Source: an uncultured Chthonomonadaceae bacterium
GTDB taxonomy: Bacteria > Armatimonadota > Chthonomonadetes > Chthonomonadales > Chthonomonadaceae
Assembly (NCBI GenBank): GCA_963817895.1
Contig: CAWFQB010000006.1
Span: 370,511-434,510 of the forward strand
Direction of reading: 5' to 3'
DNA length: 64,000 bases
The translations under genes and the position numbers were made by a program. A model generated the notes under the pieces. The model saw only the letters and a list, made by a program, of their open reading frames with translations. It did not search any database and was not told where the DNA came from. Shown here one piece after another: positions 1 through 64,000 of the stretch. Each line of letters opens with the position of its first letter. The first letter of the stretch is position 1.

Positions 1-1269
1 ACTGGTTCAGCCCACGTACGATCTGGGCGAAATTCCTCGCGTATGGCGATGAAGACCCTGCCCACGATGTATGCGGTTGGAGGCGCGGGAACATGGAAAA
101 CCGTGCGCGATGCGTGGAAAATGCTGGTGCAGCCGTCCGGCGTGATAGAAACGGAAGCGCCACAACCCGAACGTGTCTTGCAGGTGAAAATTACGCCTGA
201 TTTGCTCACGGAAATAGAGCAAACAGTGAATGTAACCGTGACCAACAATCGCGAAGCCGGTTTGAGCGGAACCTTGCGATTGACGGGTACGGTTCATTGC
301 GAACCTGAAGAAATCGCGCTGAACGATGTAAACCGGGATCGGCCTATGGTGGCTTCCGTTAAAGTTGGTTTGTCGAACATACCGGGGGCGCGGCTGATAA
401 CGGCGCAGATTGACGCGGTTCCCGTGCCGCAAACGCGCGTGATTGGCGTGGCGAACCTGGGACGGGGCAGTCTGGTTCGCGTGTCGCAGCCGGATGCCGC
501 GCATATTGACGTACATAACGGGCATCTGAGTTTTCGGGTCGCGCCCGCGTATGCGGGCGCAATAGTCAGCCTGGAACGGTTGGGCGTCAACCATTTACGC
601 TCGTCTTACCCCACTCCCCAACCCCTCCTGTGGGTGAATCCCTGGTATGGCGGCCTGCATCCGTATATCGGCTGGATAGGCTACCCGCGTTTGACGCGTG
701 AAACATTCACGGGCGAACCCATAGCGCGAACGGGAGAAACGGGACTGGCGTGGCAGGGAGCGCGAGTGGTCTGCGAACCCAAACACAAAGACCTGACATG
801 GCTGCGCGTGGAAGCCGAGTACCTGACATGCGGCGGCAGCAATGTGGTCGCCCTTGTCACGCGCTGGACAAACAAGACCACTGCAACGATGCAGGTTCCG
901 GGTAACGGCGGCATCGGGGCGTGGCTGCAAGTGGGCGGCACACATGAAAACGCCGTCGTACACGCGGACATCAGCGGCGAACGGCAGATACGGCGGCGCG
1001 GCGGCTTCGGCTTGAATACCTATCAGGGCGCGTGGAAAGCGGTGGAAAACGGCCAATCCGGGCAAACGCTTCTCATGGTAACGACCGGGAACAGCAAAGC
1101 GGCAGTACACGATTTCGCAGGCGAGGGGGCGCACCTGAGCGCGGAATTCGCCCTGACCCTACAGCCCAACGAAACGCGGGAGCATCTGGCATGGCTCGTC
1201 CTGATGCAGAATACATACGAATTGGATGCGTATGTTGCCGCCTTATCTCTGCACAAGAGGCTGCCGTAG
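1..1269 (+). CDS. Hypothetical protein, C-terminal part (5'-truncated by window edge); beta-rich, possibly the tail of a large GNAT-fused protein
   Basis: Frame is open from base 1 to the stop at 1269 (408 aa from the first ATG at 43). Contains a SSYPxPxP..WxNPWYGG motif. Family assignment is from memory only. Confidence 0.6.
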   Translation, partial: TGSAHVRSGRNSSRMAMKTLPTMYAVGGAGTWKTVRDAWKMLVQPSGVIETEAPQPERVLQVKITPDLLTEIEQTVNVTVTNNREAGLSGTLRLTGTVHCEPEEIALNDVNRDRPMVASVKVGLSNIPGARLITAQIDAVPVPQTRVIGVANLGRGSLVRVSQPDAAHIDVHNGHLSFRVAPAYAGAIVSLERLGVNHLRSSYPTPQPLLWVNPWYGGLHPYIGWIGYPRLTRETFTGEPIARTGETGLAWQGARVVCEPKHKDLTWLRVEAEYLTCGGSNVVALVTRWTNKTTATMQVPGNGGIGAWLQVGGTHENAVVHADISGERQIRRRGGFGLNTYQGAWKAVENGQSGQTLLMVTTGNSKAAVHDFAGEGAHLSAEFALTLQPNETREHLAWLVLMQNTYELDAYVAALSLHKRLP

Positions 1270-1327
1270 GGTGTTGGCGCTGTTTATTCCTTAACGGAAC
1301 CCCCTGTCCTCGCTTCAAAACATCACA

Positions 1328-1517
1328 GTAGGGGCGCTGCTTGCTGCGCCCTCTATCACTCTTCCGTTGCGCTTTGCTGCGCCCTCTATCACTCTTCCGT
1401 TGCGGTTTGCTGCACCGTGTGACATTCTACTGTTGCTGCTTGCTGCGCCCTCTATCACTCTTCCGTTGCGGCTTGTTACGCTCGTTGGCAGCAGGGCGCA
1501 GCAAGCAGCGCCCCTAC
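1328..1517. repeat. GTAG-type REP doublet enclosing four tandem 33-bp units
   Basis: Perfect 25-bp inverted repeat GTAGGGGCGCTGCTTGCTGCGCCCT at 1328-1352 and 1493-1517. Units TTGCTGCGCCCTCTATCACTCTTCCGTTGCGnn start at 1341, 1374, 1407 (degenerate) and 1440. Confidence 0.9.
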
Positions 1518-1522
1518 TCTGA

Positions 1523-2182
1523 TTACGTGACTTCGACGATGCCAAGCGGTATCATCGTTGTCATTTGCCCGGTGTTGCTGTTGACGAAGCGGCAGGCGCA
1601 GGCGTACCAGCCGGGGGCAGTGGGCAGGGCATGGGTGAGGAGAGTGGACGTGAACGCGACGAACGCGGCGGATTTATAAAAAGGGACGGGCGAACGGCGG
1701 GGCGTTTTTAGTTTCTGGACGAGCAGTTCTACGCGGGTATCAGGCGAATTGGCCGCGCTTGCCGTAAAGAGGAGTTGGCCGGTTTCGCCGGTTAAAATGA
1801 GGGTTACGAGATCGCCAAAGTAGGGGGATATGGGCGGCGCGGGGGGTACGGTTCCGGTCGGATTGATCTGTAAGAACTTGGACGCGAGGCCGACAAAGAC
1901 GTTCTGCCCGGTGGGATGATAGGGCGCGTTGTCCGGGTCCCCGGAGCGCGTGAGCGTACTGGCATAGGCGTTCCACTGCATCGCCTGTTCGCGTGTCAGC
2001 GTGTTGTATGAAGCCATAACCTGCGCCATGCGGTTCTGAATCGTCTGCTGAATGGGCTGCGTGGGGCGTTTGTAGGTGGGACGCCCGCGCAGCACAAGGC
2101 CGTTCCGCCCTTCAACCGCAACCTCATTGCCAATTTTACCCCGTACCTGCGTTAGTAAGGGGCCGGGTGTCGCTTTTGCCAT
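1523..2182 (-). CDS. Uncharacterised 219-aa protein, paralogue of 10837..11499 (DUF6266-like N-terminus suspected)
   Basis: ORF with GGAG RBS. Colinear with the 220-aa ORF, sharing MAK..RGKxGN.V...RNG, VFVGLAxKFLQINPTGTVP and RFVNxxTGQ. Confidence 0.85.
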   Translation of the reverse strand: MAKATPGPLLTQVRGKIGNEVAVEGRNGLVLRGRPTYKRPTQPIQQTIQNRMAQVMASYNTLTREQAMQWNAYASTLTRSGDPDNAPYHPTGQNVFVGLASKFLQINPTGTVPPAPPISPYFGDLVTLILTGETGQLLFTASAANSPDTRVELLVQKLKTPRRSPVPFYKSAAFVAFTSTLLTHALPTAPGWYACACRFVNSNTGQMTTMIPLGIVEVT

Positions 2183-2262
2183 GTCGTAATTCTCCGGTAA
2201 ATGTCAGGCTGAAAGGCTGTGTTACGGGGAATTATGGCGAAATGCGCGGGCGACTTTAGGAT

Positions 2263-2383
2263 TGAAAACCGGTTTCACTCCGATTAACCGCCCACTCAAC
2301 GCCGTATCAACTCCCTATTAAACGTGTGTTAAACAGGGAGTTCACAGGGAAATGAATGGGTGGTGAATGGGTGTGACGGGAGG
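2263..2383. repeat. 11-bp-periodic degenerate tandem array arranged as an imperfect palindrome
   Basis: Consecutive 11-mers from 2274: TTCACTCCGAT, TAACCGCCCAC, TCAACGCCGTA, TCAACTCCCTA, TTAAACGTGTG, TTAAACAGGGA, GTTCACAGGGA, AATGAATGGGT, GGTGAATGGGT. Core inverted repeat at 2309-2323 / 2328-2342. Confidence 0.75.
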
Positions 2384-2391
2384 TTCGGGAT

Positions 2392-3093
2392 TTAGCGCGG
2401 GGAGCGACGACGTAGCCGCCGCGTCAGGAAACCGGCTGCCGTCAGGCCGCCCGCGAACACAAGCGCCACGCTGCCGGGTTCGGGCACGGCAGCCACGTTG
2501 AGGCGCACCGTGTTGATGGCGATGTTACCGAGAGATCCGGGCGGATTGACGAGGCCGAAGGTAATGCTGGCAATGTTGGGCGTAGTGTCCAGAATGCCGA
2601 TGAAGATGGCCGAACCGTCGTTGTTGTTGTTGGATACACCATTTTCCGTCACAACGCCCAGGCTGTTGCCATTCGCGTCAAAGGCTTCTAAGGAGGCCGT
2701 GAAAGCGCCTAACCTATCTTGCTGAATGTTTGCGCCCGCGCCCATAAGCGGCGCAGTAAACGTCAGGGTGATCGGGAAGTAGTTGAGCCGATTGGTGGAA
2801 ACCACATGGTCACCGGGCGTGAAGTTACCGCGAAAACCGCTGCCCTGATCCACACGGATGAATCCGGTTGAATCGGTTGTGCTGAGGGAAGCGGACAGGC
2901 CGTTGGTCGAAGTGACGGCGGCGGGGGTGGGAAAGGCTGTGCCATCGGGGCCAAGCTGTCCGAAGTCAATGGTGTCGTTGACGCCGAGGGCGGCGGGCGC
3001 GGTGACAAGAACCTGCGCGCGAACGGGCGTGGCAAGCGCGAGGGCGGCCAGGCCGAGCAGACCGGGCAGAAGCAAAGCAGAGTGGCGGTTCAT
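2392..3093 (-). CDS. PEP-CTERM sorting-domain protein
   Basis: Signal peptide MNRHSALLLPGLLGLAALALATPVRA. C-terminal VPEPGS followed by a TM helix and RRLRRR. AAAGGA RBS upstream of ATG 3093. Confidence 0.9.
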   Translation of the reverse strand: MNRHSALLLPGLLGLAALALATPVRAQVLVTAPAALGVNDTIDFGQLGPDGTAFPTPAAVTSTNGLSASLSTTDSTGFIRVDQGSGFRGNFTPGDHVVSTNRLNYFPITLTFTAPLMGAGANIQQDRLGAFTASLEAFDANGNSLGVVTENGVSNNNNDGSAIFIGILDTTPNIASITFGLVNPPGSLGNIAINTVRLNVAAVPEPGSVALVFAGGLTAAGFLTRRLRRRSPR

Positions 3094-3312
3094 AAGAGCA
3101 AACATTCCTTTCATCAGGAGAATCGCACGGGAAGGGAAACGCTCTTGCGGCGCGTTCGCCACAAGGGACGCATCGGCGCAGCCGCAGGCGTTTGGGGCGG
3201 GCGAAGGCTTCTACGTATTACTATTGCAAGAATCGTGCCAAATCATGCGAAAGGGAGGCGAACGGAGCAAAAACGCGCAAAAGCCTGTCTTTTTGCGAGG
3301 TGGGAGCCTGGA

Positions 3313-3502
3313 CCCTCATCCGTCGGGGGCCACGCTTCTCCCTTTCAGGGCGAAGGCAAGTATGGTAGTTGAGTGCGTAGATAAGGAGGTACGGAGTGAA
3401 CATAGAAAAAGCGCGCGTCATTCCAGGCTTTCATCAACGCGCCCGATGAGCAATTTAGCCTTCGCCCTTGCAGGGAGAAGGTGGCCGGAGGCCGGATGAG
3501 GG
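3313..3502. repeat. REP-like doublet (CCCTCATCCGGCC...CTTCTCCC...GGGAGAAGG family), degenerate left arm
   Basis: Arms at 3313-3357 and 3458-3502 in inverted orientation. Confidence 0.85.
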
Positions 3503-3508
3503 TAGAGC

Positions 3509-4204
3509 CTACCGTTTTGCCCGCAGCAGCGTCTCAATGTCGGAACGGCGGTACCATTGCGCAAGTATGAGGGGAGTCCTGTCATACTGATTACGCGCAT
3601 ACGGGTCGGCTCCATACGCCAAGAGCAGACGTACAATTTCTCTATCGGAGCCAATCCTGGCGGCGTAATGCAAGGCTGTACTTCCTTCTCTATCCGTCGG
3701 CGTTACGCTTGCGCCATGCTCCAGAAGAAAGCGCGTGGTATGCGGATGCTTGTTGAGGATGGCATAGAACAGAGCCGTATATTTGTCTTCGCTTATTGCT
3801 TCTATATCCGCGCCATGGGCAATCATCGCCTGCACGAGCGGCACATCGTCCGGGGACAGAGAAAGCGTTAGGTGCTGTGTTAGTTCCTGGAAACTCACAC
3901 CTCCGCAGGCAAGTTGAAGCGCGGTAGGACTGTCATTAGCAACAGGTCGCGAGCGGCGCAGGAGTTGGCGGAACAGTTGCGGGAGAGTGGGAGGCGGCGA
4001 CGCTTCCCGACGAGTGTTCGGGTCGGCTCCAGCATTGACGAGTGCGAGCGCGGCTTTGCTGTCGTGGTGGGCAAGGGCGGCAATCAGTTGCCGATTAAGC
4101 GCGTACTGCCGTTTCGCCTGCCACACCCAAACGCCGCTCGCGCCGACAACCGCCAGAACGAGTATCAACAACAGCAGTAACGAACGTCGCGCTTTCTTCA
4201 TCAT
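3509..4204 (-). CDS. Membrane-anchored ankyrin repeat protein (paralogue 1)
   Basis: N-terminal TM helix. Ankyrin motifs AGADPNT, TALFYA, GSTALHYAA, GADPY. GGAGG RBS. Confidence 0.9.
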   Translation of the reverse strand: MMKKARRSLLLLLILVLAVVGASGVWVWQAKRQYALNRQLIAALAHHDSKAALALVNAGADPNTRREASPPPTLPQLFRQLLRRSRPVANDSPTALQLACGGVSFQELTQHLTLSLSPDDVPLVQAMIAHGADIEAISEDKYTALFYAILNKHPHTTRFLLEHGASVTPTDREGSTALHYAARIGSDREIVRLLLAYGADPYARNQYDRTPLILAQWYRRSDIETLLRAKR

Positions 4205-4258
4205 CGGTTCCTCCACACGTATTGTACCCGCAGTTTCATGTGGAAACCGGGGATTGGA

Positions 4259-4448
4259 CCCTCATCCGGCCTCCGGCCACCTTCTCCCTGCAAGGGAGAA
4301 GGCGAATGTGGCAGTCTGGCGCGAGGAATAGGGGATTGCTTTGTGCGCAGCACCGCCGTACTTACAGCCCAAGTCTCCGTCCAACCGGGCATTGAACAAT
4401 TTCGCCTTCGCCCTTGCAGGGAGAAGGTGGCCGGAGGCCGGATGAGGG
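4259..4448. repeat. REP-like doublet, 190 bp
   Basis: Inverted arms CCCTCATCCGGCCTCCGGCCACCTTCTCCCTGCAAGGGAGAAGGCGAA. Nearly identical to 5293-5482 including the spacer. Confidence 0.95.
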
Positions 4449-4454
4449 TAGAGT

Positions 4455-5246
4455 CTACCGTTTCCCCCGCAGCAGGCGCACAAGGTCGGAACGCTGTTCC
4501 TTTTGCGCAAGTGTGAGAGGGCTTTCACCATCCTTGTTACGCGCATTGGGGTCGGCTCCATGCGCCAGAAGCATACCGATAATACGAGGATCGGCGTCAT
4601 CAGCTATCGCGCAATACAAGGCTGTGTTTCCTGGCCCATCCGCCATATCAACATTTGCGCCATGCTCCAGAAGGCAATGCATGGTGTCCACATCACAGCC
4701 CGCAACAGCAAACATCAGCGGCGTTTCGCCGTATGGTTCAGGCGCATTGACGTTCGCGCCAGACGCCAGCAGTAATTGCGCGATATGTGGATGCTTCCAC
4801 CGAACGGCATAGAACAGTGCCGTTCGTCCGTCCTCATCTGTTGCCTGAACATCCCCGCCATGAACCAGCATCGCCTGCACAAATGTCGCATCGTCCGGGG
4901 AATGGTAATCCGTTATGTCCTCTGGCGTCCACTCCGTAGGTACGCCTCCGCAGGCGATGTGAAACGCAGTGGTACTGTCATTGACAACGGGCGGCGAGCG
5001 GCGCAGGAGTTGGCACAACAGTTGCGGGAGGGTGGGAGGAGGCGAGGCTTCCTGACGAGTGTTCGGGTCGGCTCCGGCATTGACGAGAGCTAGCGCGGCC
5101 TTGTTGTCGTGGCGGACAAGGGCATCAATGAACTGTCGGTTGCGGGTGTATTGTCGTTTCGCCTGCCATATGCACAACCCTCCCGCGCCGACAACGGCCA
5201 GCACGATTACCAACAACAGCAGTAACGAACGTCGCGCTTTCTTCAT
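4455..5246 (-). CDS. Membrane-anchored ankyrin repeat protein (paralogue 2)
   Basis: True start MKKARRSLLLL at 5246, matching paralogue 1. Ankyrin motifs GRTALFYA, GETPLMFA, GNTALYCA, GESPL. Confidence 0.9.
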   Translation of the reverse strand: MKKARRSLLLLLVIVLAVVGAGGLCIWQAKRQYTRNRQFIDALVRHDNKAALALVNAGADPNTRQEASPPPTLPQLLCQLLRRSPPVVNDSTTAFHIACGGVPTEWTPEDITDYHSPDDATFVQAMLVHGGDVQATDEDGRTALFYAVRWKHPHIAQLLLASGANVNAPEPYGETPLMFAVAGCDVDTMHCLLEHGANVDMADGPGNTALYCAIADDADPRIIGMLLAHGADPNARNKDGESPLTLAQKEQRSDLVRLLRGKR

Positions 5247-5292
5247 TGTCGGTTCCTCTCCACGTATTGTACCTGCGAACCAGGAGTTTCTA

Positions 5293-5482
5293 CCCTCATC
5301 CGGCCTCCGGCCACCTTCTCCCTGCAAGGGAGAAGGCGAATGTGGCAGTCTGGCGCGAGGAATAGGGGATTGCTTTGTGCGCAGCACTGCGGTATTTACC
5401 GCCCAAGTCTCCGTCCAACCGGGCATTGAACAATTTCGCCTTCGCCCTTGCAGGGAGAAGGTGGCCGGAGGCCGGATGAGGG
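5293..5482. repeat. REP-like doublet, 190 bp
   Basis: Near-identical copy of 4259-4448. Confidence 0.95.
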
Positions 5483-5565
5483 TCCAATCTTTCGTCCGCA
5501 CCCTCCCGCAACCGTCACAATGCACACAAGGGAAAAAGAGAACAGAACGGGTGTGCCATAAGAAC

Positions 5566-8500
5566 TCACCCGGACGCCGCAGCAGAAGCCGAAGCCTCCA
5601 CATACGCGCAAACCGTCCACAACGCGTCCCATATTGCATCGGCCACAGAATGATACGGTGTAAATCCAGGCATAGTCTCGTTAATAGAAGCTCCCATTGC
5701 CTGAAACAAAAATTGTTGAACGCTAATGAAGTTGACCGCATCACACGAGGTAGAACGTCGTGTGAAAAGTTTCGTGAGTGATTCGGCGGCAGAAGCGCGC
5801 ACATTTTTGTCTTCATCCTTGCAGGCGTGGAGCAGGGCGCTGACCACTTCCCCGGAACTCTGTCCCGTCTGTCCCAGGGCTTGTACGGCAGAAGCGCGCA
5901 CATTTTTGTCTTCATCCTTGCAGGCGTGGAGCAGGGCGCTGACCACTTCCCCGGAACTCTGTCCCAACCGCCCCAGGGCTTGTACGGCATACCGGCGCAC
6001 ATTTTTGTCTTCATCCTTGCAGGCGTGGAGCAGGGCGCTGACCACTTCCCCGGAACTCTGTCCCAACCGCCCCAGGGCTTGTACGGCAGACCAGCGCACA
6101 TTGTTGTCTTCATCGTTGAGGGCGTGGAGCAGGGCGCTGACCACTTCCCCGGAACTCTGTCCCGTCTGTCCCAGGGCTTCTACGGCAGACCAGCGCACAT
6201 TGTTGTCTTCATCGTTGAGGGCGTGGAGCAGGGCGCTGACCACTTCCCCGGAACTCTGTCCCGTCTGTCCCAGGGCTTCTACGGCAGAAGCGCGCACATT
6301 TTTGTCTTCATCCTTGCAGGCGTGGAGCAGGGCGCTGACCACTTCCCCGGAACTCTGTCCCGTCTGTCCCAGGGCTTGTACGGCATACCGGCGCACATTG
6401 TTGTCTTCATCCTTGCAGGCGTGGAGCAGGGCGCTGACCACTTCCCCGGAACTCTGTCCCAACCGCCCCAGGGCTTGTACGGCAGAAGCGCGCACATTTT
6501 TGTCTTCATCCTTGCAGGCGTGGAGCAGGGCGCTGACCACTTCCCCGGAACTCTGTCCCAACCGCCCCAGGGCTTCTACGGCATACCGGCGCACATTGTT
6601 GTCTTCATCGTTGAGGGCGTGGAGCAGGGCGCTGACCACTTCCCCGGAACTCTGTCCCGTCTGTCCCAGGGCTTCTACGGCATACCGGCGCACATTGTTG
6701 TCTTCATCGTTGAGGGCGTGGAGCAGCAGTCGGGTTGTTTCCCTGCCTGCTTCCGTGTCGCCCAAATAGGCCATACGCGCCAGGAGGCGTTCGCGTAATG
6801 GCCGGTATTTGCCTGCGCCAGTCCTATCCATATACAGGGACACCAGTTTCCCCGCCACATCACGAATCAAACTCGTTTCGGCTCCGGCGCAGTCGCCCAG
6901 ACAGTGCGCGGCGAACAGCAAATCGCGGTGCAGCACATTCTCGTAAGCGCCTGGCTGAAACCCTTCCTCCTGCGCTTCTTCCCCTTGCGCAAGAATGGCC
7001 GAACGTATCAGGTCACTGGCATATTCCGGGCGGCTCTTGCTTTCATAGCCGATGGCAAGCAGTATTGGCTCCTCCCAACGGGGCTGATGCCGATGCTTAT
7101 AAATGGTTTTTGCAGTGGTCTTATAGCGCCGCAGCAGTTCGCGCCCGACATAATATTCCTCAAACGTCAGGTGCATGAAGCCAAAGTAGCCCGGCGCGCG
7201 TTCCACAAACAGGCCTGTATGCTCCCGAACGCGCCGCAAAAAGTCGTCAACCGCTTTCGTTACCTCTTCGCCGTCCGGTTCCTTGCCCCGCTGCTTTGCC
7301 AGCAGGTCGGCGAGATGCTCCTGCACGTCGCGCTTGCTCGCCATTCCCGTCGGCTTTGTCTCGTGCAGCCACAGGGCGAGGGGGCCGAGCAAGCGCAATG
7401 CCTCGTCTTCTTCCACGCACTGTACGCCCGGAATCCCCCGGTGCAGCTGCCAATCCCGCAGCAGGGTTTGCGTGGCGAGTTCGTACAACTCCACGCGACG
7501 ACGAGGCATGTGCGCGCCGTTGCGCTTGATAAGACACAGAATCGTCAGCAGGAGGGGATTGGTTGCCAGTCGGCGAACACCAAGATTGTCTTGCAGTGCG
7601 CGTTCCACGTCGGCCACTTCCACCGTCGCCCTATCCTGTACATCGCTTTCGGGAGCATCGGGCGTCAGATGGCGTTCGTAGGCGAGGCACCAGCGTTGCA
7701 GGAAGCGATGGATTTGCTCCGTCTCCATATCCTCTAGCGTGAACTCGGCAAACTCACTGCCAAGCGGCGCGATGCGATACCCGGCAATGCGGCTTGTCAC
7801 CAGAAAGCGGTTGCCCGGATTGGCGGATACAAATTCGTCAATGCGGGTGGCAATCTGCGCCCGGTCGCCGGGAGCAATGACTTCATCCAGGCCGTCCAGA
7901 AGCACAAATGCCCGTTTTGCGCGCAGGGCATCATCGAACAGCCTTTGCAGCTTCTCCGGCGCCATATTCAGTTCATCAAATGCGAGGGGCAGAAACCGGC
8001 GCAAACTCGTGGCGGGATGTTCCCTGAGATATTCGGCGTAGCGGGAAATGCGAACGAAAATCGGCAGGCAGGCTTCGCCATACTCCTCGTTTTCCGCATC
8101 CCGCACGATTGTTTCATTCTGCTGCACCGCCCGCGCGAAATGCAGTGCCAGAAAGCGCATCAGCGTAGTTTTGCCCGCGCCCGGATCGCCCAATACCACC
8201 ATACGCGCATTGGCCTTCACCGCTACGGGCAGTTCGACGCTTTCCGTCCGCTTCTCCTGCGCTTTCAGTTGAAACCGTTCTAACTCCCGCTGCTCCCATT
8301 CGTCAAACAATTCCGTCTCATAATCGCGCCCCGGCTTGTTAAAGCGGTCGCGCGTCCACGTTCGTTCCACCTGCCGTTCCGCTTTGAGCGACACGTATAC
8401 TTCGTCCAGTTTCAGCATCGCCGAGCGCGTCGTCTGCATCACGCCGCGCGGGTCCATGTACTCATTGCGCCGAAGGATGTAGTCGAGATAGAACGCGCTG

Positions 8501-9213
8501 TCAAGGGTCAAAAACCGGTGAAGGTCGCCTGAGAAGGAAACGACCGGGTTACTCTCCTCTTCGTCGCAGTTGCGGCCAAGCGCGGCAAGCGCGATATTAC
8601 GCTGCTGTCGGAACTCGCTGACGTGGTAGGCAGGCAGATTGGGACGGGTCAACATTTCGTCATAGCGGCGCACATCACGGCGGTAATCTTCAGCCTCTTC
8701 CAGCGTCAGCCTGCCAATGGCCGTTGTCGCAATTTCTGCATTACAATCCAATGGCAGTTCAATGGTCGCATCGCGCCACGCGGCGAAGTCGGGAGCCTGT
8801 TGCAGTAACTCTTGAAAAATCTGACTTGAAACCCAGAGGATTAACGCTGCCTGTGAATCGCGGACATCCTCACGATGGTTGTTGAGCAGTTCCAGTGCGG
8901 TCTGATAGTCGTCCGTGGGGCGATCCGCGAGGGCTTCCAGACCATACGCGCAGACGCATACCGGCAACTCGCGGCGTGGGATACTGCGGCAAAATCGGGG
9001 CAGGCTGCGCTGTTCCGTCTGCGCGTAATCGAATTCGCGCAGATACCGCTGCCCGCTGAGACGTTCCCCCAACTCGGCGATAGCTTCCCGGCGCAGCATC
9101 AGGTTTTCAACCAGGACAAAAACAATATGGGAACGCTCTTCATCGCGCAGCGCGTTCTCAATCTGCTGCATGGCCTCGGCTATCTGTGGATTTGTTGTAA
9201 AAACAGGGTTCAT
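5566..9213 (-). CDS. NLR-like protein: degenerate P-loop N-terminal domain + NACHT NTPase + C-terminal HEAT-like repeats
   Basis: Walker A VVLGDPGAGKTT, Walker B FVLLDGLDEV, NPLLL and FMHLTFEEY motifs, then about 9.7 33-aa HEAT-like repeats. Confidence 0.92.
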   Translation of the reverse strand: MNPVFTTNPQIAEAMQQIENALRDEERSHIVFVLVENLMLRREAIAELGERLSGQRYLREFDYAQTEQRSLPRFCRSIPRRELPVCVCAYGLEALADRPTDDYQTALELLNNHREDVRDSQAALILWVSSQIFQELLQQAPDFAAWRDATIELPLDCNAEIATTAIGRLTLEEAEDYRRDVRRYDEMLTRPNLPAYHVSEFRQQRNIALAALGRNCDEEESNPVVSFSGDLHRFLTLDSAFYLDYILRRNEYMDPRGVMQTTRSAMLKLDEVYVSLKAERQVERTWTRDRFNKPGRDYETELFDEWEQRELERFQLKAQEKRTESVELPVAVKANARMVVLGDPGAGKTTLMRFLALHFARAVQQNETIVRDAENEEYGEACLPIFVRISRYAEYLREHPATSLRRFLPLAFDELNMAPEKLQRLFDDALRAKRAFVLLDGLDEVIAPGDRAQIATRIDEFVSANPGNRFLVTSRIAGYRIAPLGSEFAEFTLEDMETEQIHRFLQRWCLAYERHLTPDAPESDVQDRATVEVADVERALQDNLGVRRLATNPLLLTILCLIKRNGAHMPRRRVELYELATQTLLRDWQLHRGIPGVQCVEEDEALRLLGPLALWLHETKPTGMASKRDVQEHLADLLAKQRGKEPDGEEVTKAVDDFLRRVREHTGLFVERAPGYFGFMHLTFEEYYVGRELLRRYKTTAKTIYKHRHQPRWEEPILLAIGYESKSRPEYASDLIRSAILAQGEEAQEEGFQPGAYENVLHRDLLFAAHCLGDCAGAETSLIRDVAGKLVSLYMDRTGAGKYRPLRERLLARMAYLGDTEAGRETTRLLLHALNDEDNNVRRYAVEALGQTGQSSGEVVSALLHALNDEDNNVRRYAVEALGRLGQSSGEVVSALLHACKDEDKNVRASAVQALGRLGQSSGEVVSALLHACKDEDNNVRRYAVQALGQTGQSSGEVVSALLHACKDEDKNVRASAVEALGQTGQSSGEVVSALLHALNDEDNNVRWSAVEALGQTGQSSGEVVSALLHALNDEDNNVRWSAVQALGRLGQSSGEVVSALLHACKDEDKNVRRYAVQALGRLGQSSGEVVSALLHACKDEDKNVRASAVQALGQTGQSSGEVVSALLHACKDEDKNVRASAAESLTKLFTRRSTSCDAVNFISVQQFLFQAMGASINETMPGFTPYHSVADAIWDALWTVCAYVEASASAAASG
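5787..6726 (-). repeat. Intragenic tandem 99-bp repeats (9 full + 1 partial) encoding HEAT-like units
   Basis: Constant blocks recur every 99 bp (for example GCGTGGAGCAGGGCGCTGACCACTTCCCCGGAACTC at 5825, 5924 and onward). Confidence 0.97.
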
Positions 9214-9225
9214 CGTCTTGCCATT

Positions 9226-10536
9226 CTATACCAACTCATCCCATATAAGCGGATGCGCGTCGAACCAGGTGCGGGAATTCTGATAGGCGACAATCAGCAA
9301 AGCGTGAAGCAGGTCGGCGCACTCCTTGTTTTGCGATGGCTTTTTGGCCTCATGTACCCTTTTCAATTCCGCCGTATTCTCGATGGTCAGGCGGCGCGTG
9401 TATTCGGCAAGCAGTTTGTCTACCGCTGTCTGCGCCGCCTGCATGGTAATGCTATCCAAGCCCTTCTGTTCGGCGTAGCGGCAGGCGTCTTCCACGAGAC
9501 GAATCAGCCAGCGTAGCACCCCTCCGCTTTTGAAGATCAACAAGTCGAGGGTATCTTTCTCGAACAACTTCTCCTCAGTCAATCCGACAGTCAGCAGCCG
9601 CTTGGTCACAACTTCGCGCAGTTCCGCATACCCCTTCTCATAGCGCGTCTCCTGATTAGTGCGATGATAAAGGCGAATGTTGGGCAGAAAGTAACATTCC
9701 GCGCTGGTTTCCACTTCGCCGAAAGCCAGCGATGTGTAAACCAACATGGGAACTGTGTAGATGATACGGCACAGAGGAGATTGAAGCGCGGTGCTGTTGA
9801 TAAACAGTTCATTGGCCTGTTCCTGCCGCTGTATCTTGTCCAGGTCGTCTACGATAACCAGCAAAGGCTTCCCGATGACATCTTCCACTTCGGCAATAAT
9901 CAGGTTGATGCGTCTGAGAATATTCGGAATTTGCGGCTCGACCGGGCGGGTACGCAGAATTTCTTCCGTCACGCCGGAGGAAATTTTGAATATTTTACCC
10001 ATCCCATCCGCCAGCATTTTACCTACGCTAGACCCTGCCATTCCGGCTGTCACTATTAACAACTTCTGCGCCAACTCTACGAGATTGAGAGATTGATCCC
10101 TTACTGTCTCTTTGTCGTTATAAGTGATGGCATAAACGGCTTCGCCCAGGTCTTGCAGCAGTTCCTTGTTGATTGCGTAACCTTCCTGTACAGCTGCCTG
10201 AAAAATTGTCGTACCGAGAAGTAACAGCAGGTCAATGAGATTGGCTTTGGGACTATCGAGATTGTGCGTGATGTTCACGTAAACGACAAAATAGTCCTCA
10301 TTGAAGTGGTCGCGCAGCTTAAACAGCAGAGAACTTTTGCCGCTTCCACGATGCCCAGTAAAGAAAGCGACAGGCGGCTTTGTGGGCTGTTCTTCCTTCC
10401 GCAATACCATAACCATATCGTCAAATGGGCTATGTTCTCGTGGGCAGTACAGAGTTCGGCTACGCTCTCCTGCAAGAACCTCCGAAGGGTCGAACGCTCG
10501 GTAAAGCTGTAACCAGAACTGTGTAGGGTGAGGCAT
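9226..10536 (-). CDS. P-loop ATPase (AAA+/STAND-like), directly upstream of the NACHT-HEAT gene
   Basis: Walker A FTGHRGSGKS, Walker B LLVIVDDLDK, SGGVLR, C-terminal WFDAHPLI. Likely start MPHPTQF with AAGGA RBS. 12-bp gap to the next gene. Confidence 0.88.
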   Translation of the reverse strand: MPHPTQFWLQLYRAFDPSEVLAGERSRTLYCPREHSPFDDMVMVLRKEEQPTKPPVAFFTGHRGSGKSSLLFKLRDHFNEDYFVVYVNITHNLDSPKANLIDLLLLLGTTIFQAAVQEGYAINKELLQDLGEAVYAITYNDKETVRDQSLNLVELAQKLLIVTAGMAGSSVGKMLADGMGKIFKISSGVTEEILRTRPVEPQIPNILRRINLIIAEVEDVIGKPLLVIVDDLDKIQRQEQANELFINSTALQSPLCRIIYTVPMLVYTSLAFGEVETSAECYFLPNIRLYHRTNQETRYEKGYAELREVVTKRLLTVGLTEEKLFEKDTLDLLIFKSGGVLRWLIRLVEDACRYAEQKGLDSITMQAAQTAVDKLLAEYTRRLTIENTAELKRVHEAKKPSQNKECADLLHALLIVAYQNSRTWFDAHPLIWDELV

Positions 10537-10836
10537 GGCAAGGTTCCTTTGCAACAGAGGATTTGATAATAGTCCTGAACACATTATACTAAAATGGTTG
10601 AGTCCTGTCAATGAGAGCAAGCGCTGTTCCAAAATCAAACACATGGCTCTATTTCTATTATGTTGTAAACGAACAGAGTACGAAACTTCAATGTCGTGGT
10701 TAAGCGCGAAATTACCTACACTGCCTGCTTCTTCCGAACATTTGTAGCGTCACCCTCAAGAGAAAACGATCATTAGCCACAATCTAATGCAATTCGCTCA
10801 ACAGGGAGCAATACAGTAATTCTGAGGAGGAAAATC

Positions 10837-11499
10837 GTGGCGAAAGTGGTGTTTGCTGCCGACATTCAGGCGATGCGGGGCAAGATGGGCAACAGTGTTT
10901 TCAGTCGGGCGCGGAACGGCAACACCGTGCGTACCCGCGTCAAGGGCAAGAACCCGCGCACGTCTGCGCAGACCGGCGTTCGGTCGAATTTCAGCAAGGC
11001 CGCCACGTCGTATAAAAACATGACGCCGGCACAGGTGAGCGCGTGGCAGGTGTACGCGGCGGGGCAGATCAAGCACGATAGCCTTTCCGGGCTGAGTTAC
11101 GTGCCGTCCGGCAATACGGTCTTTGTAGGACTGGCAGCCAAGTTCCTGCAAATCAACCCGACCGGAACCGTACCCGTCACGCCGCCCACAGCCGCCTTTT
11201 CCGGGGACAGCATCACGGTCACGGCAGCGGGAAGCAGCGGCAAAGTGATCTTTACGGGCAGCGGCAACAACAGCGCGAACATCAAAACGGAATTACTGCT
11301 CCAGCCACTGAAAAGCCAGAACCGAGCCGCCGCCAATAATGGCTACCGCAGCAAAGGCTTTATCGCGTTTGCCGGTACCAGCCTGGCACAGAATGTCACC
11401 GTACCCGCCGGCTTTTACGTGCCTGCGTATCGGTTTGTGAATACGCTGACCGGACAGGAATCGCTACTCGTCACCCTGCCTGTCGCGCAGGCTACCTGA
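10837..11499 (+). CDS. Uncharacterised basic 220-aa protein, paralogue of 1523..2182 (DUF6266-like N-terminus suspected)
   Basis: Strong GAGGAGG RBS before GTG. K/R-rich N-terminus with NPRTSAQ..R..F motif. Colinear with the paralogue. Confidence 0.88.
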   Translation: MAKVVFAADIQAMRGKMGNSVFSRARNGNTVRTRVKGKNPRTSAQTGVRSNFSKAATSYKNMTPAQVSAWQVYAAGQIKHDSLSGLSYVPSGNTVFVGLAAKFLQINPTGTVPVTPPTAAFSGDSITVTAAGSSGKVIFTGSGNNSANIKTELLLQPLKSQNRAAANNGYRSKGFIAFAGTSLAQNVTVPAGFYVPAYRFVNTLTGQESLLVTLPVAQAT

Positions 11500-11526
11500 T
11501 CCACTTCAACGCAGTGGCCCGTAATT

Positions 11527-11589
11527 TCGCGCCTTCTCTCTCTCTCGCCCGGATGAAAACCATGAGCGAACATGAGAGAGGGCGCGGAA
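11527..11589. terminator. Stem-loop between convergent genes (possible terminator)
   Basis: Arms TTCGCGCCTTCTCTC and GAGAGAGGGCGCGGAA. Confidence 0.45.
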
Positions 11590-11614
11590 CCGTTTAGAGG
11601 ATTCTTGCGGATTT

Positions 11615-13402
11615 TCATGCCTCATTGTCGGGAACGGTGGCGGGGAAGGTGACGACAACGCGCCCGCCATGGGCAGAATTCTCAAAAAGAACGTCGCCGC
11701 GCAGGTCCCAACGGGCGGAGCTTTCGATAAGTTCCACTCCCGTATTGGCGTGTCGGCGCGCATCGAAATCGGGCGGGAAGCCGGGGCCGTTGTCGCATAT
11801 CTCCAATGTCGCCACATCGTTCGCGACGCGAAGCGTGATGTCAACCTCGCCTTTGCTGTGCTTGATGGCATTGCTGACACACTCGTTGATGAGAAGCGCG
11901 AGGGAAGCGGCCTGATGCGCGCTGAGAGTCATATTCTCTATCTCTGCGCTGACGCGGCGATTGCCTGCCGTCTGCTGAAGCCTGTCAATGAGCTGACGCA
12001 GCACGTCTCTGGCGGGAAGATGCGTGTCTTCGCCTCCCCGTTTGATTTGCAGCGTAAGCAGATCGTGAATCGCGGCGAGCGCGCTGACGTGCAGCTTGAT
12101 GCGCTGCATCTCCGGGGTTTCGCCCCTGTCGTCTGCCTGTATCTCGATGAGCGCCTGAATCACCTGAAGATTGTTTTTAACGCGGTGGTGTGTCTCGCGC
12201 ATGGCCCGCGCGAGTCGGAAGTTGACGGCCTCTATCTGCTCCTGATGGCGGCGCAGCGTGTTTTCCGCCTGCACGGCTTCGGTGACATCGGCAACCACGC
12301 TGATATAGCGCAGGAGCGCGCCGTCCGCATCGAGTTCATGGCGACCGGAGAAGCGCAACACGGCGAACTGCCCATCATCGCGCGTGATGCGGCAGTTGAT
12401 ATGAAAGGGCTGCCCGGTTTCTCTGCTGTCGTCGGCAACGCGGGCATAGGCGTTGGCATCATCAGGGTGCAGGACGCGCCCGAAAAACTCTTCCCGCGTA
12501 TAGGGGCCGAGGGCAGGGGCGCGCCCAAACAGCGCGTACATGCGGGCGTTGTCCCAATGGGCGCGTTGCGTGGCAATGTCCCAGGTGAAAATGCCGAGTT
12601 CCGCGCCGTCTATCGCGATGCTGAGGCGGGTTTCGCGGTCCCGCAATTCGGCAATGGCTTTATTGCGCGCCGTAATATCGTGGGCAATGCCAAGCAGTCC
12701 AATCAAGCCGTTCTGGTAGTCGCGCAGGGGTGTTTTGGCAATGACAAAGGCGCGGTCTTCTCCCTCCTGCGACACGACGGACTCCAACAGGCGCGTTTCA
12801 CCGGACTGCATGATGTCATGGTCAAGCTGCATCATGGCCGCCCCAATGTCTGTCTGGCGAATCTCGGCGTCGTTGCGGCCCAGTATGGCGTGAGGCGGGC
12901 AGCCGATGATGGTGGCGGCGGCGCGATTACACAGCAGATAGTTGCCCTGCGGGTCCTTAAGCGTGATGGGATCGGGAGATTGGTCGAGGATGGCGTTCAG
13001 GAGATAATTGGCGTTTTTTAGTTCCTGCTTCGCCTCGTATTCGTCCATGCGGTTGCGGATAAGGCGGACGTAGCCACGCTGATCGCCCTCGCCTACCGCG
13101 ACCAGAAGGGCGCTGCCCCAGAAGCGCGAACCATCTTTGCGCAGATGCCAGCGTTCGGCTTCGGCGCGTCCCTGTTCGCAGGCGACGCTCTCTTCAATAA
13201 GAGGCACATTTTGCGCGCGGTCTTCGGGCGTAAAGAAAATGTCGGAGAATTGTCCGATGATCTCGGCTTTTGTCCAGCCAAGCAGGTGTTCCGCGCCCGT
13301 GTTCCAGAGCAGAACGCGGCGCTCGAGATCAAGCATGAAAATAGCGTACTCCGGCGCATTCTCAAAGAGGAGGCGCAGAGTTTCGGGGGGCATTTGCTTC
13401 AT
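11615..13402 (-). CDS. Multi-PAS sensor histidine kinase (HisKA_2/HWE-type)
   Basis: Three PAS/PAC domains, H-box ETHHRVKNNLQ, N-box NECVSNAIKH, DNGPG. Confidence 0.93.
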   Translation of the reverse strand: MKQMPPETLRLLFENAPEYAIFMLDLERRVLLWNTGAEHLLGWTKAEIIGQFSDIFFTPEDRAQNVPLIEESVACEQGRAEAERWHLRKDGSRFWGSALLVAVGEGDQRGYVRLIRNRMDEYEAKQELKNANYLLNAILDQSPDPITLKDPQGNYLLCNRAAATIIGCPPHAILGRNDAEIRQTDIGAAMMQLDHDIMQSGETRLLESVVSQEGEDRAFVIAKTPLRDYQNGLIGLLGIAHDITARNKAIAELRDRETRLSIAIDGAELGIFTWDIATQRAHWDNARMYALFGRAPALGPYTREEFFGRVLHPDDANAYARVADDSRETGQPFHINCRITRDDGQFAVLRFSGRHELDADGALLRYISVVADVTEAVQAENTLRRHQEQIEAVNFRLARAMRETHHRVKNNLQVIQALIEIQADDRGETPEMQRIKLHVSALAAIHDLLTLQIKRGGEDTHLPARDVLRQLIDRLQQTAGNRRVSAEIENMTLSAHQAASLALLINECVSNAIKHSKGEVDITLRVANDVATLEICDNGPGFPPDFDARRHANTGVELIESSARWDLRGDVLFENSAHGGRVVVTFPATVPDNEA

Positions 13403-13497
13403 TAGGTAAACAGAGCGTGGGCAATCCGTCGTCGCATAAAATAGTTTTCAGCTTATTATAACACACGTTGGGGCGGGATGCGGGCTGTAAAATGAGT

Positions 13498-14184
13498 CTA
13501 CCGTTTTCCTCGCAGCAGCGCCACAATGTCAGGGCGATGTGCCGCCTGCGCGGCGGTGAGGGGCGTTTGTCCCACCGTGTCAAGATGAGTCGGGTCGGCT
13601 CCATGCGCCAGCAGAAGACGCAGAACAGGGATTTTGTTTCCACTGTATACCGCATAGTACAGAGGGGTATAGCCCTTTTTATCTTCAAGGGTAACGTTCG
13701 CGCCCTGTTCCACAAGCAGCCGCGTCAGCTCCTCATCATTGCGCAGAATGGCAAACATGAGCAGGGTATCGCCTTCAAAATCCTGCTGGTCAATGTTCGC
13801 GCCATGCGCCAGCATCGCGCAAATCAGGGGCGTATCTTCCAGCGGTTGGACGTTTGCGGTCCAACTGACCGGGGATGCGTAACATGCGGTTGCATCCGTC
13901 AGCAAAAACGCCGTGTAACTATACTCTTCAGGCGCAGGCGAATGGCGCAACAGTTGACCCATAAGCGATTTCAGGGTCGGGGCAGGCGTCGGGTTGTAGC
14001 GCGTGTCGGGGTCGGCGCCCGCATTGACGAGGCCAAGCGCCTGTCCGATGTCCTTGCGGTCAAGGGCGGCGATCAGTTGGCGGTTGACCGCGTACTGCCG
14101 CTGCGCCTTCCACACCCACGCCCCGCCCGCGCCGCCAACCGCAAGAACCAGTGTCGGCAGCAATAACCAACGTCTTCGTTTCAT
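13498..14184 (-). CDS. Membrane-anchored ankyrin repeat protein (paralogue 3)
   Basis: Start MKRRRWLLLP with the same upstream TACAAT/GGAGG block as paralogues 1-2. Ankyrin motifs present. C-terminus LLRGKR. Confidence 0.9.
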   Translation of the reverse strand: MKRRRWLLLPTLVLAVGGAGGAWVWKAQRQYAVNRQLIAALDRKDIGQALGLVNAGADPDTRYNPTPAPTLKSLMGQLLRHSPAPEEYSYTAFLLTDATACYASPVSWTANVQPLEDTPLICAMLAHGANIDQQDFEGDTLLMFAILRNDEELTRLLVEQGANVTLEDKKGYTPLYYAVYSGNKIPVLRLLLAHGADPTHLDTVGQTPLTAAQAAHRPDIVALLRGKR

Positions 14185-14234
14185 GGCAACCGGTTCCTCC
14201 AGCGCTATTGTACCTGCAATCATATTCTGTTTCT

Positions 14235-15232
14235 CTACATATTGCTTTCCCGGTTTATCTCTTCCTTCAGCGCATCGCCTGCCTGCGTGTCGGGATGAAT
14301 TTCCCAGTAGCGGTGCGGAAAGTTGAAGTAGGTCATCATTACAAAGTGGTGTGACGCTGCCGAATTGAAACGCTTCTCGCAGCCATTTCGCCCGCTGCGC
14401 ATCGGACGCCTGACTGGAAATGCCCATTTCCGCAATCGCAAGCGGAATGCCTTTATGCCGCGAATGGGCCAGAACGTTCATCCACGTATGCGCCAGATCG
14501 GCAAAGGGAATCGGTTCCGCGCCGTTGCCTCCGTACGCGCTGCGGGGGCGGGAATACAGGTTCATGCTGAAAGCGTCAATACCGCCCGAGAGGGATACGG
14601 TTGAGCGCGTCCAGTACCTCGTCTTGACGATGAACGCCATTCGCCGCAAGCGGGCTGAAAATAAACAGGGCATTGGTCGCGCCCTCCTCATCGAACACGC
14701 GGCGCAGCAGCATCCACGCGGCAGCAAGGTCGGCGGGCGTGTTGTGGTATTTCCGGTTTCCGAACTCCCACGGCGTATTCAGCGTAGCGTCGTTCATTTC
14801 AGAAAACGGGCGGATGAAAAACCATTTGTTCTGATCCCGATACCGCGCGATTTCGGAAGCCAGCAGGCGCGCGTTGCGATCCAGTGGACTGCCGGAACGC
14901 GACAGTTCGCGGGTGAAAGCGGGCAGGCTGAGGTGTTCGGTTTCCAGCGCGATCTGCGGGGTAAAATCACGATGCGCTTCCGCCTCAATGGATGCCTGAA
15001 CGCGCAAATCGCGGATCAACGCGCCCGCGTCCATGCTGTCCATTTTGAAGTAGGAGAGGATGGCGGTTCGGCTGCCCGGATAATCTCGTAAGTAATCCGC
15101 GATGTGCAGCAGCTTGCCCATGCCGACTGCCATTCCCCGCAACTGCGAGGCGCGGGTAACAGGAGGCGCGGCGAAGGCAGGCGTTACAGCAATAAACGCG
15201 AACAGCAAGACAGAGTTGAGAGCGCGAAGCAT
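14235..15232 (-). pseudogene. GH26-like glycoside hydrolase with two frameshifts (pseudogene or sequencing indels)
   Basis: Signal peptide and IRPFSEMN (acid/base) in one frame, IDAFSMNLY and IAEMG (nucleophile) in a second, MTYFNF..W in a third. Shifts near 14590 and 14360. Confidence 0.7.
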
Positions 15233-15477
15233 ACGCTGAAGTTTCAATACAACCCCCGTAACAGAGAACACGATCACGCTCCGAATCTGCGCGGAATGCC
15301 AAAACGACTTTTCGGCAAAGAGACGGCGCGTACAGTCTGCCTGTTCCACAGGAAAATCCTGCGGTTTGGCTCGAAAAGCAGGAAATCGCCCCTCACCTGT
15401 ACAATGCTCTCCTCGACACGGATTACTGTTGAATGGGCTTTTGAAAAGCCAATCTTTTTGATTGTGAGGCGCTTGCT

Positions 15478-16419
15478 ATGCTATTGTACCGCTCATGCAG
15501 GTTTGCTGTGGTTGGCGCTGTTTGTTGTCTGATCGCGTTGAGCGGTTGGCAACCAACAGCGGCGTATGCGGACGATTTCAGTCCTAATGCTTCCATGCTC
15601 AAAGAGGCGCGAGAGAGTAAAGGCAGCCCCTTGTATAAAGCCGCGCTGACAGGCAACGTAGCGAAAGTAAAAAGATTGATTGCTGCCAGGGCCAAAGTCA
15701 ACGCAGGCGATGTCAGACACCGAACACCCTTACACGCCGCCGTATTAGGTGGCAATATTGAAGTGGTGAAATTGCTGCTAACGGCGGGGAGTAAAGTAAA
15801 CGCTGTCAACGATACCCGTAACGGCGGCTGTCTAATTTTCGACGATGGCATGACCGGGACGCCCTTGCACTGGGCGGCGCAAACGGGAAACGTGGCAATC
15901 GCCCGTTTATTGATTCAGCATGGCGCGAATGTCAACTCACCGGATGCGCGCTGGAAAGAAACGCCGCTTCATCTTGTGGGCTGGCAGGGCGGGGCGCGAA
16001 TGGCGGAACTGCTGATCCAACACGGCGCGCGCTTAGATCCTGTAGGCGGTTTTACGGACGCGACGCCTTTGTATTGCGCCTGCGAATTCGATAAAGTGGA
16101 AACAGCGGGCGTTCTGCTGGCGCATGGGGCGGACGTGAACGCCGCTGCCGAGTATGGAGATACGCCTCTGCATACGGCGGTTCGAACGGGAAATGTGGCG
16201 CTGGTCAAACTGCTGCTGACAAAGAGGGTGAATCTGAACGCCGAAAGCCACATCGGGACAATGAGGTTGATGCCTTCGGGCTTCAGCAATGAAATCGGCG
16301 GAACGCCCCTGCACATCGCCAACCAGATGCAAAAGTGGGGAATCGTGAGTCTCCTGCAAGCGAAAGGCGCAACAGACACCGAGCGCGACGAACGCGGTTT
16401 CTCGCATCTACGTCCGTAA
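15478..16419 (+). CDS. Secreted ankyrin repeat protein
   Basis: Signal peptide and multiple TPLHxA ankyrin motifs. Confidence 0.9.
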   Translation: MLLYRSCRFAVVGAVCCLIALSGWQPTAAYADDFSPNASMLKEARESKGSPLYKAALTGNVAKVKRLIAARAKVNAGDVRHRTPLHAAVLGGNIEVVKLLLTAGSKVNAVNDTRNGGCLIFDDGMTGTPLHWAAQTGNVAIARLLIQHGANVNSPDARWKETPLHLVGWQGGARMAELLIQHGARLDPVGGFTDATPLYCACEFDKVETAGVLLAHGADVNAAAEYGDTPLHTAVRTGNVALVKLLLTKRVNLNAESHIGTMRLMPSGFSNEIGGTPLHIANQMQKWGIVSLLQAKGATDTERDERGFSHLRP

Positions 16420-16481
16420 AACACATGTCAATCTTTTTCAGGAAAATACAAAATTCCCAACGTCGCTAATCCCACTTCCGC

Positions 16482-16877
16482 TCAGGCCACCGATTGCACC
16501 GACTGTCCATAGGCTTGCAGAGTTTCGCGTTGCTGTTGGCGCAGTCGGGCCGCCAGAAACAGGGCATCTACTTTGTATTGTCTCGGAATGGTTTGTTCTC
16601 TCCCCAACGCCTCGAACAGCTTCAAAGCATGACGCAGGCTGCCCGATTTCATATAGCATACCGCCGCGCTGAATCGGTGCAGTGCTGCCAAATCTTTTTC
16701 TTTGTTTCGGGCGTAATATCGGGCAATTCGCTCTTCCATCGGCGCGGCCTGCGCGTAGCGTTCCACCGCTTCATCCGGGCTGTCGGTCGCGACGAGCATT
16801 TGCGCTTCCAACAGCAAAGTTGATTTCTGCCCCTGCACTTCACGAATCATTTCTTCCGTGTCCGATGTTTTTCTCAT
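16482..16877 (-). CDS. Hypothetical helical (TPR-like) protein
   Basis: 131-aa Ala-rich helical ORF overlapping the upstream stop (ATGA). Confidence 0.7.
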   Translation of the reverse strand: MRKTSDTEEMIREVQGQKSTLLLEAQMLVATDSPDEAVERYAQAAPMEERIARYYARNKEKDLAALHRFSAAVCYMKSGSLRHALKLFEALGREQTIPRQYKVDALFLAARLRQQQRETLQAYGQSVQSVA

Positions 16878-17446
16878 AGTTGTTTGTCTTCCTCATGTAC
16901 ATGGTACGAGAGAAGTATCTCACGGCGGGTGAACCCAACTACAGCGACATAGCCGCCCCATCGCATCGGGTTGTCAAGCAATTGCCGTGTTTTTTGCAAA
17001 TGCCGGTCCCGCAATATCTGTTTGTCTTCCGTTTGGCTGCCACTGATCTCGATTCCGCAAAGAACGCCGTTTTCGGAAAGAATGTAATCGAAGCGGTCAT
17101 TCCGATCTGCCACGTTCACCAAAGCCGCAGAAGTAAAAATCGGCAGCAAGGTAAATGCCAGCGCATAGGCCGCTGCTTCTGTAACATACTCTCGCTGTGC
17201 CGCCAACGGTGTCCGCGGTATTATGGCATCTGTCCATGTCCATTTGACTGCCACAAAACGCAATCCCTGACTGCCAATGTCCTGCAAAGTCACTCGGTAA
17301 TTCAGCGTGTTTCCAATCCGCGCGGGATGCTCCATTAATCGCGCTATGACAAACGGCGCGTAGATTTCAGTATTCACCGGATGATATTGAAAACTTTCCT
17401 CAAGCGCAATCTCTATCACCGGAGAACTCTCTGCGGAATCACTCAT
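16874..17446 (-). CDS. Putative PD-(D/E)XK-fold nuclease-like protein
   Basis: Motif spacing TEAAA(E-helix)...DRFDYIL...GIEISG resembles the restriction-endonuclease fold. Confidence 0.6.
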   Translation of the reverse strand: MSDSAESSPVIEIALEESFQYHPVNTEIYAPFVIARLMEHPARIGNTLNYRVTLQDIGSQGLRFVAVKWTWTDAIIPRTPLAAQREYVTEAAAYALAFTLLPIFTSAALVNVADRNDRFDYILSENGVLCGIEISGSQTEDKQILRDRHLQKTRQLLDNPMRWGGYVAVVGFTRREILLSYHVHEEDKQL

Positions 17447-17669
17447 GGCAACAAACCTTTTAAGGAAAGCAACTGGCCCAGCTTGCAACCGCTTCGCATA
17501 AGATTCACTTGGATTTCATGTCTTTTGGTTACGTCAGGCGAAAAAACATGCAATTTGATGCTATTCCGATGAAGTAAAGTTTTTCGGTACTGCTCGGAAA
17601 GTTGATCCGCCAGTTATTCGATGGCTTCCAGTGTCGGTGTCATAAGTCCTGCTGTGTCGAAATCTCAGA

Positions 17670-17713
17670 AAATCGCAACTCCCCCTTCATTTATGAAGGG
17701 GGAGTTGCGATTT
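17670..17713 (-). terminator. Terminator-like hairpin after atpC
   Basis: Perfect 21-bp inverted repeat AAATCGCAACTCCCCCTTCAT / ATGAAGGGGGAGTTGCGATTT, 8 bp after the atpC stop. Confidence 0.85.
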
Positions 17714-17721
17714 GAACTCTG

Positions 17722-18129
17722 CTAATGCGACATCTGCGCGATGCGGATGCGGTTGAGCGCGCTTTCCAAATCCTCGCGCAGTTTCTCGGCTTCCGCGCTG
17801 TTGCCCGGAACGTCCAATGCCTGCCTCATGCGCGCCACTTCCGCCTGTTCGCGGGCCAGATCAATCTCGCTCACCCGCTGCGCCGAATCCGCAAGGATAA
17901 TCACCTTTTCGCGGCTCACCTGCATAAAACCGCCGCCCGTCGCGATTAACTCTTCGCTGCCATTGGCGAGCGTGATTTTAATCAATCCCACCGTAAGCTG
18001 CGTGAGCAGGGGCGCGTGTCCCGCCAGTACGCCGAATGAGCCGTCAATACCCGGCGCGCGCACCGCCTGCACCTCTTCAGAAAACAACAGCCGCTCCGGC
18101 GTCACCAATTCGAGCGGAAAAGTAGCCAT
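17722..18129 (-). CDS. atpC: F0F1 ATP synthase epsilon subunit
   Basis: LELVTPER, GSFGVLAGHAPL and GGFMQV motifs. Directly downstream of atpD. Confidence 0.97.
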   Translation of the reverse strand: MATFPLELVTPERLLFSEEVQAVRAPGIDGSFGVLAGHAPLLTQLTVGLIKITLANGSEELIATGGGFMQVSREKVIILADSAQRVSEIDLAREQAEVARMRQALDVPGNSAEAEKLREDLESALNRIRIAQMSH

Positions 18130-18142
18130 GTTCATCTCCAAA

Positions 18143-18253
18143 AGGTGTCAGGTGTCAGGTATCAGGTTTCAGGAAAGACCTCTTACTTGCGAACTGTCGC
18201 CGCAAAGTAGAGGATGATGTTTCTGACACCTGACACCTGACACCTGACACCTG
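18143..18253. repeat. Inverted heptamer tandem repeats (AGGTGTC)n / (CTGACAC)n, STRR-like
   Basis: Runs at 18143-18172 and 18223-18253 in the atpD-atpC spacer. Confidence 0.9.
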
Positions 18254-18254
18254 C

Positions 18255-19682
<1,428 letters not shown>

Positions 19683-19871
19683 TTATGCGCCAACACCCCG
19701 CGTATTCGCCCTTCCGACATTGCGCAAATCTTCACAAACTGCGCTGTTGTCCTTCGGAAGGCGAACGGCAAGGGGAAATCATACACTATTTTAGCAGGTT
19801 TCGTATGCCAAATGCAAGGGGATTCGAGGCGCGTCGTCTAAATACTGCTGCTTGCCGCAAGCGCGGCTATG

Positions 19872-21110
19872 TCAGGGTTGTGGACACTCCCGGTCAATGA
19901 CCGTGAATATCTGCTGCATTTGCCGCTCGACGTTGTAGAATTTTTCGCAGGAAGCGCGGGCCGCCAGTCCCAACTTGCGGCGCAGCGTGGTATCGGTAAT
20001 CAGGGTTTCCAGTCGCGCCTGCAAATCGTCGCCATCCCCTGATTTTGCCAGCAGCCCCGTTTCGCCATCCTGAATCAGTTCGGGAATGCCGCCCACCGCG
20101 CCCACAAGCACGGGCAGGCCGCTCGCCATCGCTTCCAGCGAGGCGATACTGCTGCCGTCCGCCTGCGTGGGCAGGCAAAATATGTCCGCCTGCCCGTACA
20201 GGCTCATCAATTCGGGCGTGTTCGCCCGGACACCGCAATGGATACGAACATTGGGCAGGCGCGGGGCGAGACTCGCGCAGACGGTCGCATCGGGCGCGGG
20301 ATTTTGCAGCCGCTCTTTGACCCACTCCGGCAAATCGCCCGGCCAGGTTACAATATCGAGTTCCCAGTTGGTCAATTTGGTGCGCTCGGCCCATTCGAGC
20401 AACAGCAGCCCGCCTTTGCGCAGGAATTCGCCCCCGACCATTAAAATTCGCGCCGGGGCGTTGGTGGAACGGGCGGCTCTGTCCACAAACGGCCAGCGGT
20501 TCAGATTGGCTCCGGGCAGGGTGACGTGAACCCGCTCCCGTTTCAAATGATAATCGGCGCACAGCCCCTGCGCGGCCCATTCCGACATGGCGAAAACGCC
20601 CCTGCCGGATTGATACAATCGGGCTTTGAGCCGTGTTTGCAGACCGGTATAAACAGGATTTTTAAGCTGATGGTTGTACCAGGGCGCGAGGGCGAGTTTC
20701 AGGGATGGGGAAAAGTCCAGATAGAAATAGCAGGGGTGTTGCCGTGTCATGGGCAGAAAGTTCAGTTGTTCGCCCGCGATAAACAGCGCCTGCCAGTCCT
20801 CACATCGCGCCACGCCCTGCTGCGCGTGCCACAGCGTGTGGCGACCGTAACGCAGGTTGTGCGGCAGCCACTGAAGGTTGGCAAGCGCGTCGGTGGAATC
20901 GCGGCCATACAGCGCGATCCACTCCGCCCGGTCCGCATACGCGGGCGGCAAGCACTCCTGAAAGTTGGTGAATTGCGCGGCGTGTCCATGCCCCATCAGA
21001 AACATAAAGCCAATCTTCGGTTGGGTCGTGCCGGTCATCAAAGCCATATCTGGTTCATACCCCGTGCCGAAACAGGCCGCATCGCAACTGTCGAACGTCA
21101 CCATTTCCAT
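19872..21110 (-). CDS. Glycosyltransferase family 4
   Basis: ADIFCLPT...LEAMASGLPV..VGGIPELI. Confidence 0.9.
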   Translation of the reverse strand: MEMVTFDSCDAACFGTGYEPDMALMTGTTQPKIGFMFLMGHGHAAQFTNFQECLPPAYADRAEWIALYGRDSTDALANLQWLPHNLRYGRHTLWHAQQGVARCEDWQALFIAGEQLNFLPMTRQHPCYFYLDFSPSLKLALAPWYNHQLKNPVYTGLQTRLKARLYQSGRGVFAMSEWAAQGLCADYHLKRERVHVTLPGANLNRWPFVDRAARSTNAPARILMVGGEFLRKGGLLLLEWAERTKLTNWELDIVTWPGDLPEWVKERLQNPAPDATVCASLAPRLPNVRIHCGVRANTPELMSLYGQADIFCLPTQADGSSIASLEAMASGLPVLVGAVGGIPELIQDGETGLLAKSGDGDDLQARLETLITDTTLRRKLGLAARASCEKFYNVERQMQQIFTVIDRECPQP

Positions 21111-21206
21111 AGTCGAATGATATTAGAGGGAATTACCCATTGTTTGTTACGCGCAGAAGGGGCGCGGCGTTCGGCAATATCGGTGATTGCGCCTCACCCC
21201 AACCCC

Positions 21207-22427
21207 TTAAAAGCGGCGCGGCCCCAATGATTTCCGTCGCGCAATAGCGCGCGCGTAACCCGCTTCCTGAAGCTCGGCAACCCGTTCTACGTTGTACATA
21301 TCGAGTACGCGCTGTCTCGCCATCTGCCCCAACGAAATACGCAGCGCGGGGTTTTGCAGCAATTCCACAACGGCAGACGCGATTTCCGTGGGACATTTGG
21401 GCGCGGTCAGGCGTCCGGCTTTGCCGCCGTCCAGCATTTCCGCCATGCCGCCTGCGCTGCTGCCCACCACGCCGCGCGCCGCCGACATAGATTCGAGGCA
21501 CACCAGCGGGAAATTCTCCCACAGACTGGGGAACACGCAAATGTCGGTTTCGGCAAGCATCTGCGGAATACTGTCCAGCGGCACTTTGCCCGCGAATTCA
21601 CAACTGGCTGCGGCAGTAGACAATTCGCGTTTCAGGTACTGCTCCATATTCAGGGCGGGATCGGGCGACGCCTGCGCTTCGCCCACAAAGCGGAACTTCG
21701 CGTGGGGACACTGTTTGAGTACCAGTGGAATGGCGCGTCCCAGATCCACAACGCCCTTGCGCACTTCCAACCGGCCCATAAACGTGACCCGGTTGGTAAC
21801 GGTGTCGCCGGGAATAGCGAGCATGGCCGGGGCGGGCGTGTAGGGGTAGGGGATGGCGACCACGCGGGAACGGTCCAGTTTCCATTCGCGGGTCATCATG
21901 TCCGCCAGCGATTGCGAAGGCGAAACCACTTCATCGGCTTGCAGGGCATGGACATGTTCCCAATCCCGCATCGGCATGTTGGGGAAAACGGACTGCGCGC
22001 GCCGACGCGCCACCCCAAGCAGCGTTCGGCTCTGACTCAACCAGCCCTGTTCCATGCGCCCCAACGCCCCGCACAGATAAAACGGCGTGTGCAGCTTGAC
22101 GACAAGCGGAATATCCGGCACAAGGCGAACCGCTTCCAGCGCGTCGGCGCGAAATTCCGGGCCTTCCAGAACGTCGAAGCGTATCTGCGCGTGTCTTTGC
22201 GCGAACGCGGTTCCCGCATTGCGGGTAAAAAGCCCCTCCTGCATCGGGATACGGTGTACCACAATGCCGTCTTCGCAATGCGTTTTTTTCTCGCCGTTCG
22301 TGCCGGCAAATACCTCGACCAGATGCCCGCGTCCTGCCAGCATCCGCGCCGCCTGCCGCACATACGTGGCGATGCCGCCATACGCGGTTTCCGGCGGATA
22401 TTCCAAACTGATCAACGCGATATTCAT
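21207..22427 (-). CDS. Glycosyltransferase family 4
   Basis: EYPPE..GGIATY, GRLEVRKG and PSLWENFPLVCLESM motifs. Confidence 0.93.
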   Translation of the reverse strand: MNIALISLEYPPETAYGGIATYVRQAARMLAGRGHLVEVFAGTNGEKKTHCEDGIVVHRIPMQEGLFTRNAGTAFAQRHAQIRFDVLEGPEFRADALEAVRLVPDIPLVVKLHTPFYLCGALGRMEQGWLSQSRTLLGVARRRAQSVFPNMPMRDWEHVHALQADEVVSPSQSLADMMTREWKLDRSRVVAIPYPYTPAPAMLAIPGDTVTNRVTFMGRLEVRKGVVDLGRAIPLVLKQCPHAKFRFVGEAQASPDPALNMEQYLKRELSTAAASCEFAGKVPLDSIPQMLAETDICVFPSLWENFPLVCLESMSAARGVVGSSAGGMAEMLDGGKAGRLTAPKCPTEIASAVVELLQNPALRISLGQMARQRVLDMYNVERVAELQEAGYARAIARRKSLGPRRF

Positions 22428-22594
22428 AAGACGACTTTCAGGCAATCAGGATATGTCGGTTACTAAGAGCCTCTCCCAATAGGCGATTGCATTTGCGTCC
22501 GAAGGACGCTTGGCCGCAGGCCACTCAGACGGGTACGTTCTCTGTACCCGGCCTATTGGGAGAGGCTCTAAGCAAGGACTTACGCCGTAGCGCG

Positions 22595-23527
22595 CTAAAC
22601 ACGCGAAAAGTAGCGCAAATGGAGTGCGCGAAAATAGTGAATCAGGGCGTGTTTGACGTGTTGCAGGGTCAGCGGCAGATTTTTCTGGGACGCGGCATCC
22701 CGCGCCCACCGGCGTCGCCCGCTGTATAAACCCTGTTCATGGTTCCACCCGCCGGATCGCGCCATTCGCCTGCGCTCGGTGTCCAATTGCGGCGATTCCA
22801 TCAATTTGCGATAAAAGGCGCGCTCGCCCCGTTTCATCTTGCCGGATTGTTTGGAAGCGTTGTTCCCGTGCATCCGGTAGCGGAGCGTGACGCGGGGAAC
22901 GGTCAGAATGGGGCCATGCAATGTGAGACGCGCCCATATATCCCAATCGTCGGCAGGGGCAACGGCCTGATCCCACGGACCAATCTGCTCCAAACATTCG
23001 CGCCGTATCAGCACCATGCCGGGGGAGATGATCGGATTCTGGCAAACGATCACATCATACGTAATCGTCTCATTCGCCGCGCAGTGTTCGATTTTTCCGG
23101 CCCGCGTTCGCTCCATTTGCCACGCGGTGGGCGCGTCGTTAAGAAACGCGCCGTCAGCGTCTATGTTGCGGCAAAATCCGGCTGCCGCCGTCGCGCCCGG
23201 ATGTTTTTTAAGCGCGTCACACAGAATTTCCAGCGCGTCCGGTTCCCAGGTGTCGTCGTTGTCCAGAAAGATGATGTATTCCGCTTCAGGGTCGCTTTCC
23301 TGCCAACCCCGGTTGCGGGCGGCGGCCACGCCGCCGTTCGGCTGCGTGACCGCGCGGATACGCCGGTCCTGTTCCGCAAACCGGCGCATGATTTGCGGCG
23401 TGTCGTCGGTGGAACCATCATCCACAATCACGAGTTCCCATTCGGAAACCGATTGCGCGAGGACGCTTTCCACGGTTTGCGCGAGAAACCGTTCCGAGTT
23501 GTAAGCGGGTATAACGATGGAAATCAT
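22595..23527 (-). CDS. Glycosyltransferase family 2
   Basis: ISIVIPAYN, VDDGSTD and FLDNDD motifs. Confidence 0.93.
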   Translation of the reverse strand: MISIVIPAYNSERFLAQTVESVLAQSVSEWELVIVDDGSTDDTPQIMRRFAEQDRRIRAVTQPNGGVAAARNRGWQESDPEAEYIIFLDNDDTWEPDALEILCDALKKHPGATAAAGFCRNIDADGAFLNDAPTAWQMERTRAGKIEHCAANETITYDVIVCQNPIISPGMVLIRRECLEQIGPWDQAVAPADDWDIWARLTLHGPILTVPRVTLRYRMHGNNASKQSGKMKRGERAFYRKLMESPQLDTERRRMARSGGWNHEQGLYSGRRRWARDAASQKNLPLTLQHVKHALIHYFRALHLRYFSRV

Positions 23528-23535
23528 GTGTTGTT

Positions 23536-24456
23536 CTATGCGCCACTTCGCCGCTGAAGCAGTCCCTGTTTGTCCACGCAGAACTCGCGGACACACTCCT
23601 GATACGCCTTATCGAAGGCAAGTACCCGCCGCGCCGCAATCGGATAGCGATGCGGACGGCTAAGATTGCGCTGAATTTTGCCCTCGCCAAGCGTGATGCT
23701 GCGCCATTCCGCGCCGCGCGGATCGCCAAGCAGCGTCAGTTTCGCGGCCATCGCGCCATTGCCCCGCGCATAATTTGTAGAGTTCTTCATTAAATTGCGC
23801 AACCCCAGGCGCGTGCCATAAGTATGATTCACGATGCTGCGATTTGTGGACAGCATCCGCAAATGCGCGCGCTCCATGCGAAAACCAAAATCAACATCAT
23901 CGGCAACGGGAAAATGCGCGCCCGGTCCCAGAAACGTATCGAACGGCCCCACCTGTTCATACGTTTCACGACGCAGGGCGAAATTGCCTCCCACCCATCC
24001 CCAGCCTTTGGGCGGTTTTGCAAAGGTCTGGGCGGGATCATACACCACCTCATCGGGCAGCACCTGCGGACAACTCCCAATCTGCCACGCAGGACGCGGG
24101 GGAGCCACGAGCGCGCCGCCCACCAGTCCAACATCGGAATACGTTTCAAAACACTCCAAAACCACGCTGATCCAGTCCTCCTGCGCCTCGCAATCGTCGT
24201 CCGTAAACAGCGCAATCGGGTATTTGGCCGCCGCCATACCCGCGTTACGGGCCAGACTCAGGCCACTTTCCCGCAAATGCAAAAATCGTATGCGCGTATC
24301 GGGATGCCCTCTGTCCACAAAGGCTTTCAGTTCAGGATTGCTGCCCTGCGCGACCACGATCATCTCCCAGTCGGTGTAGGTCTGCCTGCAAATCGAAGCA
24401 AGGGTGTCGCTCAGATGCGTGGCCCTAACGGTTGGAATAATAACGGAAACAGGCAT
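23536..24456 (-). CDS. Glycosyltransferase family 2
   Basis: VSVIIPT, GLSLARNAG and FTDDDC motifs. Paralogue of the upstream GT2. Confidence 0.92.
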   Translation of the reverse strand: MPVSVIIPTVRATHLSDTLASICRQTYTDWEMIVVAQGSNPELKAFVDRGHPDTRIRFLHLRESGLSLARNAGMAAAKYPIALFTDDDCEAQEDWISVVLECFETYSDVGLVGGALVAPPRPAWQIGSCPQVLPDEVVYDPAQTFAKPPKGWGWVGGNFALRRETYEQVGPFDTFLGPGAHFPVADDVDFGFRMERAHLRMLSTNRSIVNHTYGTRLGLRNLMKNSTNYARGNGAMAAKLTLLGDPRGAEWRSITLGEGKIQRNLSRPHRYPIAARRVLAFDKAYQECVREFCVDKQGLLQRRSGA

Positions 24457-24480
24457 GTTGGTTCTCAATCCTCAATTTCT

Positions 24481-25401
24481 TCAGTCGCAGGGCTGCAGCA
24501 GGCCGTGTTCGTTGACCCGGAAATGGGTGACGCACTCGCGGTACGCTTCCCGAAAGCGCCTCATGCGATGGATGGCGAAAGGCAGGCGGTGCGGGCGCAG
24601 GGTTTGCAGCGATTCGAGCCACCATTGCCCCGCCGTTTGCCGCAGCCATTGTTCGCCGCGCGGGTCGCCCATCAGCGTTAGTTTGCCGGCAACCGCCCCA
24701 TTGCCCCGCGCATACGCCCGCGACATTTGCATCACCGCCTTCATGCCATAGCGGACGCCATACGTGTGCGTGACAACCGAACGGGAGGTCACGGCCATTT
24801 TTATCTTCGCGCTTTCCAGTCGCAGCCGCCAGTCGGTATCCTCGCCCGCGCTGAAATGGCTGCCTGTGCCGAGATACGGATCGAAATCGCCAATTCTTTG
24901 CGCCAGTTCGCGCCTTACGGCCACATTTGCCGTGATAAAGTCCCACCCTTTTGGCGGATGGTGCAGACTCAGGGCCGGGTCGTACACGCTGTCGCCGGGT
25001 TCCAGCAGGGGACACATGTGGATACGGCGCTGCGTGGCAGGCGGCATACGCACCGCGCCGCCCACAACGCCGATTTCCGGCTGTTCCGCGAACATCTCCG
25101 CGATCACCTCCAGCCAGTCCTCCTGCGCCTCACAATCATCATCCATCATGGCGATAATGTCGCCGTCCGCGCCCGTCACGCCTGCCGTGCGGGCGTGACT
25201 GACGCCGTATTGAGGCATACGAAGGACGCGGATGCGCGGGTCGTTGTGGCCGGCCTGCGCAACCGTCGCTTCGAGCGTGGGATATGGGCCTTGCGCCACA
25301 ATGGTCAATACCCAGTCCGGCCATGTCTGCCGTAAAACGGAGCGAATGGCAAAGGGCAGGGTATCCGGGCGAATACTTGGCACGAAGACGGAAATTCTCA
25401 T
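24481..25401 (-). CDS. Glycosyltransferase family 2
   Basis: ISVFVPS, MMDDDC and GEDTD motifs. Confidence 0.92.
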   Translation of the reverse strand: MRISVFVPSIRPDTLPFAIRSVLRQTWPDWVLTIVAQGPYPTLEATVAQAGHNDPRIRVLRMPQYGVSHARTAGVTGADGDIIAMMDDDCEAQEDWLEVIAEMFAEQPEIGVVGGAVRMPPATQRRIHMCPLLEPGDSVYDPALSLHHPPKGWDFITANVAVRRELAQRIGDFDPYLGTGSHFSAGEDTDWRLRLESAKIKMAVTSRSVVTHTYGVRYGMKAVMQMSRAYARGNGAVAGKLTLMGDPRGEQWLRQTAGQWWLESLQTLRPHRLPFAIHRMRRFREAYRECVTHFRVNEHGLLQPCD

Positions 25402-25562
25402 CGTGCTTACATTATACGCAAATTCGGCGTTAATTTGCAGGTTAGACGAAACAAAACCGCTATGTTCTTCTGTTGCGCAGAGGCCATAGCGGTTTTGCAG
25501 CCGCAACCCGGCTGAGTCATCGCCGGTTGGTAGCATATTCCTCGCTACCAACCAGCAACTCC

Positions 25563-26783
25563 TCACGGGTTCAGCGTCAGTTTCACATTCTTCAAGCCCC
25601 AGCTCTCATCCGACTTATCCTGAGTCTGATTGGACGTAAAGTTGAAAAGGATGGTGGACGCGGTGTGCGGGAACGTATATTTCAGATGGTACACTGCGTC
25701 TGTAATGCCGCCCTGAAAGGTATATCCAAGCGTATCCATTTCCGCCGCGCCTGTTTGTAAGGGGTGTTCGCCACCCGGAAACGAGTCAGGGAACGCCTGG
25801 AAGAAGCCCTGCGCGAAGCCGGGGTGGTTGCTTGCCAGGCTGGAAGTGATGTTGGAGAACGTTGTGTGCAGAAGCGTGGGACCGCCATTGACCGACAAAT
25901 CCCAGATATCCGGGCCAACCCCACCCACCGTCGCGCTGCCATCCATGCTGCGCAGGATAAACAGATCGAACTCCATAGTGGCTGTGGTGTGCGCCGCCAG
26001 GTCCTTCAAGTTCAGCTTCACGGTTCCCGCGCCGAACTGGCCGAGGAAGGGCGTTGCCGCATGTTTCGCGGTTCCCGGCGTGGTTTCCGTGTGCGTATCC
26101 GACCATTCCGAGCCGGCGCCATTGGAGAAATCGTTGGCATAAACGACTGTGCTGCCCGTCGCGCCGCCCGTGCCACCGGAACCGCCCGCGCCTCCTGTGC
26201 TGCCAGGATCGCCGCCCAACCCGGAACCGCCCGGATTGCTGCCGCTGCTGCTCCCAACCGCCGTTACCGTGATGGGAACCTGCGCGACGACATGAGAACT
26301 ACCTTCAAGCGCGGTGATAACGACGGTACCCGCGCTGACGCCGGAGATGGTAGCTGTGGCGCCCTGCGAAGTGAGAACGGCCACGCCCGGATTGCTGCTC
26401 GTCCATTTCCAGTTTTCAGGCGGAACCACAATAGGGTTGCCAACCGAGTCCGTGCCGAGCGCAGTGAGCGTAATGCGGCGGTTGACTTCCAGAGAAGCGC
26501 CCGCCGGGGAAATATTCACGACGGACACGGTCGCGCTTGTGGGGGTTGCTCCTCCGGTTCCGCCAGACGCTCCCGCCCCAGACTCGACGCCGGGACCGGT
26601 ATTGCTCTGGCTGAACGTTGGGCTGACAATGGGCGTGGCAACGCTAACCGCTCCGTTGCTGGAACCGGTAGTGCCGGTAGTGCCGGTTCCGCCCGTTGTT
26701 ACCGGCTTACTGCTGCCGCCACCGCCGCAGCCGCTCAACAGCGACAGACACAAAAATGCCAATACAGGCTTCACTGTTCGCAT
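25563..26783 (-). CDS. Lipoprotein with Ig-like (Big_2) domain and Gly/Thr-rich linkers
   Basis: Lipobox LSGC, WTSSNPGVA Ig motif, C-terminal beta domain ending DESWGL. Confidence 0.85.
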   Translation of the reverse strand: MRTVKPVLAFLCLSLLSGCGGGGSSKPVTTGGTGTTGTTGSSNGAVSVATPIVSPTFSQSNTGPGVESGAGASGGTGGATPTSATVSVVNISPAGASLEVNRRITLTALGTDSVGNPIVVPPENWKWTSSNPGVAVLTSQGATATISGVSAGTVVITALEGSSHVVAQVPITVTAVGSSSGSNPGGSGLGGDPGSTGGAGGSGGTGGATGSTVVYANDFSNGAGSEWSDTHTETTPGTAKHAATPFLGQFGAGTVKLNLKDLAAHTTATMEFDLFILRSMDGSATVGGVGPDIWDLSVNGGPTLLHTTFSNITSSLASNHPGFAQGFFQAFPDSFPGGEHPLQTGAAEMDTLGYTFQGGITDAVYHLKYTFPHTASTILFNFTSNQTQDKSDESWGLKNVKLTLNP

Positions 26784-27304
26784 GAAGTCCCTCCTCTAAG
26801 GAAAACATAAAATTTGGACAACAGAAATGTTACTGCCGGATGCCAAAGGTGAATGATACAGGGAGATGACGCGCAAATGCCATGAGCATTGAGAATGGCC
26901 GTCGGCAACACAGGAAGCAGAAAGGGGCTTGTGTTCTAATACCGCCGGCGGGGGCAGCTCAATGCAAATCAACCAGTCATACGGTCGTTACGCGCAATTA
27001 GACGAATGATTCCTTTCCAATGTTCCCCTTTGCTATCTATTGCGCGACAAATAGTTGATAGTCCCATAGATATGCGGGGGCGTACACAAACAGGATGGAG
27101 GAAGCGCGCGCCGTAAATAGCGGGTAGGGGAGGATGAAATTAATCCCGCGTGAAAAAATAGTTGCATCAGGAAGAGGATTCATGCAGGGTTTCGTAAGGA
27201 AATGTCAAAGTGTACTGTGAGTGGTGATCGCGCCGCGAACGTTATAGCGAGAATTGTAAAATTCGCTATTCGCGGCACATTCCGGTTAAGAAGGAGAGAA
27301 ACCC

Positions 27305-28021
27305 ATGCCCAATCCGATAGTTGCCATCAGCGTTGATTGCGTGTGCGCCGGCAGCGGCAAATGTTATGTTTCCGAACTTGTGTCCGTGACCGAACAGGCC
27401 AATGTACCCTGCACCTGGCTGCTGGGCGTCAGCGAACACGATCCGATGTCCAACCTCACCCTCTACTACAACGAGTATTTCCACCGCATCCCCTCCTGGC
27501 ATGAACTCGGTCTGCACGTCACATTCGATACGGGAACTTCCAACACAGTTGCGCGCGGCGATCTGATTCGCGTGGGCAAAGACCTGCTCAAACAGCACCG
27601 GATCAAGCCAACCGCTTTTCGCGCCGCGAACGGCGATCTGGAAGCGGGTGACCTGCGCGCGCTGGAAGACTGCGGCATCCTGGTGGACAGCACCCCCGGA
27701 TCAAGCGCGGGCCGTCCCCTGAGCGCGCCCAAATCGCCCTATCATCCCTCCTATACCAATGTGCATGAGGCCGGGGACGCGAAATTGTGGGTTGTGCCTG
27801 TCGCCAATGTGAACGGGGCGCGGGGCTACATTGACGAAGGATTCGACCGGATAAAGCCCGTCATCGAGGCCAGCCTGTCACAGGCCGCCGACACGCCCAT
27901 CTTGAGCCTCGCGCTTTGCGACTGCGTAGACAACGCGGATAACCTGCGCCATGTCCTCAGCTACTTGAAGCAGAGAAACGCCCGCTTCGTCACCCTGACG
28001 CAACTGGCAATGGAACTCTAA
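27305..28021 (+). CDS. Polysaccharide deacetylase-like (NodB-fold) protein
   Basis: ISVD, HELGLH, PTAFRA, ILVDST and PYHP motifs. AGGAG RBS. Confidence 0.7.
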   Translation: MPNPIVAISVDCVCAGSGKCYVSELVSVTEQANVPCTWLLGVSEHDPMSNLTLYYNEYFHRIPSWHELGLHVTFDTGTSNTVARGDLIRVGKDLLKQHRIKPTAFRAANGDLEAGDLRALEDCGILVDSTPGSSAGRPLSAPKSPYHPSYTNVHEAGDAKLWVVPVANVNGARGYIDEGFDRIKPVIEASLSQAADTPILSLALCDCVDNADNLRHVLSYLKQRNARFVTLTQLAMEL

Positions 28022-28040
28022 AAACACCGACATCCAATGC

Positions 28041-28232
28041 AATAGACAGATTTTCAGGATTAAGCAGGATTTTTCAAGAGGTCGTTAGATCGTTTCGGTT
28101 CCATGTAGCAGTCGTTCCATAGGGGAGCAAGCCCCGTTCGACTTCAGTACATGTTCAGCAACAGGCCTGTATAGTTCGTTGCTCCAAAAATAATCCTGTT
28201 TAATCCTGAAAATCTTGTTAATCCTGTCTATT
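28041..28232. repeat. Inverted (AATCCTG)-type short-repeat element
   Basis: TAGACAG..CAGGATT runs on the left and AATCCTG..CTGTCTA runs on the right. Same family recurs at about 40567-40606. Confidence 0.75.
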
Positions 28233-28262
28233 TCTTCATGATTTTCTTTGGGAGGTTTGCGC

Positions 28263-29007
28263 GTGACGGACGAGAAACGAGTGGCGGTGGTGACGGGGGC
28301 GAGCAGCGGCATCGGGGCGGCGACGGCGATTGCGCTACGCGGGGCGGGCTTCGAGGTGGTGATGGGCGCGCGGCGCGTGGACAAGATGCGCGAGATTGCC
28401 GAGCCGATAGGGGCGAGGTTTCTGCCGCTGGATGTGACCGATCTGAATTCTATAAAAGCGTTTTGCGCGGCATTGCCACAGGTTCATGTCTTGATCAACA
28501 ACGCGGGCGGAGCGTTGGGACTGGACACGATTGCGCAGGCAAAAGACGAGGACTGGCAGCGCATGTACGATACCAATGTACTCGGCCTGATGCGAATCAC
28601 GCGGGAACTTCTGCCCGAAACTGGAAGCGTCCGGGGCAGGGCATGTGGTCAACATCGGCAGCGTCGCGGGGCGCGATCCGTATCCGGGAGGGGCGGGCTA
28701 CAACGCTGTGAAATTCGCGGTCAACGCCATAACCAAAGTAATGCGGCTGGAACTGGTCGGCAAGCCCATTCGCATTACGGAAGTGGCTCCGGGCATGGTG
28801 GAAACCGAATTCAGCGAAGTGCGTTTCAGCGGCGACGCGGAGCGGGCGTCCAAAGTGTATCAGGGCTTACAGCCGCTGGTTGCCGAAGATATTGCCGACA
28901 TCATTCAATACGTGGTCACGCGCCCGCCGCACGTCAATATTGATGAGATTGTCGTGAAACCTCTGGCGCAGGCGTCGGCAACGGTCGCCGCCCGCAAACC
29001 ATCGTAG
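28263..29007 (+). CDS. SDR-family NAD(P)-dependent oxidoreductase (YdfG-like) with one frameshift near 28618
   Basis: TGASSGIG and NNAG in one frame. NIGS, YxxxK (YNAVK) and PGMVETEF in the next frame. Confidence 0.85.
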
Positions 29008-29097
29008 TTGTTTTAGCCGCGAATGAACGCGAATGAACGCGAATATATGTGGAATATCAGGCGGCAAATGTCGCGCGGAATGACAGGGCAATACTTG

Positions 29098-30114
29098 ATG
29101 ACAGATATAGCAGCGCAGTATCAAGCCGTGCGGAGTAGGATAGGACTGATTGACCGCTCGGATGCGGGCAAAATCGGTATTAGTGGCGAAGATCGTTTCA
29201 CATGGCTACAAGGTATGGTCAGCAACGATGTCCGCCTGCTCGAAAAGGGCGTGACGCATCGCTTGCAGGCTTGCGTTCTGGATGCTACCGGGCATGTGCT
29301 GTCAGATTTCACGCTGATAAGCCCGCAAGGGGCAAGCAGAATTCTGATTGATCTGCCACGCGCAAATGTCACGAAGATACTGTCTCTGTTCGACCGCTAC
29401 ATTATCACCGAAGATGTGGAAATATCGGATTTGACGGCTACGTTGGGGTGCTTCTCATTACAGGGACCGGATTCGATGCGCTGGATGATGGTGATGGAAA
29501 ACGACCGAATGTTCAGCGAGGCCTGGGACAACTTAGAGGTCTTGATGGATGCTGATCATACCGGCAGCGGGGGCTTTGATGTTTACTTTGGGAGTGAGGC
29601 CGCCGAACAAATCAGGCAAACAAACGCGCTGAAGTCTGTGCCTGTGGTTGGGCCGGAAGCGCAGGAGATTTTGCGTGTCGAGGCGGGAATTCCCAACTAC
29701 GGCGTGGATATGGACGAAACCACGCTCGCGCCGGAAGCCGGACTGATGGCGACGCATATCAGTTTGACGAAAGGCTGCTATGTGGGGCAGGAGATTGTGG
29801 CGCGTATCCACTCGCGGGGACACACCAACCGCGCCCTGACCGGTCTGGTGTTTGCAGCCGGTGACGCGCCCGCTTGTGGTGACAAAATCGTGGTGGAGGA
29901 GGACGGCAAACCACGCGAAACCGGGCGGATTACCAGCGTAATTGCCGCTTCGCCCGCCATGAATGGACTCCCGATTGCGCTCGGCTACGTTCGGCACGAA
30001 CACCGCGCCCCCGGAAGTCCGGTTCAAGTCGTGGGCAGCGACCAAACGCGCCCTGCCAACGTTGTCGAACTCCCCTTCTACAAACCGTCACATGAAGGGG
30101 CTGTAAATCTTTAA
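29098..30114 (+). CDS. ygfZ: Folate-binding YgfZ/GcvT-family protein
   Basis: KGCYVGQE signature. Confidence 0.9.
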   Translation: MTDIAAQYQAVRSRIGLIDRSDAGKIGISGEDRFTWLQGMVSNDVRLLEKGVTHRLQACVLDATGHVLSDFTLISPQGASRILIDLPRANVTKILSLFDRYIITEDVEISDLTATLGCFSLQGPDSMRWMMVMENDRMFSEAWDNLEVLMDADHTGSGGFDVYFGSEAAEQIRQTNALKSVPVVGPEAQEILRVEAGIPNYGVDMDETTLAPEAGLMATHISLTKGCYVGQEIVARIHSRGHTNRALTGLVFAAGDAPACGDKIVVEEDGKPRETGRITSVIAASPAMNGLPIALGYVRHEHRAPGSPVQVVGSDQTRPANVVELPFYKPSHEGAVNL

Positions 30115-30125
30115 TTCTCCGAATA

Positions 30126-31862
30126 TTAGATGTTTCGCGCGTTGGCTTCTACCGTTTGCACAACCTCGTCAATGTGGCCGGACAAAATCAATTTGCCCAT
30201 CGTAAGCGCGAATCCCTTTGCCTGATTGAAATTGATGTGCGGGGGCATGGAAAGCGCGTTCGGGTCCGTTACCACATCCACCAGGGCTGGACCGGGATGC
30301 GCGAAAGCGCGCTGTAGTCCCTCGCGCAATTGCGTGGGGTCTTCGATACGAACGCCCATAACGCCTATTGCCTCCGCCATCTTCGCGAAATCGGGATTCT
30401 TGAGATCGGTCTGCCAGTCGGGATAGCCCGCAACCTCCATCTCCAGTTTCACCATGCCCAGCGCGCTGTTATTGAAGATTACGATTTTGACGGGCAGATC
30501 GTATTGCAGCAGCGTCAGGAAGTCGCCCATCAGCATCGCAAACCCGCCATCGCCGGAAAGAGAGAGTATCTGCCGTCCCGGATACAACAACTGCGCGCCA
30601 ATCGCCTGCGGCAGCGCGTTCGCCATCGAGCCGTGATTGAACGAACCGATCATCCGCCGGTTGGGGGTCGCCTGCAAATAGCGCGCCGCCCAGACCGTAC
30701 TCATCCCGGTATCCACCGTAAAAATCGCGTCCTCGTTTGCCAGTTCGTTAATGGTCGCCGCCACATATTCGGGATGAATGGGGCGGCGAGGCCCAACATG
30801 GTTGACATAAACGTTGAGTTTCCGCAGCGCCTCCTGATACTGCTTTTGCGCGTGTTCCAGATGAGAGGCGTCGGTCTTCTGGGCAAGCAGAGGCAGCAGC
30901 GCCCGGAGCGTTTCCCCCGCGTCGCCGCACACCCCCACATCCACCCGGCAGCGCCGTCCCAGAACTTCGGCGCGGGTATCCACCTGCGCCACTTTCGGCT
31001 GGCTAGGCAGATAGGCGTCATAGGGGAAATCGGTTCCGAGCAGCAGCAGAACATCGCAGTTGTGCATCGCGTCGTAAGCCGCGCCGTACCCGATCAGGCC
31101 GGTCATGCCGACATCGTAGGGATTGTCATAGGCAATGGCGTCTTTGCCGCGCAGGGTGTGTCCCATCGGGGCTTTGAGTTTAGCCGCGACCGCAAGCAGT
31201 TCCTCATGCGCTCCCGCGCAGCCGATGCCGCCGAAGATCGTGACCCGTTTCGCGCCGTTGAGCAGATCGGCCAGGCGGTTTATATCCGCATCACCAGGGC
31301 GGGTCACGGCGCGGGCCATGAGAACGCCCTTCGAGGATGCGGCGGCGTTGTCCGGCATCGGCATGGCGGCCACATCCCCCGACAGCGTAACCACGCTGAC
31401 GCCGCCCTTACTGAGCGCGGTCTGCATCGCTATGTGCAGAATACGGGGCATTTGCTGCGGGACCGCAATAGTTTCGCTGTAGTGGCTGCACTCTCGGAAA
31501 AGCTGTTCCGGGTGCGTTTCCTGAAAATACTGCGAGCCGATTTCGTTGGTGGGGATGTGCGCGGCAATGGCAAGGACCGGCGCTCCGCTCCGATGCGCGT
31601 CGTACAGCCCGTTGATGAGATGGACATGGCCGGGGCCGCAGCTTCCCGCGCAGACTGCCAGTTGTCCGCTCAACTGCGCTTCGGCTCCCGCCGCGAACGC
31701 TCCGGCCTCTTCATGCCGGACGTGAACCCATTCGATCTGCTTACTGCGCCGAACGGCATCCGTAATGGGATTGAGACTATCGCCGACGACCCCGTAAATG
31801 CGCCGAACGCCCGCGTTTTCCAGATTTGCAATGAACTCTTCTGCAACGGTTGAATGTGGCAT
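30126..31862 (-). CDS. poxB: Pyruvate dehydrogenase (quinone) / pyruvate oxidase, TPP-dependent
   Basis: GVVGDSLN, VRHEE, GSCGPG, HGSMANALP and SGDGG motifs. Confidence 0.95.
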   Translation of the reverse strand: MPHSTVAEEFIANLENAGVRRIYGVVGDSLNPITDAVRRSKQIEWVHVRHEEAGAFAAGAEAQLSGQLAVCAGSCGPGHVHLINGLYDAHRSGAPVLAIAAHIPTNEIGSQYFQETHPEQLFRECSHYSETIAVPQQMPRILHIAMQTALSKGGVSVVTLSGDVAAMPMPDNAAASSKGVLMARAVTRPGDADINRLADLLNGAKRVTIFGGIGCAGAHEELLAVAAKLKAPMGHTLRGKDAIAYDNPYDVGMTGLIGYGAAYDAMHNCDVLLLLGTDFPYDAYLPSQPKVAQVDTRAEVLGRRCRVDVGVCGDAGETLRALLPLLAQKTDASHLEHAQKQYQEALRKLNVYVNHVGPRRPIHPEYVAATINELANEDAIFTVDTGMSTVWAARYLQATPNRRMIGSFNHGSMANALPQAIGAQLLYPGRQILSLSGDGGFAMLMGDFLTLLQYDLPVKIVIFNNSALGMVKLEMEVAGYPDWQTDLKNPDFAKMAEAIGVMGVRIEDPTQLREGLQRAFAHPGPALVDVVTDPNALSMPPHINFNQAKGFALTMGKLILSGHIDEVVQTVEANARNI

Positions 31863-32166
31863 CGTGAAACTATCCTCCTGTGGCTTTGCCGTGTAACATC
31901 GTCGCTATGTCGCAACTTCTGCTTTTACACGCAGGAGGAATAGCCATGTTCTCGCTCGAAAGGACTGTTCTGGCGTCCACCTTTCGTAAGCCTGTTGCTT
32001 TCCCCGGAACCGCGCAAGCAAACGCGCCCTCAGCCATAGTGGCGAGGGTGCGCAGTAAAACCGGCAGCAGCGTTGCTTACCTATGTCACCTGCACCTGTG
32101 GCAGAACGGTCAGTCCGACGGCAGAAGTAGAAATGTACCTTTCAGTTCAATCTTGACGGAGTACTA

Positions 32167-32288
32167 CTAGTACTCCGTCAAGGTAGGATAGTTAGTAGGG
32201 GCGTTGCTTGCTGCGCCTTGTATGAGGAGGGTTCAGCAAGCAGAACCCCTACAACGTACCCCTCTATCCTACCTTGACGGTGTACTAG
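32167..32288. mobile_element. MITE with 25-bp terminal inverted repeats carrying an internal GTAG REP doublet
   Basis: CTAGTACTCCGTCAAGGTAGGATAG (32167-32191) and CTATCCTACCTTGACGGTGTACTAG (32264-32288), one mismatch. REP arms at 32195-32219 and 32228-32252. Confidence 0.8.
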
Positions 32289-33013
32289 GCTATCTCCATA
32301 GAATAGTTGATTCCTCTACTATTTTATCTTTTTTGAGATTGATGAAAGTGCCTTGACGTTGATATGTTGTGTCGGCTCCATTATTCGGAGGTTCTTCTTT
32401 TGATCTTCTTGGAAAATGCGTCGAAGTTCTTTGAGAACTTCTTTAGAGTGTCGATAACGAGTTGGATTAGCTTCAAACGTCTTGGGGGCTTCTATAGCTA
32501 GATGCCCAAGATTCAGTTTCGCAAAATTCCCCATTTTTTTCTCAATATCTGTCCTGCCATTCACATATTTTTCTATAGAAATGTCCTTTGCAGATTCTGT
32601 TGATTTGTCCAAAAAGTCTTTCATGGTATCGATGTCTAAGTTATTTAACATCGCTAAATGTTCGACATTTAGAAAATGCGACTCAATATCAACGCCCTCT
32701 GTCAGAAATGGTTCAGCATTCATATTGCGAATTTTTATTTCCCATTCTTGAGCTTCATCATCTGTCAAGTAATCTCGATCTCTATGAACAACAATCTTAG
32801 TTGAGGGGTTGGACGCCCGTATAAGTTCAAGTAGTGGGCGTAGATTGTGTGGAGATGTGCAGCCATAGTAGGCAAGTACTAGTGACTCGTTCATTGGAAA
32901 GCCGGAAACTCTAGAAGTACCTCCAATCCTCTTTTGATTGAATCTTCAGTAAGCACTATGCATTTGGCACCAGACTGCGAAATCATCTCCTTTACGTCCA
33001 AAGCACCAATATC

Positions 33014-34448
33014 TAGTGGGTCAGTTGCCACGCTGAGGAACAAACTCGGTTTTTGCCTCGTCACTTCTGTTGCGTGGAGCGCATTGGCTCCCGCAGGAGA
33101 AGGAGCATGGCACGTCCACCGAAAGAACCGTTACGACCATTAACGCAGGCCGAGCGCACAGAACTCTCGGCTCTGGCCCGTTCGCGCAGCGCTCCGGCAG
33201 ATCGCATTGCCCGCGCGAAGGAACTTCTGGCCGTTGCGGAGGGCCAGTCTTTTGGACAAGCGGCTCACCAAGCCGGACGCACCTCGCGTCAAGCGGTTGC
33301 CCGCCTGGTACGCCGGTTCAATCAGGAAGGCATGCCAGCCGTGGCCGGACATCACGGCGGTGGTCCGGCGCTTGCCTACGGCTCTGAGGAGCAAGCCCGC
33401 ATCCTCCAAGAGTTTGCTCGTCCGCCTGACCGGGAAAAAGACGGAACGGCTACTTGGTCGTTGACGACGTTGCAGCGCGCCTTGCGCCGTGCCCCGGATG
33501 GTCTGCCGAAGGTGAGCACCTATGTCATCCTGCAAACCCTCCACCAGGCGGGCTATTCTTGGCAGCAAAGCCGCACCTGGTGTCACACGGGAACCGTGCA
33601 ACGCAAGCGCAAAGAAGGCGTCGCAACCGTACAGGATCCCGAAGCCGACCTAAAAAGGGGCTGATCGAGCAGGCGTACACTTGCGCGGAACAGGCGGGCA
33701 TTCCCGTCTGGAACCAGGACGAAGCCGGACCCTACCAAGCCATTCCACAGCCAGGAGCCAGTTGGCAACCCGAAGGCAAGCCGGCTTGTCAGCCGCACGA
33801 GTATATTCGGCAGGGCACGGCCAAGTTGCTGACACTGTTTCATCCCAAAAGCGGTCAGGTACGCGCTTTGCCTGTCGAGCAAGCGACCAATGCGATCCTG
33901 CATCCCTGGCTCAAGCAGGAGTTGAGCGCTATTCTCGACGCCCTCCCGGATTTGCCTCCCGAAGCACAAAGCGGTTGGGGCCGGCATTGGGTGGATTGGG
34001 GCTTTCCCGCCTCCGCTTTTGCCGATGGCTTGGGACCGCTGGTGCGCCTGATCCTGATCTGGGACAATCTGGCCGGCCACTACACGCCCGAAATCGTAGA
34101 ATGGTGTACTCAGCACGGCATCCTTCTTTTATATACGCCCCTGGGCGGTTCCTGGCTCAACATGGCCGAAGCCATTCAGCGTATCCTGGTACGCCGTGCG
34201 CTTTCGGGGCAACATCCCGAAAGTTCGGAACAGATTCGGGAATGGTTGGCTGCTACGGTACGCGGCTGGAATGCCGATCCGACGCCGTTTGAATGGGGCG
34301 GCAAACGCTGGCAGCGGCGGCAACGGTTTCGGGAGCGCCATAAGCTCGGCGGTAGCCGCGCCTTTACTCGCCGACCGGTGCGCAGGCGTTGGCAGAGCAA
34401 GGAATAGCCCGTTTGTATTTGTTCCTCAGCGTGACAACTGACCCACTA
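33014..34448 (+). mobile_element. IS630-family insertion sequence
   Basis: 31-bp terminal inverted repeats TAGTGGGTCAGTTGCCACGCTGAGGAACAAA (one mismatch, counted with the TA). Duplicated TA within CTAG. Confidence 0.95.
33107..34407 (+). CDS. IS630 transposase (orfA 33107-33664 + orfB via -1 frameshift)
   Basis: HTH orfA, DDE motifs QDEAG, IWDNL and SWLNMAE. Slippery AAAAAGGGG at 33652-33660. Confidence 0.92.
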
Positions 34449-35576
34449 GTAGTACAGCAAGATCCTGAGACTTAGCAAATGTTTCAACCGTACCGTTGCG
34501 TACCCACAAAAAGTTTGCCTGTCCACTCAGGGCATCTACGACATGCCGCGAGTGTGTTGTGAGAAATACCTGAGTATTTCTATCTTCTGCGACTAACTGA
34601 AGTAATTTGCATAACAGACGTTGGTTGTTCGGATGCAGGTGTGAGTCAGGTTCGTCAAGAATTATGATGGATGGATGAAAGTAGTGAATGTAACCTAGTA
34701 TCTGTACTGCTTGCAAAACCCCTGTACCAGCAAGTTCAATTGGTACTAATACAGACCCCGAATTTACCATTACCGTGATGAATTCATCTGTTCCATCACG
34801 GTATTCAACTTTAATATCTATGTCAGGGAATATCTTCCGCAGAATTCTTCAAGAAATTGTGACCAAGAGGCTGAATGATCATTATCAGAGAGACGGCGTA
34901 AAATATTTCTAAACACCAGATTCGCGTCCCCACGCGCAATTGTTCGTAGAAGTACGCCGTTCGAAATAAAATTTTCATGCCTGGCTATACCTGCAAGCCC
35001 TGGAGAATATATTGTGAAGGGCTTTTCAATATTACCAAGATTGCGTGCTGCTTTAACATTATCAACAGCAACAACAATATTACCATTTTTGCCTTTCCGA
35101 ATGTAGAGGTTTATTTTCTCGCCATTCTTGAGAACGAATGAAAATTCTATAGCCGTAGCACGGCTTTCAAAAAGCTTCCCACCAAAACCTAGAGCATACA
35201 AATCAACACATGGAGCATAAAGAATCTGTTCGGGAGTCAAACTTACACTAACAGTTTGTTGGTTTCCCCATCTCCCAGCAAGTTCAATTGATTGGAATAG
35301 ACCAATCCCAAAATGGATTATTTGAGCAAGCGTACTTTTTCCTGCGTTATTTGCGCCTATGAAGACGTTAATATCGGAAGCATCAAAAGGGGCATCTTTG
35401 ATACCCTTAAAGCGTTGGACGCTGACAGATTGTAATGAGTTGTTCATATTCCCTTTCTTTTGGCTATCGCAATAACCTGAAATTCGGAATTCGCGCATAA
35501 CTAAGCCGAACAAACTGATGAATGTAGTACTGCAATCCATAGAAGCGTTGCTAGAACTGCTCAGATACAGGATTTT

Positions 35577-35777
35577 TCAAATCTCTGTTGCCTTCCCTGC
35601 GCGATACTCTGCCAGCGCTTCTTCCGCCAGCGCTTCCAGCTTGCCCGTACCGGCATCGGCTTCAGTTTGCTCATTCCATACCTTGCCGTCAAACTCCAAA
35701 AACCATTCGCGAAAGCGGGCTAGTTCGTCAGGAGACAGTTGCTCGACCACCTGCTCCGCTGTTTTCAGCATTGTCAT
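35577..35777 (-). CDS. Small acidic antitoxin-like protein
   Basis: QLSPDELARFREWF...GKLEALAEEALAEYRAGK resembles type II antitoxins of RelE/ParE-like modules. Confidence 0.65.
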   Translation of the reverse strand: MTMLKTAEQVVEQLSPDELARFREWFLEFDGKVWNEQTEADAGTGKLEALAEEALAEYRAGKATEI

Positions 35778-36005
35778 TATCACTCTCCCTGTGTCAATGA
35801 CGGTCACACTCTCAACGCATAATGTCTGCCATTATAGCAACACGCGTTGCTCCTGTCAATAGCTGATTCAGAAGTATGGCAGCCCGATTGAGAAACCAGC
35901 CGAGCGCACACGCCCCAAACGATATAATGCAGGAATTAATTTCTGACGTACCGAATTATCACATAATGCCAATCACCCATTTCAGCCTCTGCGAGAAAAC
36001 AGTCT

Positions 36006-36242
36006 GTGAACAAGCCACCCAAAAACAAGCGTAATTACGCGGTCATTCGCCTCGAAGAGGCGATGCAGTTGATCCTCATCACGCGCTTCACGTCCTGGAA
36101 CCTCAACGCGCCGCCGCGTCCGCCGAGTGCAGGGTTGCAGGAACATCTGCGCCGCCTGCAAGTATTCGATACGCAAACAACGGAAAGGGCGAAAACCCTG
36201 CTCATAGACGCGCTGTTTGCTGAAATCGTGCCGCCATCATAA
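36006..36242 (+). pseudogene. N-terminal gene fragment ending beside a REP doublet
   Basis: 78-aa ORF ending shortly after a TTERAKTLLIDALF helix typical of restriction-endonuclease-like families. REP begins 22 bp later. Confidence 0.4.
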
Positions 36243-36264
36243 CCCCGTAGCGCGGAAGCCTCTA

Positions 36265-36509
36265 CCCTCATCCGGCCTCCGGCCACCTTCTCCCTGCAAG
36301 GAAGAAGGCGAAACTGTTCAATGGGTGGTTCAACGGGGGATTGAGAAATACCAACAGGAACTCCACACCGGAACACAACCCCTATCCAACCCACTCAACT
36401 CCCACATCAACCTTCTCCCCAATAACAACCCATCCCATAATGAACCCACCCAACTACCACATTAGCCTTCTCCCTTGCAGGGAGAAGGTGGCCGGAGGCC
36501 GGATGAGGG
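36265..36509. repeat. REP-like doublet (same family as 4259-4448)
   Basis: Inverted CCCTCATCCGGCCTCCGGCCACCTTCTCCC arms around a C/A-rich spacer. Confidence 0.92.
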
Positions 36510-36848
36510 TAGAAACTCCCAATTCCACCCAACCCTACATCTAGTGTTTGCGCATATTCTATTTGTCTCTGTTTGCAGCCTGCCTTCAGCACATGTTGAC
36601 ACCAGTGTAACATGACTATTGCGCCATGTTTGCACCAGTGCGGCACAGGGGTTTTGCCGGGTTCCCGCCGGTGTGACGTACCCCTATATCTAGTGTCTGA
36701 CCGAATTGGAAGTAGGCGTTCAGAGGTATTACAAAATCTGTCTTTTCGGTCAGGCGGAAAAGAGCGTTCACGCTGTCTTACGGTTACAAAATTTGCGCCG
36801 CCTGAACATAGAGAGTTTACGTTCAGGTTGGACTTGGGAAAGACACTG

Positions 36849-39346
36849 ATGATTCGTATTCACACGCAACGCTACGTCCCTGTCGTCGGGATAGGGCTTT
36901 TTCTCACGCTTGCGCCATCCGCCGGTTACGGGCCAGCGCGGGCGCAAAACACTGCCGCTACGCCTGCCCCCGGTTTGCAGGACGCCCTGCTGACCCAATG
37001 GCCGCGCCAGATTGCCAGCGGAACCGCGACCCTCACCGTGTATCAGCCACAGCTTGACCGCTGGCAGGGCAACCGGCTGACCGGGCGCGCGGCGGTATCC
37101 GCGCAGGCCAGCGCCGTCGCCACTCCCGTTTATGGCGTCGTCTGGTTTTCCGCCCGTACCGACGTGGACAAGGAAGCCTCCCTCGTCACGCTCAACGATA
37201 TTCAGATCACGCGCAATACCCTGCCCAACGACCAGAACTATGTCCGCATACTACAGCAGGATGTGGGCAATCTCACGCGTACCCTGCCGCTGGAGCAGTT
37301 GGAAGCCAACCTTGCCATCACGCAGGCCGAGCAGCGACAAACACAGCAGCCCATCCGCAACGATCCGCCGCGCATCATTTACAGCAATCGCCCCGCCGTA
37401 CTCGTGCTTGTGGACGGTACGCCCGCCCTGCGCCCCGTTGCCGGAACCAATCTGCTGCGGGTCATCAACACCCCCGCCCTCCTGTTGCTCGATCAGGCCA
37501 GCGGAACCTACTATCTGTACCTGATGGATCGCTGGATGCAGGCCGCTTCCCTGCAAGGCGCATGGAAGGTCGCCGCCAACCCGCCCGCCGCCCTCGAAAC
37601 CGCGCGCCAGGCCGCTGTCGCCGCGCAGAACGTAGACTTGATGGACAACCCGACGCCCGACGTGAAGCAGGCGCTGGATACCGATGTCGTGCCCACCGTC
37701 TATGTCAGCGAAACGCAGGCGGAGTTGATCCAGACGCAGGGTGCGCCCAACTTCTCACCCATTGCCGGAACCCGCCTGCTGTGGGCGCAAAATTCACAAA
37801 ACAGCCTGTTCCTCAATACCGCCGACCAGAACTATTATACGCTGATTTCGGGACGCTGGTATCGTTCCCGCTCGCTGACAAACGGGGCATGGACATTCGT
37901 TGCGGGCAACGCGCTGCCCCGCGACTTCGCCCGTATTCCCGAATCGCATCCCGCCGGTGACGCCCTCCCCTCCGTTCCGGGAACAACACAGGCGAAACAG
38001 GCCCTTATCGCGCACAACATCCCGCAAACCGCGACGGTACAGCGGAGTTCCGCGCACCTCGATGTGACCTACGATGGCGAACCACAATTCGCGCCCGTTG
38101 AAGGTACGACGATGCAGTACGCCACCAACACGGCCATGCCCGTCATTCTCATCAGTCCCGGCGTGTACTACGCCTGTCAAAACGGCGTGTGGTTTACGGG
38201 GGGGGCGCCCATCGGTCCCTGGACGATCACGGACTCGGTTCCGCCCATAATCTATACCATTCCCGTCACATCCCCGATAAACTACGTCACCAATACCTAC
38301 GTGTACGGGGCTACGCCGGATTCGGTCTACGTCGGCTACACGCCCGGCTACCTGGGCACGTATGTGGAACCCTACGGGACAGTCGTTTACGGCTCCGGGT
38401 ATCGCTATCGGCCCTGGGTCGGCAGCCTGTGGATCGGCGCTCCCATCACGTATGGTCTGGGCGTGGGCTTTGATTTCAACATCGGCAGCGGGTGGTCTAT
38501 CGGGTTCGGGTTCGGCTATGGCCCGATCTGGCATCCCTGGTGGGGTCCTTGGTGGGGCGATTGGCGCTGGCGTGACCGCGTTCGCTGGACGGATGGCTTC
38601 CGGCGCGATCATGGCGACTGGCGCTGGCATGACGCGAATTTGAACCACTTCAATGTGTATCATCGCTGGCCGCAGAATGTCGCCGTCAGCCGCCCGCGCG
38701 CGGGAGTACGACCCGCGTATACGCTTGGCAATCGGGGCAGGACGGGCGGCAATACGGTCTTTGCCGGACGTGACGGCGGCGTGTACCGCCGTACTCCGAC
38801 AGGATGGCAGGCGCGAACGGGCAATCAATGGCGTCCCCTGTCCACTGCGGGCGCGGCGGGCCGAACCGCAGCAGGCGCGAATGTCCGAACGGCGCGGACA
38901 GGCATCGTGAACGCGCCTGTGGAAACACCGGCGCGTCTTAACAGCGAACAAAGCGTGCGCGCCTTCGGAGGCGCGCGAACGGCTGCAAGTCCGTACCATA
39001 TCGGCGCGGAAGCGGGAACAGCGGGCATTGGAACGTACCGCCCGCAAACAGGTATCAGCGCCTACCGTTCGACGCCGATTGTCGGTTCTTATAATCCGGT
39101 AGCGGGCATTGGCGCGGTTCGCCCGGTCACGCCTACGTTCCGCGCGCCTTCACCGGTCTTCCGCGCTCCGTCGCCGCAGATCAGCAGACCCTTTCCCTCC
39201 ATGGGCGGCAGTTTCGGCGGGTATGCGCGGCGTGGAAATGTCAGCGTTCCAACAGGCGGCTTCGGGGGCGCGCGTCCCGGCGGATTTAGTGGAGGCGGAG
39301 TCCGTGTTGGCGGTTTCGGAGGCGGCGGAATACGAGGTGGACGACG

Positions 39347-39350
<4 letters not shown>
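36849..39350 (+). CDS. Large secreted protein with Trp/Gly/Tyr-rich region and low-complexity Gly/Arg tail
   Basis: Signal peptide, WPRQ...VYQPQ and GYTPGYLG..VVYGSGY motifs, RGG-rich C-terminus. Confidence 0.8.
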
Positions 39351-40474
<1,124 letters not shown>

Positions 40475-40481
40475 ATGATGC

Positions 40482-40654
40482 TTTCACCACAGAGACACAG
40501 AGACATCGAGGTTTCACAGAGGGAGGAAAAGGAGAAGAGGAAGCCGAAAACGTTTGCCCGATGTGTAATCCTGTTCCTCCTGAAAAATCCTGTTAATCCT
40601 GTCTATTCTCCTCTTGTTCTTTCTCTGTGAAACCTCGGTGTCTCTGTGGTGAAA
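40482..40654. repeat. Nonamer-based palindromic element (TTCACCACAGAGACACAGAG) with nested AATCCTG repeats
   Basis: Arms at 40482-40521 and 40623-40654 are inverted. Confidence 0.85.
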
Positions 40655-40658
40655 ATTC

Positions 40659-41351
40659 CTATCCTACCGCATCCAGCGCGTCTTTGATGGACATTTGGAC
40701 GCAGGTGAAAATCGGCGTGTCGCGCAGGGTGAACAGGCTCGATTCGGTTTCGCGCAGGGCCATCACCAAATCCAGAAAGTCGGCCATGATGTCCGTTTCA
40801 AACGCAACCACGAATTCCTGATCGTCAATGCCGAACGAGTACGTCGTGTTCAGCTTTACGGTGGGGAATTTATGTCCCACTTCGATGTGCGTGGACATGG
40901 CCTTCTGGCGCTCTTCCAGCGATTTCAAGTACCACTGGCGCGTTTTGACGAAAGGGTACACGAACAGGTATTTGCGCCCGGTGGGACGAATCACCAGTCG
41001 GCGGCCTTCGGGGGAGCCTTTCTCCGTTGGGTCTATGTACTGCGAGTTCTTGGTCATGGCAAGAAAACAGTAGGGCTGCGTGGCCCACTTGCCCATACCC
41101 GTATTCAGCAGTTTCGAGCCGTGCTTCTGAATAATATCCAGCTCCGGGCTGGCGTTCCACAGCAGCAAATCCACGTCGCCGCGTATGCCGACAAGGGAGT
41201 AACTGCGCACCATCATCTCATCTGCGGCCTCTTCCACCGCGTTCGCGAACGCCGCCTTATCCTGCGCCCGAACCTCGTCCGGCTGCCGCCGCCACGCCGC
41301 ATCAAACTTATAAAACGCAAACTGCACCATCGGGCGTCCGCGATTGTCCAT
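40659..41351 (-). CDS. Chlorite dismutase / coproheme decarboxylase (HemQ/ChdC) family protein
   Basis: YPFVKTRQWY, proximal His (MSTHIEVG) and TYSFGIDDQEFVVAFE motifs. Confidence 0.9.
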   Translation of the reverse strand: MDNRGRPMVQFAFYKFDAAWRRQPDEVRAQDKAAFANAVEEAADEMMVRSYSLVGIRGDVDLLLWNASPELDIIQKHGSKLLNTGMGKWATQPYCFLAMTKNSQYIDPTEKGSPEGRRLVIRPTGRKYLFVYPFVKTRQWYLKSLEERQKAMSTHIEVGHKFPTVKLNTTYSFGIDDQEFVVAFETDIMADFLDLVMALRETESSLFTLRDTPIFTCVQMSIKDALDAVG

Positions 41352-41374
41352 GAAAATACTCCTTCGGAGTGGGA

Positions 41375-41459
41375 AGTAGGGAGTAGGGAGTAGGGAGTAG
41401 GGAGTAGCAAAACCTTGCTTGATCCGTGCATTGTCACTACTCCCTACTCCCTACTCCCT
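41375..41459. repeat. Inverted heptamer repeats (AGTAGGG)n / (CTACTCC)n
   Basis: Runs at 41375-41407 and 41437-41459. Confidence 0.9.
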
Positions 41460-42604
41460 TACTTATGGCGACTACCAAAAGCGTCTGTACCGTGCCGTCG
41501 TGGGCGGCGATGCGGGCGATCTGATGGCCGTTGCGGGTGTTCCAGTAGCGCAGGGTTTTGTCGCTGCCGCCGCTGACCAGCATCTCGCCGTTCGCTGTCC
41601 AAGCAAGGGTGGTCACGCCCCGGTCATGGCTGCCCGTAAACGCCAGTCCCATGCCGGTTTTTACATTCCACAACCGTATTTTACCCTCTTCGTCGCCGGT
41701 TGCGATGGTTTTGCCGTCCGGGGAAAACGCGACGGTCGAAAACGCCCTTGTTCGCCACTTTGATACGCCGCATCAGACTGCCGTTGATAGCCCAAATCTT
41801 CGCGAAGCCGTCCATAGAAACGCTGGCAATCAGATCGCCGGCGGGAGCCAGGGAAATGGCCGTAATGCTGCCCTCATGCGCCACAATAGTGGACTCATAA
41901 TCCAGCAAACGACCCTGCGCGCCGGGTTTCCAGATACGGATTTGCCGGTCATCGCTGCTGCTGACCAGTATTTTACCGTCCCCGGAGAATTGCAGGCTGC
42001 GAATGGTATCATCGTGCGCCTTCACTTCGGCAAGCAGGCGTCCATTAGCGCGACTCCACAGGCGAATAAAAGCGTCCGCGCCTCCCGTCGCGACAATCAG
42101 GCTATCGGGCGAAATGCCAAGGGCTGTAATGCCGCCCTCATGCGCTTTTACGCTCCGCAGGGGCATTGCGTTCGCCGTCTCTTCTTCGGCCATGTCCCAC
42201 CACTTCAGCGTTCCATCCGCCGCCCCGGAAAGGAGCAGGGGCAGGGACTTGCCGTTCAGGACGGGAACATACGTCAGGGCCATAACGGAAACCGAAGCGT
42301 CATGCTGGCCGATAAACCCGTTCAGTTTGCCCGTCGCGTCCCAGTGCTTCAGGCTGTGATCGCTGCCGCCCGATAGAACGACAGGCAAAATGGCGTTGAT
42401 CTCCTCAGCGGATGGGGGAACGGCGCGGGGCGGAACAGCCTGCGCGGGCGCGGCAGGGCCGGAAGCCGGAGCAGGAGTAGCAGGAGCGGTTGTGACCGGT
42501 ACGCCGGTGGAAACCTGCGACTGCGCGGCGCGAACCGGCAGGAGCAGCGCAAGGCTCAACAATCCTGCGACTGGACAAAGGCAAAGTGTACGGTTGAAAG
42601 TCAT
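41437..42604 (-). CDS. Secreted WD40 repeat protein with one frameshift near 41740
   Basis: Repeated SGGSDxxLKxW and AHEG motifs. Continues in the shifted frame as TVAFSPDGKTIATGDEEGKIRLWN. Confidence 0.85.
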
Positions 42605-42937
42605 GGGCATTTTGGAAGACGCGGAAAGAAATGCAAGCAAACCCAATCGGGACACGCAAGAAGTATAGATGGCGCGAGGGCTTGACATTATGTTGATCTT
42701 GCGAAAGTTGGGCGCGATACCCTGTGCAGTATTGCGCAAAGGAAAAATTTCGGCTATGGCGCGGTAGAATGTGCCGGGTAGTCCGGCGAATCATGCCCAT
42801 GCAGTCATTGCTTCTGCATGGTAATAACGGGCGCAGTTGGCGCGGTATTCACGCGATAACCGGTATGACAACGCTTTCACGCAAAGGTTACGGTTATCCT
42901 GTCAGGAACAAAGGCAATGAACACAGGGAAATCGGGC

Positions 42938-42966
42938 TTGACAAATTTTTGCGGCGAATCTATACT
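42938..42966 (+). promoter_or_regulatory. Sigma70-type promoter upstream of ssuE
   Basis: TTGACA (42938-42943), 17-bp spacer, TATACT (42961-42966). Confidence 0.8.
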
Positions 42967-43040
42967 ACCCGGAAAACACTTCTTGCGCCGTATTTCTATG
43001 CGCCGCAATCAACTTCTAAAACACGGCAGGCGGCAAACGC

Positions 43041-43568
43041 ATGGCAGATATATTGATGATTGGGGGCAGCCCCTCGCGGGCAGGGAAATCGGCGGCGATT
43101 CTGACCCATACTCAAACCGCATTGACGGCAAAAGGCCGGACTGTAGACACCATTTCGGTGCGCGACCTGCCTGCTGAAGCGCTGCTTCATGCCCGACTGG
43201 ATAACCCCGAAATTATCGCCGCTCACGCGAAAGTGGAGCAGGCGCGGGGGGTGATTGTCGCCACGCCGATTTACAAGGCGGCGTACAGCGGCATCCTGAA
43301 AACGTTTCTGGACCTGCTGCCGCAAAACGCGCTGGCAGGCAAGGTCGTGCTTCCCCTTGCGACGGGCGGCTCGCCCGCGCATCTGCTCGTGATTGATTAC
43401 GCGCTGAAGCCCGTTTTGGGCGCATTGGGGGCAACCCATATTTTGCGCGGCGTGTACCTGCTCGATACCCTTGTGCAGTTGGAAGCGGACGGCGGTTTTC
43501 AAATGGAACCCGCGCTGGAACTGCGCCTGACAGAAGCCCTCAACGAATTCAGCGAACTGGTTTCCTGA
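43041..43568 (+). CDS. ssuE: NADPH-dependent FMN reductase
   Basis: GSPS..GKS, ATPIYKAAYSGILKTFLDLLP and ATGGSPAH..DYALKPVL motifs. Confidence 0.92.
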   Translation: MADILMIGGSPSRAGKSAAILTHTQTALTAKGRTVDTISVRDLPAEALLHARLDNPEIIAAHAKVEQARGVIVATPIYKAAYSGILKTFLDLLPQNALAGKVVLPLATGGSPAHLLVIDYALKPVLGALGATHILRGVYLLDTLVQLEADGGFQMEPALELRLTEALNEFSELVS

Positions 43569-43632
43569 TTTCTTCTCATTACGATAGTGAAACCCTCATT
43601 AGCCAAATCTGATTTTTGAGGAGAATTTCGAC

Positions 43633-44727
43633 ATGACCGATACATTGAACCCTTCCGCCCTGAACCCTGCCACCTCTACGGCCCTCCCTTCCGCTTCGCT
43701 GTACTTTCGCGAGGCGGGAAGCGACAAAGAGTACCATGCGCGTATCGAAGCCGGGGAGGGCGGATACGTTGTGAATTTCGCGTATGGCAGGCGGGGCGCT
43801 GCGCTGACGGCGGGAACCAAAACTTCCAAACCGACCACGCTGGAAGCCGCCACCAAAATCTACGACAAACTGATTACCGAGAAAAAGGCGAAAGGGTACA
43901 CGCCCTCCGACGATGGCAAGGCGTTCGCCATGACCGAAAAGGCAGGCGAGGTTTCGGGACTGTTGCCGCAACTGCTCAACCCCATTGACGAGAGCGACGT
44001 AAGCCGCTATCTGAATGACGACGATTGGGTGATGGAAGAAAAGCACGATGGGCGGCGATTGATGGTACGGGTTGTATTGGGCAATGTGGAAGGCGCGAAC
44101 CGCAAAGGGCTGCTCGTGAGCCTGCCCAAAGAGATTGAGGATGCGCTGAAGGACGGGCCGGACTGCGTTTTGGACGGCGAACTCATCGGCGCGAAACTGT
44201 ACGTGTTCGATGCGTTGTCTTATGCGGGCGAAGATTTGAGCGACAGGGGCTATTTGCAGCGCGTGGCCGTCCGCAATGCAATTCCGTTCGCCAATCGCGC
44301 TGCTGTGGATGGTGTAGAAACCTTTGTCGGCGCGGACGCGAAAACCGCCGCTTATCAGCGGCTTCACGCGGCGGACAAAGAGGGCGTCGTGTTCAAGCGG
44401 GCGGACGCCAGTTACAAGGTGGGACGCCCGACAGTGGGCGGTTCGCAGGTGAAATTCAAATTCTACGCGACATGTTCCGCCGTTGTCGGCACGGTCAACC
44501 AACAGCGTAGCGTGGGCCTGCTTCTGGACGGCGTAAGCGTGGGCAACGTAACGATCTCCTCTAATTTTGACATGCCAAAAGCAGGAGAGGTCGTGGAAGT
44601 AAGATATTTATACTACAACCCGCAGGGCGCATTGTACCAGTCCTGTTTTCTCGGCGTCCGTGATGATATTGACGCGAACGAGTGTACGCTGTCCCAACTC
44701 AAGCACAAAAGCGCGATGGAAGAATAA
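43633..44727 (+). CDS. WGR domain + ATP-dependent DNA ligase-like protein
   Basis: N-terminal SDKEY...YGRRG...KKAKGY (WGR). Ligase motifs EEKHDGRR, LDGELI, FDAL, EGVVFK and KFK. OB-fold C-terminus. Confidence 0.88.
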   Translation: MTDTLNPSALNPATSTALPSASLYFREAGSDKEYHARIEAGEGGYVVNFAYGRRGAALTAGTKTSKPTTLEAATKIYDKLITEKKAKGYTPSDDGKAFAMTEKAGEVSGLLPQLLNPIDESDVSRYLNDDDWVMEEKHDGRRLMVRVVLGNVEGANRKGLLVSLPKEIEDALKDGPDCVLDGELIGAKLYVFDALSYAGEDLSDRGYLQRVAVRNAIPFANRAAVDGVETFVGADAKTAAYQRLHAADKEGVVFKRADASYKVGRPTVGGSQVKFKFYATCSAVVGTVNQQRSVGLLLDGVSVGNVTISSNFDMPKAGEVVEVRYLYYNPQGALYQSCFLGVRDDIDANECTLSQLKHKSAMEE

Positions 44728-44756
44728 ACGACGTTCGGCAGGAGAAGAAAGCGCTG

Positions 44757-45824
44757 ATGGAAGACAACGATTTGCCGATAGAAGACGCGAAGGTAGCTTT
44801 AGAGGCTGTGTTTCACAGCATTACTCAGGTGCTGGAAGAGGCCCGCGCGACTGCTTACCGGGCTGTCAACAGCGCGATGACGCAGGCGTACTGGAACATC
44901 GGGCGCATTATCGTTGAGGAAGAGCAACAGGGGAAGGCTCGCGCTGAGTACGGCGCGGCGCTTATTCCCGCCCTTGCCAAACGCCTGACCGCGCAGTTCG
45001 GCAAGGGTTTCACGGAAACCAACCTCAAGTATATGCGGCTTTTTCATATTGCCTTTCCAATTCGTCACGCGCTGCGTGACGAATTGAGCTGGACGCACTA
45101 CCGGCTTTTGCTGAAAGTGGAAAAGGAGACTGCGCGGCAGTTCTACCTTGAGGAAACCATTGCGTCAAAGTGGAGTACCCGCGAACTGGAACGGCAAATC
45201 AGTTCCCTCTTTTATGAACGGCTGCTGTTAAGCCGTGACAGAAAAGGCGCGCTTCAGCTTGCCTCGGAAGGCCAAATTTTGCGCGCGCCGCAAGACCTGA
45301 TCAAAGACCCCTATGTTTTGGAATTTTTGGGAGCGCGGGAGAACCCGTTCGCTCAGGAGAAAGACCTCGAACAGGGGCTGATGAACCGTTTGCAGGAGTT
45401 TCTGCTGGAATTGGGCAAAGGTTTCGCGTTTGTCGCGCGCCAGAAGCGCATCACCATTGGCGGCGACCACTTCTATATTGATCTGGTGTTCTACAACTAC
45501 CTTCTCAAATGCTTTGTTCTCATTGACCTGAAAATCGGCAAATTGACGCATCAGGACATCGGGCAGATGGACTTTTACGCGCGTTACTTCGAGCAGGAGG
45601 AACGTTCAACAGGGGACAACGCGACAATCGGCATCATCCTCTGCTCGGACAAAAGCGAGGCGATGGCGCGATACACGCTGTTGGCGGACAGTCAGCAGGT
45701 TTTTGCCGCAAAATACAGACTTCACCTGCCGACAGAAGAAGAACTGGCACAGGAATTAAGAGCCGAACGCGAACTGATAGAGCAGGAACAATCCTTAAAC
45801 AGTTCGTTGCCTTCAAACGGCTAA
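44757..45824 (+). CDS. yhcG: YhcG / DUF1016 PD-(D/E)XK nuclease-family protein
   Basis: YWNIGRIIVEEEQ, LSWTHY, KDPYVLEFL, LLELGKGFAFV and IDLKIG motifs. Confidence 0.92.
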   Translation: MEDNDLPIEDAKVALEAVFHSITQVLEEARATAYRAVNSAMTQAYWNIGRIIVEEEQQGKARAEYGAALIPALAKRLTAQFGKGFTETNLKYMRLFHIAFPIRHALRDELSWTHYRLLLKVEKETARQFYLEETIASKWSTRELERQISSLFYERLLLSRDRKGALQLASEGQILRAPQDLIKDPYVLEFLGARENPFAQEKDLEQGLMNRLQEFLLELGKGFAFVARQKRITIGGDHFYIDLVFYNYLLKCFVLIDLKIGKLTHQDIGQMDFYARYFEQEERSTGDNATIGIILCSDKSEAMARYTLLADSQQVFAAKYRLHLPTEEELAQELRAERELIEQEQSLNSSLPSNG

Positions 45825-46000
45825 ACCAGACTATTTCATACAGGCGATTGAAACCGTTCGCGCCAACAAAGAACGCTATGCGCAGGCCGAAGCCGCCCCT
45901 GTCGCCGCGCAAGCCGCCAGTCCCAATCCGTTCGCCGCCTTCGTCGGCATGTTCTCCAACCACGCGGAACTAGAAGTGGATGAGTAGAAATTGTTTTTGC

Positions 46001-47767
46001 TCACTGCCAGAAGTAGTTCCATGTATAATTCAGGTTTGTGGATTTGCCGGGTTCGATTTTCAGTTTCCAGACGATGCGGCCCATGCCGTTGAAGTGGTTC
46101 CACCAGCCGGGCCAACTGTACCAGTTCCACCATGTGGGGTTATCCAGTCGCGGATTGTCGTCGTCTTCCAGCGTATTCACCATTGAAACGATGCCGCCCT
46201 GCTCGGCTTTGCCCACGTTACCTAATACGTTGCGCGTCACTTCCACGTCTACGGCTTGCGGCTGATAGTTGGTGATGGAAAGGGTTCCGGCAAGGTCCAC
46301 GCGCCCGTATTGATTGCCCTGCCACTGTACGGCGTTGGGCGTTCGGGTGGTCTCCTTGTCCATTTTCTTCACCTTGATGTCAACCGCTGTGGTCAGCGTC
46401 AGGTCGGTTTCTCCGCCGATGGAGGTGTAGGTCATCAAGCCCTGCGCAAGCACTTTGCCGTCGCTTAAAATCAAGGCGGGCGCGGTTGTCAGGGGAAATT
46501 TGCTGCTGTTGGTCAGCCGAATGACGTGCTGCGCTTTGGGGCGGTTTTGCAGGCGCAACAGTTCCGCCTGCTGCTCGTTCAGATTGCCGTTCTGTCGCAG
46601 TTCGCGGGGCGGCGCGTACGCTATATCAACGGTATACACATCTTTGTACTTCAGCGTGGTTTCCGCAATCGGCAACACCATGCGCTGCCCCTTTTGCAGC
46701 GAAACATGCTTGACGGTGAAGATAAACGTGTCCTCGTTTTTGCCGCTGCCCGCCACTTCCGGCCCGATATTGCCCGCCTCCGCATTGGCGCGTTCTCCCG
46801 GCGCTCTCCCGCCCCCCAATCCGCCCGTCTGCGTCATGATGGAATTGGACATGGCATTGCCGGTTGCGGAGCCATTCTGGAAATAGGGCGACAGTTGCGC
46901 GAACGCCTGCTGTAATCCGATAGGATCGGGCGTGTCCTGAAAGAAGAAGGTGGGGACGCCCACGACCAGATTGGCGGTCACGTCGTTCAGGTCGGTCATT
47001 TCGTTGATGAGCGTGGCTTGCAGGGATAGAACGGCGTTGCCCTTACCGTCCAGCGACACTTTGTACGAGGGTATCCAGCGAATCCCTTTTTGCAGGTACA
47101 TCATGCCGACATTCGCGGTTTTGGCAGGGGCGTTGTTCGGCCAATCCAATTTCAGGGTCAGCAGACTGCGCAATTCTTCCGTCATTACCATGCGTTTGTA
47201 GGGACCGGCGAACGTTACATCCTGAATGCGTTCGCGCGGAATGGCGGCGGTTCCGGCCAGAGTTTTGAGCAGCAGGACGCTTCCTTTTGTGGGAAGCTGC
47301 TCACTGGTTCTGTTCACTTCTGCTTTATAGATTTCTTCGCTGCCGCGTTCCGGGACGGCGACAATCCGCGCGGAATACGTTTTGCCTCCGACTTCGGTAA
47401 CGCTCACATCCGCGCCGGTATTGGCTTCCAGCAGTTCCTGTAGGCTTAACGCTGTTCGCTCGAAGCGGACATTGCGCGGCGAAGCCACGACGGAAGACAG
47501 TTTCACGTTTTTGTCCGTTGAGTACGGCCAGAACGTGCCGATAACGGGCGTGGGCAGATAATCCATCGGCACGTTGCCCGCGCTATCGGTGGGCATTTTG
47601 CCCTCGTGGACGACAAACGCATGGCCGTCTTTGAAAATGGTCACTTCTTTCACGGGCATTTTTACCAACGCGCTCAAGGGCGGAGCCTGCGCAAGTGTGG
47701 CGGACGAGTTCAGCAAAGTCAGCGCGTAAGCCGCAACAAGAGTTTGCGGCAAAATTTTCATAGACAT
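46001..47767 (-). CDS. Secreted DUF4139-like protein
   Basis: Signal peptide, VTIFKDG, MYL..GIRWIPSY and LVVG motifs. Confidence 0.7.
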   Translation of the reverse strand: MSMKILPQTLVAAYALTLLNSSATLAQAPPLSALVKMPVKEVTIFKDGHAFVVHEGKMPTDSAGNVPMDYLPTPVIGTFWPYSTDKNVKLSSVVASPRNVRFERTALSLQELLEANTGADVSVTEVGGKTYSARIVAVPERGSEEIYKAEVNRTSEQLPTKGSVLLLKTLAGTAAIPRERIQDVTFAGPYKRMVMTEELRSLLTLKLDWPNNAPAKTANVGMMYLQKGIRWIPSYKVSLDGKGNAVLSLQATLINEMTDLNDVTANLVVGVPTFFFQDTPDPIGLQQAFAQLSPYFQNGSATGNAMSNSIMTQTGGLGGGRAPGERANAEAGNIGPEVAGSGKNEDTFIFTVKHVSLQKGQRMVLPIAETTLKYKDVYTVDIAYAPPRELRQNGNLNEQQAELLRLQNRPKAQHVIRLTNSSKFPLTTAPALILSDGKVLAQGLMTYTSIGGETDLTLTTAVDIKVKKMDKETTRTPNAVQWQGNQYGRVDLAGTLSITNYQPQAVDVEVTRNVLGNVGKAEQGGIVSMVNTLEDDDNPRLDNPTWWNWYSWPGWWNHFNGMGRIVWKLKIEPGKSTNLNYTWNYFWQ

Positions 47768-47863
47768 GACAAAGTTCCTGACACGCGGTTGTTTGAGGAT
47801 AAGCGGTGATTAGACGCGCCCGCCGCGACAAACGTTACCTGAAACTTGTACCCATTCGTTGTC

Positions 47864-48763
47864 TCAGATGGTTGGGGGTGAGTTTTCTCTGGCGGCTTCG
47901 TAGTAGCGGGTGGTGAATTCGGCGTAGTTGAGGGGCAGGTCGCGCCAGTAGTATTGATATTGCGTACTGTGCCAGTCCTGATAAATGTCTTCCCACGCAT
48001 AGCCGTAATGGGGCTGCATGGAACCGGGCGTGAGGGGATGGGAAAGGGGCTGGTAGCGGAAATCTACGGACAGGCGCAATTTGTCCGCGCTCAAGTTGGG
48101 CAGTCCCTTATGCGCGGTCAGGCTGTGGAACAGGAGAACGTCACCGGCGGCAAAATCGCCGCCAACCCATGTAAATGGCAGTTCGCTCGTGTCAACGCCA
48201 TGCCCGCCAGCGCCCAATGTTCGATGGACGGGGTACAAGCCCGCTTTATGCGAACCGGGCAGAACCGCAAGGCTGCCCAACGCCTGCGGGCAATCCCCAA
48301 GCGGTATCCAACTCGTCCATGTCTGTTCCGTACCCTGAATGTGTAAATAATCCTGATGCGCCGGTGTGGTAAATTGCGTGGCGTTGGGGAAAATGATGCG
48401 GGCGATGTTGCGGGCGTGTACGAGCGTGGTTTCGCCGAACAGCGCGTCCAGCATGGCGATTAGCCGGGGCTGATGCGCGAAAGCGTGAAAATCCTCCAAC
48501 TGCATCACCCGCTTGTACACCTGCATGAATTCCGGTTCCGGCTCAAGATGGCGAACTCCGGGCGCGGCGATTCCTTCTATCGGGTCGGTTCCCGGCGTGA
48601 GCCATCCCGCCTGTTCGCACAACATGAGGATTTGACGGCGCAGGGACAGCATCAACTCCGAATCCACCAGATTATGAAAGAACAGATAGCCGTCCCGCTG
48701 CGCCTGTTTCCGCAGGGCTTCAGGATTGTCAAGTAGGTCGTTTGCAATGGTGAAAGGGTTCAT
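47864..48763 (-). CDS. Phytanoyl-CoA dioxygenase (PhyH) family 2OG-Fe(II) enzyme
   Basis: HQD, WIPL, PGSH, GDVLLFH..H and RLS motifs. Confidence 0.9.
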   Translation of the reverse strand: MNPFTIANDLLDNPEALRKQAQRDGYLFFHNLVDSELMLSLRRQILMLCEQAGWLTPGTDPIEGIAAPGVRHLEPEPEFMQVYKRVMQLEDFHAFAHQPRLIAMLDALFGETTLVHARNIARIIFPNATQFTTPAHQDYLHIQGTEQTWTSWIPLGDCPQALGSLAVLPGSHKAGLYPVHRTLGAGGHGVDTSELPFTWVGGDFAAGDVLLFHSLTAHKGLPNLSADKLRLSVDFRYQPLSHPLTPGSMQPHYGYAWEDIYQDWHSTQYQYYWRDLPLNYAEFTTRYYEAARENSPPTI

Positions 48764-50565
48764 GGGATAATCCTGATACCGCGCGGCGCTTCAAATTTCG
48801 ACTTTATACTTCCATCCGGCTGCCTGTCGTGCCGGATTTTCACTGTGCCGAGGGGTGTGGGAAATGAACCTTCCGCCCATTGCAGGTCGCCTAAATGGGG
48901 CGTGATTTTGAGGGTTTTGCAGCCGGGTTCCATGACTTCCACGCCGAGGACGTGTTCCGTCAGCCAGGGAGTGGGGCCGGACGCCCAGCCGTGACACAGG
49001 CTGTGCCGGAAACCCACATAGCAGTACGCGCCATAGTCGCCGTGTATGTCTTTTTTGCCCGCAACGGGAAGCTCGTCAATGCGTCCGGCGTTCACCGTCC
49101 AATCCAGATTGAAATCTTCCCAGAACGTGGTCGCGCCCAAATCCAACATGCCGCCCCAATACTGGCGAATGGCGTCCAGACAGCCCTGATAATCGCCAGC
49201 TTTCGCCCGCGCCTGCAAAACGTAATAGCCGTAGAAGGTGGATAGCCGTTTGGCCCCGTCAACAGCAAGAACGTCATGGTTCAAGGTTTTGGCGTCGCCC
49301 AATCCGGCAAGCGCCATCAGCGCCGCCGCCTGTTTGCTCCCATTGGGATCGGGAACATGCTTGCGCAAACGGGCGGCGGCGTCAACGCACTGCTGCCGCG
49401 TGGCTTTGTCGCCAAGCGCGTCACACATATCCGCGCCCGCCGCAAAGGTTAAAACAAGCAGGGCGTGGAGTCCGGCATGAATGGCGGGCTTGTTTTCGCT
49501 CGACGGCCAATCCAGAAACCGGCCTTCGGGCAGGGTTTCCTCGTTGTTCGCGCCAATATGTTTCATCAGTTCATGCAGCAGGGCGTTGAGATACGGCTGC
49601 TGTTGGCGCAAATAATTCAGGTCGCCGTTGTGCCGAAACCAGTCGCGCTGAATGATGGCCCACCAGAGCGAGTACGAACTGATGCCGTTCATCCACTGAC
49701 CGGGCGGCGTTTCATTTCGTATCAAATCCAGACTATGCGGCACAACATCTATGTTGCCGAAAACCGCGCTAATGGTACTGGTTTCCGGGTGCATGTCGCC
49801 GATCCACACCAGCCGGTCGCGCTTGATACCGTCCCACAAATAGTCCTGCATGTTCAGATGAACCGTGTACGCGCCGGTTTGCCAGATTCGGTTTAAGCGT
49901 TCGTCGCTGCAATGGAACGAACCCACATACGGCAAATCGCGATACAACAACACGGCGCGAACGGATTTCAGGGCGAGCATGGCCCCCGGCTCTTCCAGAT
50001 CAATGCGGACAAACCGAAAGCCCGTGTTGCCGACTTCTACAGTGCCGAGCCACGGAGCCTGACAGGTGGTATCCCGCGTGGCGTGGTCCGTCTGCGAACC
50101 CTTCTCCCCCAGTTCGCTCATGGCCTCGCTGACCGACTCGCCGAACCGAACCCGCATCCGCACCGTTTTGCCGTTATTGCCCACCGCTTTCAAATCCTGA
50201 ACCGCGATCTGTACGCCACCCTGCAACTCGCGCCCGAAGTCGAGCAGTATCCCCGGCGCTTTGCCCTCATTGCGCAGGACGCAGGCGGCAGGCGCGCTCA
50301 ACGTCACCTGCCCACTGCCCATTTGCAGCAGTTTTTCAGGTGTTTCTACGCTGGATTTAGCCTCTTTCGATTGCCACACAAGGCGCGTAGGCGTGATGTA
50401 GCGGCGAACGCGCGTGTCAATCGCCGTCTTATCAGCAAGATCGGCAATCGGGAGCGGCAGAACGGCAGGAGCGCGCGTAACAGGCGAAATTGGGGGCGTA
50501 TCCCCATAAGCGGAAGGCAGCATAGTGATTCCTAAAAGTAGAGTAAGCAGAAAGAGTTTTTTCAT
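48760..50565 (-). CDS. Alpha-L-rhamnosidase-like glycoside hydrolase family 78
   Basis: LDFGRE, DGIKRDRLVWIGD, GATTFWE and SLCHGW motifs. Confidence 0.92.
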   Translation of the reverse strand: MKKLFLLTLLLGITMLPSAYGDTPPISPVTRAPAVLPLPIADLADKTAIDTRVRRYITPTRLVWQSKEAKSSVETPEKLLQMGSGQVTLSAPAACVLRNEGKAPGILLDFGRELQGGVQIAVQDLKAVGNNGKTVRMRVRFGESVSEAMSELGEKGSQTDHATRDTTCQAPWLGTVEVGNTGFRFVRIDLEEPGAMLALKSVRAVLLYRDLPYVGSFHCSDERLNRIWQTGAYTVHLNMQDYLWDGIKRDRLVWIGDMHPETSTISAVFGNIDVVPHSLDLIRNETPPGQWMNGISSYSLWWAIIQRDWFRHNGDLNYLRQQQPYLNALLHELMKHIGANNEETLPEGRFLDWPSSENKPAIHAGLHALLVLTFAAGADMCDALGDKATRQQCVDAAARLRKHVPDPNGSKQAAALMALAGLGDAKTLNHDVLAVDGAKRLSTFYGYYVLQARAKAGDYQGCLDAIRQYWGGMLDLGATTFWEDFNLDWTVNAGRIDELPVAGKKDIHGDYGAYCYVGFRHSLCHGWASGPTPWLTEHVLGVEVMEPGCKTLKITPHLGDLQWAEGSFPTPLGTVKIRHDRQPDGSIKSKFEAPRGIRIIP

Positions 50566-50632
50566 AGTTGTTCGTCGTGTTCAAAAGCAGATGAGGAGTT
50601 ATTCCCTGTGAGGCATGAGAAATCCTTCCCAA

Positions 50633-50754
50633 TAGACAGGGATTGAAAATCCCTGTCTAGACAAAACAAGCGTCCTGCGGACGCACAATTCAACATCAGA
50701 ATCGCGTCTGCAAGACGCTTGCACTTTCCTGCCGGGTATTTTCAATACCCGGTA
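50633..50754. repeat. Composite palindromic REP-like element
   Basis: Hairpin TAGACAGGGATTGAAAATCCCTGTCTA, inverted CAAGCGTC..GACGC / GCGTC..GACGCTTG, and hairpin CCGGGTATTTTCAATACCCGG. Confidence 0.7.
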
Positions 50755-50901
50755 CAGGCAATGCCTTAAATTTGCAACGCATCCCTTCCGCGTTGTCTTG
50801 CAGGAAATCCCGCTTGTCCTCTTGAATTATCCTGATACGAATAGTAGAGGCTTCATGCAGTTTTATGATATGAACAGCGTAACGTAAAAGGAAACCAGAG
50901 T

Positions 50902-53478
50902 ATGCCAGCCAGCCGTGTTCCCTATCCAAAAGGCATTGTCACGTTCCTGTTTACGGATATTGTCGGCTCGACAAATGCCGCCCGCGCCCTGCCGTACCAG
51001 CACTACAGCCTGCAACTGCTGCAGCCGCAGTTTGACGAAATCAAGCGGCTTGTGGAACAGGAACACAAAGGGCGCATTTCCGGCACGCCTGCGGGTGACA
51101 GCATCATGGCGGCGTTTGCCGATGTCAACAACGCGCTCAATTGCGCCATTCAAATCCAAAACGTCCTGCCGACAATCAAGCACACCGACCGCGACGGCAA
51201 GGAATGGGCGCTCTCGGCGCGTATCGGCGTCCATACCTCGGAAATGCAGGTCACGCCAAACGCGAAGGGCGAGTATCTCAATCACCCGGACGTGATTTAT
51301 GCGGCGCGGATTATGAGCGTAGCACACGGTGGGCAGATTGTCCTCTCCGCCAACGGGCATAAGCAGTGCGACGACAAACGCTGGACATGGCAGGAATGGA
51401 AGAACCGGCGTATCAAGAGTTTCGAGGAAGCCCCGCAAATCCTGCACGAACTGCTGTACGAGGGCTGGACAAGCAAAGAGCCGGGTTCGCAATTTCTGCC
51501 CGCGTGGTTTCAGGAGATGAACCGGTATGTGCCGCGCCCCAATTTGGAAGCCGCCATTCTGAACCTGTTTCAAACCAAAATGCCTTCCGGGTTCCTGTAC
51601 CGGCTTGTCACGTTGCACGGCTTTGGCGGAATGGGCAAAACGCGCCTTGCCATGCAGTGCTGTGTTCAGGCCGTCGGCATCTTTGCGGGGCGATTGTACT
51701 GCGTGGAACTTGATACCCTCGGTGTATCGAACACGATGAACGACGCGGCGAAGCGCGATTTTCTGGCAGGGCGCATTGCTGAAGCGTTCCAGTTGAAGGA
51801 TGAAGCCGCCGCGCCGGACAATCTGCCCCACAGCCTGCCCAAAGACGTTTCCCTCCTGCTGCTCCTCGACAACTACGAGACGGTGAAATGCGGCCCGGCA
51901 AAGCGGCTTGTGGAAAAACTGCTGACAACCAACCCCCTGCTGCATATCCTCGTCACCGGGCGCAAGTCCGTGGAATTGAACCGCGTGGAACTGCCAAAGG
52001 ACGTGCGGGGATTGGAAGCCGAAGAGGGGCGCGACCTGCTGATAGCCCGCATCCGCGAAAGCAAAGCCGATTTTACGTGGACGCCATCCGAAGCGGACAA
52101 CGAGGCGATTGCCACCATCCTGCGTGTCACCGCAAACATTCCCCTCGCCATTGAACTGGCGGCGGCGCGTATCAGGAACCGAACCCTACCGGAAATCGCC
52201 GCAAGCATCAGCAAAGCGGTTTTAGGCGAAATGACCGACTCCAGAGAAGAGCGGGACGCCAATGACCCGGAATGGCGGCATGACACGCTGGAAAAATGCT
52301 ACGACTGGTCATGGAACCTGCTGAATGAGCCAGAGCAAACCGCGTTTGCGCTGTGCAGCCTCTTCGCCAACGACTGCGTCCCGCAAGAAATCACCGCCTG
52401 TTTTCCCGCTATCATGCCGGAACACCTTGACGCCTTGCAGGAAGCGTCCCTTCTCGTGTATACCGCCCACGACGGACACAGCCTGTATTTCCTGCTGCAC
52501 CCCACCCGCGAATACGCCCGCAAGCGTCTGCACAAAATAGATGCAGACCAAGAACAGCAGCGCTATTTCGTCGCCTATTACCGGCAGATTGTTCAGGAAA
52601 ACGGCGGCAGCGCAAATACAGAGGACAGGGAAAAACGAGAGCGATTGGAAACGGCATGGCGTCACGCCGTATCCGCAGCCGATATTGCGCCGGAACTTCA
52701 GGATACGGAGTCCAGCGGCAACATTGCAGATTTGCTGGTCCATTTTGTGGATCGTCAGGCGCTCTGGGCCGAAGGAACGTTTCTGTATACACGGTCGCTG
52801 GAAATTCGCCGCAAAGCGTTGCCGGTCGGCCACCCTGAGATTGCCGCCAGCCTCAACAATCTGGCGGGGTTGTACGAGTCGCAAGGCCGCTATGCCGACG
52901 CCGAACCCCTGTACTTACAGGCGTTGGACATTAAGCGACAGAACTTAGGCAAAGATCATCCAAGCCTTGCCACCAGCCTCAACAATCTGGCGGGGTTGTA
53001 CGAGTCGCAAGGCCGCTATGCCGACGCCGAACCCCTGTACTTACAGGCGTTGGACATACGGCGCAAAGCGTTGCCCGACGGTCATCCTGAGATTGCGGCC
53101 AGCCTCAACAATCTGGCGGAGTTGTACAAGTCGCAAGGCCGCTATGCCGACGCCGAACCCCTGTACTTACAGGCGTTGGACATTGATCGTGTGGCATTGG
53201 GAGAAAACCATCCCGGCTACGCCACTGACCTCAACAATCTGGCGGGGTTGTACAAGTCGCAAGGCCGCTATGCCGACGCCGAACCCCTGTATTTACAGGC
53301 ATTGGACGTTCTCGTCGTTAGTTTGGGGCCGCGTCACCCGAACACGGCTACAGTTCTCAGCAACTTGCTGATGATGCTTGTCAATCAGGAACGCCGGGGG
53401 GAAATCGGAGCCTTTTTAGCCGCAAAGCCGGAACTTCAAGAAACGTACGCTCTCCTGCTTGCTCGGCAGTCGGCGTAG
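50902..53478 (+). CDS. Class III nucleotide cyclase + STAND (NB-ARC-like) ATPase + TPR repeats
   Basis: FLFTDIVGST, GDSIMAAF and RIGVH. Walker A GFGGMGKT, Walker B LLLLDNYE, IPLAIELAAA. 42-aa TPRs HPxxAxSLNNLAxLYxSQGRY. Confidence 0.92.
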   Translation: MPASRVPYPKGIVTFLFTDIVGSTNAARALPYQHYSLQLLQPQFDEIKRLVEQEHKGRISGTPAGDSIMAAFADVNNALNCAIQIQNVLPTIKHTDRDGKEWALSARIGVHTSEMQVTPNAKGEYLNHPDVIYAARIMSVAHGGQIVLSANGHKQCDDKRWTWQEWKNRRIKSFEEAPQILHELLYEGWTSKEPGSQFLPAWFQEMNRYVPRPNLEAAILNLFQTKMPSGFLYRLVTLHGFGGMGKTRLAMQCCVQAVGIFAGRLYCVELDTLGVSNTMNDAAKRDFLAGRIAEAFQLKDEAAAPDNLPHSLPKDVSLLLLLDNYETVKCGPAKRLVEKLLTTNPLLHILVTGRKSVELNRVELPKDVRGLEAEEGRDLLIARIRESKADFTWTPSEADNEAIATILRVTANIPLAIELAAARIRNRTLPEIAASISKAVLGEMTDSREERDANDPEWRHDTLEKCYDWSWNLLNEPEQTAFALCSLFANDCVPQEITACFPAIMPEHLDALQEASLLVYTAHDGHSLYFLLHPTREYARKRLHKIDADQEQQRYFVAYYRQIVQENGGSANTEDREKRERLETAWRHAVSAADIAPELQDTESSGNIADLLVHFVDRQALWAEGTFLYTRSLEIRRKALPVGHPEIAASLNNLAGLYESQGRYADAEPLYLQALDIKRQNLGKDHPSLATSLNNLAGLYESQGRYADAEPLYLQALDIRRKALPDGHPEIAASLNNLAELYKSQGRYADAEPLYLQALDIDRVALGENHPGYATDLNNLAGLYKSQGRYADAEPLYLQALDVLVVSLGPRHPNTATVLSNLLMMLVNQERRGEIGAFLAAKPELQETYALLLARQSA

Positions 53479-53763
53479 CGTCGGCGCGTTCTCACGCCCA
53501 ATCTGAATTTCTCGCGCGAACATCCGGCATATAAAATGCCGGATAGCGAGGCGTTCCGCCGATTGGACGAAGGACATAAGCCTCATCTGAATGAAGTTGT
53601 AGAGAAACCACTTAAACATTGCACAATCTCACGTTCACAGGACGGTTGGCCGCAGGCCTAACAACCGGTATTTTATATACCGGCTTCTGCGCGATTGTCC
53701 AATCTTTAGTTGCCTTGTCTATTAGTTGCCGTTAAGGGACTGTAAATTTTTCATTTCCCGAAC

Positions 53764-53788
53764 GCAGGGGCGTTGCTTGCTGCGTCCT
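53764..53788 (+). repeat. Single GTAG-family REP copy (degenerate)
   Basis: GCAGGGGCGTTGCTTGCTGCGTCCT matches the arms at 1328 and 32195. Confidence 0.7.
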
Positions 53789-54026
53789 CCTCTCGGATTG
53801 CGCCTGCCAAAAGCGCGAGATGTACACCCCCGGCAAGCCCCCCTCTTCGTTCTCCACGCAGAAGCGCCCTCGTTCCCACAACTCCAACAGCAACCATCCA
53901 GAAAAAAGAAACAAAAAAAGATTCGGACAGCGCGAAAAAACGAAACCTCGGCTACCCACGTCCTGTCTACTAAATACAAACGTCTACTAATCAGTCAGGT
54001 GGCGGGCCGTTGAAAGTTCATAGTGC

Positions 54027-54054
54027 CTATCAACTATCAACTATCAACTATCAA
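54027..54054. repeat. Heptamer tandem repeat (CTATCAA)x4
   Basis: Read directly from the sequence. Confidence 0.9.
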
Positions 54055-54366
54055 CTTACCCAGGAGGGAGGTGCAAGATGATGCCTGTATATACTCGGTC
54101 GCCGTAACACTTTCGAGGTCACGACGCCTCTACATACAATTTGACATAACGAGACACTGGGCTGGAAGCGCTGCATTGCCACTATTTCGACGCTGTCTCT
54201 ACATATTCTCCTCCTCCCTCCTCCTTCCTCCTTTGCTTGTGCCAATACATCATTCTTCAAGTATAATAGCAGGACAGCATTGGCGCAGGGGCGTTCCAAA
54301 AGCCCTGCCACAGCAACACCATCGAATTTCAACGGCGAACATTCACTTTTTACTTGAGGATGTAAT

Positions 54367-56415
54367 ATGTTTTCTTCTTTCAATTCGCGGCCTTCACGTT
54401 TATGGCTCACATTGGCGTTGGGAGTGGTGGTTCTGCCCGCAACGGTTCGGGCGGGCGACCATCACGGCATTGATACCACGATCATTGACCGCAGCGTTAA
54501 TCCGACAACGGACTTTTTTCAATACGCCAATGGCAAGTGGCTGGAAAAAGCCACTATTCCCGCCGACCTGACCGGAACCGGCGTGTTTCAGGAGGTGTAC
54601 GAGCGCAACCAGAAGATTTCCCATGCCGTCGCGGAAAAAGCCGCCCGTGACCATGCTTCCGCCGCCGACAGCCCGACCCGTAAAGTGGGCGAGTTCTACC
54701 GCGTGGGTATGGACGAAGCGCTTGCCAACCGGCTCGGCGCGACCCCGCTGGAACCCGAAATGCAGCGCATCATGGGTGTCACCGACAAAGCAACGCTGCT
54801 CGATGAGATTGCCCGCCTGCATCGCATTGGAGTGAGCGCGGGATTTGGCGCGGGCGTTCGGCAGGACGCCAAAGACAGTACCTCGCAAATCTTCAATCTG
54901 TCACAGGGCGGGCTTGGCCTGCCGGAGCGCGACTACTATCTGCGCGACGATGCCAAATCTAAAGAGATTCGGCAGCAGTACGTTTCCCATATTGCCCGGA
55001 CGCTGGAACTCGCCAACACGCCCAAAGCGCAGGCGACAACCGACGCCGCCAACATTCTCGCCCTCGAAACACGGCTGGCGAAAGCGTCCATGCCCCGCGT
55101 CGAAATGCGCAATCCGAACGCCACGTACCACAAAATGACGCCCGAAGAGCTGAAAGCGCAGACGCCCAATATCGAATGGACGCGCTACTTCGTCACGCTC
55201 GGCAAAGCCGATCCGGGTTCGCTGAATGTCAGCCAACCCGCGTTCTTCACCGAGTTCGGAACCATGCTTGGCGATACGCCGCTGGATCAGTGGAAAACGT
55301 ATCTGAAGTGGCATCTGCTGCGAACCGCATCGCCGTATCTGAGCCGCCCGTTTGTGGAAGAGGATTTCGCGTTCAACCGGGCGTTTACGGGACAGAAGCA
55401 GCTTGCCGTTCGCTGGAAGCGCGTTCTGGCGACAACCGACCGCTCGCTTGGCGAAGCGCTGGGGCAGTTGTATGTGGCGCAGGCGTTCACCCCGGAAGCC
55501 AAACAACGCGCCCTTGAACTGGTGCAAAATCTGAAAGGCGTCCTGCGCGAACGCTTACAAACGCTGGAATGGATGGGCGATGATACGCGGGTTCAGGCGG
55601 TTCGCAAACTGGACGCCATACGCATCAAAATCGGCTATCCCGACAAATGGCGCGACTACTCCGGTTTGAAAGTCCAGTCCGATTCGTATGTTCAGAACGC
55701 GCTTCGCGCCAACGAATTCGAGTTTCAGCGGCGATTGGACAAAATCGGCCAGCCGGTTGACCGGGACGAGTGGGGCATGACGCCACCAACCGTGAACGCC
55801 TACTACAATCCGAGCATGAACGAGATCGTGTTCCCCGCCGGTATTTTGCAGCCCCCGTTCTTCGACCCGAAAGCGGACAACGCCAGCAACTACGGCGGCA
55901 TCGGCGCGGTCATCGGACACGAAATGACGCACGGCTTCGACGATCAGGGGCGGCAGTTCGACGCGGAGGGCAACCTGAAGGACTGGTGGACGCCCGAAGA
56001 CGCCAAACGGTTTACCGAACGCAGCACGGCCCTTGCCGATCAGTACAGTAAGTACGTCGCCATTGACGACCTGCGCGTCAACGGCAAGCTGACACTGGGC
56101 GAAAACATTGCTGATCTTGGCGGATTAACGGTTGCCTATCTCGCGCTGGAAAAAACGCTGGCAGGCAAGCCGCGCCCCGCCCTGATTGACGGCTTCACGC
56201 CCGAACAGCGGTTCTTCCTCGCCTTCGGGCAAATCTGGCGCTCGAAACTGACGCCGGAGCGCGTTCGCCTGCTTGCCCAAACCGACCCGCACTCGCCCAA
56301 CCGCTGGCGCGTGTTCGGCCCGCTGGTAAATACGCCCGCCTTCCGCGAAGCCTTCAGCAGCGGCGGCACGGCGGACGCTTCGACAACAGGCGCAAGCATC
56401 ATCCGCATCTGGTAG
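54367..56415 (+). CDS. M13-family zinc metalloendopeptidase (PepO/neprilysin-like), secreted
   Basis: VNAYY, HEMTH, GENIAD and DPHSP motifs. Confidence 0.96.
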   Translation: MFSSFNSRPSRLWLTLALGVVVLPATVRAGDHHGIDTTIIDRSVNPTTDFFQYANGKWLEKATIPADLTGTGVFQEVYERNQKISHAVAEKAARDHASAADSPTRKVGEFYRVGMDEALANRLGATPLEPEMQRIMGVTDKATLLDEIARLHRIGVSAGFGAGVRQDAKDSTSQIFNLSQGGLGLPERDYYLRDDAKSKEIRQQYVSHIARTLELANTPKAQATTDAANILALETRLAKASMPRVEMRNPNATYHKMTPEELKAQTPNIEWTRYFVTLGKADPGSLNVSQPAFFTEFGTMLGDTPLDQWKTYLKWHLLRTASPYLSRPFVEEDFAFNRAFTGQKQLAVRWKRVLATTDRSLGEALGQLYVAQAFTPEAKQRALELVQNLKGVLRERLQTLEWMGDDTRVQAVRKLDAIRIKIGYPDKWRDYSGLKVQSDSYVQNALRANEFEFQRRLDKIGQPVDRDEWGMTPPTVNAYYNPSMNEIVFPAGILQPPFFDPKADNASNYGGIGAVIGHEMTHGFDDQGRQFDAEGNLKDWWTPEDAKRFTERSTALADQYSKYVAIDDLRVNGKLTLGENIADLGGLTVAYLALEKTLAGKPRPALIDGFTPEQRFFLAFGQIWRSKLTPERVRLLAQTDPHSPNRWRVFGPLVNTPAFREAFSSGGTADASTTGASIIRIW

Positions 56416-56499
56416 GCATGGAAGAAGAGTATAGCCGCGAATAAACGCGAATGAACGCGAATAAAGCGGCTATATTCACAACAGGAAAGAACAGCGCGA

Positions 56500-57330
56500 A
56501 TGTCTTTGTATCCCCAATTTGAACGGCTGTATGTGTTGGAGTTGCCGGAAAGCGCAATACGCTGGCTGCCTGTTCGCGGCCATGATATATTGGTTCAATC
56601 GGCAGGTGACGGGGTAGAACTTCTGCCGGACAGCGTTGTTGTTCGGCAGGCGCTTGCGCCGTTTACGCCACTTGTGCTTGGCAAGGTTGGGGACGCGACG
56701 TATGTAACCTGTGAGGTATCTGAAGACATGCCGTTGCCGGATGGCTGGCAGGCGTCCAATGTGCGCAATTTGTACGGGCGGATTTCGGAAACCGAATGGC
56801 ACATCGCGGGGTACGCGACCCAAATTCTGCACTGGCAGCGCGTCAGTCAATTTTGCCCGGTTTGCGGAAGCGCGACCGAACCGATGGGCAAAGAGTGGGT
56901 TCGGCGTTGCGCGAATTGCGGGCATGACCGCTACCCGCAAGTCAGTCCTGCTGTACTCGCGCTTGTGCATGACGGCGCGGATAGAGTGCTGCTGGCGCAC
57001 AAACCGGGGTGGGGCGACCGTTACAGCATACTCGCGGGATTCGTGCTGCCGGGTGAATCATTGGAAGAGTGCGTACAACGAGAAGTGGAAGAAGAGGTCG
57101 GCTTTCAGGTAGCCGACATCGTGTACAAGGGAAGTCAGCCCTGGCCGTTCCCGCATCAACTGATGCTCGGCTTCACGGCGCGGTACGTGAGCGGCGACAT
57201 CCGGCTGGACGAGGAAGAATTGGATCACGCCGCATGGTTTGACGTAAACGAACTGCCCCCACTCCCGCCGCCCCTCAGCCTTTCCCGCCAATTGATTGAT
57301 GCGTGGAAACGGGAACGGTTACAGACCTGA
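56500..57330 (+). CDS. nudC: NAD(+) diphosphatase
   Basis: Zn ribbon CPVCG..CANC, Nudix box GESLEECVQREVEEEVG and SQPWPFP. Confidence 0.95.
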   Translation: MSLYPQFERLYVLELPESAIRWLPVRGHDILVQSAGDGVELLPDSVVVRQALAPFTPLVLGKVGDATYVTCEVSEDMPLPDGWQASNVRNLYGRISETEWHIAGYATQILHWQRVSQFCPVCGSATEPMGKEWVRRCANCGHDRYPQVSPAVLALVHDGADRVLLAHKPGWGDRYSILAGFVLPGESLEECVQREVEEEVGFQVADIVYKGSQPWPFPHQLMLGFTARYVSGDIRLDEEELDHAAWFDVNELPPLPPPLSLSRQLIDAWKRERLQT

Positions 57331-57342
57331 CGGGCTTTAACT

Positions 57343-57453
57343 ATTCACCACCAAGACGCCAAGAACACCAAGAGAAAAAAGAAGAAGATTAACAGGCAAT
57401 CTTGATTATTTTTCTTCGTATTTCTTGGTGTTCTTGGCGTCTTGGTGGTGAAT
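57343..57453. repeat. Perfect 31-bp inverted repeat built from nonamers, between convergent genes
   Basis: ATTCACCACCAAGACGCCAAGAACACCAAGA and its reverse complement at 57423-57453. Confidence 0.9.
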
Positions 57454-57476
57454 AAATCCTCGCTCTTATAAGCCGG

Positions 57477-60400
57477 TTATTTCCTCACTACAATGTCCTG
57501 CGGGGCGGAAACGGCGACTTTTTCCGGGTTGTAGTAGGGGTAGACCCGGCTTAACGGCGTCCGCGCCTTGATCGGGTATTTCGCCTTGATCTGGTAGGTC
57601 AGCGTAACGGTCTGATTCGGTTCCAGTTTCTCCATGTACACGATGATCTGGCGGGCGGCGACCGTGTATTTGCTGATGGTTTTGGCTGTTACCGCGTCAT
57701 CGAGTTTTTCCGGGTTCACGATGAAACCGGGTGGGATGCCCAAATCTATCAGCGGCATTTCCGCCGTCGCGCTGGTGTTGTTGTGGATGGATACGGTGAC
57801 GGTAGCCGTATCGTCCTGCGCCAGAGTGGTTTTGTCGTAAGCCACTTTAATAGACATGGGTTCCTGTCCCGCTTGCGGCTGACCGGTTTGGCTCCACGGC
57901 ACGTAGCATCTGCCGACAATCTGATACAGCATGGACCCGTCGCCCTCGTATTCCAGCGTGATCGCGTTGGTGTCCGCCTTGAGATGTTCGGCAAGGCTGA
58001 TCTGCCGCATCACGTCGCTGTCTTCGGGCGTGATGGTGAACGAACCCGCCTTCTGTCCGTTGGCGAGAATGGTCACTTTGCCCTTGCCGCTCCCAACACC
58101 GTTTTGACTGGCGAACAGCAGCGATTTCATAGACCACACGGTTCCCTGCGTGGACTCCCATGTTCCGAAACTGTCCTTGCTTTGCACCAGATGCGTCAGG
58201 ACTTTGTTGGTAAACCCGGCGTTGCGGCCCCATTTGCACAGCCCGTACGCGGCAAGCCCCGTAGTTTCCAAATCCGCGCCCCGCTCTTTCGCTCCGGTAA
58301 ACGTCTGCGTGTCCGTCTGCCAGTAGGCGTCCTTATCTGTTGTTTTCGCGAGTTCAATCAGGCTGTTGGCGACCTTTGCCGTTGTGTCGCTGTCGCGTTC
58401 CAGTTTCGTCAGCAGGTTCAGAATGACGGCAAGCGTGTACGGGTCTTTGGCCTCGTCAATATGCGCTTTCACGAACGCGACTCCGGTTGCCAGTTGTGGG
58501 CCATTGTAACCGCTTTCCGCTAACGCCCACGCGATGTACGCCGTTGTGCGCAACGCGCCCGTTTGCCGGTTGATAATGCCCTCCGCGATGCCCTGCGTTT
58601 TCTCTTCCCACGAACCGTCCGCCTGCTGTTTACCCGCAAGCCACTGCTGTGTTCGGGCGATCACGTTCGGGTCTACGTCATGCACTTTCGCCATGTCGCT
58701 GAATTCCAATAGGCCATACGCGGTCAGAATTTGATGCGCAGGCTCATTCCCGAACCACGAGAAACCACCGCTTTTGCACTCGAACGTGACAAGCCGCTGA
58801 TAGCCGATGTTGACGTACCCTTCGGCTTTGAGTTGCAGTTCGGGGTTGATGCGTTTGGTTTTCTTCAGGTAGTCCAGTACGAGCAGGTTGGGGTACGTGG
58901 TCGAACTCGTCTGCTCGAAGCAGCCATTCGGCATCCGCAACACGCCGTCCAACCCCTCCACAACCTGGCTGAACGCGCCCGGATATAATTTCACGTACAG
59001 GCTGCTCGCATCGGGCAGGCTGTTGGCCGCGAACGTGACGGACTTTTCCGTCCTGCCTTCCAAGCGGGCGTTGATCGTGGTTTCCAGCAATTTGCCGTCC
59101 GGCGTGACAGCGATCTCGCGGCGCATGGCGTCCGACAGCTTGCTGCCTTTCGCCGTCACTTCCAGACTGTGTTTGCCAATCGCGTTCGCCGTGAGCGGAT
59201 AGTACACGACACTGATGGAATTGGCCCCGACCTGAACGGTTTGCACCGGTTTGCCCTGCAAGGCGAACCAGGGTTCCTGTTTCAGCGTCAATGTCACCTG
59301 CTGCGGCGTGGGCAGGTAGTTGTAAATGGCAACGGGAACGTCCACGCGGTCGTGCTGCGTGAGCGAAACGGGAAGGTCAATATCCACAAAGAAGTCCTGA
59401 AACACTTTCAGGGGCGTTGTTGTGCTGCCCAATTGTCCTTTTGTGGAGTTGGCAAGCAGGCTCAATCGCCACGTCGTAATGGAATCAGCCATCGGCACGG
59501 TCAATTGCGCCCTTCCCTGTTCATCGGTAATCAGGGCGGGGTTCCAGTACATGGTTTCGGGGAAGAACGAGCGGACGCGGGGCGCGTCGCTTCCACCTGC
59601 CGGACCATCGGACGCGGTTTCCGTCTTGAATTTTGTGACGCCGTCTCGTTTAGCTGCCGCCATCAGCATCAGCGGCCTCGGCGCTCCTGCCCTCGGAAGA
59701 TCAAACGCTCCGCCGCCACCGAAACCGCCACCTTCGGCGACGCCCAACTGCCTGCCCTTTTGCAGCATCTCCTTTGCCGCTTCGTCAAAAAACATATCAC
59801 GGTCTTCGAGGAGGTCAGCCCGGTTTACATCCATTCTGCCCCGAACTCTCACACCGCTGCGCAGGCTCCAGTTGGCGTTTCCATTCCAGCCGTACAGGGA
59901 GACGTTCGCGATGTCGTCGCTTGTGTTCCATTTGCCATCCGGCCCCGCGCTGCTCAGGGTGAAAACGTAGTAGTTGTCCTCAAAGTTTTTCTTGCCCTGC
60001 ATATCCACTTTGTACGCCCGCCCCCACGGATCGCGCAGGTCGCTTGCCTGCACATAGCCCTTGCTGACCAGGCGCGCGATACCCTCGTCTGCTGACAATG
60101 AGCTATGCGTGTCAGTCTTGTACTTTTGCGCGGCGGCGACGATTTTGCGGTTGGTTTCCGTCATTATCTGAGCAGTTTTTACGGCCACTTTCGCCCATTT
60201 TTGCGCATACGTGTCCACCCGAATATCGAAATTGGCGGGTTCGGGCGCGGACGCGAGTATCAGGGCGGCGGCGCGTTGTCTCTCCTCATCGCGCTTGAAC
60301 TGAACCGGGTTGGGCTGCATCAAACCGGATGGCGTCAGGCCATGCAGTTCGTACTTCGGCTCCATCAGCTCTTTTTCCAGCGTGAAAATGACGCGTTCCA

Positions 60401-62293
60401 GACCCGGCTGCAATTCCGACAGGGCGAACACGCTCTCATCCACAACGGCAAGCCCAAGCGCGGCCTGAACGGGGCGCTTTTGCCCATCCTGCACCAAAAA
60501 CTTCAGGACGGCATCCCCGCCCGGTTTGTACTGCGTTTTGTCGGCTGTCACGCGGATGTTCAGGTCGTCGGCGGGCAACACAATCAGCGTTCGCGTGTCC
60601 CGAATAATGTTCTCATTCGGCAGGATTTTGTACGCGCGGATTTGCAGCGTTCCCACCATGTCATGCGTCAGCGGAAGGATTAATTGCGCCTGCCCGCCCG
60701 TCGCGTTTTCCGCCCGCGTCACAATCGTCTGCTTGTTGCGAATCACGTCAAAGTAAACGGTTCCGCCCTTTACGGACGAGAGCGCGGATAAATTCATCCG
60801 TTCGCCTACTTTTGCGATGGTTTTGTCGGTTCGCAGGATAAGGCCGTCCTGCCCGCCCGCGTTTTGTAAGTTCAGGGTGGCGACGCCCGTATGCCCCGCC
60901 CTGTCCGTTACTTCCATCGTCCACTCGACACCGTTTTTTTCATCCGCATGGGGTTGGAACGCGAACGTCGCCAATCCTAACTCATCGGTGACGAGTGAAT
61001 AGCCCTTCTGCTCTCTTGCGCCGTTGAGCGGCAGGGGCTTGCCCCGGTACACGAACACGCGCGCCTTTTGCAACGGTGTGCCGTCGGGCGTGGCGGCGGC
61101 GATATACGCCCGGTTTTCTACACCGGGAACGAGCGTTCGGCTTTCCGGCACGACAACAACCGACACCGGCTCCTTGACAACGGGTACGCTCTGATGCGCC
61201 TCCTGCTTGTGGTCGGCCTTGTCCTTAATCGTGGCGGCGAACTCGATTTGCGCCTTGCCCTGCGAGAACGGCTGCCCGACAAACGAATTGGGCAGGGTAT
61301 AGCGAAAGGTGTACACGCCTATCGGGTCGGTTTTGTCTTTCAGTTCCGCCAGTTTGGTCACGCCGACATCCACCGTATTGATGGCAACCGTCACCTGCGC
61401 ATCCCCCACCGGCTTGCCGAAAAAGTACGTCGCCTTGACCGTTCCCTTGACCTGTTCCCCCGGCAGATAGTACGGCTTATCCGTCGTAATGGCGATTTTG
61501 TATTTGGGCAGAACGTACCGCTCCACACGAACTTTTTTCTCGGTTTCTCCCGTCGGCAGAATGGCGCGAAGCGTGAATGCGCCCATGTTCACCTCATCGG
61601 CAAGGATGAAATCGGCGGACGCGACCCCGTAGCGCGAAAGCGTCTGCGCCTTCTTGAACACTTTGTTGCCCCGCGCATCCTCGACTTCAAACGTAATCGG
61701 CTGCGCGGCAAGCGCTTCCCGCGTCGCCATATCCAGCGCGAGGGCGCGAAGATGCATGGTTTGTCCCGGCTGATACAGGGGCTTGTCCGAAGTCAGCATC
61801 ATCTGCATGGATTCCGTAATCTGTATCGGCTGCGTAACGGTATCATTGCCGAGCGGAGATTTGACATTGATGGTCAACTGGTACGCGCCCGCCGCCACTT
61901 TAGGCGCGTGAAACTGCGCGTCCAAAGTGCCGATGCCGTTGGTTTGCCCCGTATACAGCGCAACTGTTTGCGCATCCGGCTTGCCGTTCTCCACCTTCGC
62001 CAATCCGAGCGACACGGACGCGGGCGCGGCTTTGCCCGTCAGATGGTTGCCGACAATAATTCGCAGCGAAGCCGGCCCGCCCCGCAGCCACGTCCGCTGC
62101 CCCAATACCCGCGTTTCCAGCGGCGACACCTCAAAATCTTTGCGATTAAAAGCCGGGGGCGCATTATCGCGCCGAAACGCCAGAACGCGATTCGCCTTTT
62201 GCGCCTGCGCGAATGTGGCAAGCAAAGGGGTACACAGCAAATCATGCCGAAAACCGGCGGAAGAGAATGAAAAGCAGTTTGAAGACGTCGCAT
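57477..62293 (-). CDS. Alpha-2-macroglobulin family thioester protein (probable frameshift in the signal peptide near 62225)
   Basis: SDKPLYQPG, VRSFFPET, DSITTW and thioester GCFEQ. ATG 62293 with AAGGA RBS is out of frame with the body. Confidence 0.93.
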
Positions 62294-62333
62294 AGCGCAA
62301 ATTTCCTTCTAAACAGGTAGATGTTGTGGTTTA

Positions 62334-62378
62334 GCCTTCTACCAGAATGGGAGAAGGTGGCCGAAGGCCGGATGAGGG
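62334..62378. repeat. Single REP arm (CCCTCATCCGGCC family)
   Basis: GGGAGAAGGTGGCCGAAGGCCGGATGAGGG. Confidence 0.8.
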
Positions 62379-62555
62379 CCAGAATTGCCGTTTAGACGGT
62401 ATGCGCGTGGTTGTGGTTACTTTTCGGGGAAATGGAGATTTTAAACCTGTTTTCGTGTGCCAGTTAGACCTTTACATGCGCCAAGTTGAAACCCGGCGTA
62501 TATAAAGGTCAAAAACAGCCCTGTTGCGTAATGTGAAGCAATCATAGACGAGGAA

Positions 62556-62671
62556 CCTATTAACCCAAGTTGCTACCTTGATTTCTCAATCTCGAAGATT
62601 TGGCGCAAAGTGCTACTTTCTGTGCGCCGCTATCTCAAACACGGTTTAAGGTAGCAACTTGGGTTATTAGG
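62556..62671. mobile_element. Putative MITE with 24-bp terminal inverted repeats
   Basis: CCTATTAACCCAAGTTGCTACCTT and AAGGTAGCAACTTGGGTTATTAGG, one mismatch. Confidence 0.65.
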
Positions 62672-62680
62672 AGCAGTGAG

Positions 62681-62940
62681 TTATCCTCCCAACATTGAGG
62701 TCTGCTTCTCTTCATTCTCTTCATATCCGTTTGCTGTACCGTGTGCTGATTCTGTTCTTCCAACAGGAATAGGATACGCAACTTCTCGTGTTGGTTCCGC
62801 CGTTCGTTGCTGTTCGCGCATAGAATGCGCCCGATTAATAGCGTCTGGCATCATGGCCGCTAATTCGGGAGATTGTGTAAACGTATTTAGCTCATTCCAA
62901 ATTTCAAAGTTTTCTATCTGCTCATCGAGCATACCATTAG
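62681..62940 (-). pseudogene. C-terminal fragment of a low-GC gene cut by the IS5 insertion
   Basis: The ORF runs up to the IS left end. The 5' part would lie beyond the window. Confidence 0.45.
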
Positions 62941-64000
62941 ATACTCCGACAAATAGTATATAGGCTGTTTTGAGGCAGGCTAGCGCTCAGGTGGAGCAGA
63001 CACACTCCACCCGTCGAAAACCCTTTTTCCGCGTTTACTTTTCCCGGCTTACGCGCCTTGCGGCTCGCGTGTCAGCGCGATCAATTGCACCAGACCCACC
63101 ACACAGAAGCAAGTGCGACGGAACAATCCCGTCGCCAGACGATATTCATCACGCACCATCCGAAACGCTTTGACGCGCCGGATACTATGTTCGACACGCA
63201 CACGCCCTGAGGAAAAGGCGCGGTTCTCTTCTTTCTGCACAGCGCTCAACGCGCCTCCGCGTGGCTTCTTGTGCGGCACTTCGCTGTGGGGTAAGCCTTG
63301 ATAGGCCAGATCGCCTTTGACCGTCGCATGGGGAAACTGCTTGGCAACCGTACTCTGCTCATGCACTTTCTTGTCCGACTTCGGGCCGCGATAGCCCGCA
63401 TCCACATCAAGAATGTCGCCATTGCGGTTGGTGATGACCTCGGTCTTGAGCGTGTGGTCTTTCTTCTTGCCCGAGTAGAAGGCGCGTTGCTTGGGTTCAA
63501 TCGAGGGACGCGGAACCGGCGTCTCAAAACTATCCACAATCACCTGATCCACCTCCTCGGGCTTCCAGGAGGGTTCTTTCTTGGTCCAGCGTTTCTCCGC
63601 TTCCCAGCGGTTGGCCGGACACACGTCTTTGAGGACGCCGACAATCTCATGGAAGGTGTTCTCCGCCACATCGGCGCTGACGCCAAACAGCATGCCCACC
63701 ACAGAGAAGGCGACGTTGTGGCGCAGGTACAGCAGCGTCAGCAACACTTCCTGGTAGGGCTTGAGCAGGCGTTTCCGGCCACCTCCCACCTTGCGGCGGC
63801 GCGTGGGCTTGTTGGCCTGTTCTTGTTGGCGACGGCGCTCGATTTCGGGAAGCGCTGCCAGGAAGAGTTCAGCTAAGGCGGCGTGGGGTAGTCCGAAGAG
63901 CGAACGGACTTTGTTTTCGGGATAGCGGCCAAGTTCGTGAAGGTTCATACGTCTATTCTACCCGCGCCAAGAATAAATCCAAACTTATTTGTCGGAGTAT
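62941..64000 (-). mobile_element. IS5-family (ISL2-like) insertion sequence
   Basis: 15-bp terminal inverted repeats ATACTCCGACAAATA at 62941-62955 and 63986-64000. Confidence 0.9.
63049..63948 (-). CDS. IS5-family transposase (HTH_Tnp_4 + DDE_Tnp_4)
   Basis: LLYLRHN..LFGVS, IVDSFE, YSGKKK.HTLK, GDLAYQG and RVRVEH motifs. Confidence 0.93.
   Translation of the reverse strand: MNLHELGRYPENKVRSLFGLPHAALAELFLAALPEIERRRQQEQANKPTRRRKVGGGRKRLLKPYQEVLLTLLYLRHNVAFSVVGMLFGVSADVAENTFHEIVGVLKDVCPANRWEAEKRWTKKEPSWKPEEVDQVIVDSFETPVPRPSIEPKQRAFYSGKKKDHTLKTEVITNRNGDILDVDAGYRGPKSDKKVHEQSTVAKQFPHATVKGDLAYQGLPHSEVPHKKPRGGALSAVQKEENRAFSSGRVRVEHSIRRVKAFRMVRDEYRLATGLFRRTCFCVVGLVQLIALTREPQGA

Follow-up and report, generated by a model that had tools for sequence, protein, structure and literature searches.

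The nearest solved precedent for the gene pair analyzed here is, by analogy, the BrxB-BrxC pair of type I BREX. BrxB has an inactive five-stranded AAA+ core without Walker motifs or helical bundle, with a cap-like three-stranded sheet behind strand 4 in types 1 and 3 (PMC12839542); it gives R182 to the ATP pocket of BrxC, and BrxB-PglZ stimulates the BrxC N-domain's ATPase activity 2-6 fold (PMC13326643). nSTAND2 is a mobile operon of two genes, one for an active STAND NTPase and one for an inactive one, for which a hetero-multimer is predicted (Kaur et al. 2021, PMC8195603); the same source gives MNS-clade Npun2340/2341 STANDs (Leipe et al. 2004) as fused to TPR+GreAB-C+PIN. In the Orc/Cdc6-NACHT neighbourhoods described in PMC10853773, one Orc/Cdc6-like domain is fused to NACHT, pentapeptide or TIR, and nearby genes encode a KAP NTPase and another Orc/Cdc6 whose Walker B is disrupted. 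No description of a pair of an ATPase and a dead AAA+ protein was found in the literature searched, most of it outside subscription journals; supplements beyond that search may overlap.

The pair lies in a 64,000-nucleotide stretch (the window) of the genome of an uncultured Chthonomonadaceae bacterium. In the list of open reading frames, gene A (9226..10536) encodes a 436-aa ATPase and gene B (5566..9213) a 1215-aa protein, in which the model, the sequence and Pfam place a dead AAA+ domain, a probable helical hairpin, a NACHT module and HEAT repeats in that order. Both genes and all features given below are on the minus strand. A gap of 12 nt (9214..9225) separates them, as an earlier note on this DNA had described, and the motifs named there were all found; many homologous pairs abut or show a 4-nt overlap. 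A perfect sigma-70-type consensus match, TTGACA-17-TATAAT (10583..10611), is located 46 nt 5' of the gene A ATG at 10536. There are 72 perfect sites across the 7.48-Mb genome, and none of 400 random 250-nt windows scored 12/12. A longer 472-aa frame of gene A from ATG 10644 is probably not used, since the candidate promoter falls inside it. The four paralogous cassettes of the same genome score just 8-9/12, so a strong promoter was rejected as a conserved feature of the cassette, being found solely in the window copy.

Gene A is predicted from its motifs to be an active ATPase. Its product consists of an AAA+ core with an insert of ~120 aa, a lid and a C-terminal winged helix, and has no sensor repeats and no recognisable toxic domain. 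A structure search with the model returned a Cdc6/ORC-TnsC-like, STAND/KAP-adjacent fold: the top matches were a chain of the ORC-Cdc6 structure 7jgr (Z 17.0) and TnsC (16.3), with RdrA below these folds (11.3). Among 99 family members, the Walker A motif GHRGSGKS (residues 61-68, 10333..10356) is conserved at H62 (93/99), R63 (96/99) and K67 (98/99), and the Walker B motif LLVIVDDLDK (225-234, with VDDLDK at 229; 9835..9864) at D/E230 (99/99), D/E233 (98/99) and K/R234 (97/99), while position 231 varies between D, G, N and S. In the lid motif GGVLR (9511..9525), G338 and G339 are invariant (99/99), and R342, at a sensor-2-like position, is kept in 85/99. At columns 238-257 and 268-283, which match donor positions, no arginine exceeds 24/99.

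In KAP-family NTPases an insert separates strand 2 from Walker B, and the NTPase domain is interrupted by two transmembrane helices. Like such proteins (PifA, RdrA), gene A has a strand 2-Walker B insert, a weak PADLOC match to PifA and a borderline Pfam score (KAP_NTPase, 19.9 bits vs a cut-off of 20; 29 of the 99 ATPases match at E<=0.001). Unlike them, it is shorter, lacks a clear transmembrane pair and has a dedicated dead AAA+ partner. The insert measures 95-100 aa in the window's subclade vs 70-93 aa, and the hairpin that it contains is longest in that subclade. This glycine-rich amphipathic helical hairpin (~151-196, 9949..10086) has low pLDDT at 162-182, and no clear transmembrane segment was found in it (best 19-residue hydropathy 1.23; up to 1.8 among the rows listed).

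The N terminus of gene B (1-155, 8749..9213) had been read in the earlier note as a degenerate P-loop domain, and the AlphaFold2 model bears this out: it shows a five-stranded AAA+ alpha/beta core (pLDDT 92) without P-loop, lid or winged helix. All 50 structural matches listed (Z 9.6-11.8) are AAA+/STAND/KAP-type ATPases or inactive relatives, the best being Cdc6/Orc1 (Z 11.8). Strand 1 and the helix that follows are only three residues apart, which means that the P-loop is physically missing, and just 1 of 146 homologous domains contains any GK[ST]. The motifs IVFVLV (30), VCAYGLE (87), LNNHRE (110), LILWV (124) and APDFAAWR (140) punctuate the domain, with LNxxRE and APDFxxWR forming a conserved face. 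R114 (codon 8872..8874), in the helix before strand 4, is invariant (99/99) and is the candidate trans-acting arginine. The helix before strand 5, which we take to be the usual AAA+ arginine-finger place, carries APDFAAWR (140-147, 8773..8796), conserved at A140 (91/99) and D142 (90/99); R147, the canonical finger residue, is retained in only 55/99, which counts against the docking proposal made below. A known effector fold was rejected for this region: Pfam, PADLOC and NCBIfam gave no convincing family, a PDB-sequence search returned chance-level matches, and an ESM Atlas search returned unnamed clusters. Homologues of the domain fall into 8077 clusters at 50% identity, with ~20% mean column identity. 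Profile-profile comparison with gene A aligned the Walker B strands at a probability of 5%, which falls short of proof by sequence that the two domains are paralogues.

Co-folding of A with the dead domain gave a score of 0.69 vs 0.00 for the best of three controls. In calibration, 116 of 157 solved complexes attain the score mark and 2 of 215 mismatched pairs do, counts that are approximate for the alignments used here. The runs share at least 72% of contacts, with partner pLDDT at least 84. In the model the dead domain sits on the ATP site of the ATPase, involving residues 5-18, 63-64, 88-96, 231-236, 342-357, 374-382 and 408-413 of A and 17-30, 70-73, 104-118 and 130-150 of B. The interface coincides with the conserved face of the dead domain and includes R114 and, on the A side, R63; R342 of A contacts partner residue 145. 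The interaction that the earlier note had supposed is thus predicted on the expected surface, and A and B probably bind directly, although the high score could stem from resemblance to AAA+ head-to-tail interfaces that have been solved (ORC, RFC, TnsC, BrxB-BrxC). The complex was folded without ATP, with R114 a candidate phosphate contact; most likely, R114 acts in trans on the site of gene A. Since the dead domain is without P-loop, lid and winged helix, it would occupy only the donor end and no ring position, which narrows the hetero-oligomer that had been suggested earlier.

The arrangement resembles BrxB-BrxC, in which a compact inactive AAA+ domain is likewise placed at the ATP pocket of an ORC/Cdc6-type ATPase (solved for BrxB, modelled here). 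It differs in that helices 130-139 and 141-145, not a beta-sheet cap, lie behind strand 4, and in that TPR or NLR sensors are attached to the dead domain; none of 99 dead domains matches Pfam BrxB. BrxC has its own R330, whereas the ATPase here lacks a conserved donor arginine. No BrxB chain is present among the 50 matches listed for the dead domain (BrxC at Z 9.9), although BrxB may still be a close fold. The low sequence identity within the domain family and the 5% profile-profile probability might suit a roleless remnant of a tandem duplication, which we consider scarcely credible: the arginine is invariant, the family is large, and it is precisely the conserved face that forms the interface in the model.

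The two genes are tightly linked. In agreement with the pairing proposed in the earlier note, the dead domain follows immediately behind the ATPase in 140 of 159 loci and in all five copies of the window genome, and one locus (L091) encodes a single in-frame A-B fusion. Of the 19 loci without the domain, 12 end within 600 nt of the ATPase. Distances among ATPases and among dead domains are correlated (Spearman 0.49; as high in 0/500 permutations), a pattern that, at the sequence level, indicates co-inheritance only. The pairing is not strictly obligate, because the ATPase occurs with no plug within ~9 kb on either side at L186 and with none in 735-1065 nt at L080, L147 and L148. A fragment at C2:682371 is a lone or broken gene copy.

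In our proposal the dead domain acts as a plug, docking head-to-tail on the nucleotide site of A and completing it in trans, most likely via R114. A retains its cis motifs but lacks any conserved donor arginine; it should therefore need B in order to hydrolyse ATP and to assemble. The identical modelled interface would also suit the opposite, toxin-antitoxin-like arrangement, in which the plug blocks the ATP site and self-assembly of A until sensing or loss of B frees it. In BREX, once BrxB is bound, no additional BrxC subunit can take that place (PMC13326643); a dead domain without a cis site must terminate a chain, and the tight coupling of the genes fits as well. Nevertheless, we regard this arrangement as unlikely: the absence of conserved donor arginines makes a self-activating free A less likely, lone or broken copies persist (L186, L080, L147, L148 and the fragment at C2:682371), and the toxin would be the upstream gene.

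The rest of gene B has the composition of a receptor. Behind the plug comes a probable helical hairpin (~165-215, 8569..8721; helical character judged from sequence), common to the closest NACHT-bearing partners. The NACHT NTPase core (337-509, 7687..8205) was detected by Pfam (E 9e-11, 42.3 bits vs a cut-off of 26.7) and contains an intact Walker A (GDPGAGKT, 342), a D[GAS]hDE-type Walker B (LLDGLDE, 438) and TSR (473). It is followed by a region (7114..7686) with NPLLL (552) and HLTFEEY (681), presumably the NACHT helical and winged-helix motifs. The HEAT array (829-1155, 5797..6726; Pfam HEAT from 829) comprises 9.4 copies of a 99-nt (33-aa) unit that are 93% identical; the nine variable codons, eight of them residue-changing, occur in mixed combinations, and the repeats look to be diversifying. 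The intact NACHT and repeat sensor of the earlier note therefore stand, and Pfam found no enzyme domain in gene B. The NACHT signature, as defined by Kibby et al. (10.1101/2022.07.19.500537), together with a HEAT sensor corresponds to an architecture class listed there. Unlike the NACHT proteins of that report, as far as its accessible text goes, gene B has neither an N-terminal enzymatic effector nor a known adaptor, and has instead a dead AAA+ plug tied to an ATPase; neither the domain nor the ATPase pairing appears in that text, although its supplementary table may list such proteins.

Among partners in general, NACHT is the exception. Judged from the best five Pfam matches per protein in 88 of 127 partners, 72/88 show TPR only as main Pfam signal besides the dead AAA+ domain, and no GT4 or HEPN was found. 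The system core is the ATPase with the dead AAA+ domain; NACHT-HEAT is not part of it. NACHT partners go with one ATPase clade (13/15 rows, support 100/99; a 99-row quick tree and a 48-row tree including 28 TPR-type rows picked at random), L090 being counted as NACHT from an incomplete partner (E 2e-7). Five further long proteins with the dead N-domain (P0272-P0276) all carry NACHT. Within this clade HEAT, TPR, WD40 and FGS sensors are interchangeable, and NACHT modules have been swapped, because ATPase and NACHT identities to the window disagree (0.44 and 0.21 for L002; 0.31 and 0.49 for L088). The three-NTPase module of the earlier note is thus conserved in one clade and is not the core form. 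Directly behind the hairpin, between plug and NACHT, relatives carry TIR and a restriction nuclease (L002, L003), TIR (L082) or DUF4062 (P0275, P0276), and the L016 partner has a CHAT domain. Since such domains can come behind it, the dead domain would be a docking plug and not an effector; the inactive fold assigned to the effector slot held, the slot itself did not. As a whole, the observation made in the earlier note was confirmed and its interpretation partly supported.

Like nSTAND2, the cassette has adjacent genes for an active-type and an inactive STAND-like NTPase. According to PMC8195603, each nSTAND2 protein retains an arginine finger, and GT4 or HEPN effectors sit on the inactive module, whereas here the ATPase has no conserved finger and the partner, reduced to the alpha/beta subdomain, is joined to sensors or to complete NACHT modules. 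The nSTAND2 model, assumed to be present in the library, was not among the Pfam matches of 99 ATPases and 99 N-domains; supplement rows of that paper such as 'KAP-NTPase-> KAP-NTPase+FGS' might include relatives. The neighbourhoods of PMC10853773 likewise have several AAA+/STAND-type NTPases per operon; there the active copy is fused and the defective copy keeps Walker A, while here the fused copy is P-loop-less, and its supplement may overlap with our family.

In sensor-helper NLR pairs such as NAIP-NLRC4, the sensor offers one assembly surface to a separate constant NTPase. We propose a two-gene sensor-plus-output conflict cassette, with B as receptor and A as constant output ATPase. A ligand, probably phage-derived, would bind the variable HEAT array; NACHT would oligomerise and cluster the plugs, and A would be recruited and switched on. 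In most homologues the plug is joined directly to TPR sensors, and in one ATPase clade it is grafted onto complete NACHT proteins. Unlike in NAIP-NLRC4, the surface is a fused dead domain, not the NACHT of the sensor, and the helper lacks both repeats and a known effector. A is taken as output in this copy because B carries no enzyme; its downstream action may, as a guess, be growth arrest via the amphipathic hairpin or the winged helix. We put the complete proposal just short of evenly balanced, and hold the part in which A is the output switched on by B somewhat more tentatively. Doubtful, and offered as speculation, is the fuller version: a plug graftable onto TPR arrays, NB-ARC or NACHT NLRs, with the activated NACHT ring nucleating a killing or arresting ATPase assembly without nuclease or NADase, perhaps via a membrane-facing hairpin.

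In proteins with TIR or nuclease domains, the output may be something other than A. A could instead load, license or reset its partner as a threshold-setting ATPase, with the response left to effector domains of B (TIR, nuclease, DUF4062, CHAT) or to the products of genes elsewhere. The enzyme domains behind the plug in L002, L003, L082, P0275 and P0276 and the CHAT of L016 fit such a role, as do two precedents: BrxB bridges BrxC to PglZ (PMC13326643), and an AAA+ ATPase in MANTIS recruits and activates another enzyme. We think it improbable, since most partners are of the TPR-only type, no enzyme domain was found in the window, G087 and L001 partners, and no third conserved gene was found around the window-genome copies and 15 loci.

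A conflict or immune role for the sensor-plus-output cassette is, in our judgement, somewhat favored. It is inferred from links of conflict type: the TIR+REase, TIR and DUF4062 insertions, the variable HEAT repeats, a sister NACHT-HEAT gene of the window genome that sits behind a metallophosphoesterase-like frame instead, and a patchy spread (strong matches, E below 1e-15, in 18/201 genomes of the phylum). A further link is L186, where a clade ATPase occupies, as a fusion, the C-terminal effector position of the vWA component of a VMAP-MoxR-vWA system, a position described in PMC7159879. Inactive STAND domains are also known from the iSTAND/VMAP MoxR-vWA conflict systems (PMC7159879 and PMC8195603); unlike there, no MoxR/vWA genes lie beside the window cassette or the 15 loci listed, L186 being the only place where they were present, and Pfam gave no iSTAND match.

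The neighbours are not defence genes. BREX, Avs and NACHT-partner models matched none of 63 flanking proteins, which were taken from the window, from 11 NACHT-clade loci and from one paralogous locus, and no PglZ/PglX operon context is present, unlike in BREX. Most of the matches obtained were to generic families (ankyrin, oxidoreductase, GlgB, TnpB-like, RT); three of nuclease type were the exceptions. No defence-island context was found. The lack of defence neighbours, the Cdc6/ORC and TnsC folds of both domains and the number of matches per genome, as high as 10 (G061) and thus of the kind expected for a signalling family, are compatible with a non-immune signalling or DNA-targeting device, a winged-helix ATPase that repeat proteins nucleate on DNA or another scaffold, either for regulation or as a remnant of transposition. 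We judge this decidedly improbable, given that the cassette has neither a transposase nor a conserved target gene next to it, that the HEAT repeats look to be diversifying, and that fusions to conflict-type domains (TIR, REase, DUF4062, FGS, vWA) occur.

A plug-ATPase wiring is thus predicted by modelling for an NLR-type receptor, conserved and apparently undescribed. If true, it would connect an NLR to its output by a composite ATP site, without fused enzyme, Death-like or amyloid adaptor; it would extend the BrxB-BrxC mechanism from DNA restriction to pattern-recognition receptors and give a function to a large domain family that lacks annotation, as well as to its partner ATPases. The family had no match in 50,697 phage records and, on viral contigs, one match only, a 21-residue P-loop. 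An expression look-up listed no RNA run with the sequence and one DNA run (share 0.12). Seven plasmid records match. Relatives of gene A are annotated in databases as 'hypothetical' or 'P-loop NTPase fold protein'.

The two genes lie on the minus strand of the window, as the earlier note had placed them, and all the motifs it named were found in their products. Gene A (10536..9226, minus strand), an ORF read from the sequence, encodes a stand-alone ATPase of 436 aa; gene B (9213..5566, minus strand), which begins 12 nt after it, encodes the 1215-aa NACHT-HEAT partner. Its signature places gene B among the bacterial NACHT proteins, with NACHT at residues 337-509 and HEAT repeats from 829 (Pfam), and gene A falls below the Pfam cut-off for AAA_16, AAA_22, KAP and ATPase_2. 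A perfect TTGACA-17-TATAAT, a consensus match only, is found 46 nt upstream of the ATG at 10536. Such perfect sites number 72 in the window's own genome, and 0 of 400 random 250-nt windows reached this score. Because of this predicted promoter, ATG 10536 is favored over ATG 10644 as the start of gene A.

The N-terminal domain of gene B (residues 1-155) was unnamed in every family library searched, and a scan of 99 homologues likewise gave no family assignment. An AlphaFold2 model built on a 99-row alignment (pLDDT 92.2, pTM 0.86) has five strands (29-34, 57-62, 85-90, 123-128 and 149-152) flanked by helices. In a comparison with 48,161 solved chains, each of the 50 matches listed was an AAA+/STAND/KAP-type ATPase or an inactive relative of one. 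The top entries among them were Cdc6/Orc1 (Z 11.8; 155 residues aligned at rmsd 3.9) and TnsC (Z 11.6; 156 residues aligned at rmsd 3.4). Foldseek and a second VIA pass gave the same AAA+-type result, and we regard the fold as established. In the model, a three-residue turn after strand 1 takes the place of the P-loop, and the domain stops after strand 5, with neither lid nor winged helix; GK[ST] of any kind is present in 1 of 146 homologues. What the earlier note had described as a degenerate P-loop domain is, as modelled, a dead AAA+ alpha/beta subdomain, hereafter the plug. A profile search retrieved 8077 clusters at 50% identity, 4791 of them at E<=1e-10.

The model of gene A (pLDDT 88.9) matches a chain of the ORC-Cdc6 structure 7jgr (Z 17.0) and TnsC (Z 16.3), with lower scores against NLRs (Z about 12) and the KAP protein RdrA (Z 11.3). 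Strand 2 and the Walker B strand are separated by a long insert. Within the subclade of the window this insert includes an amphipathic hairpin rich in glycine, and the region 120-215 spans 95-100 aa there versus 70-93 in most other rows listed. Trans-acting arginines of AAA+ proteins usually lie on the helix that follows Walker B or on the one preceding strand 5. In 99 aligned gene A rows, no arginine is conserved at either place (maximum 24/99), and the conserved residues are Walker A, the Walker B acids, K/R234, R313 and GGxxR342. The plug shows the reverse pattern, having no cis motifs and an invariant R114 (99/99 rows), together with N111 (82), E115 (73), A140 (91), D142 (90) and the less well kept W146 (69) and R147 (55); the conservation of the two proteins is demonstrably complementary. 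For ORC, an arginine finger and tether are described in PMC5291709.

We analyzed 159 loci that contain ATPase relatives: 80 were the top matches among at least 176 genomic ones, and 79 came from the top 80 of at least 147 metagenomic matches. A profile grown from the window's plug matched within 500 nt behind the ATPase in 140 of them, a count biased toward ATPase-bearing loci by the way they were selected. Among the other 19, the sequence ends within 600 nt in 12, the partner lies 2.4 kb further on in L034, the ATPases of L092 and L137 are broken, and no plug was found in the 735-1065 nt present in L080, L147 and L148. The last, L091, has both parts fused in frame. There (L091:2-2569) ATPase, dead AAA+ domain and TPRs follow each other in a single open frame with hardly any linker, which could represent a genuine fusion or the loss of a stop codon. 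In the own genome, where the search was free of ATPase bias, all five plugs and five near-full ATPases (one interrupted) are paired, beside one unpaired 144-aa fragment. These data bear out the co-occurrence expected earlier and show the linkage directly: the ATPase-plug pair is real and conserved. The four paralogous cassettes (C2:480381, C10:23067, C10:85842 and C1:609699), two of which appear interrupted, have one NB-ARC-like NTPase + TPR partner and three TPR partners. By record title, ATPase relatives occur in Cyanobacteriota, Chloroflexota, Acidobacteriota, Bacillota, proteobacteria and one archaeon. Within the window's phylum, 43 of 201 genomes gave some match and 18 a strong one; the only close orthologue, in G087, has a different neighbourhood.

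The pair was modelled as a complex with ESMFold2. ATPase plus B(1-165) scored 0.69, against 0.00 for the best of three controls. The mark used, which 116 of 157 solved complexes attain along with 2 of 215 mismatched pairs, is only roughly valid for the alignments used here. Since the interface has head-to-tail AAA+ assembly geometry, the high score may owe something to resemblance to structures already solved. The runs share 72% or more of their contacts, with partner pLDDT of at least 84. The ATPase contributes its N-terminal helix, the FDP motif, P-loop 63-64, Walker B 231-236 and lid 342-357, and the plug contributes 104-118 and 137-150, its conserved face. The plug is thus predicted to bind gene A at the ATP site. 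R114 is a putative arginine finger only, because the model is ATP-free and the contact listed for R114 is residue 18 of the ATPase.

The closest solved precedent for such a pair is BrxB-BrxC. According to PMC13326643, inactive BrxB puts R182 into the ATP pocket of BrxC, the ATPase of the BrxC N-domain rises 2-6 fold with BrxB-PglZ, and BrxB, once bound, keeps another BrxC subunit from joining. By analogy, the cassette may work in a similar way. We rejected its assignment as BREX itself: the plug has no cap sheet and no Pfam match, and no BREX genes were found among 63 neighbouring proteins. We propose that the plug would complete the ATP site of gene A, and that ligand binding would drive NACHT oligomerization and so cluster the plugs. 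Alternatively, the plug may keep gene A off.

In the proposed scheme the ATPase of gene A would be the output, since most partners, including the window's, carry no enzyme domain, no third conserved gene surrounds the cassette, and one clade member occupies the C-terminal effector position of a vWA protein. This ATPase, 74% identical to that of L088, belongs to a VMAP-MoxR-vWA system; the fusion locus is L186:5120-10293 on Nostoc sp. C057 plasmid p057_J. Against gene A as output, no plug was found near the vWA-fused ATPase, gene A has no known toxic domain, and no defence-island signal was seen among the 63 neighbouring proteins, drawn from 13 loci. In two further readings, gene A could aid the partner's response rather than being the output, or the cassette could be a non-immune signalling or DNA-targeting device. 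Our verdict is that the pair is a variant of STAND/iSTAND conflict systems with specific wiring and a putative immune function.

Partner content was scanned in 88 of the 127 partners having at least 60 residues beyond the plug: 72 have TPRs and no further NTPase, 11 NACHT, 1 NB-ARC, 1 a truncated TIR and 3 nothing. NACHT partners are thus in the minority, yet they are more than an isolated case. The ATPase tree of 48 rows contains a clade of 15 (bootstrap 100, SH-aLRT 99), also recovered with 99 rows, that has NACHT partners in 13 rows, L090 being counted on the basis of a truncated partner; the other two are the truncated TIR case and the vWA fusion, and TPR-only rows are absent from it. This establishes a NACHT-specific clade, outside which lie L020 (NACHT) and both NB-ARC cases. 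Five of five further long proteins with the window-type plug also carry NACHT. The three-NTPase arrangement noted earlier hence recurs, but mainly in one clade rather than in most partners.

Sensors of NACHT partners vary (HEAT, TPR, WD40 with pentapeptides, FGS). L002 is 44% identical to the window in ATPase and 21% in NACHT, and L088 31% and 49%; since these run opposite ways, NACHT modules do not track the ATPase tree, and the sequences show exchange of modules within the clade. In a quick tree the window's NACHT clusters with a stand-alone NACHT-HEAT of its own genome (SH-aLRT 97), which is preceded by a frame resembling a metallophosphoesterase (from motifs identified by eye; no Pfam match in the piece scanned). 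At this locus (L183, G000:C2:726900-731184) the motifs are scattered over different frames, as would result from gene decay or from errors in the assembly.

Between plug and NACHT, L002 and L003 carry TIR + Mrr-type nuclease, L082 TIR, and P0275 and P0276 DUF4062. These insertions suggest a docking module, standing alone before NACHT in the window or ahead of effectors elsewhere. The earlier picture of an inactive NTPase filling the effector slot does not hold for the relatives in which effector domains follow the plug. Other cargo includes NB-ARC + STAS (L121:6708-8525), TPR with glyoxalase-like matches (L103, L105) and TPR + CHAT protease (L016).

In the HEAT array of gene B a 99-nt unit is repeated 9.4 times, with 93% identity between copies. 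Among its nine full units only nine codons vary, eight of them altering the residue, in mixed combinations, a pattern that would suit repeat shuffling in a receptor.

As far as our literature search found, the pair is undescribed, and supplementary tables of related surveys may bear on it; the portion of PMC13581612 available contains no ATPase-plug pair of this type. The nearest genetic layout is the nSTAND2 operon (PMC8195603); unlike the cassette, it has an arginine finger on each of its proteins and carries GT4 or HEPN effectors. A related theme of opposite polarity is described in PMC10853773, where an Orc/Cdc6-NACHT fusion is encoded next to a KAP NTPase and a defective Orc/Cdc6.

Several ankyrin-repeat genes flank the cassette both in the window (3509-5243, minus; 13498-14727, minus; 15478-16419, plus) and at the G087 locus (L180:1521-6809), though other neighbours differ; most have a hydrophobic N-terminus. 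Similar-looking ORFs of 219-220 aa lie on both sides of the region (1523-2182, minus; 10837-11499, plus), with no Pfam or PADLOC match. Two small overlapping ORFs of 131 and 204 aa (16482-17488, minus) had no Pfam match; from a D...E-x-S-type acidic pattern read by eye, the latter might encode a nuclease. A short element, translated PSSGLRPPSPCKGEG, and its reverse occur between genes at about 3400-3500, 4230-4300, 4400-4450 and 5290-5480, and again at C2:727000 and C2:731200; it is probably an intergenic inverted repeat. An intergenic tandem repeat (33 nt x 4.2 copies) occupies 1339-1475.
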